From assembly GCA_951406725.2 (NCBI GenBank), contig OX597817.1, positions 59,024,001-59,088,000 on the forward strand: a stretch of 64,000 bases of DNA, in the 5' to 3' direction. Shown here in pieces: positions 1 to 64,000 of this stretch (its first letter is position 1; each line of letters begins with the position of its first letter). The translations under genes were made by a program, and so were the position numbers. The DNA is from Octopus vulgaris. Lineage: Eukaryota. The notes under the pieces are model-generated. The model ran no database searches. It saw only the letters and a list, made by a program, of their open reading frames with translations, and was not told the DNA's origin.

Positions 1-675
1 ACACACATGCATACGTACTCACACATACGTACCTACATATACGTAGCTGCGTATGAATAAGTTTGGATGCATATGTACAGGTACGTATGTGTCTATGTTT
101 GTGGGGGTATGCATGTATATATATATATAAATATATATATATATGATCTGATAAATGTCCCTTTATCAAATTTTATCAGAAACATTATCTGCCTAATTGT
201 ATATAAACATATACCACAATTATTCTCACATACATGCTTGTATGTATGTATGTGTATATATATATATGATACACTCTCACGTCGTATTCCACGCATGACA
301 GTCAAAGAATTTTACTTTTTTTTCTCTCCATCTCTTTTCCTTTTTTACGATAATTTTGATAAAAAGAAGAGTAAGCAAATCCGTTGACAATTCACTCAGT
401 GACTGGTTTTAAAGTGGTCAGAGCTTGTGTGTGACCATTCACACCTTTTTGGTTCCGCTGATCGCAACAGTTGGTGCCAATATGCCAAGAGACCGATTGA
501 ACCGTAGACCTCAATTGGATGGCCGTTGATCTTCATCAGCTCCTCCGTCCTTCAACAGATCTTCCTTTTCATCCTGCAGGGTGTCCAATAATCACCCTCT
601 TCTGTTGGGGGTTGCCGGTTTAGTCGCTGACGACCCAACCATATGACGTGACAGTTTGTACCAGTAGCACTCGCG

Positions 676-791
<116 letters not shown>

Positions 792-1674
792 CATGATGAT
801 AATGGCCGTCCACACGTGACTGAAGAAGATCATTGCTGACCTTTAGGAACATTGTGCGCTCTAGGACTAACTTATATTTTGTATTTTCGGCTCTGTTGGA
901 GGCTAATAACCCCTGCTCTTGACATGCATGCACGATTGCAAACATATTGCGTTGTCTGATAAATTCGTCCGCTTTTTTCTTTTTCATCTGTTTTAATCTT
1001 CTCCAATATTATTTGAATTAACACAAAAAATATTTTCTTCACGCGGAGAGGAAAGCCTTCTTTTTTCTTTCGAGGGTTTATATGCCCCTTTATTCGACTA
1101 TTTTCCTTGGTCATTGCACGGTGATCACCATAAGCTTTAAGCTTATACAAAAAAAATACCATTATTATTCTTTACAGGATTGTAAAATACGGCACCATTC
1201 GCACCGACAGCATTTTATATCTTTTTTCTTTTCTTTTCCTTTTTCTTTTCATCTAGGAATTTTTATTCTTGCTCTCCAACTTTACCATTTATAAATTGTA
1301 CCTCTTTACAGAGATATGACGATGGAGGGAAAAGCTAACCAATTCCTCTAGTGACCCAAATATACTGACTTTTGATTTTATTATGAATGTCTGTTTTTAT
1401 TGTTGTTGCTTTTTTTTTCAGGAATAATTGTTTATATTCGCTAAATCTAATTTATGCTTCAATTCCTTTCGCAAATCAAATCAAGTTTGATACCCACGGA
1501 CTAGGGTTTCCTATGACTAAGGATCGGTGATATCGATCTCACATCGCCAGCACTACAAGCACTAAAACACTAAGCGTTCTCTTCAGAGAGAGAAACTCTT
1601 TCTAATTCAGTTTTAATAAGAATAGGCAAACACACACACGCGCGCGCGCACGCACGCACGCACACACACGCACA

Positions 1675-1717
<43 letters not shown>

Positions 1718-1792
1718 ACACACACAAACACACACACAAGCACACAAACACACACACACACAAACACACACAAATACACACACAAACACACA

Positions 1793-1845
<53 letters not shown>

Positions 1846-1870
1846 ACGCACGCACGTACACGCACACAAA

Positions 1871-1924
<54 letters not shown>

Positions 1925-2051
1925 CACACACGCACACACACACACACACTCACACACACTCGACTGATTGTATCTATAGATATACACTGTTAGCCGGTAT
2001 TCGCAGATTTCTTACTGAGGATCCAGCTCCGATTTTAATCCGATTTCTTTG

Positions 2052-2135
<84 letters not shown>

Positions 2136-2149
2136 GTATTTACGCGTGT

Positions 2150-2285
2150 GTGTTTTTGCCTTTGTGCTTTGTTCCCTTCACCGTTTGACCGTTGTCGTCG
2201 ATTTGTTAGAGTGATAGAATAAGAACCCTTTAAAGTGGTGCCCCAGCATGGTCGCAATCCAATGACTGAAACAAGTAAACGATGA
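2150..2285 (+). mobile_element. SINE family A, 3' tail fragment
   Basis: GGTGCCCCAGCATGGTCGCAATCCAATGACTGAAACAAGTAAA matches the tail of the full copy at 38031-38450. Confidence 0.65.
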
Positions 2286-2614
2286 AAAATGAAATACATC
2301 AGCAAACGCAGGTAAAAAGAAAGATGGAGAAAAAAGCAGATATTTATCATTTTGAAAAAATGTAGAATATTAAAGAATGTCTTATCAAAATGTCTAAAAC
2401 TTCAAAATTGTCCATAAATTTTACCGCTCGACCTTCCAGCATCAATAATGTAGAATCAGTCAGTTTCTCCAAAATTGTCTGGGGTTTTTTGTGCCCGTAG
2501 AAATAATTGCTTGTTATTTTATTTTATTTTATTTTATTTTATTTTTATTTATTCTTTATTCTAATCTGTTTTGTTTTGCTTTTTTACAGAGAGAAGCATC
2601 TTTCACCGATTAAA

Positions 2615-3004
2615 ATGAGTAACGATTCGAAAGTAACGGCACAAGGGCTGAAAGTCACACATGAACCAACCGAAGAAGTCCGCAGTAACAGAAACATGTC
2701 TTTACTGTGGGTCCCCTATGTTGTACTGGCCGCCATTATGGTACTCTTCTTTTCCGTATCTTTTGCTCATTATCACTTAAAAAGACGAAAATATCAACTA
2801 CGGAGATGGGCGTCAAAATGTCTACGCGAAGAAATGAAGAACTCGAGTGGTGAAGTCTTTGATCAACCCAATGTGCCACAAGTCGGCGAAGGGTTGGCAA
2901 AGTATAATGATTCTCTCCGACAGATCGATGATATAAAGACTTTACCTGGCGCTGTAGCTAAGATTGACTTTAAAAATGATTTCACGATCGATATAAAAAT
3001 TTGA
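2615..3004 (+). CDS. Probable host coding (terminal) exon encoding a ~129-aa single-pass membrane protein of unknown family
   Basis: Branch-like CTAAT (2561), long pyrimidine tract and TTTTTACAG acceptor ending 2589. In-frame AAAATGA start at 2615 in non-repetitive sequence. Protein has N-terminal sequons (NDS, NMS), one hydrophobic helix LLWVPYVVLAAIMVLFFSVSFA and a basic KRRK stop-transfer. The frame is open back to the acceptor, so coding may begin in an upstream exon. Confidence 0.65.
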   Translation: MSNDSKVTAQGLKVTHEPTEEVRSNRNMSLLWVPYVVLAAIMVLFFSVSFAHYHLKRRKYQLRRWASKCLREEMKNSSGEVFDQPNVPQVGEGLAKYNDSLRQIDDIKTLPGAVAKIDFKNDFTIDIKI

Positions 3005-3633
3005 TCCAAAGATTTATGTTTTTAAATATCAAGGAATTTTTTTCAATGTCTTAATCCTGTCAGACATTTGAAAATACCATGAATTCTCGAACATTCCACA
3101 ACCGCTAACAGCAATAAAAACGCCTGCTTGGCTACGTTGGATTATTATTGTCCATAAAACACAAAACGGATATATTGTATAAGCGTTTCGTTCCACTCAA
3201 CAAAATTAAATTTCTATATTTCTAACATTTCACTTACACACCATGTTTCCGGATTATGTTTTCATTTTTTTCTCTTCTTTTACTTTTTTGGTGTCTCTTT
3301 AAATCGAAACTTTGGTTCATTAAGCTCTCCAGATGTCTTCAGGTGCTATAATCGTCCACAATTTTTATATTATCTGTTTGCACTTTATATACAAGATACT
3401 GAGTAAGAATTGAACTTTCAACTGCTTTTTAGTATCCACTGAAACCCGGTAAGATTGCCATCGATTTAAAAAGGCCCATAAGACGAAGAATATTCTATAG
3501 GCTTCACAAAACACATCGGTTTCCAAGAAAATAATCAAGCTTCTTTTTTCTTATAGAACTTCTCATAATACCATCGGGTTTTTTTTCTCTATTCTAAATA
3601 GTAAAAGATAATTTCATCTTCTTCAAAGCGAGA

Positions 3634-4132
3634 CATCTATCCTCGTTTATCACAGTGGTCTAGTTTTTTAAAAATGTGATAACTGAATCAACTCCAAGAA
3701 CTTTGTAAATGGAATGAATGGTAGATCCATTGGCACCAAACTCATGACCCACAATAGCGAAGCTTCCACCATCACGTATTTTCTTGATCACTTCTACCTT
3801 TTTCTGTAGAAGAAGTCGCCTATTAAGGTCAGGCGCCTCATTTTTCTGTTCACTGATCCCAGGTTGTTGGGTACAAAGACATAAATCCGCATAAAAAATA
3901 CAAAACCGTGCAACACGTTCGTGTAAATACAAGCTATGGTCAGTGCATTCTAGAGAACTGAGCACTGTGTATTGTCGTTGGCGTGTTTTTGCTGACCAAG
4001 CAGAATCTTCGACCTTCGACCCATACTATCACACAGATCATTCCGTGATAAGCGTAAAAATGGTTCACAATCGAACGTACCGTGTTATCTTGTATCAGTG
4101 ATAAATAAATCCGCGATAAACGAGGCTACATG
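3634..4132 (-). mobile_element. Internally deleted Tigger/pogo-like DNA transposon
   Basis: Imperfect TIRs CATCTATCCTCGTTTATCACAG / CCGCGATAAACGAGGCTACATG followed by TA. Minus-strand peptide RRLLLQKKVEVIKKIRDGGSFAIVGHEFGANGSTIHSIYK resembles the CENP-B/psq-type HTH of Tigger transposases. Confidence 0.75.
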
Positions 4133-5040
4133 TAATAGCTTCTTAACACACATATATACATATGTATAATAAAACATATCAAGGAAACAATGAGATAACA
4201 AAGTTTTATATTAAAATAATTTGACATTTATAACATTTTCAATTTTATAAGAAATGTATTTAGAAATGGTATTTCGTTGATAAAATCACAATCCAAGTAT
4301 AACACCTTATTAGAATGATGTTTTCCTGTTTTACTTTGCAATTTGGTATCGTAAACAATCGATAACATGTGTGCTTTGACTATAATTCCATGACATTTCT
4401 ATATTATATAAACTTTCAACATGGTATTTGATATTTAATAACTGTAAAAAGAAATTATTAAACGTGATATAAATATTTATATGATATTTAAATTTGTTTA
4501 TCGATTATTTCATTAATCTCAAACCAGTTTTACAAAAATTATCGCCACCCAGCGGAGCTAACGATATCTAATACATACTGCTTGTGTCTTTATTATATAT
4601 AGTTATTTTCTTTATGTTGCGTCCACAAGTAAAATTCATAGATGGCGCTTTCGTTCAGTTGGCTGGTACAACGACCACCTGACCTTTGGGCGCCATTCGC
4701 GGAGTCTATATGACAAGAAGTTAGACCAAGTCTTTAGCGTAGAAGACCTTGAAAAAGATCATAGACACTGCCACCTCGCCTCCAAGTAAGCCAATATGTA
4801 TGTATGTATGCATTCATATATATATGTATATATGCATGTATGTATGTATGTAAGCATGTTTGTATGTATGTATGTATGTATGTATGTATGTATGTATGTA
4901 TGTATGTATGTGTATGAATTGTACATACATATACAGATATATAAGTATATATATATATGTATATCTCTCTATATATATGTGTGTGTATTTATGAATGTGT
5001 GTGTGGGTTGAAAAGAGAAATTAAAAATGCACTGAGAGTA

Positions 5041-5370
5041 TTTTATTTTTAAAGGCTGAACCGGTTTCACAGATTTTTCTGATTTCCAAAACATTGAGAT
5101 AAAAACTATTCCGCTCCTGACTGGAGATTCAAAATTCTCTTGTTTTTACGGTGAGAACATAGCCCAAATTAGTCTTTCGTCTCGGATACAATTTCATTGG
5201 TGAAGGATGATCACATGATTAGGTTTTAAAATGTTTGTAAGTTTCCCGCTTAGTTCGTGCATTAATGCCATGTGACAATATTTTTGTGGGCAGTAAGTTG
5301 AGACTGATAACAGCTGAGTGAAGGTGTCCAGTGGTCATCTCTAAATTCAATTTCTCAACTGGTTGAGTGG
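5041..5370 (-). mobile_element. Penelope-like element 3' remnant
   Basis: Minus strand shows a KRETY..KT GIY-YIG-tail-like peptide, a decayed hammerhead-like CAG..CTG-T-GAAACCGGTT and a downstream AATAAA. Confidence 0.4.
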
Positions 5371-5410
5371 ACAGGATTGGTTTCTGTGTCTCCCAGTGGT
5401 GAATTATTTT

Positions 5411-5689
5411 ATTTGTTTCAGTCATTATGACTGTGGCCATGCTGGAGCACCGCCTTTTGGTCGAAGAAATCGACCACTGAACTTATTCTTTGTAAGACTA
5501 GTACTTATTATATCGGTCTCTTTTGCCGAACAGGTGAGTTACGGGGACATAAACACGCCAACATCGGTTGTCAAGCGACGGTGGAGGGACAAACATAGCC
5601 ACAAACACACAAATATATACATACATACATATATATATATAAAAATACATACATACATATACATATATATACATACATACATACATACA

Positions 5690-5766
<77 letters not shown>

Positions 5767-5929
5767 GACGGGATTCTTTCAGTTTCCGTCTACTAAATCC
5801 ACTCACAAGGCTTTGGTCGGTCCGAGGCTATAGTATAAGACACTTGCCCAATGTGCCACGCAATGAGACTGAACCCGGAACCACGTGGTTGGGAAGCAAG
5901 TTTCTTACCACACAGCCACGCATGTGCCT
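5411..5929 (-). mobile_element. Full-length tRNA-derived SINE family A with expanded internal (TA)/(TACA) microsatellite
   Basis: Reverse complement aligns with 38031-38450 from the GTGGCTGTGTGGTAAG head to the TGACTGAAACAA tail. Confidence 0.85.
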
Positions 5930-5944
5930 CCACGCAGCCACGCC

Positions 5945-7940
5945 TGGTTATGATTTGTATGTCTGTACGTAAGCATATAATTTTGTCTCCACTAAATTCG
6001 TGCGTTGGTGTCGTGCTTGTGCCCAACGTTTAGGTTGTTAGCTGTCTATATTCAGCATTTCAAGTGGCAGAATGAGTATATGAGTGAGTAGTTGGTGGTG
6101 AATGTACTTTGTTAAAGTTTATTCAAACTTGGTTTATAGCTTTGTATGAATGTATTTTCTTTGCTTACTCGTGCTTGGTCAGTGGTTTTGACTCATCAAA
6201 AGTAAAGTGGGAAAACTTGAAATTTGGGGAACTTCTTTTTGCACATATGTCTATGTGCCCAGTCAGTGGGATCTGCCTAGTACTAGGATCTCGTATTTGT
6301 TGGCGATGAATTGTCAGTCTATTTCTGAGTGTAAGTTTTGTTTGACCTATATAATCCCCTTTACATCCTTTACATTTAATAGCATATATTAATTTTTTTT
6401 TTTACGAACTGGTGATATTTTTATGGTAAAAACCTGTCCTGATTTAAATTTATGTTTTGTCGTCAATGAGGTTGATACAAGTCCCGCAATTAGGTCGGCC
6501 ACACTTTTTGATTGTTGGTGTGGAATTTGTGGAGGATAATTTAGCGCTGGGGAAAATATTTTGTTTTTTTTTTAAGGATTTTGTTTGTCTTTTGCTTTTG
6601 ATTATTTTATATATTTCGAGTGCTTGTTTCATTCTTGGGCCTTTTCTCTATCGCGGAATGTTCTGTTGAATAACTTTGTAAATCTCTATGTTTTTGGTTG
6701 TGTTGTTATAAAAGAGTGTTGGGCGAATCTGAAATGATTTTTCTTTATTTTATGTACTTCTTGAATATCTATTGTTTTGGCACGTTCCACTCCGTTGTCT
6801 GTTAACATTGATGGACAATTGTATTTGTTTTAATTTCTAGACTTTTTTTATTACGAGTTTCGAAATTTGAAACAATTGTGAAGAGTCTGCTTCCTAGATT
6901 AAATGGAATATTAGTCTTCGTGTATTTCAGATGGCATGAGGAGAAGAACAGGTATTGTTTAGAATCTGTTGGTTTGTAGTGAATGTCTGCTTCAGTGTTT
7001 GTGTTTGTCTTGAATGTCCAAGAATGGCAGTTTGTTTTACTGTATTCCATGGAGAAGGTAATAGTATAGCATATGCTATTAATTAGCTTTTTTGAAATCA
7101 ATAACCTATTTAAATGTCTGCGTCTACGGAATAAGGCAGTCATCGAAGTAATGTTTTCAGTTTTCTAGTAAATATTTATGGAAGCCCAAGTCATATTTTA
7201 ATTTAGATTGTTCATATATCTGGACCGCCAATTTAGCCACGACTAAATTAGCATTAATCGGAGCGACTTCGATACCCATCGCCCTCCCAGATATTTGCTT
7301 GTAAACATTTCCATTAAAGTCAAAAATGTTTGCAAGGATGAATTTTAATCCTTCGGGGATGAAACTTCTTTCAATTCTGTCTGGGATCCTTTAGAGAATT
7401 TTTTGAGCCAGAAACCTATTGCCTCTAGTCCACATTGGTGTGGGATTGTGGTATAGAGGTTTACTACGTCAAACAATGCAATAATGGTATCTTTGTTGAT
7501 GGCTTTAGGGAGGTAGTTTAGCAGATCCAGGTTGTCTGTTACAAGACTTAGTATGTATTCTAAAATACGTTTCAGTAGTATATCAATAAAATTGTTGTTT
7601 CTGTGGATTTCGCAGTAAGACCCAACTACAATTGGTCAAAATTTAAGGTCGGCGAGATATTCTATGTATATACTACTTGGAATTGATTCTTTTTAGGGGT
7701 CCTTAATAGTTTGGTTCTTGTGAACTTGGGTGAGGCTGTAGAAGTAGCTAGTTTTGCATTCAAAATGAGTTTCGTAAACATATTCTTTGTTAGTTAAACC
7801 CTTTTTTTGTGCCGGTGAATGAGTGTGTTCAGGTTTGTCGTTGGTAATTATTGTGTTTGATCTTTCGTAATTATTTACCTTTTCGTTATAGGTCGTATCT
7901 TGCAGCAGAGACACCATAGCACTTTTGTTGTGTTCAACAT
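5945..7940 (-). mobile_element. Degenerate Penelope-like retroelement (RT plus GIY-YIG endonuclease), frameshifted
   Basis: Minus-strand motifs in PLE order: LFDVVNLYTTIP (~7475), YKQISGRAMGIEVAP (~7300), YFDD (~7145), HYKPTDSKQYLFFSSCH..TKTNIPFNL, CGRPNCGTC, YIGQT (~6345). Confidence 0.9.
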
Positions 7941-7945
7941 GTATA

Positions 7946-8512
7946 CACTACCGTCAGAAATTAATTAGCACCCTTGATTTGCTCACCATGAAGCATGGTG
8001 GGGGTGGTCTGATGGTGTGAGGGGCGTTCAGCTACAGTGGTGTTGGGCGGCTCTATGCCGTCGAAGGCAACATCAACGCAGCAAAGTACGTTGAGATAGT
8101 ACGGGATACCTCTTTGGTGGCGAGGAGTACGTGCTGGCCAGTCACCTGACCTGAACCCTATTGAGAACCTCTGGAGTCGATTGGGTAGGGATTTGAATGT
8201 GCAGCAATACAGGAACCGACACGAGCTGTTTGGGGCACTTCTTGCTGCATGAGGGGCCATCCCTGCACAGTACCTGCAGGCACTCATAGACAGCATGCCG
8301 ACCCGCGTAGCAGCTGTCATTGCTGCCAAAGGAGGAGCAACAAGATATTGACTAAATTTCACGATTAATAACAATTATGTGGTGTGCTGGGATATGTTTT
8401 AATAAATTTTTGATTAAAAACGAGTTCATTTCTGATAATAAGTTAATTAAATTAAGAAAATGTAAGAAAATGTAGAAATTTGAGAAGTGCTAATTAATTT
8501 CCGACGCAAGTG
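7946..8512 (+). mobile_element. Internally deleted Tc1-family transposon
   Basis: TA-flanked TIRs CACTACCGTCAGAAATTAATTAGCAC / GTGCTAATTAATTTCCGACGCAAGTG. Peptides KHGGGGLMV, SPDLNPIENLW and LIDSMPTRVAAVIAAKGGATRY*. Confidence 0.92.
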
Positions 8513-8563
8513 TATATACGTATATATATATGTATATACATATATGTGTGTGTGTGTGAACAC

Positions 8564-8666
<103 letters not shown>

Positions 8667-8729
8667 AGCAGTCACGTTGACCCTACCTTAACCAAATTGT
8701 AAACTACATATATATACACACACACACAA

Positions 8730-8800
<71 letters not shown>

Positions 8801-9448
8801 TAAATAAATGGAGTTTAACGCAGTGTAAATCAAATATTTTTACTTTCGACACATGTTTCGAAAATTCCACTGATACTATTCAAAAGAATAAATGGTATAA
8901 ACAATGCAGATAGATAGTCAGATAGAGAGGCACAGAGAGAGACAAATAGATAGGTAGACACATACATATATACATATATTACATACATACAGGCATACAT
9001 ACATGCACACACACACATACATAGATATACACACACATACATTCATACATACATGCATGCATGCATACATACATGCATACGTACATAGATACATACAGAC
9101 AGACATACATGTACACATACATATGAAAATCTGCCCGTTAAATTATGACGATGATCTAACAACTGCTTAAAAATATATGAAGGAAGGAAGGAAGGAAATG
9201 AATAATGAAGAGAGAAAGAAAATGAAGAAAATAGTGTTCATCCATTGATGATTAATGAAGACCATGCGACACTTCAAGAGTGAATTGTGTCAGGGGACTG
9301 TTTTTTCTCAGAGGTGGTGCCCAACTGAGCCTACTATACTGTGTAGTCGACAAAATCAAAAACAACAATGCGCATGCGCGAAATTAAAAATATAAAATTG
9401 TGACGATTTACTCATGGCACCCTATGTGCGTGTGTGTGTAAAATATAA

Positions 9449-9620
9449 GGTGAATTTATGGAATGAAGTCCCATAAAACTCATCAATTTTTTTTTAAATG
9501 GAGGAGACAAGTTGTTAAAATATCTGAGAAGTTTAAACTTCTGACATATTTTAACAACTTGTCTCCTCCATTTTAAACTGAATTGATGCTTTTTATGGGA
9601 CTTCATTCCATAAATTCACC
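9449..9620. repeat. 172-bp spacerless palindrome (unclassified MITE-like element)
   Basis: GGTGAATTTATGGAATGAAGTCCCATAAAA... mirrored by ...TTTTATGGGACTTCATTCCATAAATTCACC around a GTTTAAAC centre (9531-9538). Confidence 0.85.
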
Positions 9621-9771
9621 ATACATTATGTACAAGAACTACTTTCATATCTTCGCAAATTTACGCCTGTAAACTCCCAGCAAAGTATGAAGAATCAACA
9701 TTGGAAATCTTTTTTGGAAACCTCCAAATTAAAGGACGAATCCACATTCAACCTTTATACACTTATGTATG

Positions 9772-9840
<69 letters not shown>

Positions 9841-9852
9841 TATTATTACTTA

Positions 9853-9892
<40 letters not shown>

Positions 9893-10250
9893 TATTATTA
9901 CTTAATGTATATATATATATCTAAATATATCTATATATGAGAGAGTGGGTGAAGGAGAAAGAAAGAAAGAAAGAGTGAAGGGAAGAAAGAGGAAGGAAAG
10001 AAAGAGAGCATTCCTATATGGTAGTATTTTAAAACTCCTACTTTTCGAGATGTAGACAGGCCATAAATAACGTTGGTGGTGGCAGCAGCAGTCGACGTCA
10101 CAACATAGCATCACTAATTGATATAAATTAGCCGAATTCTTTTGTCTACGCTTGGATTATTCTCACCATTGAATACGAGATGTTTATCAAGTAATGAGTT
10201 GTAACAGACGAACGAAATGACCGACACACAAGATTAAAACGATAAGCAGA

Positions 10251-10413
10251 CAGCCGTGGCTGTGTGCTAAGAGGCTTGCTTCCCAACCACATGGTTCCGG
10301 GTTCAGTCCCACTGCATGGCAGCCTTGGGTGAGTGTCTTCTTCCACGGTAGCCGCGGGTCGACCAGGGTCTTGTAAGTAGATTTGGTAGGCGGAAATTAA
10401 AAGTCCGTCGTAT
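10251..10413 (+). mobile_element. SINE family A, 5' half ending at the internal microsatellite
   Basis: GTGGCTGTGTG..CCCAACCACATGGTTCCGGGTTCAGTCCCACTG head. Confidence 0.8.
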
Positions 10414-10418
10414 GTGTA

Positions 10419-10456
<38 letters not shown>

Positions 10457-10469
10457 CGTGTATTTAATT

Positions 10470-10661
10470 TAGTGGTAGTTTATTTTATCCACCCACCTAC
10501 CGAAGAGGTCAAAGATAAAGCTGACTTCGGCAGGATTTGAACTCAGAACATAAAGATCCGGCAGAAATACCGCTGGGCATTTTGCCCAACGTACAAACAT
10601 TTCTGTCAGATCACCACCATACTACTACTGCCATTACTACTACTACTACTACTACTACTAC

Positions 10662-10725
<64 letters not shown>

Positions 10726-10892
10726 CTTTTCTACTCTAGGCACAAGGCCCGAAATTTTGGGGGAAATTTTGGAGTTCATTAGATCGACCCCAATATGCCA
10801 CTGTTACTTAATTTATCGACCCCGAAAGGATGAAAAGAAAAGTCGACCTCGGCGGAATTCGCTAAGCATTTCGTCCAGCTCGCCGCCTTCAT
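10470..10892 (-). mobile_element. Two SINE family B fragments separated by (ACT)n/(AAT)n
   Basis: ATCGACCCCGAAAGGATGAAA..GTCGACCTCGGCGGAATT core and CTACTCTAGGCACAAGGCCCGAAATTTT tail. Confidence 0.7.
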
Positions 10893-10986
10893 AACGATAA
10901 TAATAATGATAAATTGCAGTCTCTCTTCGATGTTGTTACAACAAAAACTAATTCGGCAAGTTGTTCTGTGAGGCATGAGGTGAGAG

Positions 10987-11166
10987 CATTAGCGTAGCTA
11001 GAGTGTGTGCCGCCGGGGGCGGCCTTTCAGTTTCCAACTCTGGGTCCCCGCGAAAAATACATATTATCTACAACAGACCCAAAAGTGGATCCATCCCCAT
11101 AAAAGTGCCGCTTGGGGGCGGACAAACTCCTGTGCCCCCTGCCCCCTGCCTCTAGCTACGCTAGTA
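10987..11166. mobile_element. GC-rich MITE, hAT-like
   Basis: TIRs CATTAGCGTAGCTAGAG / CTCTAGCTACGCTAGTA. Putative 8-bp TSD only partly conserved (GGTGAGAG vs ATTGGGAG). Confidence 0.65.
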
Positions 11167-11309
11167 ATTGGGAGTGTAGAGGATACACTTCTCGGGACCC
11201 CGAAGCGAGTCCATAAAGGAACTTCAGGATAGTAAATGATGTAAGGCTAAGTTCGAACCGTCATACTTTATGTTGTGAGGGAAGAAGGAATTTAATAATT
11301 AATTAATAA

Positions 11310-11530
11310 TATTGATTTCCAATTTTCGCATAAGGCCAACAATTTTGAGGGAAGGGGCAAGTCGATGACATTGACCCCAGTTTTTACAACTGTCGCTTAG
11401 TTATCGACCCTATAAAGATTAAAGGCAAAGTCGACCTCGACGGAATTTGAACTCAGAACGTAAAGACAGACCAAACACCGCTAAGCCTTTTCCCCGAAAT
11501 GCTAATGATTCTGCCTGCACATCGCCTTAA
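11310..11530 (-). mobile_element. SINE family B, diverged copy
   Basis: AAAGGCAAAGTCGACCTCGACGGAATTTGAACTCAGAACGTA core. Confidence 0.75.
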
Positions 11531-11879
11531 CTAATTAATAATATTAATTACAAATTACATAGTCATGCAGTGAAAGAAGATTACTTCAATAATTAACGTA
11601 ACTTTAATGGGATCATGCCAAATACGGGTAACAATTCCCCTACTTGTTTCGGCTTTGTTAAACTTGTGCAGTTGAAAAAGACTAGATTAATTGCATTAAT
11701 CATAAAAGAATTCAGTACTTGGAGCCCACTAGCGAACAGTAAATACAAGGGAGATAATCATTTCTTCATAATATTTGGCGCGATTAGAAGTTTGAATATG
11801 TAATTAAGGAAGAAGGAAATGGCTCTAAAGAATATACGCATATTCTGTTTGCGCACGCGCGTGTCTGTGTGTGTGTACA

Positions 11880-12690
11880 ATAGGTTCCCACAGAATTTCC
11901 GTCTACAAAATTCACTCACAAGGCATTTGCGGCCCAGGACTATAGCAGAAGATACTCACCCATGGTGCCATACAATGAGACCGAACTGGAAACCTCATGG
12001 ATGCAAAGTGAACTTGGATCTTTTCCTTTTGAACGGCAGATGTCAACACAATTTCTAGTTAACTAAACACTTTTAAACTTCGTATACTGGTAGAATGTGT
12101 TTATAAAACATCATTTTCTCTTGGTTTTATTGAGAAAATTCTATAGTCTGTAAGATATGTCGTCTGAAAATCCGAGCATTTCGGCAATTTTAGCCAATCG
12201 ATTACCTCCATTCAACTAAAATCATTTGCTGCGTCTAAAACTGAGACAACATCCTGTAACTAACCCTCAACCTACCCCCTAACCCTAACCCTAACCCTAA
12301 TTTTTTTTTCTTAATTGTTAAATTAATTTAATTCCATTGCTTTAGTTTTTTTACACGCGTAACAATTAAATTAATTTAACAATTAAGAAAAAAAAAATTT
12401 AGGGGTAGGGTTAGGGTTGGGGAGAGGTTTAGGGTTAGTTACAGGATGTTGTCTCAGTTTTAGACGCAGCAAATGATTTTAGCTCAAAAGAGAGCATAGG
12501 ATTGGTTAAAATTCGAAAAATTAAACTACATTAAACAAACAAATTACAATTTTCTCAAGAAAGCGAAGAGAAAAAATGTTTTATTTTGACACATTCTACC
12601 AGTATACGAAGTTTTAAAGTGTTTAGTTAACTAGAAATTGTCTGCCGTTCAAAAGGAAAAGATCCGTGAACTTCTTAACCGTACAGCCGT
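11880..12690 (-). mobile_element. SINE family A head, interrupted by a fold-back element
   Basis: TTTCCGTCTACAAAATTCACTCACAAGGCA.. resumes as CTTAACCGTACAGCCGTG after the insert. Confidence 0.7.
12016..12665. mobile_element. 650-bp fold-back non-autonomous DNA transposon (GG..CC ends, 8-bp TSD; Merlin- or MULE-like) with TAACCC repeats in the arms
   Basis: Ends GGATCTTTTCCTTTTGAACGGCAGA / TCTGCCGTTCAAAAGGAAAAGATCC, ~310-bp arms, perfect TSD GTGAACTT (12008-12015 and 12666-12673). Confidence 0.9.
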
Positions 12691-13029
12691 GGAGGTTGAT
12701 TTAAAACTTCCCAAACAGTTCTGACATTTGTTCAATCATTTCCTTCCTTTACCGTTATTTTCTTGCGTGGTGGCATGGCACAATTGGTAGAGCATCGGAC
12801 AGCATACTCGACGATATTCAACTTTTATACTTTTGCCTTCGGGTTCAAATCCCGCCGACCTAATTTTTATCTTTCGTCCTTCTGCAGGCCGATAAAGTAA
12901 ATCGCTGATCAAATATTGGATTCACTAAAATTGAAATACGCTCTCCGAAATTTGGGGCTCTGTGTTCATGCTAGAAATTAATATTTTCCTATTTATGGCC
13001 CTCATATACAGATCCCCCGAGTGGGAAAG

Positions 13030-13497
13030 GTTGTTAAAACCCAAATTCACTATCTTCAGTTCGGTTCTCATGTCTGTCCTCAATTATGGTCATGTATCTT
13101 GAGTAATGACTGAAGGAGCAGGATCAGAAGTACATGCGGTCGGGATGGATTTCTTCCTAAGAATCGCTGGAGTGATGTTACTCGACAGGGTGCCTTGCTC
13201 AGAGATCAGAGATTCTCTTCCAGTCGAGCTGAGAGATCACAGCTCTGGTATTGCAAACATGAGATGTTGCAGGAAAAAAAAAATGGTTTCTTCAAGCCGA
13301 GAAAAGTGGTGAGAGACCTGAGGGTAGAGCGAGTATGAGATGATTGGTTAATAACCATAGTCGCAGGTGGTCATGCTTGGGAATCCGGCTGAAGAATGTA
13401 ATAATGGTTGTTTCGGACCATATGGAGGAAATACCCGAGGACTCTACCACCACAAACCCGTCCAGGGATCATGTGTGGAGAAAATGGATGGACGTAT
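13030..13497 (+). mobile_element. RTE-clade LINE 3' remnant (Rex3/Expander-like)
   Basis: TIFSSVLMSVLNYGHVS*VMTE..MDFFLRIAGVMLLDRV..SEIRDSL matches the RTE post-RT consensus. Ends in AAAATGGATGGA. Confidence 0.8.
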
Positions 13498-13641
13498 ACA
13501 GATTTCAGATAAACGCTAGGTACAACAGAAGGGGTTTGTTTTTTTCTGAATTCTTTATCAGGTTTCCAAAACTCTACGTTTGTCCATAAGTGGTTGTTCA
13601 CGTGCGCTGGTGAATATTATACTGATATCCAGTTTGAACTA

Positions 13642-13927
13642 TTTCGTTTTTGGATTTCGTTTGCAAGATTCTTTATGCGAGCTCCTGTGTTGAAGCATAT
13701 TCTATTGTGTCTGGGGAGAGTCATTTTCTTTTTGGGTCTCATAATGTAACACACTCACCGGTAAAATTTCCACTTATTATAATAACGGACAGAGTCAAGA
13801 CTATTGAAAATGTTGCAAGACGCAACGAAAATTTTAGGAAAATAAAAATAAGAAAAAAGTGGAAATTTTACCGGTGAGAGTGTAACATTATAAGGCACAA
13901 AAAGAAAATGACTCTCCCCAGACACAA
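13642..13927. mobile_element. TSD-flanked insert with internal inverted duplication (probably a PLE-type terminus); related fragment at ~14825-14908
   Basis: 12-bp direct repeat CAGTTTGAACTA at 13630 and 13928. Inverted arms TTGTGTCTGGGGAGAGTCATTTTC..ACCGGTAAAATTTCCAC and its reverse complement. Confidence 0.65.
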
Positions 13928-14531
13928 CAGTTTGAACTAATTAAGCTGTTTAACGTGTGAGAAAAGTCGTTGGTTTCTTCGCAAGTTTAGAAGACAGCAA
14001 AGTATTCACGCTTCGTTACTCAATTGTCTCCCCTAGATAAAGTTTGTATGTTAAATAGTTATCTCCCCTGATATGACAACCGTGATCTTTAAACATTGGT
14101 AGTTCAAAGTTGATTCAGTTTTCTAAGGAATCTTTTGGGTTTCTTTACCATCGAAAATCAAGGGTATTTTTTTTTAATAGATATTTAACGGGAAATGGCA
14201 TTTTCAACCTTTAAAAACAAGGAAAGCTAATTAAAACAATCGAAAGCACGTGTGTTTTTAGCGTGTTTCAATCCTTCTTTTGTTGACAAGAGGCGCGATG
14301 TCTTTCAGAACAAATAATGTTTGGGATTGCTCGAATTTACAGGAATGCTGCTGCCATTCGGTCTCATACACTCGTCCGTCCCGAGATTGTCGGCTGATCT
14401 TGTACAAGTTCACAGAATGGGAAAGAGAATTGAATTGTAAGAAAACTATAAACTCAGTATTAGGGACTCTTGCCCTTTAAGAGTGAGAAAAATTGAGAGA
14501 GGGAGAGATGGGGAGAGAGGAAAACAGGGAG

Positions 14532-14591
<60 letters not shown>

Positions 14592-14965
14592 CGGTGTTGT
14601 GGTTTCTCCCAATATCCAGCTTTTAGCATTGCGTCCCAAAGTGGGTCTCGCAAAACAAAGATCTGGTCTTTCCTGGAATAAGGTGTCTTATTATAATAAG
14701 GTGTCTTATTATAATTCAATAAAATATCTTTACGAAAAAATAATCACGATTTTCAAAGCAAGTAAGTCACTTTTTATGAATAAATTTCCTCTCTAAAACA
14801 AAACAAAAAACAATAATAACAATAAATAAGCAAATGAGTAGAAATCGAACCGGTGAGTGTGTTACTTGATAAAGCATTAGAAGAGAATGACTCTCCCTAG
14901 ACACAATAAAATGAAATAATGTTATACGTAAATTAGTATAGCGGGGAACATCCATAAAATATACG

Positions 14966-15106
14966 GGCGATCCTTCGATATTGGTGTAGAGGGTGTCAGT
15001 ATGAGGAAATGACCTCATTCACCCCATTTTTTCAGTCTAGCTTCTTTATCAATGTCATGAGATTTTGCGGGTGAATGACGTCATATACCAATATCGAACG
15101 ATTACC
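14966..15106. mobile_element. 141-bp MITE with GG..CC ends and 8-bp TSD (Merlin-like)
   Basis: TIRs GGCGATCCTTCGATATTGG / CCAATATCGAACGATTACC; TSD AATATACG on both sides. Confidence 0.8.
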
Positions 15107-15120
15107 AATATACGTTCAAG

Positions 15121-15519
15121 TAAGGCAGCGAGCTGGCGGAATCGTTAGCGGGCTGGGAAAAATGCTTAACGGTATTTCGTCTGCCGTTACGTTCTAAGTT
15201 CAAATTCCGCCAAGGTCGACTTTGCCTTTCATCCTTTCGGGGTCGATTAAATAAGTACCAGTTACGCACTGGGATCGATATAATCGACTTAATCCGTCTG
15301 TCTGTCCTTGTTTGTCCCCTCTGTGTTTAGCCACTTGTGGGTAGTAAAGAAATAGGTATTTCGTCTGCCGCTACTTTCTGAGTTCAAATTCCACCGAGGT
15401 CGACTTTGCCTTTCATCCTTTCGGGGTCGATAAATTAAGTAGCAGTTGCGTACTTGGGTCGATCTAATCGACTGGCCCCCTCTCCAAAAATTTCGGGCCT
15501 TGTGCCTAGAGTAGAAAAG
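15121..15519 (+). mobile_element. SINE family B, composite dimer with two different tails
   Basis: Head GGCAGCGAGCTGGCGGAATCGTTAG and two copies of the core GTCGACTTTGCCTTTCATCCTTTCGGGGTCGAT (Meta-domain-like). TSD AATATACGTTC(A/G)AG. Confidence 0.88.
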
Positions 15520-16097
15520 AATATACGTTCGAGCGGAGGTGTTTTGAAACAGCGTGTAGCAGTTCTCGCGAGACTATCTTTAGAAGCTGCTGCCATAAAA
15601 AGCAAAACGGTCGACTGGCCGCAATCATTAATGGGTTGGACGAAAGGATTTGCAGTATTTCTGCCAGCATTTATTTTTTTATGTTCCTAGTTCAGTTTTG
15701 CCTTTCAATTAAGTCCTGGGGTCGACGTAATCTAATCCTCCCCTCCCTTCAAAATTACTGGCAATGAGCTCGGTAACAACCCGATGTCCCGTTCGGGAGG
15801 TGGACTGCTGTGATTTTAGTCCCTTATATATGCCACGGAAACAAAGCTACCGACGTCATGTATACTCGGACTCGAGAAATTATTTGGTTTTGCAGCTTAA
15901 AGTAGGACAAGAATACTTTCCCTTGTGAACAATCTGCAGCTTAGGTTGTTTCCCTTGCTTTTCGCGCTTTACAATCATTTCAATTCTAGGCTGTTCGGGA
16001 TAAATTTGCCGATTCTTTGTCTCTTTTTATTCAGGAACAGCTCGAGGTGTTGGTGAACAGTCGACGGCGTCAGAGACCATTAAAATCAAAGTTACAA

Positions 16098-17200
16098 TCG
16101 AGAAAAGGTTAGTGGACATGGAGGAGCAGAAGCTATTTGAATATTGGAAAAGTATTACCTGTATCATGACGGTGTGTGCTGGGTGTTTCAATACCTATAT
16201 CTTTACTACCCACAAGGGGCTAAACACACAGAGGACAAACAAGGACAGACAAACGGATTAAGTCGATTATATCGACCCCAGTGCGTAACTGGTATTTATT
16301 TAATCGACCCCGAAAGGATGAAAGGCAAAGTCGACCTCGGCGGAATTTGAACTCAGAACGTAGCGGCAGACGAAATACCGCTAAGCATTTCGCTTGGCGT
16401 GCTAACGTTTCTGCCAGATCGCCGCCTTGTGTGTCAAAATACCGACATCATGACAGCAGCTCAATGCACTGTGAGCCCTGTAACCTGGATGGCTGCAATG
16501 GAGACTACGATGCCGTGGCCAGCAGATAGGAATACAGCAGGCATCCTGACTGCTCTACATGTCGGAATTTATCCGACAACTGCAGGACAAGTTATTTGAA
16601 GATCCGAGCAACGGTGTCCGGGCTTTGGCGAGAGAGATGAGAGTTGGAGACTCCATAAGAAGCTGGAAATGAATGAAGACCTTCGCTTCCACTTGTAGAA
16701 AAGGCGCATGGGAATGAATTCTGATATCAATGGCCAAGAAGAACTGCTTGACGAAGGCAAAGAAGCTCCTGAACAAGATGAGGCATCTTGTTGAGCCGGG
16801 AATTATCTGGTTCCTCTCAAAGGTAAAAAAAAAACATTTCTGCGAGGACCAAGCAGCACAACATCTAAAAAAACAGTTGATTTGCTTACAATCCACGTGA
16901 CGTCCCGTGTATCATGAAAACCGAATTCCTCCAAACTGTGATGGTCTTTGGGTGTGTTTTCAGCCAGGGCGACATCATGCCGTCCTACACCTTTGAACAG
17001 GGAGTTCGGCTCATTTCAGGTGGTTATGTGAGGCTGCTGGAGACCGTGGTCAATCCTTGGCTGCGAAGCGTTTCTGATGGAAGGCCGTAAGTGCGGAACC
17101 AGGATTCCGCTCCTTACCATTTATTTGGAAAGAGTCAGAAGTGGAGAATTTCTTCAACATCACCAGCCCCAATTACTGGCCTCCTAATTCCCTCGATTTC
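16098..17200 (+). mobile_element. Degenerate maT/DD37D-type Tc1-mariner transposase, interrupted by a SINE
   Basis: Fragments AKKLLNKMRH, MKTEFLQTVMVFGCVFSQGDIMPSYTF, YVRLLETVVNPW, QDSAPYH and WPPNSLD; many stops and frameshifts. Confidence 0.8.
16196..16428 (-). mobile_element. SINE family B monomer inserted in the maT transposase
   Basis: Complete head-to-tail match to family B. Imperfect TSD GTGTTTCAATACC / GTGTCAAAATACC. Confidence 0.88.
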
Positions 17201-17467
17201 CATCAAATTTATCCCCCGAATATTTTGTATTTTGTAGTTATTCAAGATACGCCGCGAACTGAAAGGTGAAACAGGAAATGGAAGTGTCATCACGATTTAT
17301 CTATATATACATTTATCTGTATATTTATTTTTCGACGTCTCTCATTATTCCATGCTATGTAAACATTAACAATGCTATAAAAACGTCTCTCAAAGCCTAC
17401 ATATCTCCATTATACACTTTTACAATACAATGAAAATGTTCTTAACGCTTCGTTGCTCGGCCTCTCA

Positions 17468-17539
<72 letters not shown>

Positions 17540-17742
17540 TTGATAATTGACCCAATGAATGTACGTTATGTACGCAATCGTAAACAGATTTATGACTCAT
17601 CATTAGGAAATGTTAAACGATCATTGAGTTTTCGGGTGCAAATTATGGAGGGCCACTTTCTTAGGACGAATAACAAATACGTTTTAAGGCGGAGCAGAAA
17701 CGACAGCAGGAGCAGTTATAAAATAAAACTACAAGAGTTCTG

Positions 17743-17822
<80 letters not shown>

Positions 17823-17893
17823 TATATATATACATATATATATGTACATACATATATATATACATACACACAACTATACATAAACATATACAT

Positions 17894-17960
<67 letters not shown>

Positions 17961-18059
17961 TGGATAGATATACATATAAAAATAGATAAGTGGTATAACA
18001 AGGCACCAATATTTACTGGAAAATAGCAATCGATACAAATACGACGCTATTGTATAGCT

Positions 18060-18410
18060 TCACTGCGTATTTACTAGCAAAGACGTGTGTGTGCAACAAA
18101 CATGAAAAAGTTGTCTTACTCCCAAATGACCAGAACATTAGCTTCAAGGTTCATCCAAGGCTGGGACCACGGGCCATACGTCCCCTGCCCAATTCAGGAT
18201 CACAACATATAGGTACACAGCGACATAATTTCTTTTCCTCAACAACCCTGCCCTTTTTAACACTGTCCCACTACTGATCAAAGAAGAAAAGGATCTCATC
18301 ACCATTAAAAGGAGCCTGGACAGATTTCTTCAAGGAATACCAAATAAGCCACCCATATCTGGATACAACTCACTCGACAAAATCTCCCTACTTGAATGGA
18401 CCATGATACC
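18060..18410 (+). mobile_element. CR1-group LINE 3' remnant
   Basis: C-terminal peptide PRLGPRAIRP..ALFNTVP..IKRSLDRFLQGIPNKP..GYNSLDKISLLEW; related to 46075-46320. Confidence 0.65.
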
Positions 18411-18483
18411 ACAAAACTTGACTTAAAAAGGATTTAGATAATTCTACCTTTGGTCAAATGGTCAAAACATCTAAATTTATCTA

Positions 18484-18611
<128 letters not shown>

Positions 18612-18861
18612 GGTGGTGGTTCAGTTATTGATGAAAGCGATGTCCGTTTTGAGAAAAAGAAAGATTGGATTAATGTCGATAGACCAGATACACACCGGAA
18701 TGGTTCCCATAAATGGCTACACACGCTTGTTGCACGGGACACGAGTAACGAGTAATAATTAATCAACGAACATCGTCGAATTTTTCGTGAGCGAATAATA
18801 CTTCGTCTGTTTATTGACATGGTTTGCAAACCACTTAACTTCTAAGGATCAAAACACGTTC

Positions 18862-19091
18862 CTATTTCTTTAGAACCCACAAGGGGCTAAACACAGAGGG
18901 GACAAACAAGGACAGACAAACAGATTAAGTCGATTACATCGACCCCAGTGCGTAACTGGTACACTTACTTTATCGACCCCGAAAGGATGAAAGGCAAAGT
19001 CGACCTCGGCGGAATTTGAACTCAGAACCTATCGGCAGACGAAATACTGTTAAGCATTTCGCCCGGCGTGCTAACGTTTCTGCCAGCTCGC
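18862..19091 (-). mobile_element. SINE family B monomer
   Basis: Near-complete match to 16196-16428. Confidence 0.88.
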
Positions 19092-20068
19092 TGTGGTGGG
19101 TTTCTCTCCGGAGGCCTTCTCCAGTTCAATTTCCTTCACTTACCAGTACCTAATCAACGAACATGGAGACATGTTTTCATCGTCGCATGTTTGTGAGCGG
19201 ACATTTCGTCTCGTTATTGCGACGAATCTCAAACTGCTTTGCTCTTTATTAAACTCGGTAATTTAACAAACTCGCAAAGAATGAGAAAATCGAGAGAGAT
19301 TTATGGAGACACATAACTAAATTACGAACATTAACATATTTCTATAAGATCTTGGTGTTTATTCAATCTAGGTTACTGCGTTGGTTTCTTTCAGGATTTG
19401 TAAAATATAGGCCGTGGGAAACATTATAGATCAGGATAATTAAGACAAAAATTCCGGACGCTCTCTCTCTCTCTCTCTTTCTCTCTTTGATGCCCAAGGG
19501 TAAGTATTAATTATCTTACGCAATTGAAATTTATACGGGTACAAGGAGTCACCAATTGACCGGGGTACATCAAAACACAAATAACGCAGTAAGCAGAAAC
19601 GATGACAACAAGACTTTTCGTTTAATTTATAGGAATAAGAGGTTGGTTATATTGGCGAGGAGTGCTAAAAAGAAGGGAATCAAAAGGAGAAAAATTAGCA
19701 AAACTTGTACATTTGCTATCGTTCGGTCCTTATTATCCGACATCCGACCAGAAGATAGCATGATGCAGGTTGTTGGGGTGTTCAGTGCCGTCTCAGAACC
19801 ACGGTCACAATACAGGGTGTCAGAATTTTGAGAAAAAAAATATTTTTATTTCTTCATTATTAATAGCGCTTTCGTTCGTTTCTCGAATTTGTCAAATGAA
19901 ATTTTGTGAATATACCAACAACTTGTTGATTTATATAAAACAGATGTTTTTGGGGTGGGGAGGGTTGTTTAGAAGAAGAGAACATTGCTTTTGTTGGTTT
20001 TCTTTTGTTTTGTTTTTGGGGTGCGGTTCTATTGACAATGGAGATGGATAGATAGAAATATTGATAGG

Positions 20069-20150
<82 letters not shown>

Positions 20151-20153
20151 TAG

Positions 20154-20238
<85 letters not shown>

Positions 20239-20239
<1 letters not shown>

Positions 20240-23200
20240 GTTTCTTTATTGGCCACACAGGGCTGCACACAGATGGGACAAATTACAAGGTAGAGCTTTT
20301 CTTTTGGGGGATGAAAAAAAAAAGTGGCGTAGGTTTTCGATCAAAAGGGATCGTAAAAGGGAAAAAGAAAAAAAGGAAAAGAAACAAAAGAAAAGAGAAA
20401 AGAAAAAAGGAGAAAAAAGAGGAAAAAAGGGCAAGAGGGAAAAAAACGATCAATAGGGATCGTGTATCACAGTGCCATGATGTACGGTGTAAAGGGGGAA
20501 GCAGATAAGGTTTATCCGTGGGAAGAAAAGCCTACGAAAAAGACCACGGTAACCTCGGTCAATATTGTTATATGTTACCACATTTGTTTGCAAGTGGGTA
20601 ACCCTCTGTTTTCAATTTCTGGGTTCATAGGATTATGCTCAAGGTGGCTTCGTCATTCATACGTGCCATCCTTGCTACATTCACCCATCTCTTTTTAAAA
20701 CATTCGCTAGACAAAACTTGCCTCTCTACTCTCACTTTCCTTTTCAAGTGGTACTTGAAGAAGTTGATGAGAGATTGACCAGAGAGGAAAGTGTTTATCT
20801 CCAATCCTTTCAGACGCGTCTACCAGATACATTCTTTCGCCATAGCCACAAGGATGATGAAAATAGCTCTTCCTTCCCGTTTGAAGGAAGGAGGCGTGAC
20901 AATATTGACGATAGACTCAGCTGATAAACCGACTCGTCCTACACGTGACAGCAGTTGTTCGACATAAGCCCACAGGTCAGAAATTGTTGGACACTGCACG
21001 AGTGCGTGCAGAACGGTTTCGTCGCTCTGACCGCATCTCGGGCAAGTCGGCCCCGTGTTTCTCGAGCCGTGTCTGTAGAGCTTATCCCAAACGGGTAGCG
21101 CTTCTCGGTAGCACTGCTAGACAAGGGATCTCTGGAAGTTGTCCATGGGCCCTGGCCCGAAAGTCGTCCCGAACAGGCGGGTCAGGTATTCCTCGTCGAT
21201 GTCCAGGTTCGCCCCGAGCTCGTCGTCGTACCTCCCCTCCACTAATCCCTATAGAATGCTTAGGTTGTGATGGAGTCACTCAGGGTCGGCCCGGGACGGC
21301 AGAGTTGCTTGAGAGCAACGCGACACTCGCGGTGCCATTCGCCCTTCCTCGGCCTCTTTTTGATCCACGACTGCAGTTCGGTCATGGAGGCTAGCTGCGG
21401 GAAAGCGTGCCTCACAAACGGCGACCACACCTGTTCACCGTCGTCTACATAGAGCCTGAGATGTCGCAGTCTCAGCGCGTGTCTGCGCATCATCAACCAC
21501 TGCATGCCCAGTCCTCCTTTTAACGGGTGTTGACAGCAAATGGATCGCCTGACCATCGGGACGCATCCTTTCCACAAGAAGCGAAGGAGAATGCGTTCTA
21601 ATTTGGTGATGGTAGGGTCGGGACAAGGCACGACGGCCAGGCGGTAGTAGATGACGGACGCGATGTACGTGTTCGCCACCTCCGCCCGACCTTCTAGGGA
21701 CAGTTTCCTCTCGGCCCATTGCCGGGCGAGAGTGACCACCCTACTCGTTTTCTCGTTCCAGTTCTTCTCCATTTGGAGGTCCGGACCGAACCAGACCCGA
21801 GCAACTCGACCGGACCGTCGGTCCAGCGTCCCACAACGGAGGCGCTGGTGGACGGCATGGGCTTGCTTCTCCAGGTGCCTAGTCGCAAGCCCACTGACTT
21901 TTCCCGGTTGATTTTCGCTCCTGTCACCGCTTCGTAGTTTTTCAGTGTCTCGCCGACCTGCTCGATGTGCTCGTGGCTAGACACTATGAGGGTGACGTCG
22001 TCCGCGTATGCAGACACGTTCGTCCCGCATCCCAGTTCTCGCGGGATGCCCCTCAGAGTTGCCAGCTTCCGCAATAATGGCTCGAGAGTCAATACGTATA
22101 GAAGCGACGAGAGGGGGCATCCTTGACGGACCGAACGTGCGATGTCGAAAGGTCTCGATAGATGTCCATTTACGCGAATTACCGGACGGATGCCTCTGTA
22201 CAAAGCGGCTATCCAGCCGCGGAAGACGGGACCGAAGCCAGCCGCTCTGAGTATCGATGGTTTACCCTATCGAAAGCTTTCGATTGATCCAAATTGATCA
22301 GCGCCCCACCCATGCCAGATTGGTTAACTACCCTGTCTATGATGTAGCGCATCAGGTGGAGTTTGTCATGGATGGTCCGGCCCGGCACGGCGCACGTTTG
22401 CGCCTTGTCGACCAGTTTCTCTATGACAAGCGCCAACCTCTTGGCTAACACCTTGGCCAAAATTTTCAAGTCTGCATTAAGCAGAGTGATGGGCCTAAAG
22501 TTATCTATTACATTTCCCTTGTTTAGATCTTTCTTCAGCAGTGTTACGGCTTCTCGGCTCACAAAACCAGGAATGCTCCCGTTTTGCTGCCAGTTGCAGT
22601 ACACCGCTGCCAAGACGTCTCCAAACAAGTCTGACATACAGCTGTAAAGCTCGTAGGGTAGACCATCCAAACCCGGCGATTTGTCCCCCGAGCATTCTGC
22701 CATCGCGTCCTGCACTTCCGCCGCCGTGATGGCACCTTCGCAGCACCCTGTCTCTCTTGTCGACAGTTGTTGTAGGCTGTGTAGGTAGGCACTGAAGTCC
22801 ACCCTACGTTCTTGCCCGCCACTCGTCCCGAACAGTCGGGCAAAATGCTGTTGAAAGGCCTCACACATTTTACTTGGCTCGAGCAATTCGCGCCCCTGTT
22901 CATCTACCAGAGACCGAATCGTGGCTTTGTTGCCCTGTTGCGCCTCTGGTACCCGGGCCTCTCTCGCGGCTCCAACACCTTCGTTCCTTAGAGAACGCAT
23001 CCTAGCTCTGACAGCACACCCTTCGTGTTTGGTGTTGAAGTGTTGGTCGAGGGCCAACCTCGCCGCCAAAACGTCGGATGCGATGCCGCTTCTAATTGCC
23101 TCTTCTAGCTTCTTAACTAGCTCACCCTCTACTCTATTTCTATCTATGGCTAGTGCTTTGCTGTACCTAATCGCTTCTGCTTTTACTGCTCTCTTTACTG

Positions 23201-23879
23201 CTCTCTCTTCTGCTTTTACTGCTCTCTTTTACTGCTCTCTTTACTACTCTCTCTTTACTGCTCTCTCCATTTATTGTTGATGATGGCTCCCGTCAAAGCC
23301 CTCTTTACTAGTGTGCTAATCCGGTCTCTGAAAACCTGTCTCGATGGAAAAGATGCGTTTAGTTTCCAGTATCCGGGACCCTTCCTAAGTGTCTTACCTA
23401 AGTCTAGCGTACATGTCACAAGTTTGTGATCCGTGTAGCTGACTATGTGGAATTGTGGACATCCTATGCTATCTCTATCAACTGTCCTACACAGTATCCT
23501 ATCTAGATACGATCTCGACGACCCGATGCGGTTGCTCCATGTCCACGTTGGCGCATTCGGGTGGTCTAGTCAGAACCTGTCAGACAGTTGAAAGCGTCTG
23601 AGCAGGTCTCTGAGGCATTTGCATCCCCGTCTATTCCTATCTCTGCCCACGTAGTCTACATGCGTGTCCAAGGTAGCATTCCAATCCCCCACTAAGAGTA
23701 AAGGACGAGACGTTCCCAATAATATTTCTAGACGTTGAAAGAAATCCGCCCGACCTGTTAAGGGCGGTGCGTAGACTGATACGAGTCGAAAAGCGCACCC
23801 ATTGCTGCCGTCGACATCCAGGACGACCAGTCTACCCTCCGGGTCTACGAATATTATCTTTACTTTGAGATCCAGAGAT
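20239..23879 (-). mobile_element. 5'-truncated Tx1/L1-clade LINE (APE endonuclease, RT, C-terminal Cys/His motif), frameshifted, embedded in (GATA)n
   Basis: [20 protein letters not shown] (APE). KSPGLDGLPYELY, NFRPITLLNADLKILAK, LDQSKAFDRVNH, SVRQGCPLS and YADD (RT). 3' end AATAAAGAAACT(TATC)n. Confidence 0.95.
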
Positions 23880-23880
23880 T

Positions 23881-23929
<49 letters not shown>

Positions 23930-23966
23930 GTAGGTAGGTAGGTAGGTAGGTAGGTAGGTAGGTAGG

Positions 23967-24050
<84 letters not shown>

Positions 24051-24323
24051 GGGAGAGAGAGAATGCGGATCCCCCTTCCTATTCGCCATTCATTCATTCA
24101 TTTATTTATTTAGGTATTTACCATTGTATTTGGAATGGCTTTAAGGATGGTGACCTCTTCATAAAAAAAAAAACAGGTGCAGTGTGGTCGTCACTGAAAA
24201 TCTTTTTGCTTCCTCTTTCCTTCTTTTTTCCTCTTTTTGAAATTTAGTTTTGCATGAAAAAACATTACTCTAATATGAGCAAATTAAAAATTCTTTTAAA
24301 TAAATAAATAAAATAAAATAATC

Positions 24324-24395
<72 letters not shown>

Positions 24396-24574
24396 AGGTT
24401 ATAATGGACACAGGTTCGTGTGTCATATAGCTAGCTAGATGCGATGGCCTCTAGGAGCTAATCAACAGCAGCTTAAGTCTTATATTTATGGACTGCCATA
24501 TTAGCTTGGCGATAACTGTTAATTTCCAGTACCGCTGCCGTAGTCTTCTTTAGAAATATATATATATATATGTC

Positions 24575-24790
24575 TGTGCGTGTGTGTTTGTCCCCCTAGC
24601 ATTGCTTGACAACCGATGTTGGTGTATTTACATCCCCGTAACTTAGTGGTTCGGCTAAAGAGAACGATAGAATAATTTCTAGGCTAACAAAGAATAAATA
24701 CTGAGGTAGATTTGTTCGACTAAAGGCGGTGCTCCAGCATGCTCGCAGTCAAATGACTGAAACAAGTAAAAGAATAAAAGAATAAAAGAA
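24575..24790 (+). mobile_element. SINE family A, 3' half beginning at the internal microsatellite
   Basis: GTGTTTGTCCCCCTAGCATTGCTTGACAACCGATG..GACTGAAACAAGTAAAAGAATAAAAGAA. Confidence 0.85.
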
Positions 24791-24884
24791 TATATATATA
24801 TATACACATATATATAAGAATTTTTTTGCGTAATAAGATAAAAAACCGAGGCTGTATAGATATTAGAGCATTTATAGATAGAAG

Positions 24885-24936
24885 GTCTTACAGCTGTTTC
24901 TAGGATATTAATTAATAATATCCTTTCATCGGAGAC
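24885..24936 (-). ncRNA. Minimal type-I hammerhead ribozyme motif
   Basis: GTCT-CCGATGA-a-AGGATATT..AATATCCT-a-GAAA-CAGCTG-TA-AGAC on the minus strand. Confidence 0.75.
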
Positions 24937-25416
24937 AGTGTGAGAGGAAAAATTAAGTCATAGTTAGTTTCGATGTGATACAAAATAGAGAGTGAGGTGG
25001 AGGAAAGAAAATAGATGTAAGATATGTATGGGTAATTCCCTACTGGGAATGACCAAGTTAAAAAAATCTGCTGGATCTCACTCATGAGGGAATCTTACAT
25101 TGCTTATAAACTCTATATTTGGAAGGACTCATATTAAACTCTGTTGAACTTTTGGATTTTACTCAAAGGATATTGGAATATTGCATATATACCATTATGC
25201 CTATAAAATGGATTTACAACTTCAATATCCATACATATCTTACATCTATATTTTACTCAAAGGATATTGGAATATTGCATATATACCATTATGCCTATAA
25301 AATGGATTTACAACTTCAATATCCATACATATCTTACATCTATTTTCTTTCCTCCACCTCACTCTCTATTTTGCATCACATCTAAACTAACTATGACTTA
25401 ACTATCCTCTCACACC

Positions 25417-25468
25417 GTGTCCGATGAAGGGATATTATTAATTAATATCCTAGAAACAGCTGTAAGAC
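25417..25468 (+). ncRNA. Minimal type-I hammerhead ribozyme motif (one stem-I mismatch)
   Basis: GTGT-CCGATGA-a-GGGATATT..AATATCCT-a-GAAA-CAGCTG-TA-AGAC. Confidence 0.7.
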
Positions 25469-25931
25469 CTTCTATCTATACAGCCTTAGTTTTTTTATCT
25501 TATTACGCAAAAAATTCATATATACACACGCTGACATAGAACCAACGTTGAACTCTTTATTCGCAATATTACCGAATCTGGAACTTAACTATGGTCTGTC
25601 TATAGCACTTATTCAGCATTACCTGACACCTTTGGGTCCAATGACACCATTATCTCTTATAAATATATATATACATTTATAAATGAGGGTGAAAAATTTG
25701 ATATTAATTTAATAATACCATCAGTTTAACACCAAGTGGCTGAGCACATAAAACTAGGGAGATAATACAAATACAAATACACATATGTATACACGCAAAG
25801 CTAGCACATGCCAATGCCAAACATATCTATACGTGAACATTTGTAGAGATGACCCACATTTGGAATAGAAATGCAATTCTCTGCTTTACCTTCAAACATT
25901 CAATTTTGGAGAGAATCCCTTAATGAAGTGT

Positions 25932-25975
<44 letters not shown>

Positions 25976-26142
25976 ACTCGCACGCGCACGTGTATGTTTG
26001 GGAACATGTCCCTGTTTATACTGTGTAACTTCGATCACGACTCTTTCAATTTCATGGTTTTTCATTAGAGAACATTAGTCTAAAGAGGCCGATAGAATAA
26101 TTTCTAGGCTTATAAAGAATAAGTCCTGCGGTAGATATTCTC

Positions 26143-26215
26143 ATGAGCATAAGGCGTAGTGGTTGAGAGCGCGAGCTACAAACCCCAAGATTCCAAGTTC
26201 GATTCCAGGCAGTGA

Positions 26216-26260
<45 letters not shown>

Positions 26261-26330
26261 CAACAACAACAACAACAATAACAACATCGAAAAATACCTT
26301 AGAAATGAGAATCCAGGTTCGAAATTTCCG
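26143..26330 (+). mobile_element. tRNA-derived SINE (further family) with internal (AAT)/(AAC) repeat
   Basis: A-box-like GGCGTAGTGGTT and B-box GTTCGATTCC, followed by a non-tRNA body; flanked by family A fragments. Confidence 0.6.
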
Positions 26331-26569
26331 CAAGACACTTGCCCAAGGTGGCATGTAGTGGGACTGAACCCGGAACCATTTGATTGGTAAGCAAACTACA
26401 TACCACACAGCCACTCCAACGCCTGAGTGAATCGAATGTTTAAGATCAACTTCCTAACTTAAGTGCAGTGCTCCCACAGTATTGTTTCTTCTCAAGCCCT
26501 GGGTCTCTTAAGGCCGGTCACCTAGTTCCCACGGTATATAAATGAACCAATTCCCATGTCACATAAATA

Positions 26570-26800
26570 TTTCTCTAGAGCGAGACTCTGTTGCAGAGTT
26601 CAAGGCCAAGTATTTCGGGGAGGTGGGGATAAATCTATTACGTTGCCCCCATCCCCCAGTGCGTGACTGGTACTTTATTCTGTCAACCCGAAAGAGATGA
26701 AAGGACAAGCTGACCTCCCTGGGATTTGAACCCAGAAAGTCAGAAGAAATGCCGCTAAGCATTTTTTGACCGATGTGTTAAAGGTTTTGCCTGGTCACTG
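26570..26800 (-). mobile_element. Old SINE family B-type copy
   Basis: CTGGTACTTTATT..CCCGAAAGAGATGAAAGG..ATTTGAACCCAGAA..GCCGCTAAGCATTT. Confidence 0.65.
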
Positions 26801-26969
26801 TCTTTTCCAAAGCCTATAACCTTTATTAAAATATGGAAGGAAGCAGGTCAACACCAAAGGTCACTCTTTTAATTCAAATTTTGACTAACATATCCGATAA
26901 CAAGCTCAACGAAATTACCAACGACGAGTGCTTTTGTGTTGTGTGTGCGTGCGCGCATGTGTGTGTGTA

Positions 26970-27427
26970 CAGGGGCTAGACAAAATAATGGAAACATCTA
27001 GCATCATAGCATCATAATTTTGAAATATCTGTAAAACCGTCAAAAGCTTGTTTATTTTTATGTTTTTTTTTTTGTTTATTATTAGTGTTGTTTAATGTGT
27101 TTTGCTAAAGTACTGTCTCGAAAGTAATGACAGCCTTTGAGAAAGAGGGAAAAACTTCCATGTTGAAACAAAACTCTGGAAGAAGACCAAAACTTTCAGA
27201 TAGGGACCGTCGGACTCTTACGCGAATTGTTAGAAAGGATCACAAAAGTACAGCTCTCAAAATTAGCTGAAGAACGGACAAAAATTCCTTTGGAAACAAT
27301 TCAAACTCTGTATGAGTCCATACCTCGTAGAATTCAAGCTGTAATTAATGCCAAATCAGTCCTACCCCATATTAAAATAAATTTGTTTGAAATTTTAAGG
27401 TGTTTCCATTATTTTATCCAACCCCTG
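26970..27427 (+). mobile_element. Internally deleted Tc1-family transposon
   Basis: TIRs CAGGGGCTAGACAAAATAATGGAAACA / TGTTTCCATTATTTTATCCAACCCCTG. Peptides SGRRPKLSDRDRRTLTRIVRK and LYESIPRRIQAVINAK. Confidence 0.9.
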
Positions 27428-27763
27428 TGTATATATATACATACACACACACACACACACACACATGAGTGACAGAGCATCAAAGTGACACTGGGGTACA
27501 AATATACGAAACCCAGTATACCCATCATGACTACCCGTCTGATAAGGGTACACTAGGCATGTATGTACGAATGTGTGCATGCATGTATGCATCCCTTTTT
27601 TCATAAGTCCCACGTTACTCTGGTCGTTGAAAAAATTGGGGATGTTTATCATATATGAAGCATGGATGCCAGGAAAATATGTCCTGCGTTTCCCCTGCGA
27701 TACACATGAGAGGAAAATAGTTTAGGCGGGATTGAATTGGCTGTCATGGTTGTGTTGATAAAG

Positions 27764-28180
27764 GCGGCGAGTCGGGAGAACCGTTATTGCAGCGGGCGAA
27801 ATGCTTAGTGGTATTTTGCCTGCCGTTACGTTCTGAGTTCAAATTCCGCCGAGGTCGACTTTGCCTTTCATCGTTTCGGTGTCGATTAAATAAGTACCAG
27901 TTACGCACTGGGGTCGATATAATCGACTTAATCCGTTTGTCTGTCCTTGTTTGTCCCCTCTATGTTTAGCCCTTTGTGGGTAGTAAAGAAATAGGTATTT
28001 CGTTTGCCACTACGTTCTGAGTTCAAATTCCACCAAAGTCGATTTTACCTTTCATCCTTTCGGGGTCGATTAAATAAGTACCAGTTACACACTGGAGTCC
28101 ATATATAATCGACTTAACCCGTTTGTCTGTCCTTGTTTGTCCTCTCTGTGTTTAACCCCTTGTGGGTAGTAAAGAAATAG
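27764..28180 (+). mobile_element. SINE family B tandem dimer
   Basis: Two units joined at AAAGAAATA|GGTATTTCGT; 12-bp TSD GTGTTGATAAAG (27752, 28181). Confidence 0.9.
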
Positions 28181-28615
28181 GTGTTGATAAAGCTTTGATC
28201 ATGGATTTTATTTCACGATCAGGCCTGGCCAGTTGTAATACAACTTCTGCAGTCATTTCACAAACAAACTGGAAGATTATTCATATGAGAAGGTATGCGG
28301 AGAAAGGAATGTCTCAGGTGAGAGATATGTCGCTGTTTACTTGCTATATCACGTGCACAGTGGTCTCACGTGACTACTAACTTCATATCTGTCAGCTGAA
28401 AACTGGTTCTCTGTCTCTCTCTCTCTGAAAAAATTACCAGCAGTTTCTTTTTAGAAAATTTTTCTTTATCAGAAAGAATTTTTTTCTTGTTTTTCTTTCA
28501 TGTGATAAAAAAAAAAAAGAAAAGTATTTTGGAAAAACAAAAAGAAGAGGAAAAAAACTTGTTTCATTGTCCTCTCGTCCCAAATTATTCTTATTGTCAA
28601 TGGATATTGACTCAC

Positions 28616-28785
28616 TCGCTTCTGATAAAGACATTCTTCTCGGGGAGATGACTAAAATTCCCCTCCCCCCCCCCCACCGCCGCCGCCGCCATGGAAAAAT
28701 AAACAATCGGTTTCTCACTGCTGTTTTGGGTGATTTTAGACGAATGGGTTCGGGTGTGTGTGAGTGCAACGGAATAACACACACA

Positions 28786-28826
<41 letters not shown>

Positions 28827-28960
28827 ACACACACACACACATTCTCTCCCCACCACTCGCTCTCATTCTCCCCCCTCTCTCTCTCTCTCTCTGTCTTTCT
28901 TTCCTTGGGCCCTTATATCTTGACGGAATCGCAAGGGGGACGTCGTCCCTGACATATTAT
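28616..28960 (-). promoter_or_regulatory. Possible promoter or first exon of a minus-strand gene
   Basis: Unique CpG-containing island, minus-strand GATATAAG near 28915, and ATG-TCT-TTA-TCA-GAA-GCG-A followed by a consensus GTGAGT donor at 28615. Confidence 0.25.
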
Positions 28961-29064
28961 AAATGCATTTTGGTTATTTTAAACCTGTCGGAGCCTGTCT
29001 GTCCCTTTCCAGGTCTTATCTGACCACAGATTCTTCCAGAGATAGAATCAACGAAGGTGGTGGC

Positions 29065-29396
29065 GGCGATGGTTGACGGCGGTGGCGGCGATGGTTGACG
29101 GCAGTGGTGATGGTGACAGTAGCGGCGGCGGCGTTGGTGGTAGTGGTGAATGGTGGTGATGTTGTTGTTAGTGGTGGTGGGGGGGGTGATGGTGGTGATG
29201 GGGGGGGTTTTGGTGGTGATGGTGATGGTGGTGGTGGTGGTGGTGGTGGTGGTGATGGTGGTGGTGATGGTGGTGGTGGTGGTGGTGATGGTTTTGGTTT
29301 TGGTGGTGATGGTGGTGGTGGTTTTGGTGGTGATGGGGGTGATGGTGGTGATGGTGGTGGTTTTGGTGGTGATGGTGGTGGTGGTGGTGGTGGTGA
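29065..29396. repeat. Degenerate (GGT)n/(GAT) trinucleotide array
   Basis: Seen directly. Confidence 0.9.
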
Positions 29397-29776
29397 TACT
29401 TCAGTTGTTGATGAAAGCGATGTCTGTTTTGAGATTGGATAATGTCGATAGAGTAAGATACACACCTAAATGACAGGATGGTCTCAGCTGGAATGTCTTT
29501 GTTCATATTTATACTCATTCAGAGTTCAACACAGGCTAAACAACAACAACAACAGGAACGGCAGCAACAACAACAACAACTATACAGAGACGGCCACAAT
29601 AACAACAACAGCAACAATTTTAATGATGTTGTTTGGGACAAAACCGTTTTAGACCGAAACAATCCATACCAGTAATTATACGAGCAATAAATGGTTACAC
29701 ACGGTTGTGGCATTTAATGTGGAATGTCTGGGCGTCAATCTTCCAAGGCTGGGGATTTTCAAGTAAAGAAAGGAAG

Positions 29777-29960
29777 AAGGCGTTGCTGTGGGGCAGGGAG
29801 CTAGCTGTCCGACCTATATGGGTCCGGGTTCTTGAGCAAATGTCTTCTACTACAACCCCGAGCCGACCAAAGTATTCTGAGAGGATTTGGTAGACGAAAA
29901 CTGAAAGAAGCCCGTCGTATGTGCTATGTGTGTATGTAGCTGTGTGCGTGTGCGTGCGAA

Positions 29961-30000
<40 letters not shown>

Positions 30001-30270
30001 CGATGTGTGTGTGTGTGTGCGTGCGAGTGTGTGTGCGCGTGTGTAGATGTGTGTGGTGGGGGGCTGTCTTTGGGTCTGCGTTTGCCCCACCACCACCACC
30101 GCCGCTTAAAGACCGTTGGTGATGCGTTTACGCCACTGTAACTTAGCGGTTCGGCTACAAGAGACGGATAGAATATGTACCAGACTTAGAAATAAAAAGT
30201 ACGGGGGTCGATACGTTCTTCAAGGCGGTGCCCCAGCATGGCGGCAGTCTAATGACTGAAACAAGTAAAG
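29777..30270 (+). mobile_element. SINE family A, diverged full copy with internal (GT)n
   Basis: GATTTGGTAGACGAAAACTGAAAGAAGCCCGTCG..(GT)n..CCCCAGCATGG..GACTGAAACAAGTAAA. Confidence 0.8.
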
Positions 30271-30314
30271 ACAGATTTTTGGAAAGAGAATTTTTATAGA
30301 CTAAAAATTCTTTC

Positions 30315-30505
30315 TAATTTTCGCAAAAGGCCAACAATTTTGGGAGTGAAGCAAGTAGATTACATCGACCCCCGTACTTGACTGGTACTATATTTTATCG
30401 GCCCTAAAGGGATAAAAGGCACAGTCGACGTAGGCGGAATTTGAATTCAGAATGGAATGTGTAAGCATTTTGTTCGACGCGCTAAAAATTCTGCCAGTTC
30501 TCAAC
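30315..30505 (-). mobile_element. Old SINE family B-type copy
   Basis: CTGGTACT..TTTATCGG..AAAGGCACAGTCGAC..GCGGAATTTGAATTCAGAA. Confidence 0.7.
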
Positions 30506-30891
30506 CAAGTCGTCCTCAATTCAGACATCAAATATAATAAAATCACGTGGATGGAAAGGGAATACCAGAAGGAAGGAATGGGTTTAGGGGTTAGTGTTGG
30601 GTCCAGACAGTATATTAGGGAGTCATAATTTGAGGAATTAGAGAAAGGGTTGCGGTGTGAGGTTAGAATTGTTATATTGTTACCTGGTACGACGCAGTAG
30701 AGGCCATACTAATAGCTGAAGGAGAGAAAGGAGAGAGAGAAAGCGAGGAGAGAGGGAGAGAGAGAAAGCGAGAGGAGAGGGAGATAGAGAAGGGAGAGGG
30801 AGAAAGAAAAGCAGACAGACAAATAGGCGGACAGATCAAAAGAGACAGAGCATCTGTGATATAGAAATTTAGATGCGCTAGGGAATGTTTC

Positions 30892-30956
<65 letters not shown>

Positions 30957-31549
30957 TGAATCATCTCGCGAAACGGTATGAAACGGTGTTAAACCCGCAT
31001 TCCGTCGCTAAATCTTTAAAAAATCTATTAAATTTAGTGACAAAACGACAGAAAATTTAAAGTTGAGGGTGCGTGCATGTATGGACGGGTGGACATAAAG
31101 AACGAACACATTTGTAACACCCACCCGATATTAAATCCTTTCATTTGTGTTTACTCGTCACATCATTTGCCAAACCCTTTTCAAACGTGCACAGAGGAAT
31201 GTTTTTTAAGACATTTCCTAGAAATTGTTTTACGACGAAAAACTTGATGTGTTTAAAAAATGATCGACCACCTCATCTGGATAAAAATAACTGCATAAAC
31301 GCGTGAAAATATTTAGAATTTTTCAGACCACGAGATACAGCGAGAAAGTAAAGTTGTGCGGACGTAAAAGAAAACAAAGCTAACTCTTTCGTTTCTTGTA
31401 TTTGCTGTTGTATGTTTCTCGTCAAAGTTTGGAGGCAAAAAAAAAAAACAGAAATTGAAACTTCAACAAAATGCTTAATGAGAGATTTGTTGCGTTTTGT
31501 CTCATATTTAGAAGATTTTTGTAGACAATTGAGTCTAGTATGTGAAGTT

Positions 31550-32148
<599 letters not shown>

Positions 32149-32164
32149 TATATATATATATATA

Positions 32165-32330
32165 TACGACGCGCTTCTTTCAGTTTCCGTCTACAAAATC
32201 TACTCACAAGGTTTTGGTCAACCCGAGGCTATAGTAGAAGATACCTGCCCAATGTCCCACACAGTGGAACTGAACCCCGAACCAAGTGGTTGGGAAGCAA
32301 GCTTCTTACCACACAGCCACTCCTGCTCCT
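32165..32330 (-). mobile_element. SINE family A, 5' half
   Basis: ACGACGCGCTTCTTTCAGTTTCCGTCTAC..CTTACCACACAGCCACTCC. Confidence 0.85.
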
Positions 32331-32339
32331 GTTTGCTTT

Positions 32340-32800
32340 TATGGTATAATAAAGATAATTTTACATTAAATTTAAGGAGTACTCAATACATTTGGTTGAG
32401 TACAAATTTATTATTCTTTAACAAGTATAGCATTGAGAGTGATTTCGAAGTTTCGGCCATCTAAGCCATCATCGGTTTGATGAGGACACGCACGCTATCC
32501 ACCCCACTGTATGAATGCCTTTGTATTGTCGAAGGAGCAGCGATTGTTATGTCACCATTGTAGAATGCGTCCTAGGTTTCCTTCACGAGCGATGAAGTGG
32601 ATTTGATGTGGAGTGTCTGAGATAAAATATAACTAAGATAACGCCTGACTGTGGGAGGCTTTACCAGGATTAGACAGGATAGTATTATGTGCATAGAATG
32701 AGCATTGTCAGAGGTGACATCATGTTAGATAACAATCTAAAGGAAGATGAGTGGTGATGATACAGCCTTCGTGTACTCAGAGAGAGCTTCATTTGTGAAC
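32340..32800 (-). mobile_element. Probable Penelope-like 3' remnant with decayed hammerhead
   Basis: Minus strand CCGATGA-T-GGC..GCC-GAAAC at 32450-32475 followed by AATAATAAA; distal boundary uncertain. Confidence 0.45.
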
Positions 32801-33234
32801 GCCTCGGCATTACGATTCGTGAGGAACGAAATTACTTTTGGCGATGACATTACGAATTAAGTTCACTTTTAGAATTCAACATATTGAGAGGAAAACGTCA
32901 TAATGAAAATGTTTTTCACAGATGCGCATACAGCACAATGTAGACAATTGAGAATATGGTTTAAGGAATTCAACTAGCTGACCCTAATATCCTCGAGTTT
33001 GTGTTACCGCTGTCTTTCAGTTTCCAAATATGATATGAAAGAGAGGTGGTATTCCTTTTTCAGAGCGCTTACAAGAAAATGCGTGCGTGTAATGCACCTC
33101 CGGACCCTCCTCTCCCATACACACCACATTTTTGAACCAGCCTGGCATGGTCAACTTATATTGTCTCTCTTTCTCTATCGTCCCCTCTCTCTCTCTCTCT
33201 CACTGACTCTTTGTCTTCCACAGCTTCTTCTTTC

Positions 33235-33535
33235 AGTTTCCCTCTTCCTACCAATATACTCAAGCCTTTTTCTCTTAATATGTTGTCCAGTAAAGCGATC
33301 CAAATGTCTCCTTATGTTGTTGAGAAACCTTTTGGTGGCCTCTATTCATCTCATAGCATCAATGTTTGTCACTCTTGTTATTCACAGGGCATCTTCAGTA
33401 TCCTTCCAACGAACCAAATTCTGCGGCATATTGATAATATTTTGCACGTGTTTGTTAATGTTCCGGGTCAAACAGCTATGTGTGAGAATGGGTTCGGTGT
33501 ATGACCAAGTACTCTCTGCCTCACACTGTTTCATA
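33235..33535 (-). mobile_element. RTE-clade LINE remnant
   Basis: Decayed AEFGSLEGY/RILKMP*ITRVTN..LNNIRR..FTGQHIKRKRLEY peptide resembles the RTE post-RT region. Confidence 0.55.
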
Positions 33536-33570
33536 GCCATGTATGTGTGCATGTATGTAGGTATGTATGT

Positions 33571-33725
33571 TATTATTCAGTTTTATTTCAAGATTTCTTG
33601 CCAATAGAGAAAGAGCCGGTTTCTAACCTAGATCCAAGGCTCCTTCATTGGAATTTCAACACAAAAAACAGGGTAGTTTTGTATGTATGTATACGGGCAG
33701 ATTTGTATGTTTTGTTTTATATGTC

Positions 33726-33786
<61 letters not shown>

Positions 33787-33981
33787 TTGCATATCTAGAC
33801 ATGCTCATATATACTTAAATGGAAAGTTTTACAGATTTATATAGTTCCAGCAATGGCTTGGATCTGTAGTCTTCTCCTTTCTGGTTTCTCACGATGAGTA
33901 TTTAGGTAGTGTGTTACACATCCCAATGCCCCAATAATTACAGGTATAAACCTGAACTTGTAATCTTGAATATAGTAACTT
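33571..33981 (-). mobile_element. R4/Dong-like (RLE) LINE 3' fragment
   Basis: Same 3' UTR as 35955 (CCAATAGAGAAAGAGCCGGTTTCTAACCTAGATCCAAGG) and FRFIPVIIG peptide; 3' end abuts (ATGT)n. Confidence 0.85.
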
Positions 33982-33984
33982 GGA

Positions 33985-34342
33985 TCGAGGGTATTTTAGA
34001 TTTCAAAAAACCCTCGATCCAATAACACGGTTTACAAACTCTATGCTTAAAATGACCAATTTTAAATACTATTGGAACTTTTTACAGGAAACATATATGT
34101 ATACCAATCTGCTTAAATAATGGAACTGCAGATACAATACCCCTGCATATTTCGCGTCTATTTTCATTCCTCCTCTTCACTCTCTATTTCATATCTTCTC
34201 TAGAATAACTATTGCTTAACTATTTTCTCGCACCGTCTCTGATGAAGGGATATATAAAATATCCCGGAAACAGCTGTAAGACCTTCTCTTAATAAATGTT
34301 CTGAAATCTTTCACAGCCTTGGATTTTTATCTCATTCTGTTA

Positions 34343-34345
<3 letters not shown>
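33985..34345 (+). mobile_element. Penelope-like pseudo-LTR
   Basis: Homologous to 25330-25520; contains a hammerhead motif. Confidence 0.7.
34235..34282 (+). ncRNA. Minimal type-I hammerhead ribozyme motif (best-preserved core)
   Basis: GTCT-CTGATGA-a-GGGATAT-ataaa-ATATCCC-g-GAAA-CAGCTG-TA-AGAC. Confidence 0.8.
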
Positions 34346-34375
<30 letters not shown>

Positions 34376-34422
34376 CATACATACATACATACATACATAC
34401 GTACATACATACATGTATGTAT

Positions 34423-34475
<53 letters not shown>

Positions 34476-34488
34476 TTCTTTTATTCTT

Positions 34489-34521
<33 letters not shown>

Positions 34522-34779
34522 GCGTGTGTGTGTGTGTATTTGTGGTAAAATATGTGTCGGGACATAGGTGTGTGCATGAGTGTGTATAAGTGTAGGTTAC
34601 TGATATCTCTCAAGTGTATATACACGTGTAAATAGAGAGGACGGTGTGATGGGGCGACGGTGGGTAAGGTGGGATGGAGAAAGCTGAGAGGAGGAAAAGA
34701 ATTTGAACAATTTAGAATGCAAGTATGTTGTACAAAGCCGACATAAGACCTTCGTTCACTCAGCCAGCTTGGTTGAGAG

Positions 34780-35260
34780 GGGGGGAGGGGGAGACACAGA
34801 CAGGCAAGCAGACAGACAGACACAGAGAGAGGAAAAGTCGTTCTGTTTGATAGAGAGACAGATTAGAGAGAGACAGAAAGATACAGACTGAGAGACAGAC
34901 AGAGACAGAGAGACAGAATGGAGAGATACAGGGAGAGAAAGAGAGAGAGAGAGAGAGAGAAGGTCGTTTTGCTTGACAGAGAGAGCGACAGACAGACAGG
35001 CAGAATCGGAAGGGAGAGACACAGGGAGAGCGAGAGAGACAGACAGACAGACAAACAGAAGGGAGAGACACAGGGAGAAAGAGAGAGACAGACAGACAGA
35101 CAGAAGGGAGAGATACAGGGAGAAAGAGAGAGAGAGAAGGTCGTTTTGCTTGAAAGAGAGAGAGACAGACACAGAGAGAGAAGGGTGATAGAGAGAGACA
35201 GAAGGGGAAGACACAGGGGGAGAGAGAGAGTGGGGAGGAGGAAGGTCGTTCTGTTTGATT
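34780..35260. repeat. GA/GACA-rich array punctuated by four GTCGTTYTGYTTGA units
   Basis: Units at 34837, 34963, 35140 and 35245. Confidence 0.8.
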
Positions 35261-35954
35261 ATATATAGTGAAATGTCTTTCCCTACCGATCCTGATACTA
35301 AATACACGTGTTGCTTTATTGAGACACGTTAAATCCACGAGCACTTTTATAACGGATTAAAAGCACACAGCACGAGCCCAGCCGAGCAGGGGGGAAAAAA
35401 AACAACAAAATAGCTGAAATACTCGGCAAGTTCACCGTGTTATTAAACAAACACAAACGCGCATACAAACAAATACACGAGCGTGTGTGGTGTGTGTGTG
35501 TGTGTGTGTGTGTGCTAAAGTATGTTAGGATTTTTTTTCTCATATGTTTCTGGCCAAGGGTTTCAATTTCGTCTTCAAGATGTTAGCCTCATAACTAACA
35601 TACAAATATTCTGCAATGAAATATCATCGTTGTTAAATAGTTTCGTTGCTTTTCGTTCGTTCTTTGAATGCAAATATTTGTTTTAACCGAAATCGATGAA
35701 TTGTTCAGGCGAGGAACGAATCGAACATTTGATCACAACAGCGATTATCGTTTTTTAAAATTATTTTATCTAGGATTAAGTGTTTATATCTAATAAACAC
35801 ATAGTAATGCAATTTAAAATATACCCTATCTATATGTATGTCTCGTATGTATGTATGTATGTATGTATGTATGTATGTATGTATGTATGTATGTATGTAT
35901 GTATGTATGTATGTACGTACGTATGTACGTATGTATGTATGTATGTATGTATGT

Positions 35955-36532
35955 CATTATTCAGTTTATTTCAAGCTTTCTTACCAATAGAGAAAGAACC
36001 GGTTTCTAACCTAGATCCAAGGTTCCCTCATTGGAATTTCAACATCAGCAACAGGGTATTTTTGTATGTATGTATATAGATTTGTATGTCTTGCTGTATG
36101 TATGTATTCTCATGCATATAGCTACATATCTAGACAAGCTCATATATATTTAAAGGATAAACTTCTGGAAAGTTTTACAGATTTTTACAGTTCCAGTGAT
36201 GGATTGAATCTGTAGTCTTCGAATTAGCTTTCTCCTTTCTGGTTTTAATAAGACTAATTTCTCAAGATTGGTATTTAGGCAGTGTGTTACATATCCCAGG
36301 GCCCCAATAATTACTGGTATAAACCTGAAATTGTAATCTGGCAAGAGTAAGCGCAGATTTCTTAATAGTTCAGCATAGGTGTTCTCTTTTTCATTGACCT
36401 TCAGCTTTATGTTGACATCCGCCGGGCAGCTAACTTCCACAACTGTGCACAGTTTCTCTTCTCCATCCCAGATCATTATATCAGGCTTACTGTGCTTATA
36501 TTTTATTGAGGTCTTCACTGGTACATTGCAGT
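35955..36532 (-). mobile_element. R4/Dong-like LINE 3' fragment with restriction-like endonuclease domain, flanked on both sides by (ATGT)n
   Basis: ORF 36150-36518: KPDIMIWD..VVEVSCPADVNIKLKVNEKENTY..FIPVIIGALG, a PD-(D/E)xK RLE of R4-clade type. Confidence 0.9.
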
Positions 36533-36879
36533 GTATGTACCTATGTTTGTATGTACGTATGTATATATGTATGTACGTATGTATATGTGTGTATGTATGT
36601 ACATATGTATGTATGTACGTGTGTATATATGTATATACGTATGTATGTACCTATGTTTGTATGTATATATGTGTGTATGTATGTATATATGTATGTATGT
36701 AGGTATGCATGTATGTACGTACGTATGTATCCTTAGATGTTCTTATCCAAAAAAAGAAACACACTCTAAAGCATCAGAGCAGTGATGTATCTTGATAGGA
36801 AGTTCGAAGTATGATGGCTGGTCATAGAGTGACCATGGGTTTCGTACCTACAAAGCGCTTAGCAGCGTAAGCAACTCGT

Positions 36880-37150
36880 CAGACTCGAATGGCCGAAGGC
36901 GCCATTGATGTTCCTCCGAACAGGTCGAGCGATCGCACAAACGCCCCGCCCTACCCCCACCTTATTGGTGCAAAGCCCCCACCCCCACCCTCCCGGTTAG
37001 AAATATCAGGTGAAGTTTGCAGGAAAATCGTTATATTCCTAAGACGATTGCTTCAGTCAGCCGCTCGCCCCCCAGCCCCGAATGACTCAACGATTAAATG
37101 TTTATTTCCAAGGATAACCAGCATAACACTGGCAGCGCTTCTACCTATTT
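36880..37150 (+). promoter_or_regulatory. Candidate Pol II promoter or CpG-rich regulatory island
   Basis: GCCCCGCCC (36943), ATTGG (36964), tandem CCCCACCC (~36977-36991), Inr-like TCAGT (37053) and AP-1 TGACTCA (37083) in unique sequence. Confidence 0.4.
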
Positions 37151-38030
37151 CGTTCATTCCATTTACCTGTTTCTGCCAGAATCTCATTTCTCACTCTTCC
37201 ATCAACACTCCTCGTATTCCTCGCTTCAGTTTTCTGTTTATTGCTTTACAAGTTAATTCATGACTGACGAATCTTATTCAAATTAAGCTTCGTCTGTTTC
37301 TTTTTTTTTTTTATTTCTCGAAGCATTTCAAACTTTTTTTTTATTCCTATCTTTCATTCATATTGTGTTTTACATTCCTTCGACGTACTTGATTCCGTCT
37401 TTCAGCAGATTCCAAATATTTCCAGATGTTCAGACCTTATCTTATTATAAAATGATACTAATCTTATTAAGAACAAATTAATTTGCGTTGCAACATAAAT
37501 TAATCCTTCAATAACAACATCCGTCTTTCTTTACATTTTCACATTCATACATTTCTATCAGATGGAAATGTAAATACTAGATTTCTCTTTAAACCTCCAC
37601 TTATCATTGGGTTATTCTTCATGACTACAATATGACGTAAACTACAGAAGCAAGTGTGAGTGGTGGGAGCACTGTTTGATGCCAGTGTATCTTACTTCTG
37701 TCGTTCTGTAGATTATATTTATCTTTTAATTCATTTTCTTTATTTCTTCTTATTCTTTCCAAGATGGTGGATTCGACACCGAAACAAGCGAATCAGATTG
37801 GATATCTTCAGGTCATGCTGTGTTGTTTTCGCATTGTTCTTATTTCAACCCTTTTACCTAGGTTTTACATTATACTTAGGGATCGTCACAATGAATCAAT
37901 AAAATTCTGCTGGGACTATGTTTGAGGAAAGACGAACAATGTGATCCGAAAATTAGAAAAATTCAACTCGATAAACATTTAGAGAGATGTGTTGGAACTC
38001 AGAAACCAAATTAAACTTTTCTTATTATAT

Positions 38031-38450
38031 AGGCGCAGGAGTGGCTGTTTGGTAAGTAGCTTGCTAACCAACCACATGGTTCCGGGTTCAGTCCCACTGC
38101 GTGGCATCTTGGGCAAGTGTCTTCTGCTATAGCCCCGGGCCGACCAATGCCTTGTGAGTGGATTTGGTAGACGGAAACTGAAAGAAGCCTGTCGTATATA
38201 TGTATATATATATAAGTGTGTGTGAATATGTTTGTGTGTCTGTGTTTGTTCCCCTAGCATTGCTTGACAACTGATGCTGGTGTGTTTACGTCCCCGTCAC
38301 TTAGCGGTTCGGCAAAAGAGACCGATAGAATAAGTACTGGGCTTACAAAGAATAAGTCCTGGGGTCGAGTTGCTCGACTAAAGGCGGTGCTCCAGCATGG
38401 CCGCAGTCAAATGACTGAAACAAGTAAAAAGAGTAAAAAGAGTAAAGAGA
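38031..38450 (+). mobile_element. Full-length, well-preserved tRNA-derived SINE family A (reference copy)
   Basis: A-box-like GTGGCTGTTTGGT, B-box-like GGTTCAGTCCC, short internal TA/TG tract and (AAAGAGT) tail repeats. Confidence 0.9.
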
Positions 38451-39167
38451 ATATCAATGTCCAAAAAATATGATAGAACAGCAAAGAATCAACGAAAAAA
38501 TCTTTTTTATTGTAAAATATAAAATAAATTTTAATCATGAACTAAGTATTGACATCAAATTTTGGCACAAGGCCAGACTTTTGACGCCTATTTTTATTCA
38601 TTTATCAATATTTATTAAAAAAATATTTTTCCATATATATATGTGAATGGTTGAAATACAAAATTGACACCCTCGCGTAATTTGGGTCTACAAAAGTATA
38701 TATTACTTCCTTTGTTACTTAGTGAGTCTAAAAAATTAGGCTACTTTCAGTAGACATACGATATATTAAATGAGCGCGAGTAGCTAGTCATTCATTACAC
38801 ACCTACATTGCAATGAATATCTCCTATATGAAATGAAACCGGTTTGTAATTCTGTATATTTGTAATAATGTGCTTTCGTGTGTTTAATAATGCATTTTGA
38901 AATGATTTGAATGCGAAAATATACTTTGGAATGCGTAATCAGGAAACGATTCGATTGTAGTGAAATATTTTGGATATTATATGATACTTTGGAAATGTAT
39001 CATTACAAATACACCAGTTTTGGAAACGGATTGTAGAGTGTCTGTGGTGGAGCTAGAGACATGCTTCTCTTTTCAAACACGCTGTTTGCAATTTGATTGT
39101 TGTCTCCGAGTCAAGACATTTATGTCTACTCAAGGAGCGAAACTGACTCAAAATAAGGAGATTTTGT

Positions 39168-39480
39168 CAGCAGACATAGCTGTATGGTTAGGAAGCTCTA
39201 TTTGCAACCACATGGTTTAGAGTTCGGTCCCACTGCGCGACACCTTCGGCAAGTGTCTTCTACTATAGCCCCGGGTCGACTAATACTTTGTGAGTGAATT
39301 TAGTTGAGAGAAACGTGGCTTGTTTACGTTCCCATAACTTAGTGGTTCGGCAAAAAAACCGATAGAATAAATACCAGACTTTAAAAAATCAGTTTGGGGA
39401 ATAAGTACCAATGCTCACCTGGAACTTATTTTATCGAACCCGAAAGGATAGAAGGTGAAGTTGAACTCAGAACGTAAAGC
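39168..39480 (+). mobile_element. Diverged SINE A copy lacking the internal microsatellite, followed by a SINE B fragment on the opposite strand
   Basis: CAACCACATGGTTTAGAGTTCGGTCCCACTGCG..ACTTAGTGGTTCGGCAAAA, then CCCGAAAGGATAGAAGG. Confidence 0.65.
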
Positions 39481-40070
39481 TACAAGAACTGGCATGACTG
39501 AATTTTTTCATTTTTTATGTAAATTTAATTAATTCTAATTAAATTTTCCTCGCTTATTACATTAAGCGTATTATCACACAGCGCCCGTTATTTTATTGGA
39601 TATCGATACATCAATACAGATCAATGCCAAATGATAGTTTTCTATTAATTATATCGACTCGTTCACATGTGACCCCTAGAAACTATTTGTCCCCGAAAAA
39701 ATCTAGGTCAAACCTCGAATGTCACATATCATGGAATGAATACCATCAATGTGACAGAATTCATCAGAATCCAGTTCCAAGTAGACAGGAAACACGATTT
39801 TTCATTCCTTCCTAAAGCTCTTCCTTCCACTTTAAACTTTATAATTGCAAACATATTTTATTCTTATTTGTATTGCATCTGTTGACAGGATATCCTCCTC
39901 CTTTAGAGTTTCATTGAACAGCTCTTGTTTGGGGTCACAAAGCCATACAAACCATTTTGCTCGTTTGCATCGTTTGTATCGATAATTCTAGCTGAAATAT
40001 CTCCTTCTGACAGTCCTCCCACTAACAACATATACACAAGTGTTCACTGTTGTTGTTGGTATTGTTTAGG

Positions 40071-40171
40071 TACCAGCTACGCACTGGGGTCGATATAATC
40101 GACTTAATCCGTTTGTCTGTCCTTGTTTGTCCTCTCTGTGTTTATTCCCTTGTGGGTAGTAAAGAAATTGA
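40071..40171 (+). mobile_element. 5'-truncated SINE family B
   Basis: Tail only; TSD TATTGTTTAGG (40060, 40172). Confidence 0.85.
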
Positions 40172-40302
40172 TATTGTTTAGGCCGAGTTGGTCGATCAGG
40201 TTTATAACCAAAAGCATTTCAGCCGTCACCATCTCGTCCCTTCGTTTTTATCTTTCTCTAAGTATGTGTAGGACTATCTTTTAAGACGATGTAATGCGAC
40301 TA

Positions 40303-40585
40303 AAATGAAGACGCGTAGCCTAATGGTTAAGGTGTTACACTCACGATCGTAAGAGTGTAGTTTCGATTCCCTGACCGGGCGATTTGTTGTGCTCTTCAGC
40401 AAAACATTTCCTTTTATTTTCTCCAGTTCATTCAGCTTCAAATGAATTCCAACAATAGCAGGGAAGTTAACACTGCGATGGACTGGCGTCCCGTTCAGGC
40501 CACGGTAGTGTTGTCATTTATATGCCATGGAAACCGGGTGAAACTGCAGCCCTATGTGTCTTAAGATTCCTGACAGAACTAAAAC
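40303..40585 (+). mobile_element. tRNA-derived SINE with V-SINE-like central motif
   Basis: TAGCCTAATGGTTAAGG and TTCGATTCCC boxes, CTGCGATGGACTGGCGTCCCGT motif, TSD TAATGCGACTA (40292, 40586). Confidence 0.75.
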
Positions 40586-41316
40586 TAATGCGACTACTAT
40601 GTCTAGCAAGTCGATAGGGTCACAGAGGAGACCACGTGACAGTTGGTTGGGGATTCATTACAGAATCAGTAGTTCCCTTGAACAACAAAAAGGGCGAAAT
40701 ATAATTTCGTTTATAACAATGAAGCGTGTATTTGTGTGTGTACCATCAGCAGCTTGTCTAATTTGCCCTGAATCAACTTTCCCATTCAATCATAGAATGA
40801 AGCAGACTGCTTTTAAAGCGAGCCATACTTATTGTTGATATTATACACCTAACTACCTATAACTAGTAGATTAGACAAAATGGTACAATTTATTTAATTT
40901 TCATTTTTGTCAGTTGATTATTTATCGGTCTCTTAAACCGAATGCCTATAAATTTTTCGTAGTTAACAATATGAAGGAGCTCGGAAATTCAGATACGTTT
41001 GTCTGCTGTAAAGAGAAGAAAATGCTGACGTTTCGGACCAATTTCTTTTCTCATATGAATAGTTTAACCTGAAATGTTAGCATTCTCTTTGACATCCGCC
41101 ATACATATTTATATAGATTTACAAAATTCACTAAAAATTCGTAAGTAGAAGCGCAAAGCAGCCACTGAAAGCAAACTTACAACCAGTTCGAATATATTTA
41201 AGAGACATCCGGACCTGTAAAGGCTTTTCGTTGCAGTTTTTCATGGATGATAAATTCTCGTTTGAGTATTTATAAACACTGTAGTTAGCACATAGCGCCA
41301 TCTTTTGGACTGATGG

Positions 41317-41551
41317 AAGGCGGCGAGCTGGCAGCAACGTTAGCGTGCCGGGCGAAATGCTTAGCGGTATTTCGTCTGCCGCTACGTTCCGAGTTCAAAT
41401 TCCGCCCAGGTCAATTTTGCCTTTCATCCTTTCGGGGTCGATAAATTAAGTACCAGTTACGCACTGGGATCGATATAATCGACTTAATCCGTCTGTCTAT
41501 CCTTGTTTGTCTCCTCTATGTTTAGCCCCTTGTGGGCAATAAATAAATAGG
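41317..41551 (+). mobile_element. SINE family B monomer
   Basis: Complete head-core-tail match. Confidence 0.88.
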
Positions 41552-41674
41552 AATACTTTGCCAACCCAGAAAACCGGACGTTTACACAGGCTTTGCTTTC
41601 ATTAAATTTGTTGTAAACAATGATACCGGTGTGCTGTCGGACTGGGTATAATAACTGACGCTATATCGGGGTAT

Positions 41675-42057
41675 GGAAGCACTCCGTCGGTTACGACGAT
41701 GAGGGTTCCGGTTGATCCGAATCAACGGAACAGCCTGCTCGTGAAATTAACGTGTAAGTGGCTGAGCACTCCACAGACACGTGCACCCTTAACGTAGTTC
41801 TCGGGGATATTCAGCGTGACACAGAGAGTGACAAGGCCGTCCCCTTGAAATACAGGTACAACAGAAACAGGAAGAAAGAGTGAGAGAAAGTTGTGGTGAA
41901 AGAGTACAGCAGGGATCACCACCATCCCCTGCCGGAGCCTCGTGGAGCTTTTAGGTGTCTTCGCTCAATAAACACTCACAACGCCCGGTCTGGGAATCGA
42001 AACCGCGATCCTATGACCGCGAGTCCGCTGCCCTAACCACTGGGCCATTGCGCCTCC
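41675..42057 (-). mobile_element. Full-length tRNA-derived SINE family C (resembles octopus OR-type SINEs)
   Basis: Minus head GGAGGCGCAATGGCCCAGTGGTTAGGGCAG..GGTTTCGATTCCC; perfect 10-bp TSD ATCGGGGTAT (41665, 42058). Confidence 0.85.
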
Positions 42058-42489
42058 ATCGGGGTATACAGCATCGCCTGTGAACAGGGTTCGCGTTCCA
42101 GCGGGTTTGTGTTCCATTCGAGGCAGGATGAAATGGAAGAAACGTTTCAAAAATAAATGAAGCTCGTATGTTATTTGCAAATTTGTTTATTTGTTTGTTT
42201 GTTTGTTTATTTGCGTATATCGAATCTCGAAATGAACTTGAATTTGAGAAGTGATGTTATGGCGTATACCCGCGTATATTGAGTACTTAATTAATGACAT
42301 GGGTGTGTACTCGAGATGTCAGTCAACAGCGTTTCGTAATAAAATTTTAACTGCAGTAATAAATACTTAACTGCACACACACACACACACGCACACAGGC
42401 ACAAACATACACATACATGTACACATATTGCTGCGCATATATGCATACATTCACATATACATACACACATGCATACATGCATGCATACA

Positions 42490-42523
<34 letters not shown>

Positions 42524-42598
42524 CGTACGTATGTACATATATATTCATACATACATTTCATAGAGATATACACACACACACGTGTGTGTGTGTGTATT

Positions 42599-42703
<105 letters not shown>

Positions 42704-42817
42704 GTATATATACATACATACATACATACATACTTGCATACATACATACATACATACATACATACATACATACATACGTACGTACTTACATACATACATA
42801 CATACATACGTATGTAC

Positions 42818-42848
<31 letters not shown>

Positions 42849-42924
42849 CATACATACTTGCATACATACATACATACATACATACATACATACATACATA
42901 CATACATACATACATACATACATA

Positions 42925-43160
42925 CGAGCGTAAGGTCATGAGTTCAATTACCGGCGACGCGTTGTGTCCTTGAGCAAGACACTTTATTTCATGTTGCTTA
43001 AGTCCATTCAGCTGGCAAAAATGAGTGGTACCTGTATTTCAAAGGGCCAACTGTGTCACACTCTGTGTTACGCTGAATCTCCCTGAGAACTACGTTAACG
43101 GTAAGCTGTTCCGTTGATCGTATCAGCTGGGACCGTCCTCGTCGTAACCGACGGAGTGTT
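42925..43160 (+). mobile_element. SINE sharing the 3' tail of family C but with a different, CORE-like middle
   Basis: GTGTCCTTGAGCAAGACACTTTA middle; tail GAGAACTACGTTAA..CTCGTCGTAACCGACGGAGTG shared with the 41675 copy. Confidence 0.7.
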
Positions 43161-43271
43161 TATATATATATATATATATATATAAACACTCCGTCGGTTA
43201 CGACGAGGACGGTCCCAGTTGATATATATATATATACACATATATACACACACATATATATATTCATATGT

Positions 43272-43325
<54 letters not shown>

Positions 43326-43435
43326 TAAGTATGTATATATATATGTGCGTGTGTGTGTGTTTGTGTGCGTGCGTGTATCAAGCCTAAATGTGTTTATCTG
43401 CATTACTCTCTCTCTCTCTCTCATTTATACATACA

Positions 43436-43534
<99 letters not shown>

Positions 43535-43665
43535 GCACTCACAAGGCATTGGTCGGGCCGAAGCTATAGGACACGAGAACTGCACAAAGTTGCCGCGCCA
43601 CAGGAATGAACGTGAAACCGCGTGATTGCAAAACGAGCTTACTCAACCACATTGCCGTACCTACG
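43535..43665 (-). mobile_element. SINE family A-related head
   Basis: CACTCACAAGGCATTGGTCGG..GCTATAG match. Confidence 0.6.
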
Positions 43666-44643
43666 TCACTATTATCCATGCCTGCGTCTATACAAAAGAA
43701 CCTCCCTCATTTGTTATGGTTTCACATGAAGCTAATCAATGCCAAATGCACTTTATCCGGAAAAACCAACCATTCTTTTCGAAGCTTACTCATCACGTTA
43801 ACAATGTTGGCCTAGCGTTGTTTTAAGGTTTGGTCTTATAGAAATGCCAACGTAACTAAAACCCGAAGCAATAATTAATTATTTCCTATTTAACTTATTT
43901 CTCTGTTACTCCTTCTCAAAGCGACAATATATTTCCTATTGTTGTCTCGTGATAAATAGCAAATAAGGCCTCGCCATTAGATATAATTTGTCTCCATTTT
44001 GTAGCCGTCGTTTTCTCATGCAACAAAGAGATCAGGGAAGATGAACCGAACCATGTAGAACGCATTCATTTGCTTCCAAAGGTCACAAAAAAACCATTTA
44101 TATTCTAAAGTTGTTGTTTCTTTTGTTTAATTCCTTTTTTATTTTTGTCTTCCGGAATCGCTGATAAATGTTTTTCAATCAAACAACAACTTATAACAGA
44201 TCAGAGTCACCTCCAAATGCATCTACTTCTACTTAAATATACATAAAGAACATACATACACACATACATACATACATACATACATACATACATACATAAA
44301 TACATACATACACACACACACACATACATACATACATACATTCATACATATATACATACATACATGCATACATACATATACACATAGACACATATGCACA
44401 TACATACATACACACATACACACATACGTATATACATACATAAATACATTAGTACGTACGTACTTACACACGTACATATATACAGTCGTAAAAGCAGCCA
44501 GCCATACATACATACATACATACATAAATACATACATGCATGCATACTTACATATACACGCATACATAACATACATACATACATAACATACATACATACA
44601 TACATACATACATACATACATACATACATACATACATACATAC

Positions 44644-45040
44644 AAAAAGCATGTTCTGTCATAGAGATCAGCTCTCCGGCTGATGGGAATATTTCTTTGA
44701 AAATCAAAGAGAAAGAAAATAACCATGGACAACTGCTTCGAAACCTCCAGCTTCTACATCCGGATTGCAGATTAACATTTATACCAATAATAATTGGAGC
44801 ATTTGGTCCTGTCAGTAAATGCCTGTCAGTCTGGATAAGCTTGGATTTTCAGAAAAAAATCAACCAACTGATTCGCACGTTTCAAATACAATCCGTAAGC
44901 GGAACAGTAAAACTATGCAAGACTTTTCTCAGGTTTAAAATGGGACCATTTTCGTAATCTATATTCCAAAGATGGAGCTTTGTATCTTTGTTAGAGACCA
45001 GCTTCTCCTTCAGAGGAAGAATTTAAACGATTGAATACAG
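44644..45040 (+). mobile_element. R4/Dong-like LINE 3' fragment (divergent subfamily) starting directly after (TACA)n
   Basis: CSVIEISSPADGNISLKIKEKENNHGQLLRNLQLLHPD..FIPIIIGAFG..GTVKLCKTF. Confidence 0.85.
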
Positions 45041-45685
45041 ATGGCCTTTTTTTTCTCTTTTCGTTTTCAGTTGTAGGTCACTAGAGCACTGTAAACAACA
45101 ATTTCCTTCATTATCTAGAAGAGACATACAAACATAGACACCTCCAAAGTAAATAGCCGCCATAGATTAATTTCTAGAAACGAAACAATGTCGTTCGGAA
45201 CCTTGAAATCCATTATCTAGGATTTAATAGACATGATTTGTGCAGATTTTAATGATTTAATCCGTTTGAGCCTCCAATTAACGAATAGTGTCCACATAGA
45301 TGAAACGGTGTGAGGCGGTGTTTGTATTGACTTCGGATCTATCTGTATATTCGCATACATAATAACTTTATACACACGCACGCACGCACGCACACACACG
45401 CATACTCAGAGAGACATCTGATAGCCTCAAATGCACATACACACACACGCACATACGTCAGATAACTTCACACATGCACACATGCCCATAGACGCGTACA
45501 CACACATGCACAAACACTCAGTATACACGCACATATTGCCTCACACACGCACACATTAGCTTCATATACGCGCAGACACACGCACACACATAAGTCACTG
45601 TTGTCTCCCTTGCCATTCAGGCCTCAAGCAAACTTTTTCCTCTTCCGGTCATTTCAGCATGCCTTGACCGTTTAACTCGGACACA

Positions 45686-45754
<69 letters not shown>

Positions 45755-46074
45755 CCTCTCCCCCTCACTCTCTCCCTCTTTCCATCCTTTTTATTTTCTC
45801 ATCCAACCTTTCACGAGAAGAGCATAAGTCCGAAACGTCGAAGACGTCCATTTTTCCTGAGTGTCAAACCTATTCCTCCTGTTTATTGTTCTCATGTCTC
45901 ATCTTTGTGCTTTCATTACTTTTGGACTATATATGCTTACATTCTTCAATACAATCATACCTAAATAAATTTCGGACCAGAATTGACCCGGGCCATGATG
46001 ACTAACTTAATAGAATCACATGCAGAAGATATTTGACCGTGTTTCGTGTTACAGTCATTCTTTTGGCACCACAG

Positions 46075-46320
46075 TCCACGGGAGCAAAGCGTCATTGTCT
46101 GCAGAGGCATATCCGGCTGGTTTATCTATAAATGGTTTATCTAGAAATTGTTGCACGAATTTGTCCGCCGACGGTTTCAATGCCTTGGTGTCTTTCTCGG
46201 AGTCTACGTGACTTGGCACGATGTTAAAGAGAGCTGTGCCATTTGAGGTGGAATAATTTTGTCTTGGTGTGAGGAAGTGCCACGAGCTCGGTTTTTATTG
46301 AGAACGGATACCACAGGGAC
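46075..46320 (-). mobile_element. CR1-group LINE 3' remnant
   Basis: Minus peptide GTALFNIVPSHV..DKFVQQFLDKP..GYASADNDALLPW parallels 18060-18410. Confidence 0.6.
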
Positions 46321-46450
46321 CAAACACACGCACACACACATACATACACACACATCTGTGCGTGTATGTATACGTAAACAACACCGGTTATCTTGTGGTG
46401 GTGGTGGGGGAAGGTGATAAACATACACGTATACATACAAACATATATAC

Positions 46451-46489
<39 letters not shown>

Positions 46490-46514
46490 CATACCCACAC
46501 ACATGTCTTTTAGT

Positions 46515-46683
46515 CTGTTTCAGTCATTTTTTACTGTGGCCATACTGGAGCACCGCTTTTTAGTCGAAGAAATCTACCCTAGGACTTATTCTTTGTAAGT
46601 CTGGTACTTATTCTTTCGGTCTCTTTTGCCGAACTGCTAAGTTATGGTTGTTAAGTGATGGTGGGGGAACAAATACATACACA

Positions 46684-46755
<72 letters not shown>

Positions 46756-47060
46756 ACGGGCTTCTTCAGTTTCCGTCTACCAAATCCACTACCAAGGCTT
46801 TGGTCGGCCCGTGGCTATGGTAGAAAACACTTGCCCAAGATACCACCACACAGTGGGACTGGACCCAGAACCATATGGTAGAGAAGCAAGATCCTTACCA
46901 CACAGCCACACTTACATATGGAGGGCTTCCTCACCGTTTCCGTCTGACAATGCATTGGTCAGCGCGACACCACTTACGCAAGGTGCCGCGCAGTAGGACT
47001 GAACCTGAACCAACTTGGCATCAAAGCGAGTGCCTTAACCACACAGCCATGCCTGCTTCT
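46515..47060 (-). mobile_element. SINE family A full copy plus a second adjacent head
   Basis: TGTTTCAGTCATTT..(CA)(TA)..CTTCAGTTTCCGTCTACCAAATCCACT..TTACCACACAGCCAC; second head ~46920-47057. Confidence 0.8.
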
Positions 47061-47962
47061 ACGAATATAGCAAAGATATCTCGAGATGGTTTTCTCCTGA
47101 TATCAAATCTGGACCCACAATATTATCAAGCTCATTTCTCTTCGAATTAATTAGTAATTTAATCAATCTGAAAGAAGGAAAGAGATTAATACACAGCGTT
47201 AATTGATTACCAGTCTAATTGGTTGTTATTTTATATTAAAGATAGCCTCACATTACTCGCGATATTTTATCTAACAATTCTGATTAAATTGAAACGTTTT
47301 AACATATTTCCTTACCAAAATACATCTCTTGGCAATTCTGTAACTGGCAATAGAATCGTGTCTGCAAAGATCGTTCCTTTTCACGGCATTATCTTTCAAG
47401 ATAGAATGCGGCGGCGAAGGAATCAAAGATTGGCGCCACAAGAGATAGCATTGCCGGCGTTTGTTGTATTCTTATCATATTCATGGTCACGTGGTGCTGA
47501 GTAAAGAGTTCTTTTCTTTCTGGTATGTTTTTCTATGGTTCTGCATACCGGCATTCAACCTTACTTACAGGTACAGGTATGTATGTATGTATGTATGTAT
47601 GTATGTATGTATGTATGTATGTATGTATGTATGTATGTATGTAGGTATGTATGCATGTATGTATGCATGCATGTATGTATATATGTATTCATGTATGTCT
47701 GTATGTATGTATGTACGCATGTATGTATGTATGTATGTATGTACGCATGTATGTATGTATGCATGAGTGCATGCATATATTTGTATGTATTTGTGTATAT
47801 GTGTACATATACATTTATATATGTATGTATGCATGTATGTATATATATATATGCATATACGCATATTCATATAGATATATGAATGTGTGTGTATATATAT
47901 ATATATATATAATATACGTATATATCTATATAATTTATTATATATATATACATAATATATAC

Positions 47963-48028
<66 letters not shown>

Positions 48029-48064
48029 TATATGCACACATACACACACACACAGATATATCAA

Positions 48065-48135
48065 GGCTGCAATGAAGCCATACACACACTCAACTATGAG
48101 TCCACAGCATCTTAGAGCAGAAACAGCTGTCAGCC
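48065..48135 (+). ncRNA. Degenerate hammerhead motif with long stem II
   Basis: GGCT-(GCAATGA, mutated core)...GAAA-CAGCTG-TC-AGCC. Confidence 0.4.
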
Positions 48136-48190
48136 AATGAAATTCATTAGATAATTGTTTATTCCTTTGACATCTACCTCATTTTCTTTC

Positions 48191-48238
<48 letters not shown>

Positions 48239-48366
48239 ACTGATTTGTTCTGCTTTTTATATCTAACCCTACAGTCTCTTATGTGGTGGTTTAATAAAGT
48301 ATGTGATTGAGTATTATCTGGTAATTGATATTTGATTTAGATGTATTTCTCCATTTTCTTATCTTG

Positions 48367-48398
<32 letters not shown>

Positions 48399-48669
48399 TG
48401 GTAAGACAACAAAAGAATGAAAGAGACCTCGATACTATGTCTACCGAATAATTGTCACATATTATATTTACAGATATATATATATATAAATTTCTATGTG
48501 TATAGGCGTATACATACATAGTCGAAGCTCGTAAGATATTGTCCTTTATAAAATAAGAAAAGTATTGAGTTCTTTCTTGAATAATGAATTTTCTAATTAT
48601 ACATACTCATATACATAAACGCACCTGAACAAACACACACGCTAACACATACACACACACGCACACACA

Positions 48670-48713
<44 letters not shown>

Positions 48714-48800
48714 ATTCTGCTAGGTGTGTAAACCGCGTTTATTTTCTTCTCTCCTCCAACCACATTTTCTCATCCTTTATTTAATTTTCTTCTTCATTGT

Positions 48801-48838
48801 TACTTATGATGAAGGACCTGAGTCCGAAACGTCAAAAC
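48801..48838 (+). ncRNA. Degenerate minimal hammerhead motif
   Basis: ATGATGA-a-GGAC-ctga-GTCC-GAAACGTC; C3 lost and stem I poor. Confidence 0.45.
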
Positions 48839-49305
48839 TCTTCACCCTTCTTTTTTAAGTGTTAAACTAATACAGATATTGTTAAAATCTCCCCTTTATT
48901 TTCATTCCTTTCCTAAAATATTTACATATATAGATGTGTTTGTGTGTGTGTGTGTGTGTGTACAAATACTCATATTATAAATATATATTCCTCTTTTTTC
49001 AACGGAATGGTGTAATTTGATAGAGATTTAACGACTATTTCTGGCTATTTCTAGCAGTTCGAACGACGGTGACAAGGTTTCCTCATTGCTTCAGGTAAGT
49101 GGAGGTTGGGCTTTCACTTAGATATCTGTTGTATGTGTGATTGTGTGTGCGTGCCAAGAATGGCGGGAGTGTGTGCACTTTGCAGAAGAGCTAGCAGGGT
49201 TACCTTCTCTTGAAAGAAGCAACCCGACCATTCAGATGTTTTATGAGCCATGTGGAAAATGTGGGATAGCTGTGATGATGAATGGCAATTTAATGGTATG
49301 ATGAA

Positions 49306-49423
49306 GGTGGTGGTGGTGGTGGTGGTGGTGGTGTTTGTGGTGGTGGTGGTGGTGGTGGTGGTGGTGGTGGTGGTGGTGGTGGTGGTGGTGGTGGTGGTGG
49401 TGCTGCTGCTGGTGTTGCTGTTG

Positions 49424-49460
<37 letters not shown>

Positions 49461-49653
49461 GCTGGTGTTTGTAGCGACGGTTTCAGTGCTGGGTGGTGCT
49501 GATGATGCTGGTGATAAAGAAGAAGAAGAAGAAGAAGAAGAAGAAGAAGAAGAAGAAGAAGAAGAAGAAGAAGAAGAAGAAGAAGAAGAAGAAGAAGAAG
49601 AAGAAGAAGAAGAAGAAGAAGAAGAAGAAGAAGAAGAAGAAGAAGAAGAAGAA
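49306..49653. repeat. Compound trinucleotide array (GGT)n-(GCT)n-(GAA)n
   Basis: Seen directly. Confidence 0.95.
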
Positions 49654-50139
49654 GGCTATAGCTAAAATATATAAGCATTAGCCTGAAGTGAAAGAAAATG
49701 AAAATCTGAGAGGGAGAGAGAGAGAAAGACAGAGAGAAAGGGAGAGAGAAAGGGAGAGAGAAAGAGAGAGAGGGGAGAGAGTAACGGGGTAAAAGAAGAC
49801 AAAGCAAAAGAGTGGGAGAGAGGGGGAGATAGAAAGAAGCAAAGAAAGTGAGAGAGAGAGGGGGACCGAGAGAGAGGGAGAGATAGAAAGGGTGCGAGAG
49901 GACATGTTAGGAACTTAAAACAACATATTTCTCAACATCCGGGCGTCTAATTTGTTGGGTAAGTGATTGTTTAAAAATGTGCTTTCGTTGGAAATCTGTG
50001 CGAGATTTTTACTGATTCCCAAACCAATAGAACTGATAACAGAAGTACAACCAGATGGCGCTGCAACAGAGAGTGGGTAGGGTGGGGAATATATATTGCC
50101 ATTCCATTAGACAGGGGCTGCATGAAGGATGGATGGATG

Positions 50140-50189
<50 letters not shown>

Positions 50190-50227
50190 GTGTATGTTTG
50201 TGTACGTGTGTGTACGTGTAAGCGCTC

Positions 50228-50258
<31 letters not shown>

Positions 50259-50303
50259 CATACATAGAGAGAGAGAAAGAGAAATGATGTATTCACACAC
50301 ACA

Positions 50304-50372
<69 letters not shown>

Positions 50373-50373
<1 letters not shown>

Positions 50374-51150
50374 TAGCAGTAATACCCGTCGTTGGTCGGT
50401 TAACTACTTTTACTGTTTCTCGGGAGCCACATTCAAAGTATTATTATATATGTATATTTTACTCCTCCTGTATGTGTGTATTTTTATACGAGAAAAACTT
50501 GTAATAATTGAAGTAGAAAAAAGATAAATTTCATAAATGAACTTCTGTTTGTTTATTACATGATAATAATAAGTGAGTTGTATGTGTTATTTTATTTATC
50601 AATACATTAATGGTAATTATCTAATACACTTCATTGAAATAGGTAATTTATTCATTCTTGAATGTAATGATAGTAATGGTAAATTAAGTTATTGAAGTAT
50701 TCATGTTGCATTAAGAGTGAATATTTCTTTGTAGACAATGTTTTTTGTTTTATTTCGGGGTGCATTAGCAAAATGATTTGCTTTTGCTCCCACATGTGAT
50801 GCTCCTACATAAAGTTGGCCATGTGAAAAGCATAGTTGTTCAAGTTGCAATCCAGCAACTTTTAGTGTTTGGCCCAGACTTTTATTAATGCCCATGGCAA
50901 AAGAAACATGGATACGAAACTGTAACCAGTTAAATTGGAATGGGACATTAGATGGTATAACTGGTATGCGAGGAACGAAGACGATGTCACCGTTACCACA
51001 ACCAGTGAGAATATTTGCCTCCATGCAGTTCCTCATAGGCTTGTGCACAATTAGTCTTGCACCATTGCATAAGTTTTGTTGAGACAAATTAGGCAATAAC
51101 ATAATAGCTTCCTCTGAACCATTTAGTTTCATTTTGCTTGACAAACAAAC
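50373..51150 (-). mobile_element. Helitron 3' fragment with PIF1-like helicase C-terminus
   Basis: LCNGARL..VFVPRIP..QF..SFAMGINKSLGQTL..FSHGQLYVGAS..TKNIVYKE. Terminal hairpin remnant and CTAA (for CTAG) near 50373. Confidence 0.9.
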
Positions 51151-51183
51151 GGAATCTCTCTTTTACACACACACACACGTTTA

Positions 51184-51257
<74 letters not shown>

Positions 51258-51719
51258 TGTATGTATGTATATATTGATACATATATATACGTACATATAC
51301 GCTGACAAACATACATACCTGTGTATGTATGTTAGTATGTATGTATGTATGTACGTACGTACGTATGTATGTATGTATGCATGTATGTATGTATGTATGT
51401 ATGAATGTATGTATGTATGTATTTATGCATGCATATATTTCCTTGTCTGGCCAAAGCAGCAACGCAAAAACTCGCAAGAAACGGTCTGCAAATATAGTGC
51501 TTTAAGTAGCGTAGCAATAGAATAAAGTACCAGTTAAATACTGAGGGTGGTTTGACCAAAATCTCTGTCGTATAGAAATTATTACTCATATAGAGTGAAT
51601 AAGAAGGGGGAGAAAGAAAGAGGGAAGAAAGCGAAAAGGGATGAAAGATACATGTATAGTTCTCTCCCCCACAATCCCTCCCTCCCTCTCTCCCTTTCAC
51701 ACTGAATATGTAAATGTGT

Positions 51720-51766
<47 letters not shown>

Positions 51767-51889
51767 GTGAGGGAGAGAGAGAGAGACGAAGTAAAAAAAT
51801 TACATTTGTGCGCGTGTGTGACCGCGTGTGCGTTTGTGTAAAGGAACAGATATAGATATATACATTATACATATGTGTGTAAATATATA

Positions 51890-52763
51890 CGTGGTCTGAT
51901 CAATAGGTACCTGGTCTGTTGCCATAGTAACGAAGCTAAAGCACGCAGAGTAAAGCCGCTTGCCACAAATTGACCTTGATCTCTGCTGTGCATGCACACT
52001 AAGTTTTAACGTTCTAAGCTTACTTCCGCCGTTTACAGCAGTGCTTTGAAGAAAGGTGCGTAACGTGTGATCGTCGCATTGACCATGACAGAGAAAGTTA
52101 TCATGGTGATACCTGCTCAGAGGCCCACACTAAGTTTCAGAAAGTGTATGGAGAGGAGTGTTTGAGTCGCACACAAGTGTACGAGTTGTTCAAACGTTTC
52201 CAAGATGACCGACAAATGTCGATATTGATGAACGTTCTGGGAGACCCGCAACCAGCAGAGCAGGGGAAAACATCGCAGATGTGCTTGCAGCTGTGAGGAG
52301 AAATCGTCGAATCACCGTTCGTGAATTATCAGAGGATGAGCAGATTAGTTATGGTTCAGTTCAGTCCATTATCACTGAAGATTTGGGTAAGAGACGCGTG
52401 TCTGCCAAGTTTGTGCCAAGAAGACACCCGGGTTTCAGTTGCACAAGATCTCCTTGATTGAGTCGAGAACGAGGAAAACTTTTTGAAAACTTTGCGTAGG
52501 CCTCGGAGCAGGTATCGCCAAGCATCTGGCAAAATTTGATGCAGATTCTCTGCTCACTTTCTCTGTCGTGGCCAATGCGACCATCACACGCTACACACCT
52601 GCCATCCAAACATTGCTGTAAACAGCGGAAGTGAGCTAGAACGTTAAAACTTAGTGCGCATGCACAGCAGAGTTCAAGGTCAATCTTTGCCAAGCGGCTT
52701 CTTTCTGCGTGCTTTAGCTTCGTTACTATGGCAACAGTCCGGATACTTATTGATCAGACCACC
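51890..52763 (+). mobile_element. Mariner derivative whose right end is an inverted copy of the left ~250 bp
   Basis: TA-flanked CGTGGTCTGATCAATA / TATTGATCAGACCACC. Peptide KVYGEECLSRTQVYELFKRF..ERSGRP..RRITVREL..RRVSAKFVPR. Confidence 0.92.
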
Positions 52764-52768
52764 TACAC

Positions 52769-52802
<34 letters not shown>

Positions 52803-52854
52803 GGACGGACGGGCGGATAGACAGACAGACATGCGGACAGACAGACAGACAGAC

Positions 52855-52927
<73 letters not shown>

Positions 52928-52930
52928 TAT

Positions 52931-53230
52931 AGTTTCTTTATTAGCCACACAGGGCTGCACACAGATAGAACAAATTACAAGGTAGAGCTTTTCTTTTGGG
53001 GGTAAAAAAAAGGGAGTGGTGGTTTTCGATCAAAAGGGATCGTAAAAGGAAAGAAAGAGGACAAAAAAAGGGAGGGGTTTAAAAAAAGGGGGGAAGAGCA
53101 AAAAAAAAAAAAATGAATAATAGGGATCGTTATCACAGAAATGTCAATATGAAGTGTAAAGGGGAGGACAGGTGAGGTTTACCCGTGGAAAGAAAAGCCT
53201 ACGGAAAAGACCACGGTAACCTCGGTCAAT
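52931..53230 (-). mobile_element. Second copy (3' UTR only) of the Tx1-like LINE, abutting (GATA)n
   Basis: AGTTTCTTTATTAGCCACACAGGGCTGCACACAGAT..GACCACGGTAACCTCGGTCAAT matches 20239-20563. Confidence 0.9.
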
Positions 53231-53499
53231 GAAGTCAGATATTAAGAGAATGAGAGAGCCAGAAAAACAGACAGACAGACAGAAAGAAAAAACAGTCAGA
53301 CAGACAAAGAAAGAAAAAGAGAGAGAGAGGGGTGATAATATTGAAACGATAATATATATTAAAATCTTATTTTCCAATGTTTTCTTTCATATTTTCTTTT
53401 TATAAAACTTCTCTATAAAAAAAAAACTATTTCATGAAAGGAAGTTTACAAAATGACTTTTTCTTGTTGTTTTTTATATCACGCGCGCCCGCTTTCCTC

Positions 53500-54235
53500 T
53501 ATCGCTCTCTCTCTCTCTCTCTCTTAGCTTTCCCCTCCCTTTTTCAATATCTCTCTATCTTCTTTCACTTTCAAACTTTTATTCTCCCCCCTCTCTCTCT
53601 CTCTCTTCTCCCCGCTCCCTCTCTCCCTCTCTCAGTCTTCCGTTCTCCTTCTCTCCCCTACTCTTTCTTTTTCCGTTTGGCGTTCTCACCTCTTTTTACC
53701 TCAGTTTCTCTTTCTTTTTTCTTTCCTTCTCTCTTTCTTCCTTTCTTTCCGTCTTTCTTTCTATTTTGTTCTTTTAATCTCTCTCTCCCCTCTCTTTCCC
53801 TCATTCTTTCTGTGCTTCCTTTCTCCTTCCGCCCCCCTCTCTCCCTATCTCTCTTTCTGTGTCTGTCTCTTTCTTCTCTCTTTCTCTCCCTCCCTCTCCC
53901 TGTCTCTTTCTCTCCCTTTCGGTCTCTCACTCTCTTTCTCTCTTTCTTCCTGTATCTATCTGTCTTTTTCTCCCTCTCTCTCTCTCTCTCTCCCCTTTCC
54001 CTGTCTCTATCTCTATCTGTCTCTCTTACTCTCTTTCTTCCTGTGTCTATCTGTCTCTTTCTCCCCTCTCTCCCTCTCCCTGTCTCTCTCTCCCTTTCTG
54101 TCTCTCCCTCTTTCTCTATCCTTCTGTGTGTCTGTCTGTCTCTTTTACTCTCTCTTTCTTCCTGTGTTTATCTGTCTCTTTCTCCCCCCTTCTCTCTCTC
54201 TCTCCATCTCCCCGTCTCTCTCTCTCTCTCCCCCA
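53500..54235. repeat. Degenerate CT-rich polypyrimidine array
   Basis: Seen directly. Confidence 0.9.
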
Positions 54236-55104
54236 TTCTGCCATCATCATCCTCTTCAGCCCTACCTCAGAAGCAACTGAGCGCTTCTTTCCGCAACCAG
54301 ACCAAGCAATGGCGCTTCAGCCAAAATTCTACACAAAAACTGCATTATGCAAACCTGTCAGCCTTGACATTGTTGCTGAATAAAAGTGACTAACATACAA
54401 ACGAATCGGTTGTCTACCAATACTAGCAAAGAGGAGGAGGAGGAGGAGGAGGAGGAGGGGGTGGCGGAAGAGGCGAAATAATGAAACATTCTATTTTATT
54501 TCAATTTATTTTATATTTTATTTCTTTATTATTTTTTTTTTTTTTCATGTTTATTTGAACCAGAAGACATAACTTTCCAGTAAAGCGCTGCAGCTTAAGG
54601 AAACAGTCGCTACATGGTTGCTAGAAATAGCAGCTGCCATATTTCCTTGAGCTCGAACTCCGCTCTGTCGACTTAGCTGTTTGCCAGTCACATGTGCCAC
54701 ATGTCATACACATGGCATGTTTCTCTGGTGTACATGAATCATATATGATACACATTGCCAGATTTTTTTAGGGTTTTTTTTTTTTTTTTTGTTTTGTTTT
54801 TCAACTACCAGCGTAACTCGAGACTTATGAAAGGAAAGTTTTATATTAATCGCAATCTTTGAAATTAGGGTTAGGGTTTGAAATTCGTTTATACATGGTT
54901 CATTATAAACGATGCACAAGACACCAGGCTGTTAATCTAAAGTCTCAAAAAACAAATCTATAATCCACCAACTAATGTAGTACGAACCAAGCAAAAAAAA
55001 AAAAAAAGACTTCCATTAGCTAAAAACATCAGAATACGAACAAGGACGTTTGGGACAAACTTATGGAAATGCTTTGGACAGACGAAAGGTTACACAAGGA
55101 CACC

Positions 55105-55430
55105 GGTCAGGTCAGGTCAGGTCAGGTCAGGTTAGGTAAGGTCAGGTTAAGTCAGGTATGTGGGCATGCGCCGTTGCAGCGACTCGCTGCATCCACCACT
55201 TGTTAGTATCTGCTTGGGTCGTCCCCTGGCAACCCTCCTAGCAGTGTTCTAATCAGTCCCTATCTCTGCGAGATACTTTCTCAGCAGCTGTGACCATGTT
55301 TCATGTGGCCGACCAACACAAGCCAGGTCCTTAGAGGAGGGAACATGATACAGAAGATCCTACTCGGAGAATCGAATAACGTGAAAGAGAGTGCATCCCA
55401 GTTTCCGATGTAGGTCAGATACGTAATCCG
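55105..55430 (-). mobile_element. RTE-like LINE 3' end with (CCTGA)n tail
   Basis: Minus peptide VGRPHETWSQLL..VVDAA..CPHT followed by pentamer tail repeats. Confidence 0.6.
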
Positions 55431-55444
55431 ACCAACGTAATCCT

Positions 55445-55820
55445 AACCCAACCACATGGTTCCGGGTTCAGTTCTACTACGTGGCACTTTGGACAAATGT
55501 CTTCTACTATAGCCTTGGGCCGACCAAAGCCTTGTGAGTGGATTTAGTAGACGGAAACTGAAAGAAGCCCCTCATATATATGTATACATGTATGTATGTA
55601 TTTGTGTGTCTGTGTTCGTGTCCCCCCTTCGCAACATCGCTTGACAATCGATGTTGGTGTGTTTACATACCCGTAAACTTAGCGGTTCAGCAAAAGAGAC
55701 CGATAGAATAAGTACTTGGCTTACAAAGAATAAGTCTTGGGGTCGATTTGTTCGACCAAAGGCGGTGCTCCAGCATGGCCACAGTCAAATCACTGAAACA
55801 AGTAAAAGAATAAAAGAATA
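55445..55820 (+). mobile_element. SINE family A, nearly full
   Basis: Aligns with 38066-38440. Confidence 0.88.
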
Positions 55821-56000
55821 CAATATTAGGTACAAGCCTGAGCAAAACACGGGATAATTCCTGGCCATATGCATCTCAAATCTCTGCAGCCTCCAGAAAA
55901 GCGAATAACACATACAAACATTAGATCATTATTTTCAACCTTTCAAAGATGGTGTCACACTTTAGTTTCACTGAAATCGAGGCAGCGTTTTATAAATACA

Positions 56001-56374
56001 CTAGCAGTATCGCCCAGCGTTGCTCGGGTTTGTTTTGACCCTTTAGAATTGGAATTTTTGAAAAGTAAAAATTTTGCTTTATGTAGCTTGTTATTCTCTT
56101 TAAGTGAACATTTTCCTGGTTGAAATACACCGAGAAATGGTGATACAGCAGTCAAAAAATCGTAAAAAAATAGGGCTTTTCTTAGCAAAAAAGCACCTTT
56201 TTGATGTAAATAATTTTTGGTGTTAACATGGTCCGATTTGAAGAGCAAGCCTTCTTCTATCATACTTTCAATTTTGGTCAACTTGCGCCGCAGGGTCTCG
56301 GAGGAGATAGTGTTAGTTGAAGGCTACCAAACCTGCCATACACAGACAACTTCAGCTTTATATATATATAGAGA
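56001..56374 (-). mobile_element. Complete non-autonomous Helitron
   Basis: Minus strand begins TCTC(TA)n and ends with hairpin CCCGAGCAACGCTGGG then CTAG; inserted between host A and T with no TSD. Confidence 0.88.
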
Positions 56375-56540
56375 TTTTTCGTAAATAAAAACTTCAGCTC
56401 GCCGCTAAGTACAATGTTTACGTGGTCACGTGTGTCACGAGTAAGCATGCGTGGTTTAAGAATATAATACTATATATTTAATTATAATCAGCACATGTGA
56501 AAAATCAGCGATAATATGTTTTGACCTTGAGAAATTTTAG

Positions 56541-56664
56541 GACACACCTACATAATTTTCCGACACACCTTTATGATTTCGCGACACAGCTGCGCCATTT
56601 CTTGACACACCTGCTTAATTTTACCGCACACCTGTATCGCGGCGGTGCAGGCGTGAAAGCACTG
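56541..56664. repeat. Five GACACACC-like motifs at 21-bp spacing before a CACTG end (probable hAT subterminal repeats)
   Basis: Motifs at 56541, 56562, 56583, 56604 and 56625. Confidence 0.6.
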
Positions 56665-57159
56665 CTTTAAGTAATGTAGTCCTTGGTACACCTAAGAGTA
56701 AAGGAATGCATTTGATTATAGACCTGTCCAACAATAACAAACAACAACAACAGCAGCGCAGCCGCGGTTACCAACAATAGTCCAGCTATGTCATGTGATT
56801 ATTCACACATGGAAAATTTCCTAATTTCAATTCTGAATTCAGTTTGAAGTTATTGTTGTTCAAAGAAAAGTTTCGCAGCAAATTTTCGGTGAATGAGAAC
56901 TTTTTAGAAAAACGGAAGTAAATTCGGTAGGAAAATTACTAATTAATTACAAAAAAATGCTCGTTACTGTTGCCATATATTGCACACTTTCGATCTATTG
57001 TGATTTAAAATCCTGCAAAAATGTGGGCTTAACACCTTCAACAATGCAAGCTACTCTACCCAGCCATAAAATACATGCACGTATTCACACACACACACAT
57101 ACACACACACACACACACACATACACACACGCACACGCACACACCTATGTGTATGTATA

Positions 57160-57376
57160 TAGGTTTCAAATTTTAGCACAAAGCCAGCAGTTTCGGAGGA
57201 GGGGGTAAGTTGATTAGAGCAGCCCCAGTCTTCAACTTATACTTATTTTATCGACCTCGAAAGGATGAAAGACAAATTCGAACTCAGAACGAAAAAACGG
57301 ACGAAATGCCACTAAGCATTCTGCCAGCTCACCGCCTTTCATAATAATAATAATGATAATGATGATGATGATGATG

Positions 57377-57442
<66 letters not shown>

Positions 57443-57544
57443 TGTGTTTCTTTATTACCCACAAGGGGCTAAACATAGTGGGGACAAAAAAGGACAGACA
57501 AACGAATTAAGTCGATTACATCGACCCCAGTGCGTAACTGGTAC

Positions 57545-57547
<3 letters not shown>
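57160..57547 (-). mobile_element. Two SINE family B fragments separated by (AAT)n
   Basis: Core and head at 57160-57342; tail at 57445-57547. Confidence 0.75.
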
Positions 57548-57602
<55 letters not shown>

Positions 57603-57769
57603 ATACATACATACATACATACATACATACATACATACATACATACATACATACGTACATACGTACATACATACATACATACATACGTACATACGTACAT
57701 ACATACATACATACATACATACATACATACATACATACATACATACATACATACATACATACATACAAA

Positions 57770-58106
57770 CATAACTTTAACCTACATGGACTTACGCAGG
57801 ATTGCACCTAAGGGTTTATGGAATTATTTCTACAAGATCGGAAAGTTGAACTATGAATTTTTATGTTTCTCTTTCTTCTTTTTCTTCACTATTCCTTTAC
57901 TCCTATCCTCTGTGTTGTCATTTCATTAATCTATACTCTTCTCATTTTCCCTATTTGTCTCCGATGACGGAATATCGCATACTCTGGAATATTCCAGAAA
58001 CAGCTGTAAGACTTTCAATCTTTTTTCCAATAATAATAATTATGTGTATGACTTGAGATGCTTGCCTTGCCTTAACGTTTGTTGTCATCTTTAACAGTTA
58101 TGTATG

Positions 58107-58110
<4 letters not shown>
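57770..58110 (+). mobile_element. Penelope-like pseudo-LTR
   Basis: APKGL-like end of GIY-YIG ORF, pyrimidine-rich UTR and hammerhead motif. Confidence 0.6.
57957..58012 (+). ncRNA. Minimal type-I hammerhead ribozyme motif
   Basis: GTCT-CCGATGA-c-GGAATAT..ATATTCC-a-GAAA-CAGCTG-TA-AGAC. Confidence 0.75.
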
Positions 58111-58142
<32 letters not shown>

Positions 58143-58461
58143 AAATGGGACAAGAGCGCAAAACGTCCGGACAGCTAGGTGATACAAAAAGGGACAACAA
58201 AACATCCAAATAGACGATACAAAAAAACAAGGACGGGGCATTTGAAGTTTTCTTTCCTCAGTCAAGCACCAGATCATCCTCGCAATTTCGGCTGATTAAA
58301 CTTGAGATTGCTCCAATCTGGCCAGCCCCAAGGAAAAACTAAGCTAAGAGCATTAGATTCCTTGGAAGAAAGCATCGAATGTATACAAAAACAAGGACGG
58401 AAAAACAGACAATGTTACATAAATATAAATACAATATAAATACAATAAAAAAATATACATG

Positions 58462-58501
<40 letters not shown>

Positions 58502-58934
58502 TATATACAATTATATAAATACAATAATAATAATAATAAGCGCACTAATGAATAGCGTCACATGCTAGAAATAGACACCAAATGGCCCTAAGAACTACGG
58601 TTACCTGCTCCATTAGCACGGACTAAAAGCGAGGAAAGTAAATAAATAAGATTTCTGGAGAAATTTCTTCCCAAAATCCCTGGCCAACCTCTTACACCCA
58701 GTTATGTCTCCAACAATAATAACCCTTTGCTAGAGTGGGCCATAGTGTCCACTATATGACTGGGGTGTGAATCACGATCTAAAAGACTTCACCAGGCGGT
58801 GCTATTAAGTTAGACATGTCCTGGGCCTATACTGGCCGGAAGCTCAGTTTGATATATATATATATATATATAAAGTACTCCCTCGCCACATCGCGGGGTG
58901 TTCTGGAACGTAACACCCGCAATAGTCGAGGGGT

Positions 58935-59085
58935 TACTTCTTTCAGTTTCCGGCTACCAAATAAACTCACAAAGCTTTGGTCGGCCCGACACTATATTAG
59001 AGAACACTTACCCAAGGTGCCGCGCAGTGGAACTAAACTCAGAACCATGTGGTTGGGAAGCAAACTTCTTACCAGCCAGCCAATT
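58935..59085 (-). mobile_element. SINE family A, 5' half
   Basis: CTTCTTTCAGTTTCCGGCTACC..ACCATGTGGTTGGGAAGCAAACTTCTTACCA. Confidence 0.8.
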
Positions 59086-60717
59086 ATGCCCACCTCGAGG
59101 TATACCACGATTACCAAATGATAACATGACCAGCTCCATCTAGTCACTTTGAGTTATCTCCCTTAGCTCCTTTTTGATTAATTTATGTAAATTATCTTGA
59201 CCGTAAATGTGCACTATTTCTTTGTTTATTTATTTATTTTGCATAACCTTAAGTTCTTAAGCTGCTGGAGATAAGGTTGGACAATTGTTGTGCTGATGAC
59301 GGTTATCGAAGAAGAAACATGTGTCTTCTTATCTCCGGACAGTAAGTCTGTCCTTTTCCTCAATGATATGTCAGTTTTAGAGATATTTTGATTCTTGAGA
59401 TTATCTCCTCCTCTCAAATGGAATTAACTTTAATTGCAATTTGGTAATTATGATACATTCTCAAGAAACGGAAATGATTTTAAGAAACCAAGAATTTATG
59501 TCGTATGGTATTTGATATACCTGTATTTCTCTATGTTGTTTACTTGAAACACCCGGATATAAATATGCACTGAATGACACTTTTTTTCCTTTTACAGTCG
59601 GTGAATTTGCGTGGACCACTTCCAGTTTGGTTTGAATTATCTCAGTGTGAAAGCTATTGGTGTCCCTGAATGACACAGCTAAATGTTTTGATAACCCCTT
59701 GCAATGGTAAGGATCGGTATGGCTTTGGGGAGCAATTTCAATTGATAGGAATAAACAAGGAAGGAGTGCTGCTTTTTGAAACTCCTTACCCAGTGTAACT
59801 TCAGCATAATAACGAACGCAATGCAACAAACGATTTCAAGAATGTAAAATATAGTCACGGTTGCCTAATTTTCAGTTGGACAAATAGTGGGAACTATCAA
59901 TGTAAAAGCGATCAAACATTAAGTACGTCTCCGAAAGTGAAAATAATGATTTATTAAATAAACATGTTCCTAGGTTATACAAACATTTAGTCTATAATAT
60001 TTTAAGAGAGACTTTACGAACGTTTTTCACAAGTGTCTGTAAATGGCATTATAAATACTATATAAGGATGTTTTTGAACGGAGTTGGTTCAAATACTTCC
60101 TCTAATATTTAAATAAATATTTGGTGTGAAAGAAGAGGAAATGAAGACTGGGAAGGCAATGAATAAAATTTTAGTTGTGGTTGCGATAATGAATTCTATA
60201 TCAGTTTAAAATTAATGTCTTTGAGTGTCTAATCATACAGATTGATTTAAAAGTTGATGGTTACCCACTTAAGAACTTCGCTTTGCGTCCATGTTGTTTC
60301 CGATTCTGTTTCCCTACATGGCACTGGAGATTAAAAAGTGCATTTCTGCACTAACTATGAAATCATGTGATTTGCAGCTAAATTCTGTTTTTAAAGGGCT
60401 CTCTTCGAGAGTTGCATTCCCTCGCATTCGATACTATGTGTTTATTTATTTTAGTAGTTTTGACTTTAAGAGTCCCTCCTAGCGTGTGGCATTTATGTAT
60501 AGAAATGGCCTCAATATAATATATACATACATATATACATATATACATATATGCATACATACGTATATACATACATACATACATACATACATACATACAT
60601 AAATACATACATACATACATACATACATAATACATACATACATACATACATACATACATACATACATACATACATACATACATACATACATACATACATA
60701 CATACATACATACACGC

Positions 60718-61100
60718 GTTGGAATAGAGAAGAGAAACTGTGCACAGTTGTAGAAATTAGCTGCCCTGCGGATGTCAACATAAAGCTGAAGATCAGTGAA
60801 AAAGAAATTACCTGCGCTGAATTATTGAGAAATATGCAGTTACTCTATCCAGATTACAAGTTCAGGTTTATACCCTTAATTATTGTGGCCGTGCTGTCTA
60901 AATACCAATCTTGAGAAATTAGGCTTCTCTGAACAAGGAAGGAGAAAACTAATTCAAAGACTACAGATCCAATCCATCACTGGAACTGTAAAAGTCTGTA
61001 AAACTTTCCAGAAGTTTCTCATTTAAATATATATGAGCATGTCTAGATATCTAACTATATGCATGAGAATACATACATAAAACAAAACGTACAAATCTGC
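60718..61100 (+). mobile_element. R4/Dong-like LINE 3' fragment starting after (TACA)n
   Basis: WNREEKLCTVVEISCPADVNIKLKISEKE..LLYPDYKFRFIP..QIQSITGTVKVCKTFQKF; close to the 35955 copy. Confidence 0.9.
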
Positions 61101-61104
61101 ACGA

Positions 61105-61385
61105 AAGCACAGGTGTGGCTCTGTGGTTAAGATACTCATTTTGTAACCATGTGGTTTCAGGTTCAATCCCACTGCGCGGCACTTTGAGCATGCATCTCCT
61201 GCTATAGCCGTTAGCCAACCAATGCCTTACTTAACAAACTTGGTGGTACAGCCAAAGATGTCGATAAAATAAGTAGCGGGCTTAGAAATAAAAAATAAAT
61301 AAGTACGAGGGCCGATTAATTCAACTAAAGCGTTTCGGGGCTCAACCCCCAGCATGGCCGCAGTGGATTGACAGAAACAAATGTA
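61105..61385 (+). mobile_element. SINE family A-related copy without internal microsatellite
   Basis: GTGGCTCTGTGGTTAAG..GGTTCAATCCCACTGCG..CCCCAGCATGGCCGCAG. Confidence 0.7.
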
Positions 61386-61917
61386 AGGGAAAAAGAAAGA
61401 TATATAGACAGACAGACAGGCAGGTAGATATATATGTAGAGAGAGAGAGAGAGAGAGATGTGTACATGTGTGTGTGTGCGTTATATCGATGTATCAAAGG
61501 ATTGTATAATGCCTATGTACAAATGCGCAAGTGCTTAAACGTCTGTTAATATCCCTGTTGAATACGTACACGATTCTTTCCATTATACACAAGGAAATAA
61601 TTCTCTCTACATGGCTATCTCTATCATGTAGCGTATATAACAAACATGTATCTGTGTGCATAGGAATATATCAGTCAATGAGTATTAGACGGGTGGAGGG
61701 TTGCAATACAGAGGTTTAGCATTTGTCGGGTTTTCAGTTCCCGCTGAAGAGCGGCTTTTAGTCACTCGTCTCATCTTGCTAACCTACAGTTTTTTTTAAC
61801 TTTAGCGTACCCTAATTCTGAACAACCATTTCTATTGCGGTTATATGTATATATTTCCAAACACTTATAAACTATGCGCTTCTAAATATGTATATATGAG
61901 TGCGTGCGTCTATATGC

Positions 61918-61977
<60 letters not shown>

Positions 61978-62082
61978 GAATAAGAGGTATTTCGGTTGTC
62001 CCCACGTGGTGGATTGTAATGTATATAAGAAAAATAAAAACGGAAAATACGCACACTTACATGGTTATAGTATAATTTTTAA

Positions 62083-62119
62083 TGTATCGACCGGTTTCGC
62101 AATCGCTATTCATGATACA
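62083..62119 (-). ncRNA. Degenerate minimal hammerhead motif in a PLE-like terminus
   Basis: TGTATC-(ATGAATA)-GC-gatt-GC-GAAA-CCGG-TC-GATACA; 6-bp stem I intact, core mutated. Confidence 0.45.
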
Positions 62120-62468
62120 ATGTTTAATTTATATGAAAATATATTTTTTCTTAAGAAGAAAATGGGTCCATGTTGGTTATTATGAGATTCACGATAAGAT
62201 TTATAATGAGATTTAGGATAAGATCGTTAATTTAAAATAAAGCAACGATTTTATCAAGCGGTCAGCATGGAAAAAATAACCGTCAAAGGTAATAATTATT
62301 AAAATTATAAATTAGGGTATCTACGAGATGGCGCCATGCTGAAAATAGCAGCCATGATCTATCCATATATCAACACGGAGAGAAAACAAAGAGACGAGAT
62401 GAAACTACTAAAAAATTACTGGATAATTCTAGATCCCGGATTTCTGACTTTGCATTCAGGAATTTATA

Positions 62469-62520
<52 letters not shown>

Positions 62521-62747
62521 CACACACTTACACATACATATATACATACATGCTCGCGTGCACACGCACACACAGTTATAGATAGGTGGATTTACATATG
62601 GCTATAGTGTAAAAACTTCAGCTTCTTTCCAAAATGATACGTCAGTGATGTGTGGTGTATGCCACACACACACACGAGCGCGCGCGCGAAATGCTTACGT
62701 TTAAAGTCAATGATTAAAGCCCAACAACAACATAACCTTGTGTGTAT

Positions 62748-62788
<41 letters not shown>

Positions 62789-63413
62789 ATGTATACATAG
62801 TGTTACAGCTGTTATCGGACGGACCTTGAGCACGTGTTGTATCACAGTAGCTACATATTTAAAATTCCTATTTTTTCTTTCATTCGCTGATAACATACAT
62901 ATAGACATTTATATACGACTGTGTGTGTGTGTGTGTGTGTGAGTGTGAGTGTGTGTGTGTGTGTGCGTGTGCGTGTGTAAGATATGATAGCGAAAGAAGA
63001 GCATACATAATAGCACTACTATCAGACTCACACACACACATACACACAACACACGCACATACACATACACACACATACACATACACACACACGCATATAG
63101 ATGATGTTCTTTTAATTATTTTTATCTTCCCCTCGACACCACCACCACCATCACCACAATCGCCGCCATATTTCTTTCTCTATCCTTTCTGTTGAAAACT
63201 TGACACAAACAGATAGAGTAAGATAGAATGGCTGGGGGTGGGCAGGGATTGGAAGGGACACACGCTCTCTTTCCCTCCCCTCCCTTTCACAAACACATAC
63301 CCACACTCTCAGAGGTTTATTTGCCATAAATATTCCAGCAGACCATCTTAGTAATATTCTAACACGTAATAAAATAAAGATGGCTCCTTTACCAAAATAT
63401 TTAAGATCGCCTG

Positions 63414-63479
<66 letters not shown>

Positions 63480-64000
63480 GCTGCTGTTTTTGTTATTATT
63501 ATCGTTGATTATGACTAATATCACGAATAAATGGAACCATGTGTGTGTTGATATATTTTATTTATATATTTGTTTATGTATGTGGATGTGTGTGTGTATA
63601 CATACATGCGTGTGTGTGTGTATGGATGCGTGTGTTTACGTACATTTGCATACAAGGTAGATGTTTATCTAATTCTATGTAAATGTATTTATGTATGTAT
63701 GCATGCATTCATCCACGTATGCATGCATGTATGTATGTGTGTATGTATGTATGTAAGTGTATGTATGCGTGTGTATCTATGTATGCATTCATCCACGTAT
63801 GTATGTATCTATGTGTGTATGTATGTATGTATGTGTGTATGTCTGTCTGTCTGTCTGTATGTATGTATGTATGTATGTATGTATGTATGAATGTATGTAT
63901 GTATGTATGTATGTATGTATGTATGCATGTGTGTGTGTATGTGTGTATGCGTATGTGTGTGAATGTGACTATGTATGCGTATATGTGTATGTATGAATGT

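Follow-up and report, generated by a model that had tools for sequence, protein, structure and literature searches.

Strand-specific association of two Dong-like LINE families with (TACA)n microsatellites in the Octopus vulgaris genome

LINE fragments in the window and their junctions

The 64,000-nucleotide stretch of Octopus vulgaris DNA analysed here (the window) carries four fragments that are 5'-truncated, dead copies of two related single-ORF LINE families, designated A and B. These copies and the arrays that adjoin them are located as follows, in window positions.

33539..33571, minus strand: short TACA array, 3' junction of the 33572 copy
33572..33980, minus strand: family A copy, more decayed than the 35955 copy, with the internal tract expanded to (TA)n
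35833..35954, minus strand (TATG on the plus strand): (TACA)n array, 3' junction of the 35955 copy
35955..36530, minus strand: family A copy, 5'-truncated with a complete 3' end, 93% to the consensus built here
35955..36063, minus strand: last ~105 bp of the 3' UTR, predicted to form a hairpin and homologous to the 3' UTR of family B
36064..36107, minus strand: degenerate TACA tract within the family A 3' UTR
36153..36530, minus strand: ORF end, a restriction-like endonuclease (RLE) with PD...E.S.P...K.Y motifs
36531..36730, minus strand: degenerate (TACA)n array, 5' truncation junction of the 35955-36530 copy
44250..44644, plus strand: long (TACA)n array, 5' junction of the family B copy
44645..45044, plus strand: family B copy, 5'-truncated, with its last bases and tail missing, 90% to the B consensus
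60516..60714, plus strand: (TACA)n array, 5' junction of the 60719 copy
60719..61098, plus strand: family A copy, 5'-truncated, with the terminal segment missing and followed by SINE-like DNA

Sense-strand (TACA)n matches of 0.85-1.0 over 20 bp are present at the 3' ends of the 33572 and 35955 copies and at the 5' ends at 36530, 44645 and 60719. The original prediction had listed five TACA junctions for the four fragments, and all five match. However, the fragments have eight junctions, and the other three (33980, 45044 and 61098) lack TACA, with scores of 0.35-0.45. At 33980 (5'), the neighbour of the family A copy is a different repeat that has a hairpin at its terminus; at 45044 (3'), the family B copy ends a few bases before the family end; and at 61098 (3'), the family A copy is without its last ~100 bp and continues into SINE-like DNA.

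Other features of the window were also recorded. The dispersed repeat that adjoins the 5' end of the 33572 copy (33985-34345) begins with a 12-bp inverted repeat and is possibly a MITE or a Helitron end; related pieces are found at 24832-25473 and in the fetched loci L100, L144 and L174. At 2507-3004 (plus strand), an exon-like ORF for which one transmembrane stretch is predicted may belong to a host gene. An ORF piece at 50701-51162 (minus strand) carries motifs that we take to resemble those of a Helitron/Pif1 helicase C-terminus.

Anatomy and age of families A and B

An upstream walk through same-genome matches gives family A a length of ~4.0 kb. One 5' end is common to seven family A copies, and six of these full-length ends lie directly after a TACA/CA-type array, the seventh following a short degenerate stretch. 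The consensus of 36 long copies contains one 991-aa open frame, its N-terminal part being broken at 2-5x coverage, and the intact ORFs of relatives span 1,153-1,217 aa. RVT_1 (Pfam) is matched by a natural family A copy with an E value of 2.5e-12. A C-terminal CX2CX8HX4C knuckle, an RHD motif and a PD-(D/E)xK-type RLE, which follow the R4/Dong motif definition in the accessible part of PMC5678591, could be aligned across the families, and no APE domain is present. The R4/Dong-like character that had been predicted is borne out by a single ORF with RT, a CCHC knuckle and a C-terminal RLE. The fixed 3' end, variable 5' truncation and absence of terminal repeats are those of a target-primed non-LTR retrotransposon.

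An AlphaFold model of a full-length homologue (pLDDT 84) has R2 proteins as its top structural match (E 7e-35), with L1 ORF2p ranking lower. The N-terminal domain of a relative, L291, is modelled as three helices (pLDDT 83), and SANT/Myb domains are frequent among its top structural matches at Z scores of 5-6 (maximum 6.0), which lie below the significance range of the tool. Pfam, PDB sequence and Foldseek searches with the N-terminal domain yielded no significant match. The L291 domain aligns with that of the TAA-flanked relatives L296/L297, and no zinc finger was seen.

Family B, to which the 44645 copy belongs, is ~64% identical to family A at the nucleotide level and is its sister on the RT tree. 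The terminal UTR is common to both families and is predicted to form a hairpin, in which 4/15 pairs are changed on both sides in this comparison of two families.

Several family A loci carry further rearrangements. Three copies with internal deletions (L260, L275 and L324), of which L260 joins the first ~280 bp to the last ~1.1 kb, are possible non-autonomous derivatives. A full-length copy at L084 is interrupted by 1,347 bp of unrelated DNA; this insertion has inverted ends, is flanked by a 7-8 bp duplication and looks like a DNA transposon. At L045/L326, L117/L324, L122, L253 and L330, two to four A/B copies are stacked head-to-tail, each in the TACA tail of the preceding copy.

Family A copies of at least 300 bp differ from the consensus by a median of 6.6% (JC 0.069; n=113, a sample biased to the best matches). 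A wave of octopus LINE and SINE activity at JC 0.065 is dated to 18 Myr in the accessible text of PMC13282606. Family A appears to have spread at about JC 0.07, near this wave, and to be extinct. A same-genome protein search, in which 136 of 28,318 candidates were scored, found no intact family A ORF; besides the query, two short matches without stops were among the 136. Fixed-position samples totalling 1.07 Mb contain 10 family A matches (one a 72% fragment) and 3 family B matches, and one 16-mer from the family A ORF has 2,654 exact matches genome-wide. Together, these counts suggest that roughly 10-25 thousand family A copies are present.

Genome-wide association with (TACA)n arrays

The genome assembly comprises 2.80 Gb in 227 contigs. 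Family A loci were picked by a match to the element body, not to the flank, and the window's own copies were included. A junction was called TACA when a 20-mer with at least 85% match to (TACA)n lay within 10 bp. Because the family A 3' UTR holds an internal TACA-like tract, junctions within this tract did not enter the 5' counts. After further removal of duplicates, of pieces below 78% identity, of junctions that fell in the terminal segment or at most 60 bp from the edge of their locus, and of three loci that all represent one copy broken by a later insertion, 116 unique 5' junctions remained.

TACA was called at 67 of the 116 family A junctions, compared with 1.0% of random 30-mers (binomial p 2e-101). 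The polarity is nearly absolute, with 67 sense-only junctions and 1 antisense-only junction. TACA likewise accounts for 67 of the 73 junctions that adjoin any microsatellite, compared with a share of 11.5% at random microsatellite positions. Arrays of (CA)n or mixed type occur at 5/116 junctions, and (TAA)n, the canonical Dong target, occurs at 0/116 family A and 0/41 family B 5' junctions.

A scan for exact 16-mer matches yields a similar asymmetry. On the reverse strand, where each locus was counted once, (CATA)3 lies at most 30 bp upstream in 59 of 1,304 cases and (TATG)3 in 0, and the forward strand gives 280 overlapping sense matches versus 4 overlapping antisense matches at one locus. 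The predicted strand-specific association with (TACA)n is upheld for 5' as well as 3' ends; at 5' ends, the enrichment is 67/116 versus 1% and the polarity 67:1 and 59:0. The family B reference was trimmed of a SINE before its junctions were counted; TACA is found in the sense orientation at 19/41 5' junctions (1 antisense) and at 17/37 3' junctions (0 antisense). The 44645 copy was therefore correctly predicted to represent a divergent family with the same TACA preference. In the fixed-position sample, 5/11 body junctions are TACA and 0 are antisense.

Counting against targeting, 49 of the 116 family A 5' junctions fall below the TACA threshold. Later insertions or deletions explain some of these, and others may be off-target events. 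No empty pre-insertion site was seen; four loci were extended in search of nested insertion in an older internal tract, and no clean rejoining pair was found among them. The array lies directly behind another Dong copy at 9 of the 67 TACA-flanked 5' junctions, whereas at the other 58 no Dong copy lies directly upstream of the array. Of 138 TACA arrays in the 1.07 Mb of fixed-position samples, 14 adjoin an A/B copy, in each case with the expected polarity, and 124 have no A/B neighbour. Given that so few arrays sit behind a Dong copy and that most have no A/B neighbour, the arrays are targets and not just tails. We place the probability that (TACA)n itself is targeted at about 95%.

The description of TACA as the dominant tetranucleotide repeat agrees with its share of 940 kb (0.56%, versus 0.50% for GATA), but the margin is narrow. 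In 940 kb of the O. vulgaris genome, no TACT array was found.

A TAA-flanked family and other microsatellite niches

A protein search recovered a third family, C, which serves as a control within the same genome. Family C is young, with open frames of up to at least 1,344 aa and copies that are mostly 98-99.7% identical (L198-L220, e.g. L207), and it is probably among the recently active Dong-R4 elements of PMC13282606. Its junctions are (TAA)n at 9/9 truncated 5' ends and 20/21 3' ends, as is canonical for Dong, and families C and A/B never exchange arrays within this genome. Older TAA-flanked relatives are present as well (L331).

The original prediction had envisaged a family whose specificity shifted from TAA to the dominant repeat of its host. 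In this wording the proposal is not supported: a canonical, TAA-flanked Dong family coexists with family A, and A/B occupy a deep separate branch. Because the coexisting family C is only 37% identical to family A in RT, family A is not a lightly retargeted Dong.

A Tx1/L1-like LINE remnant (window 20239-23875, minus strand; one copy) lies between (AGAT)n arrays at 20042-20238 and 23876-24050, which on the sense strand of the remnant are (TATC)n at either end. The suggestion that retroelements partition microsatellites is consistent with separate niches in TACA (A and B), TAA (C) and, from this single Tx1 copy in the window, GATA, but 'partitioning' describes the pattern only.

Relatives with tetranucleotide flanks and the RT tree

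A metagenome scan returned 42 loci, and 22 of these were examined for arrays. Three loci with intact ORFs (L285, L288 and L291) have (TACA)n at both ends, eight (L281, L282, L283, L286, L287, L292, L293 and L294) have (TACT)n at one or both ends, and L296, L297 and L301 have TAA/TAAA flanks. No array was found at 8/22 loci, which are mostly short internal contigs. L286 starts with (ATA)n (positions 1-51, at the contig start) while its 3' end is (CTTA)n; rather than a target, the (ATA)n may represent repeated Asn codons within the ORF. A metagenome scan with a single protein and a scan of viral contigs found no relatives. Family A shares 61% RT identity with the TACT-flanked L281, and a close homologue from Argonauta is among the homologues listed.

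The RT tree (57 rows, 350 columns, LG+G4) was built from unnamed homologues, with the TAA-flanked group standing in for canonical Dong; no named R4/Dong reference was present among the 120 homologues listed, the 10 clusters or the ESM Atlas. A 39-row branch that holds all TACA/TACT loci is separated from an 18-row branch that holds family C and the TAA loci with 100/100 support, where the 18-row label goes back to the first tree and rooting depends on a single long outgroup. Among rows with labelled flanks, 14/14 in the 39-row branch are TACA or TACT, and 4/4 in the 18-row branch are TAA/TAAA. TACA and TACT each require three changes on this tree, none of them within one source assembly. Target type tracks source assembly without exception, with the TACT loci coming from two related assemblies and the non-octopus TACA loci from one.

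Since branch members elsewhere also have TACA or TACT flanks, the use of four-base repeats predates this host lineage. Families A and B represent, in the octopus genome, a wider four-base-repeat branch that stands apart from TAA-targeting Dong.

Possible basis of target choice

We hypothesize that the element protein itself picks the (TACA)n array, and we consider it probable that the protein is the main selector. By analogy with R2, the predicted Myb-like domain would bind the array, and the RLE would nick the TGTA (bottom) strand. Target-primed reverse transcription might then proceed from the nick, beginning at the 3' end of an RNA that carries the hairpin and probably also a short (CAUA)n tail produced by read-through. 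For R2Bm, the accessible portion of PMC10499050 places Myb helix 3 in the major groove and reports that deletion of the ZnF and Myb domains abolishes nicking and that homology in the 3' RNA is unneeded.

Joining at the 5' end may be aided by 2-5 nt of microhomology with the array. Microhomology of at least 3 nt is found at 25 of 63 junctions versus 26% in simulation (p 0.013), a modest excess; the test was simulation-matched, as exact extension is unreliable because mutations stop it. In three pairs of independent copies (L048 and L125; L051 and L115; L222 and L223), both members are truncated at an identical point of the element. The element reads CATAC/ACAT-like at the truncation points of L048/L125 and L051/L115, and shared truncation points are possible microhomology hotspots.

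A candidate specificity residue lies in predicted helix 3. It is Asp in 5/5 TACT families and Gln/Glu in 4/4 TACA families, its changes fit the three target changes, and Asp is rare (2/30) at this position in unlabelled homologues. Of 1,043 columns, 8 separate the two target types, this residue being one of them, and 10/126 label splits give at least 8. Because the eight-column total is not significant, the residue is a post hoc lead. The idea that a widespread, undescribed Dong sister branch is specialized in four-base repeats and flips repeatedly between TACA and TACT through this one Myb-helix residue (Asp for TACT, Gln/Glu for TACA) is tentative and rather doubtful; if true, a single residue would encode the change of target in an RLE retrotransposon. 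An R/K before the catalytic PD was also considered as a specificity residue and was rejected, as it shows no covariation with the helix-3 residue in unlabelled homologues.

Among the alternatives, an RNA-guided choice is the most probable, though unlikely. Here a loose endonuclease would nick many TA-containing repeats, and only nicks that pair with the (CAUA)n read-through tail would prime efficiently, such that the target is inherited via the RNA and tracks the common four-base repeat of the host. The three changes each for TACA and TACT, none within a source assembly, agree with such inheritance, and the perfect match between target and source assembly is fitted equally well by an RNA- or host-driven choice. 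A protein-blind model does not, however, predict that three separate TACT branches share a helix-3 Asp that is otherwise rare. Pairing could also account for the observation that most of 67 3' junctions start with the same few repeat units in a fixed phase, and for the few (CA)n or mixed arrays (5/116). About 11 of 30 terminal-segment matches (L251-L280) have their start within the internal TACA tract and form mini-copies of ~100 bp, in mild excess (by eye) over the upstream truncation rate, which fits repeat-containing cDNA pairing with the target. Yet no exchange of arrays between family C and A/B is seen in this genome, and R2 functions without a need for 3' homology (PMC10499050, accessible portion). 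Selection chiefly by the element protein remains our preferred reading.

It is very improbable that there is no targeting at all, with the element making its own (CATA)n tail and the 5' arrays being tails of earlier copies acquired through tandem insertion or jumps between templates. Head-to-tail stacks do occur commonly among the fetched loci (L117, L122, L045 and L330), but full-length 5' ends also join arrays, and with only 9/67 junctions behind a Dong copy and 58/67 without one directly upstream, neighbours' tails cannot explain most TACA-flanked junctions. Least credible is a passive association, in which random insertions survive in, or spawn, the microsatellites of a repeat-rich genome: some microsatellite does occur in 8.8% of random 30-mers, but the polarity of 67:1 and 59:0 refutes this reading, and the predominance of TACA (67/73 versus an 11.5% share) among microsatellite-flanked junctions also speaks against it.

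Comparison with known systems

Microsatellite targeting and changes of target are well known across LINE clades. To our knowledge, nearly all biochemistry on site-specific RLE retrotransposons comes from R2, and how targets change is an open question. The elements described here offer close natural pairs with targets one base apart, intact ORFs of both target types and a TAA control, and thereby make the choice between protein and RNA tail directly addressable. With a LINE of its own in each of the TAA, TACA and probably GATA arrays of octopus-type genomes, the lumping of elements as 'Dong-R4' in repeat annotation hides two lineages. In addition, TACA microsatellite markers can adjoin multicopy flanks.

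Dong elements of the R4 clade (Bombyx mori Dong, DongAg, DongBg and ostracod Dong1/2) likewise have a single ORF with RT and RLE and insert into microsatellites, according to the accessible parts of PMC7998251 and PMC3812793. The former also describes a divergent Myb/SANT-like N-terminus without zinc fingers in R4/Dong. The canonical Dong target given in these sources is (TAA)n, whereas families A and B are associated with (TACA)n and their relatives with (TACT)n. Dong-R4 LINEs are abundant in octopus genomes, with five recently active families (accessible text of PMC13282606, PMC9115989 and PMC8967140). This text states no target sequence for octopus Dong-R4, and the word 'target' is absent from that of PMC13282606. 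In contrast to the recently active families reported there, A and B are old, and the young, intact family C is TAA-flanked. A literature search, with Repbase and key subscription papers beyond its reach, found no tetranucleotide target for R4/Dong, and the repeat libraries of PMC13282606 may hold such families. The four-base-repeat Dong branch is likely a new target class.

Targets of a similar kind occur in other clades. Togen targets (TG)n, and some HERO families are also microsatellite-targeting (accessible part of PMC4640811). R2 differs in its N-terminal zinc fingers and 28S rDNA target, and is ~15-19% identical to the modelled homologue in the structural alignment. Waldo of the R1 clade (WaldoAg1/2 and WaldoFs1) targets ACAY microsatellites, a repeat class to which TACA also belongs (accessible part of PMC3812793). 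Waldo, however, uses an APE endonuclease, whereas families A and B have a C-terminal RLE, no APE and a predicted helical, Myb-like N-terminus. Because A and B carry an RLE without an APE domain, the target that they share with Waldo is convergent.
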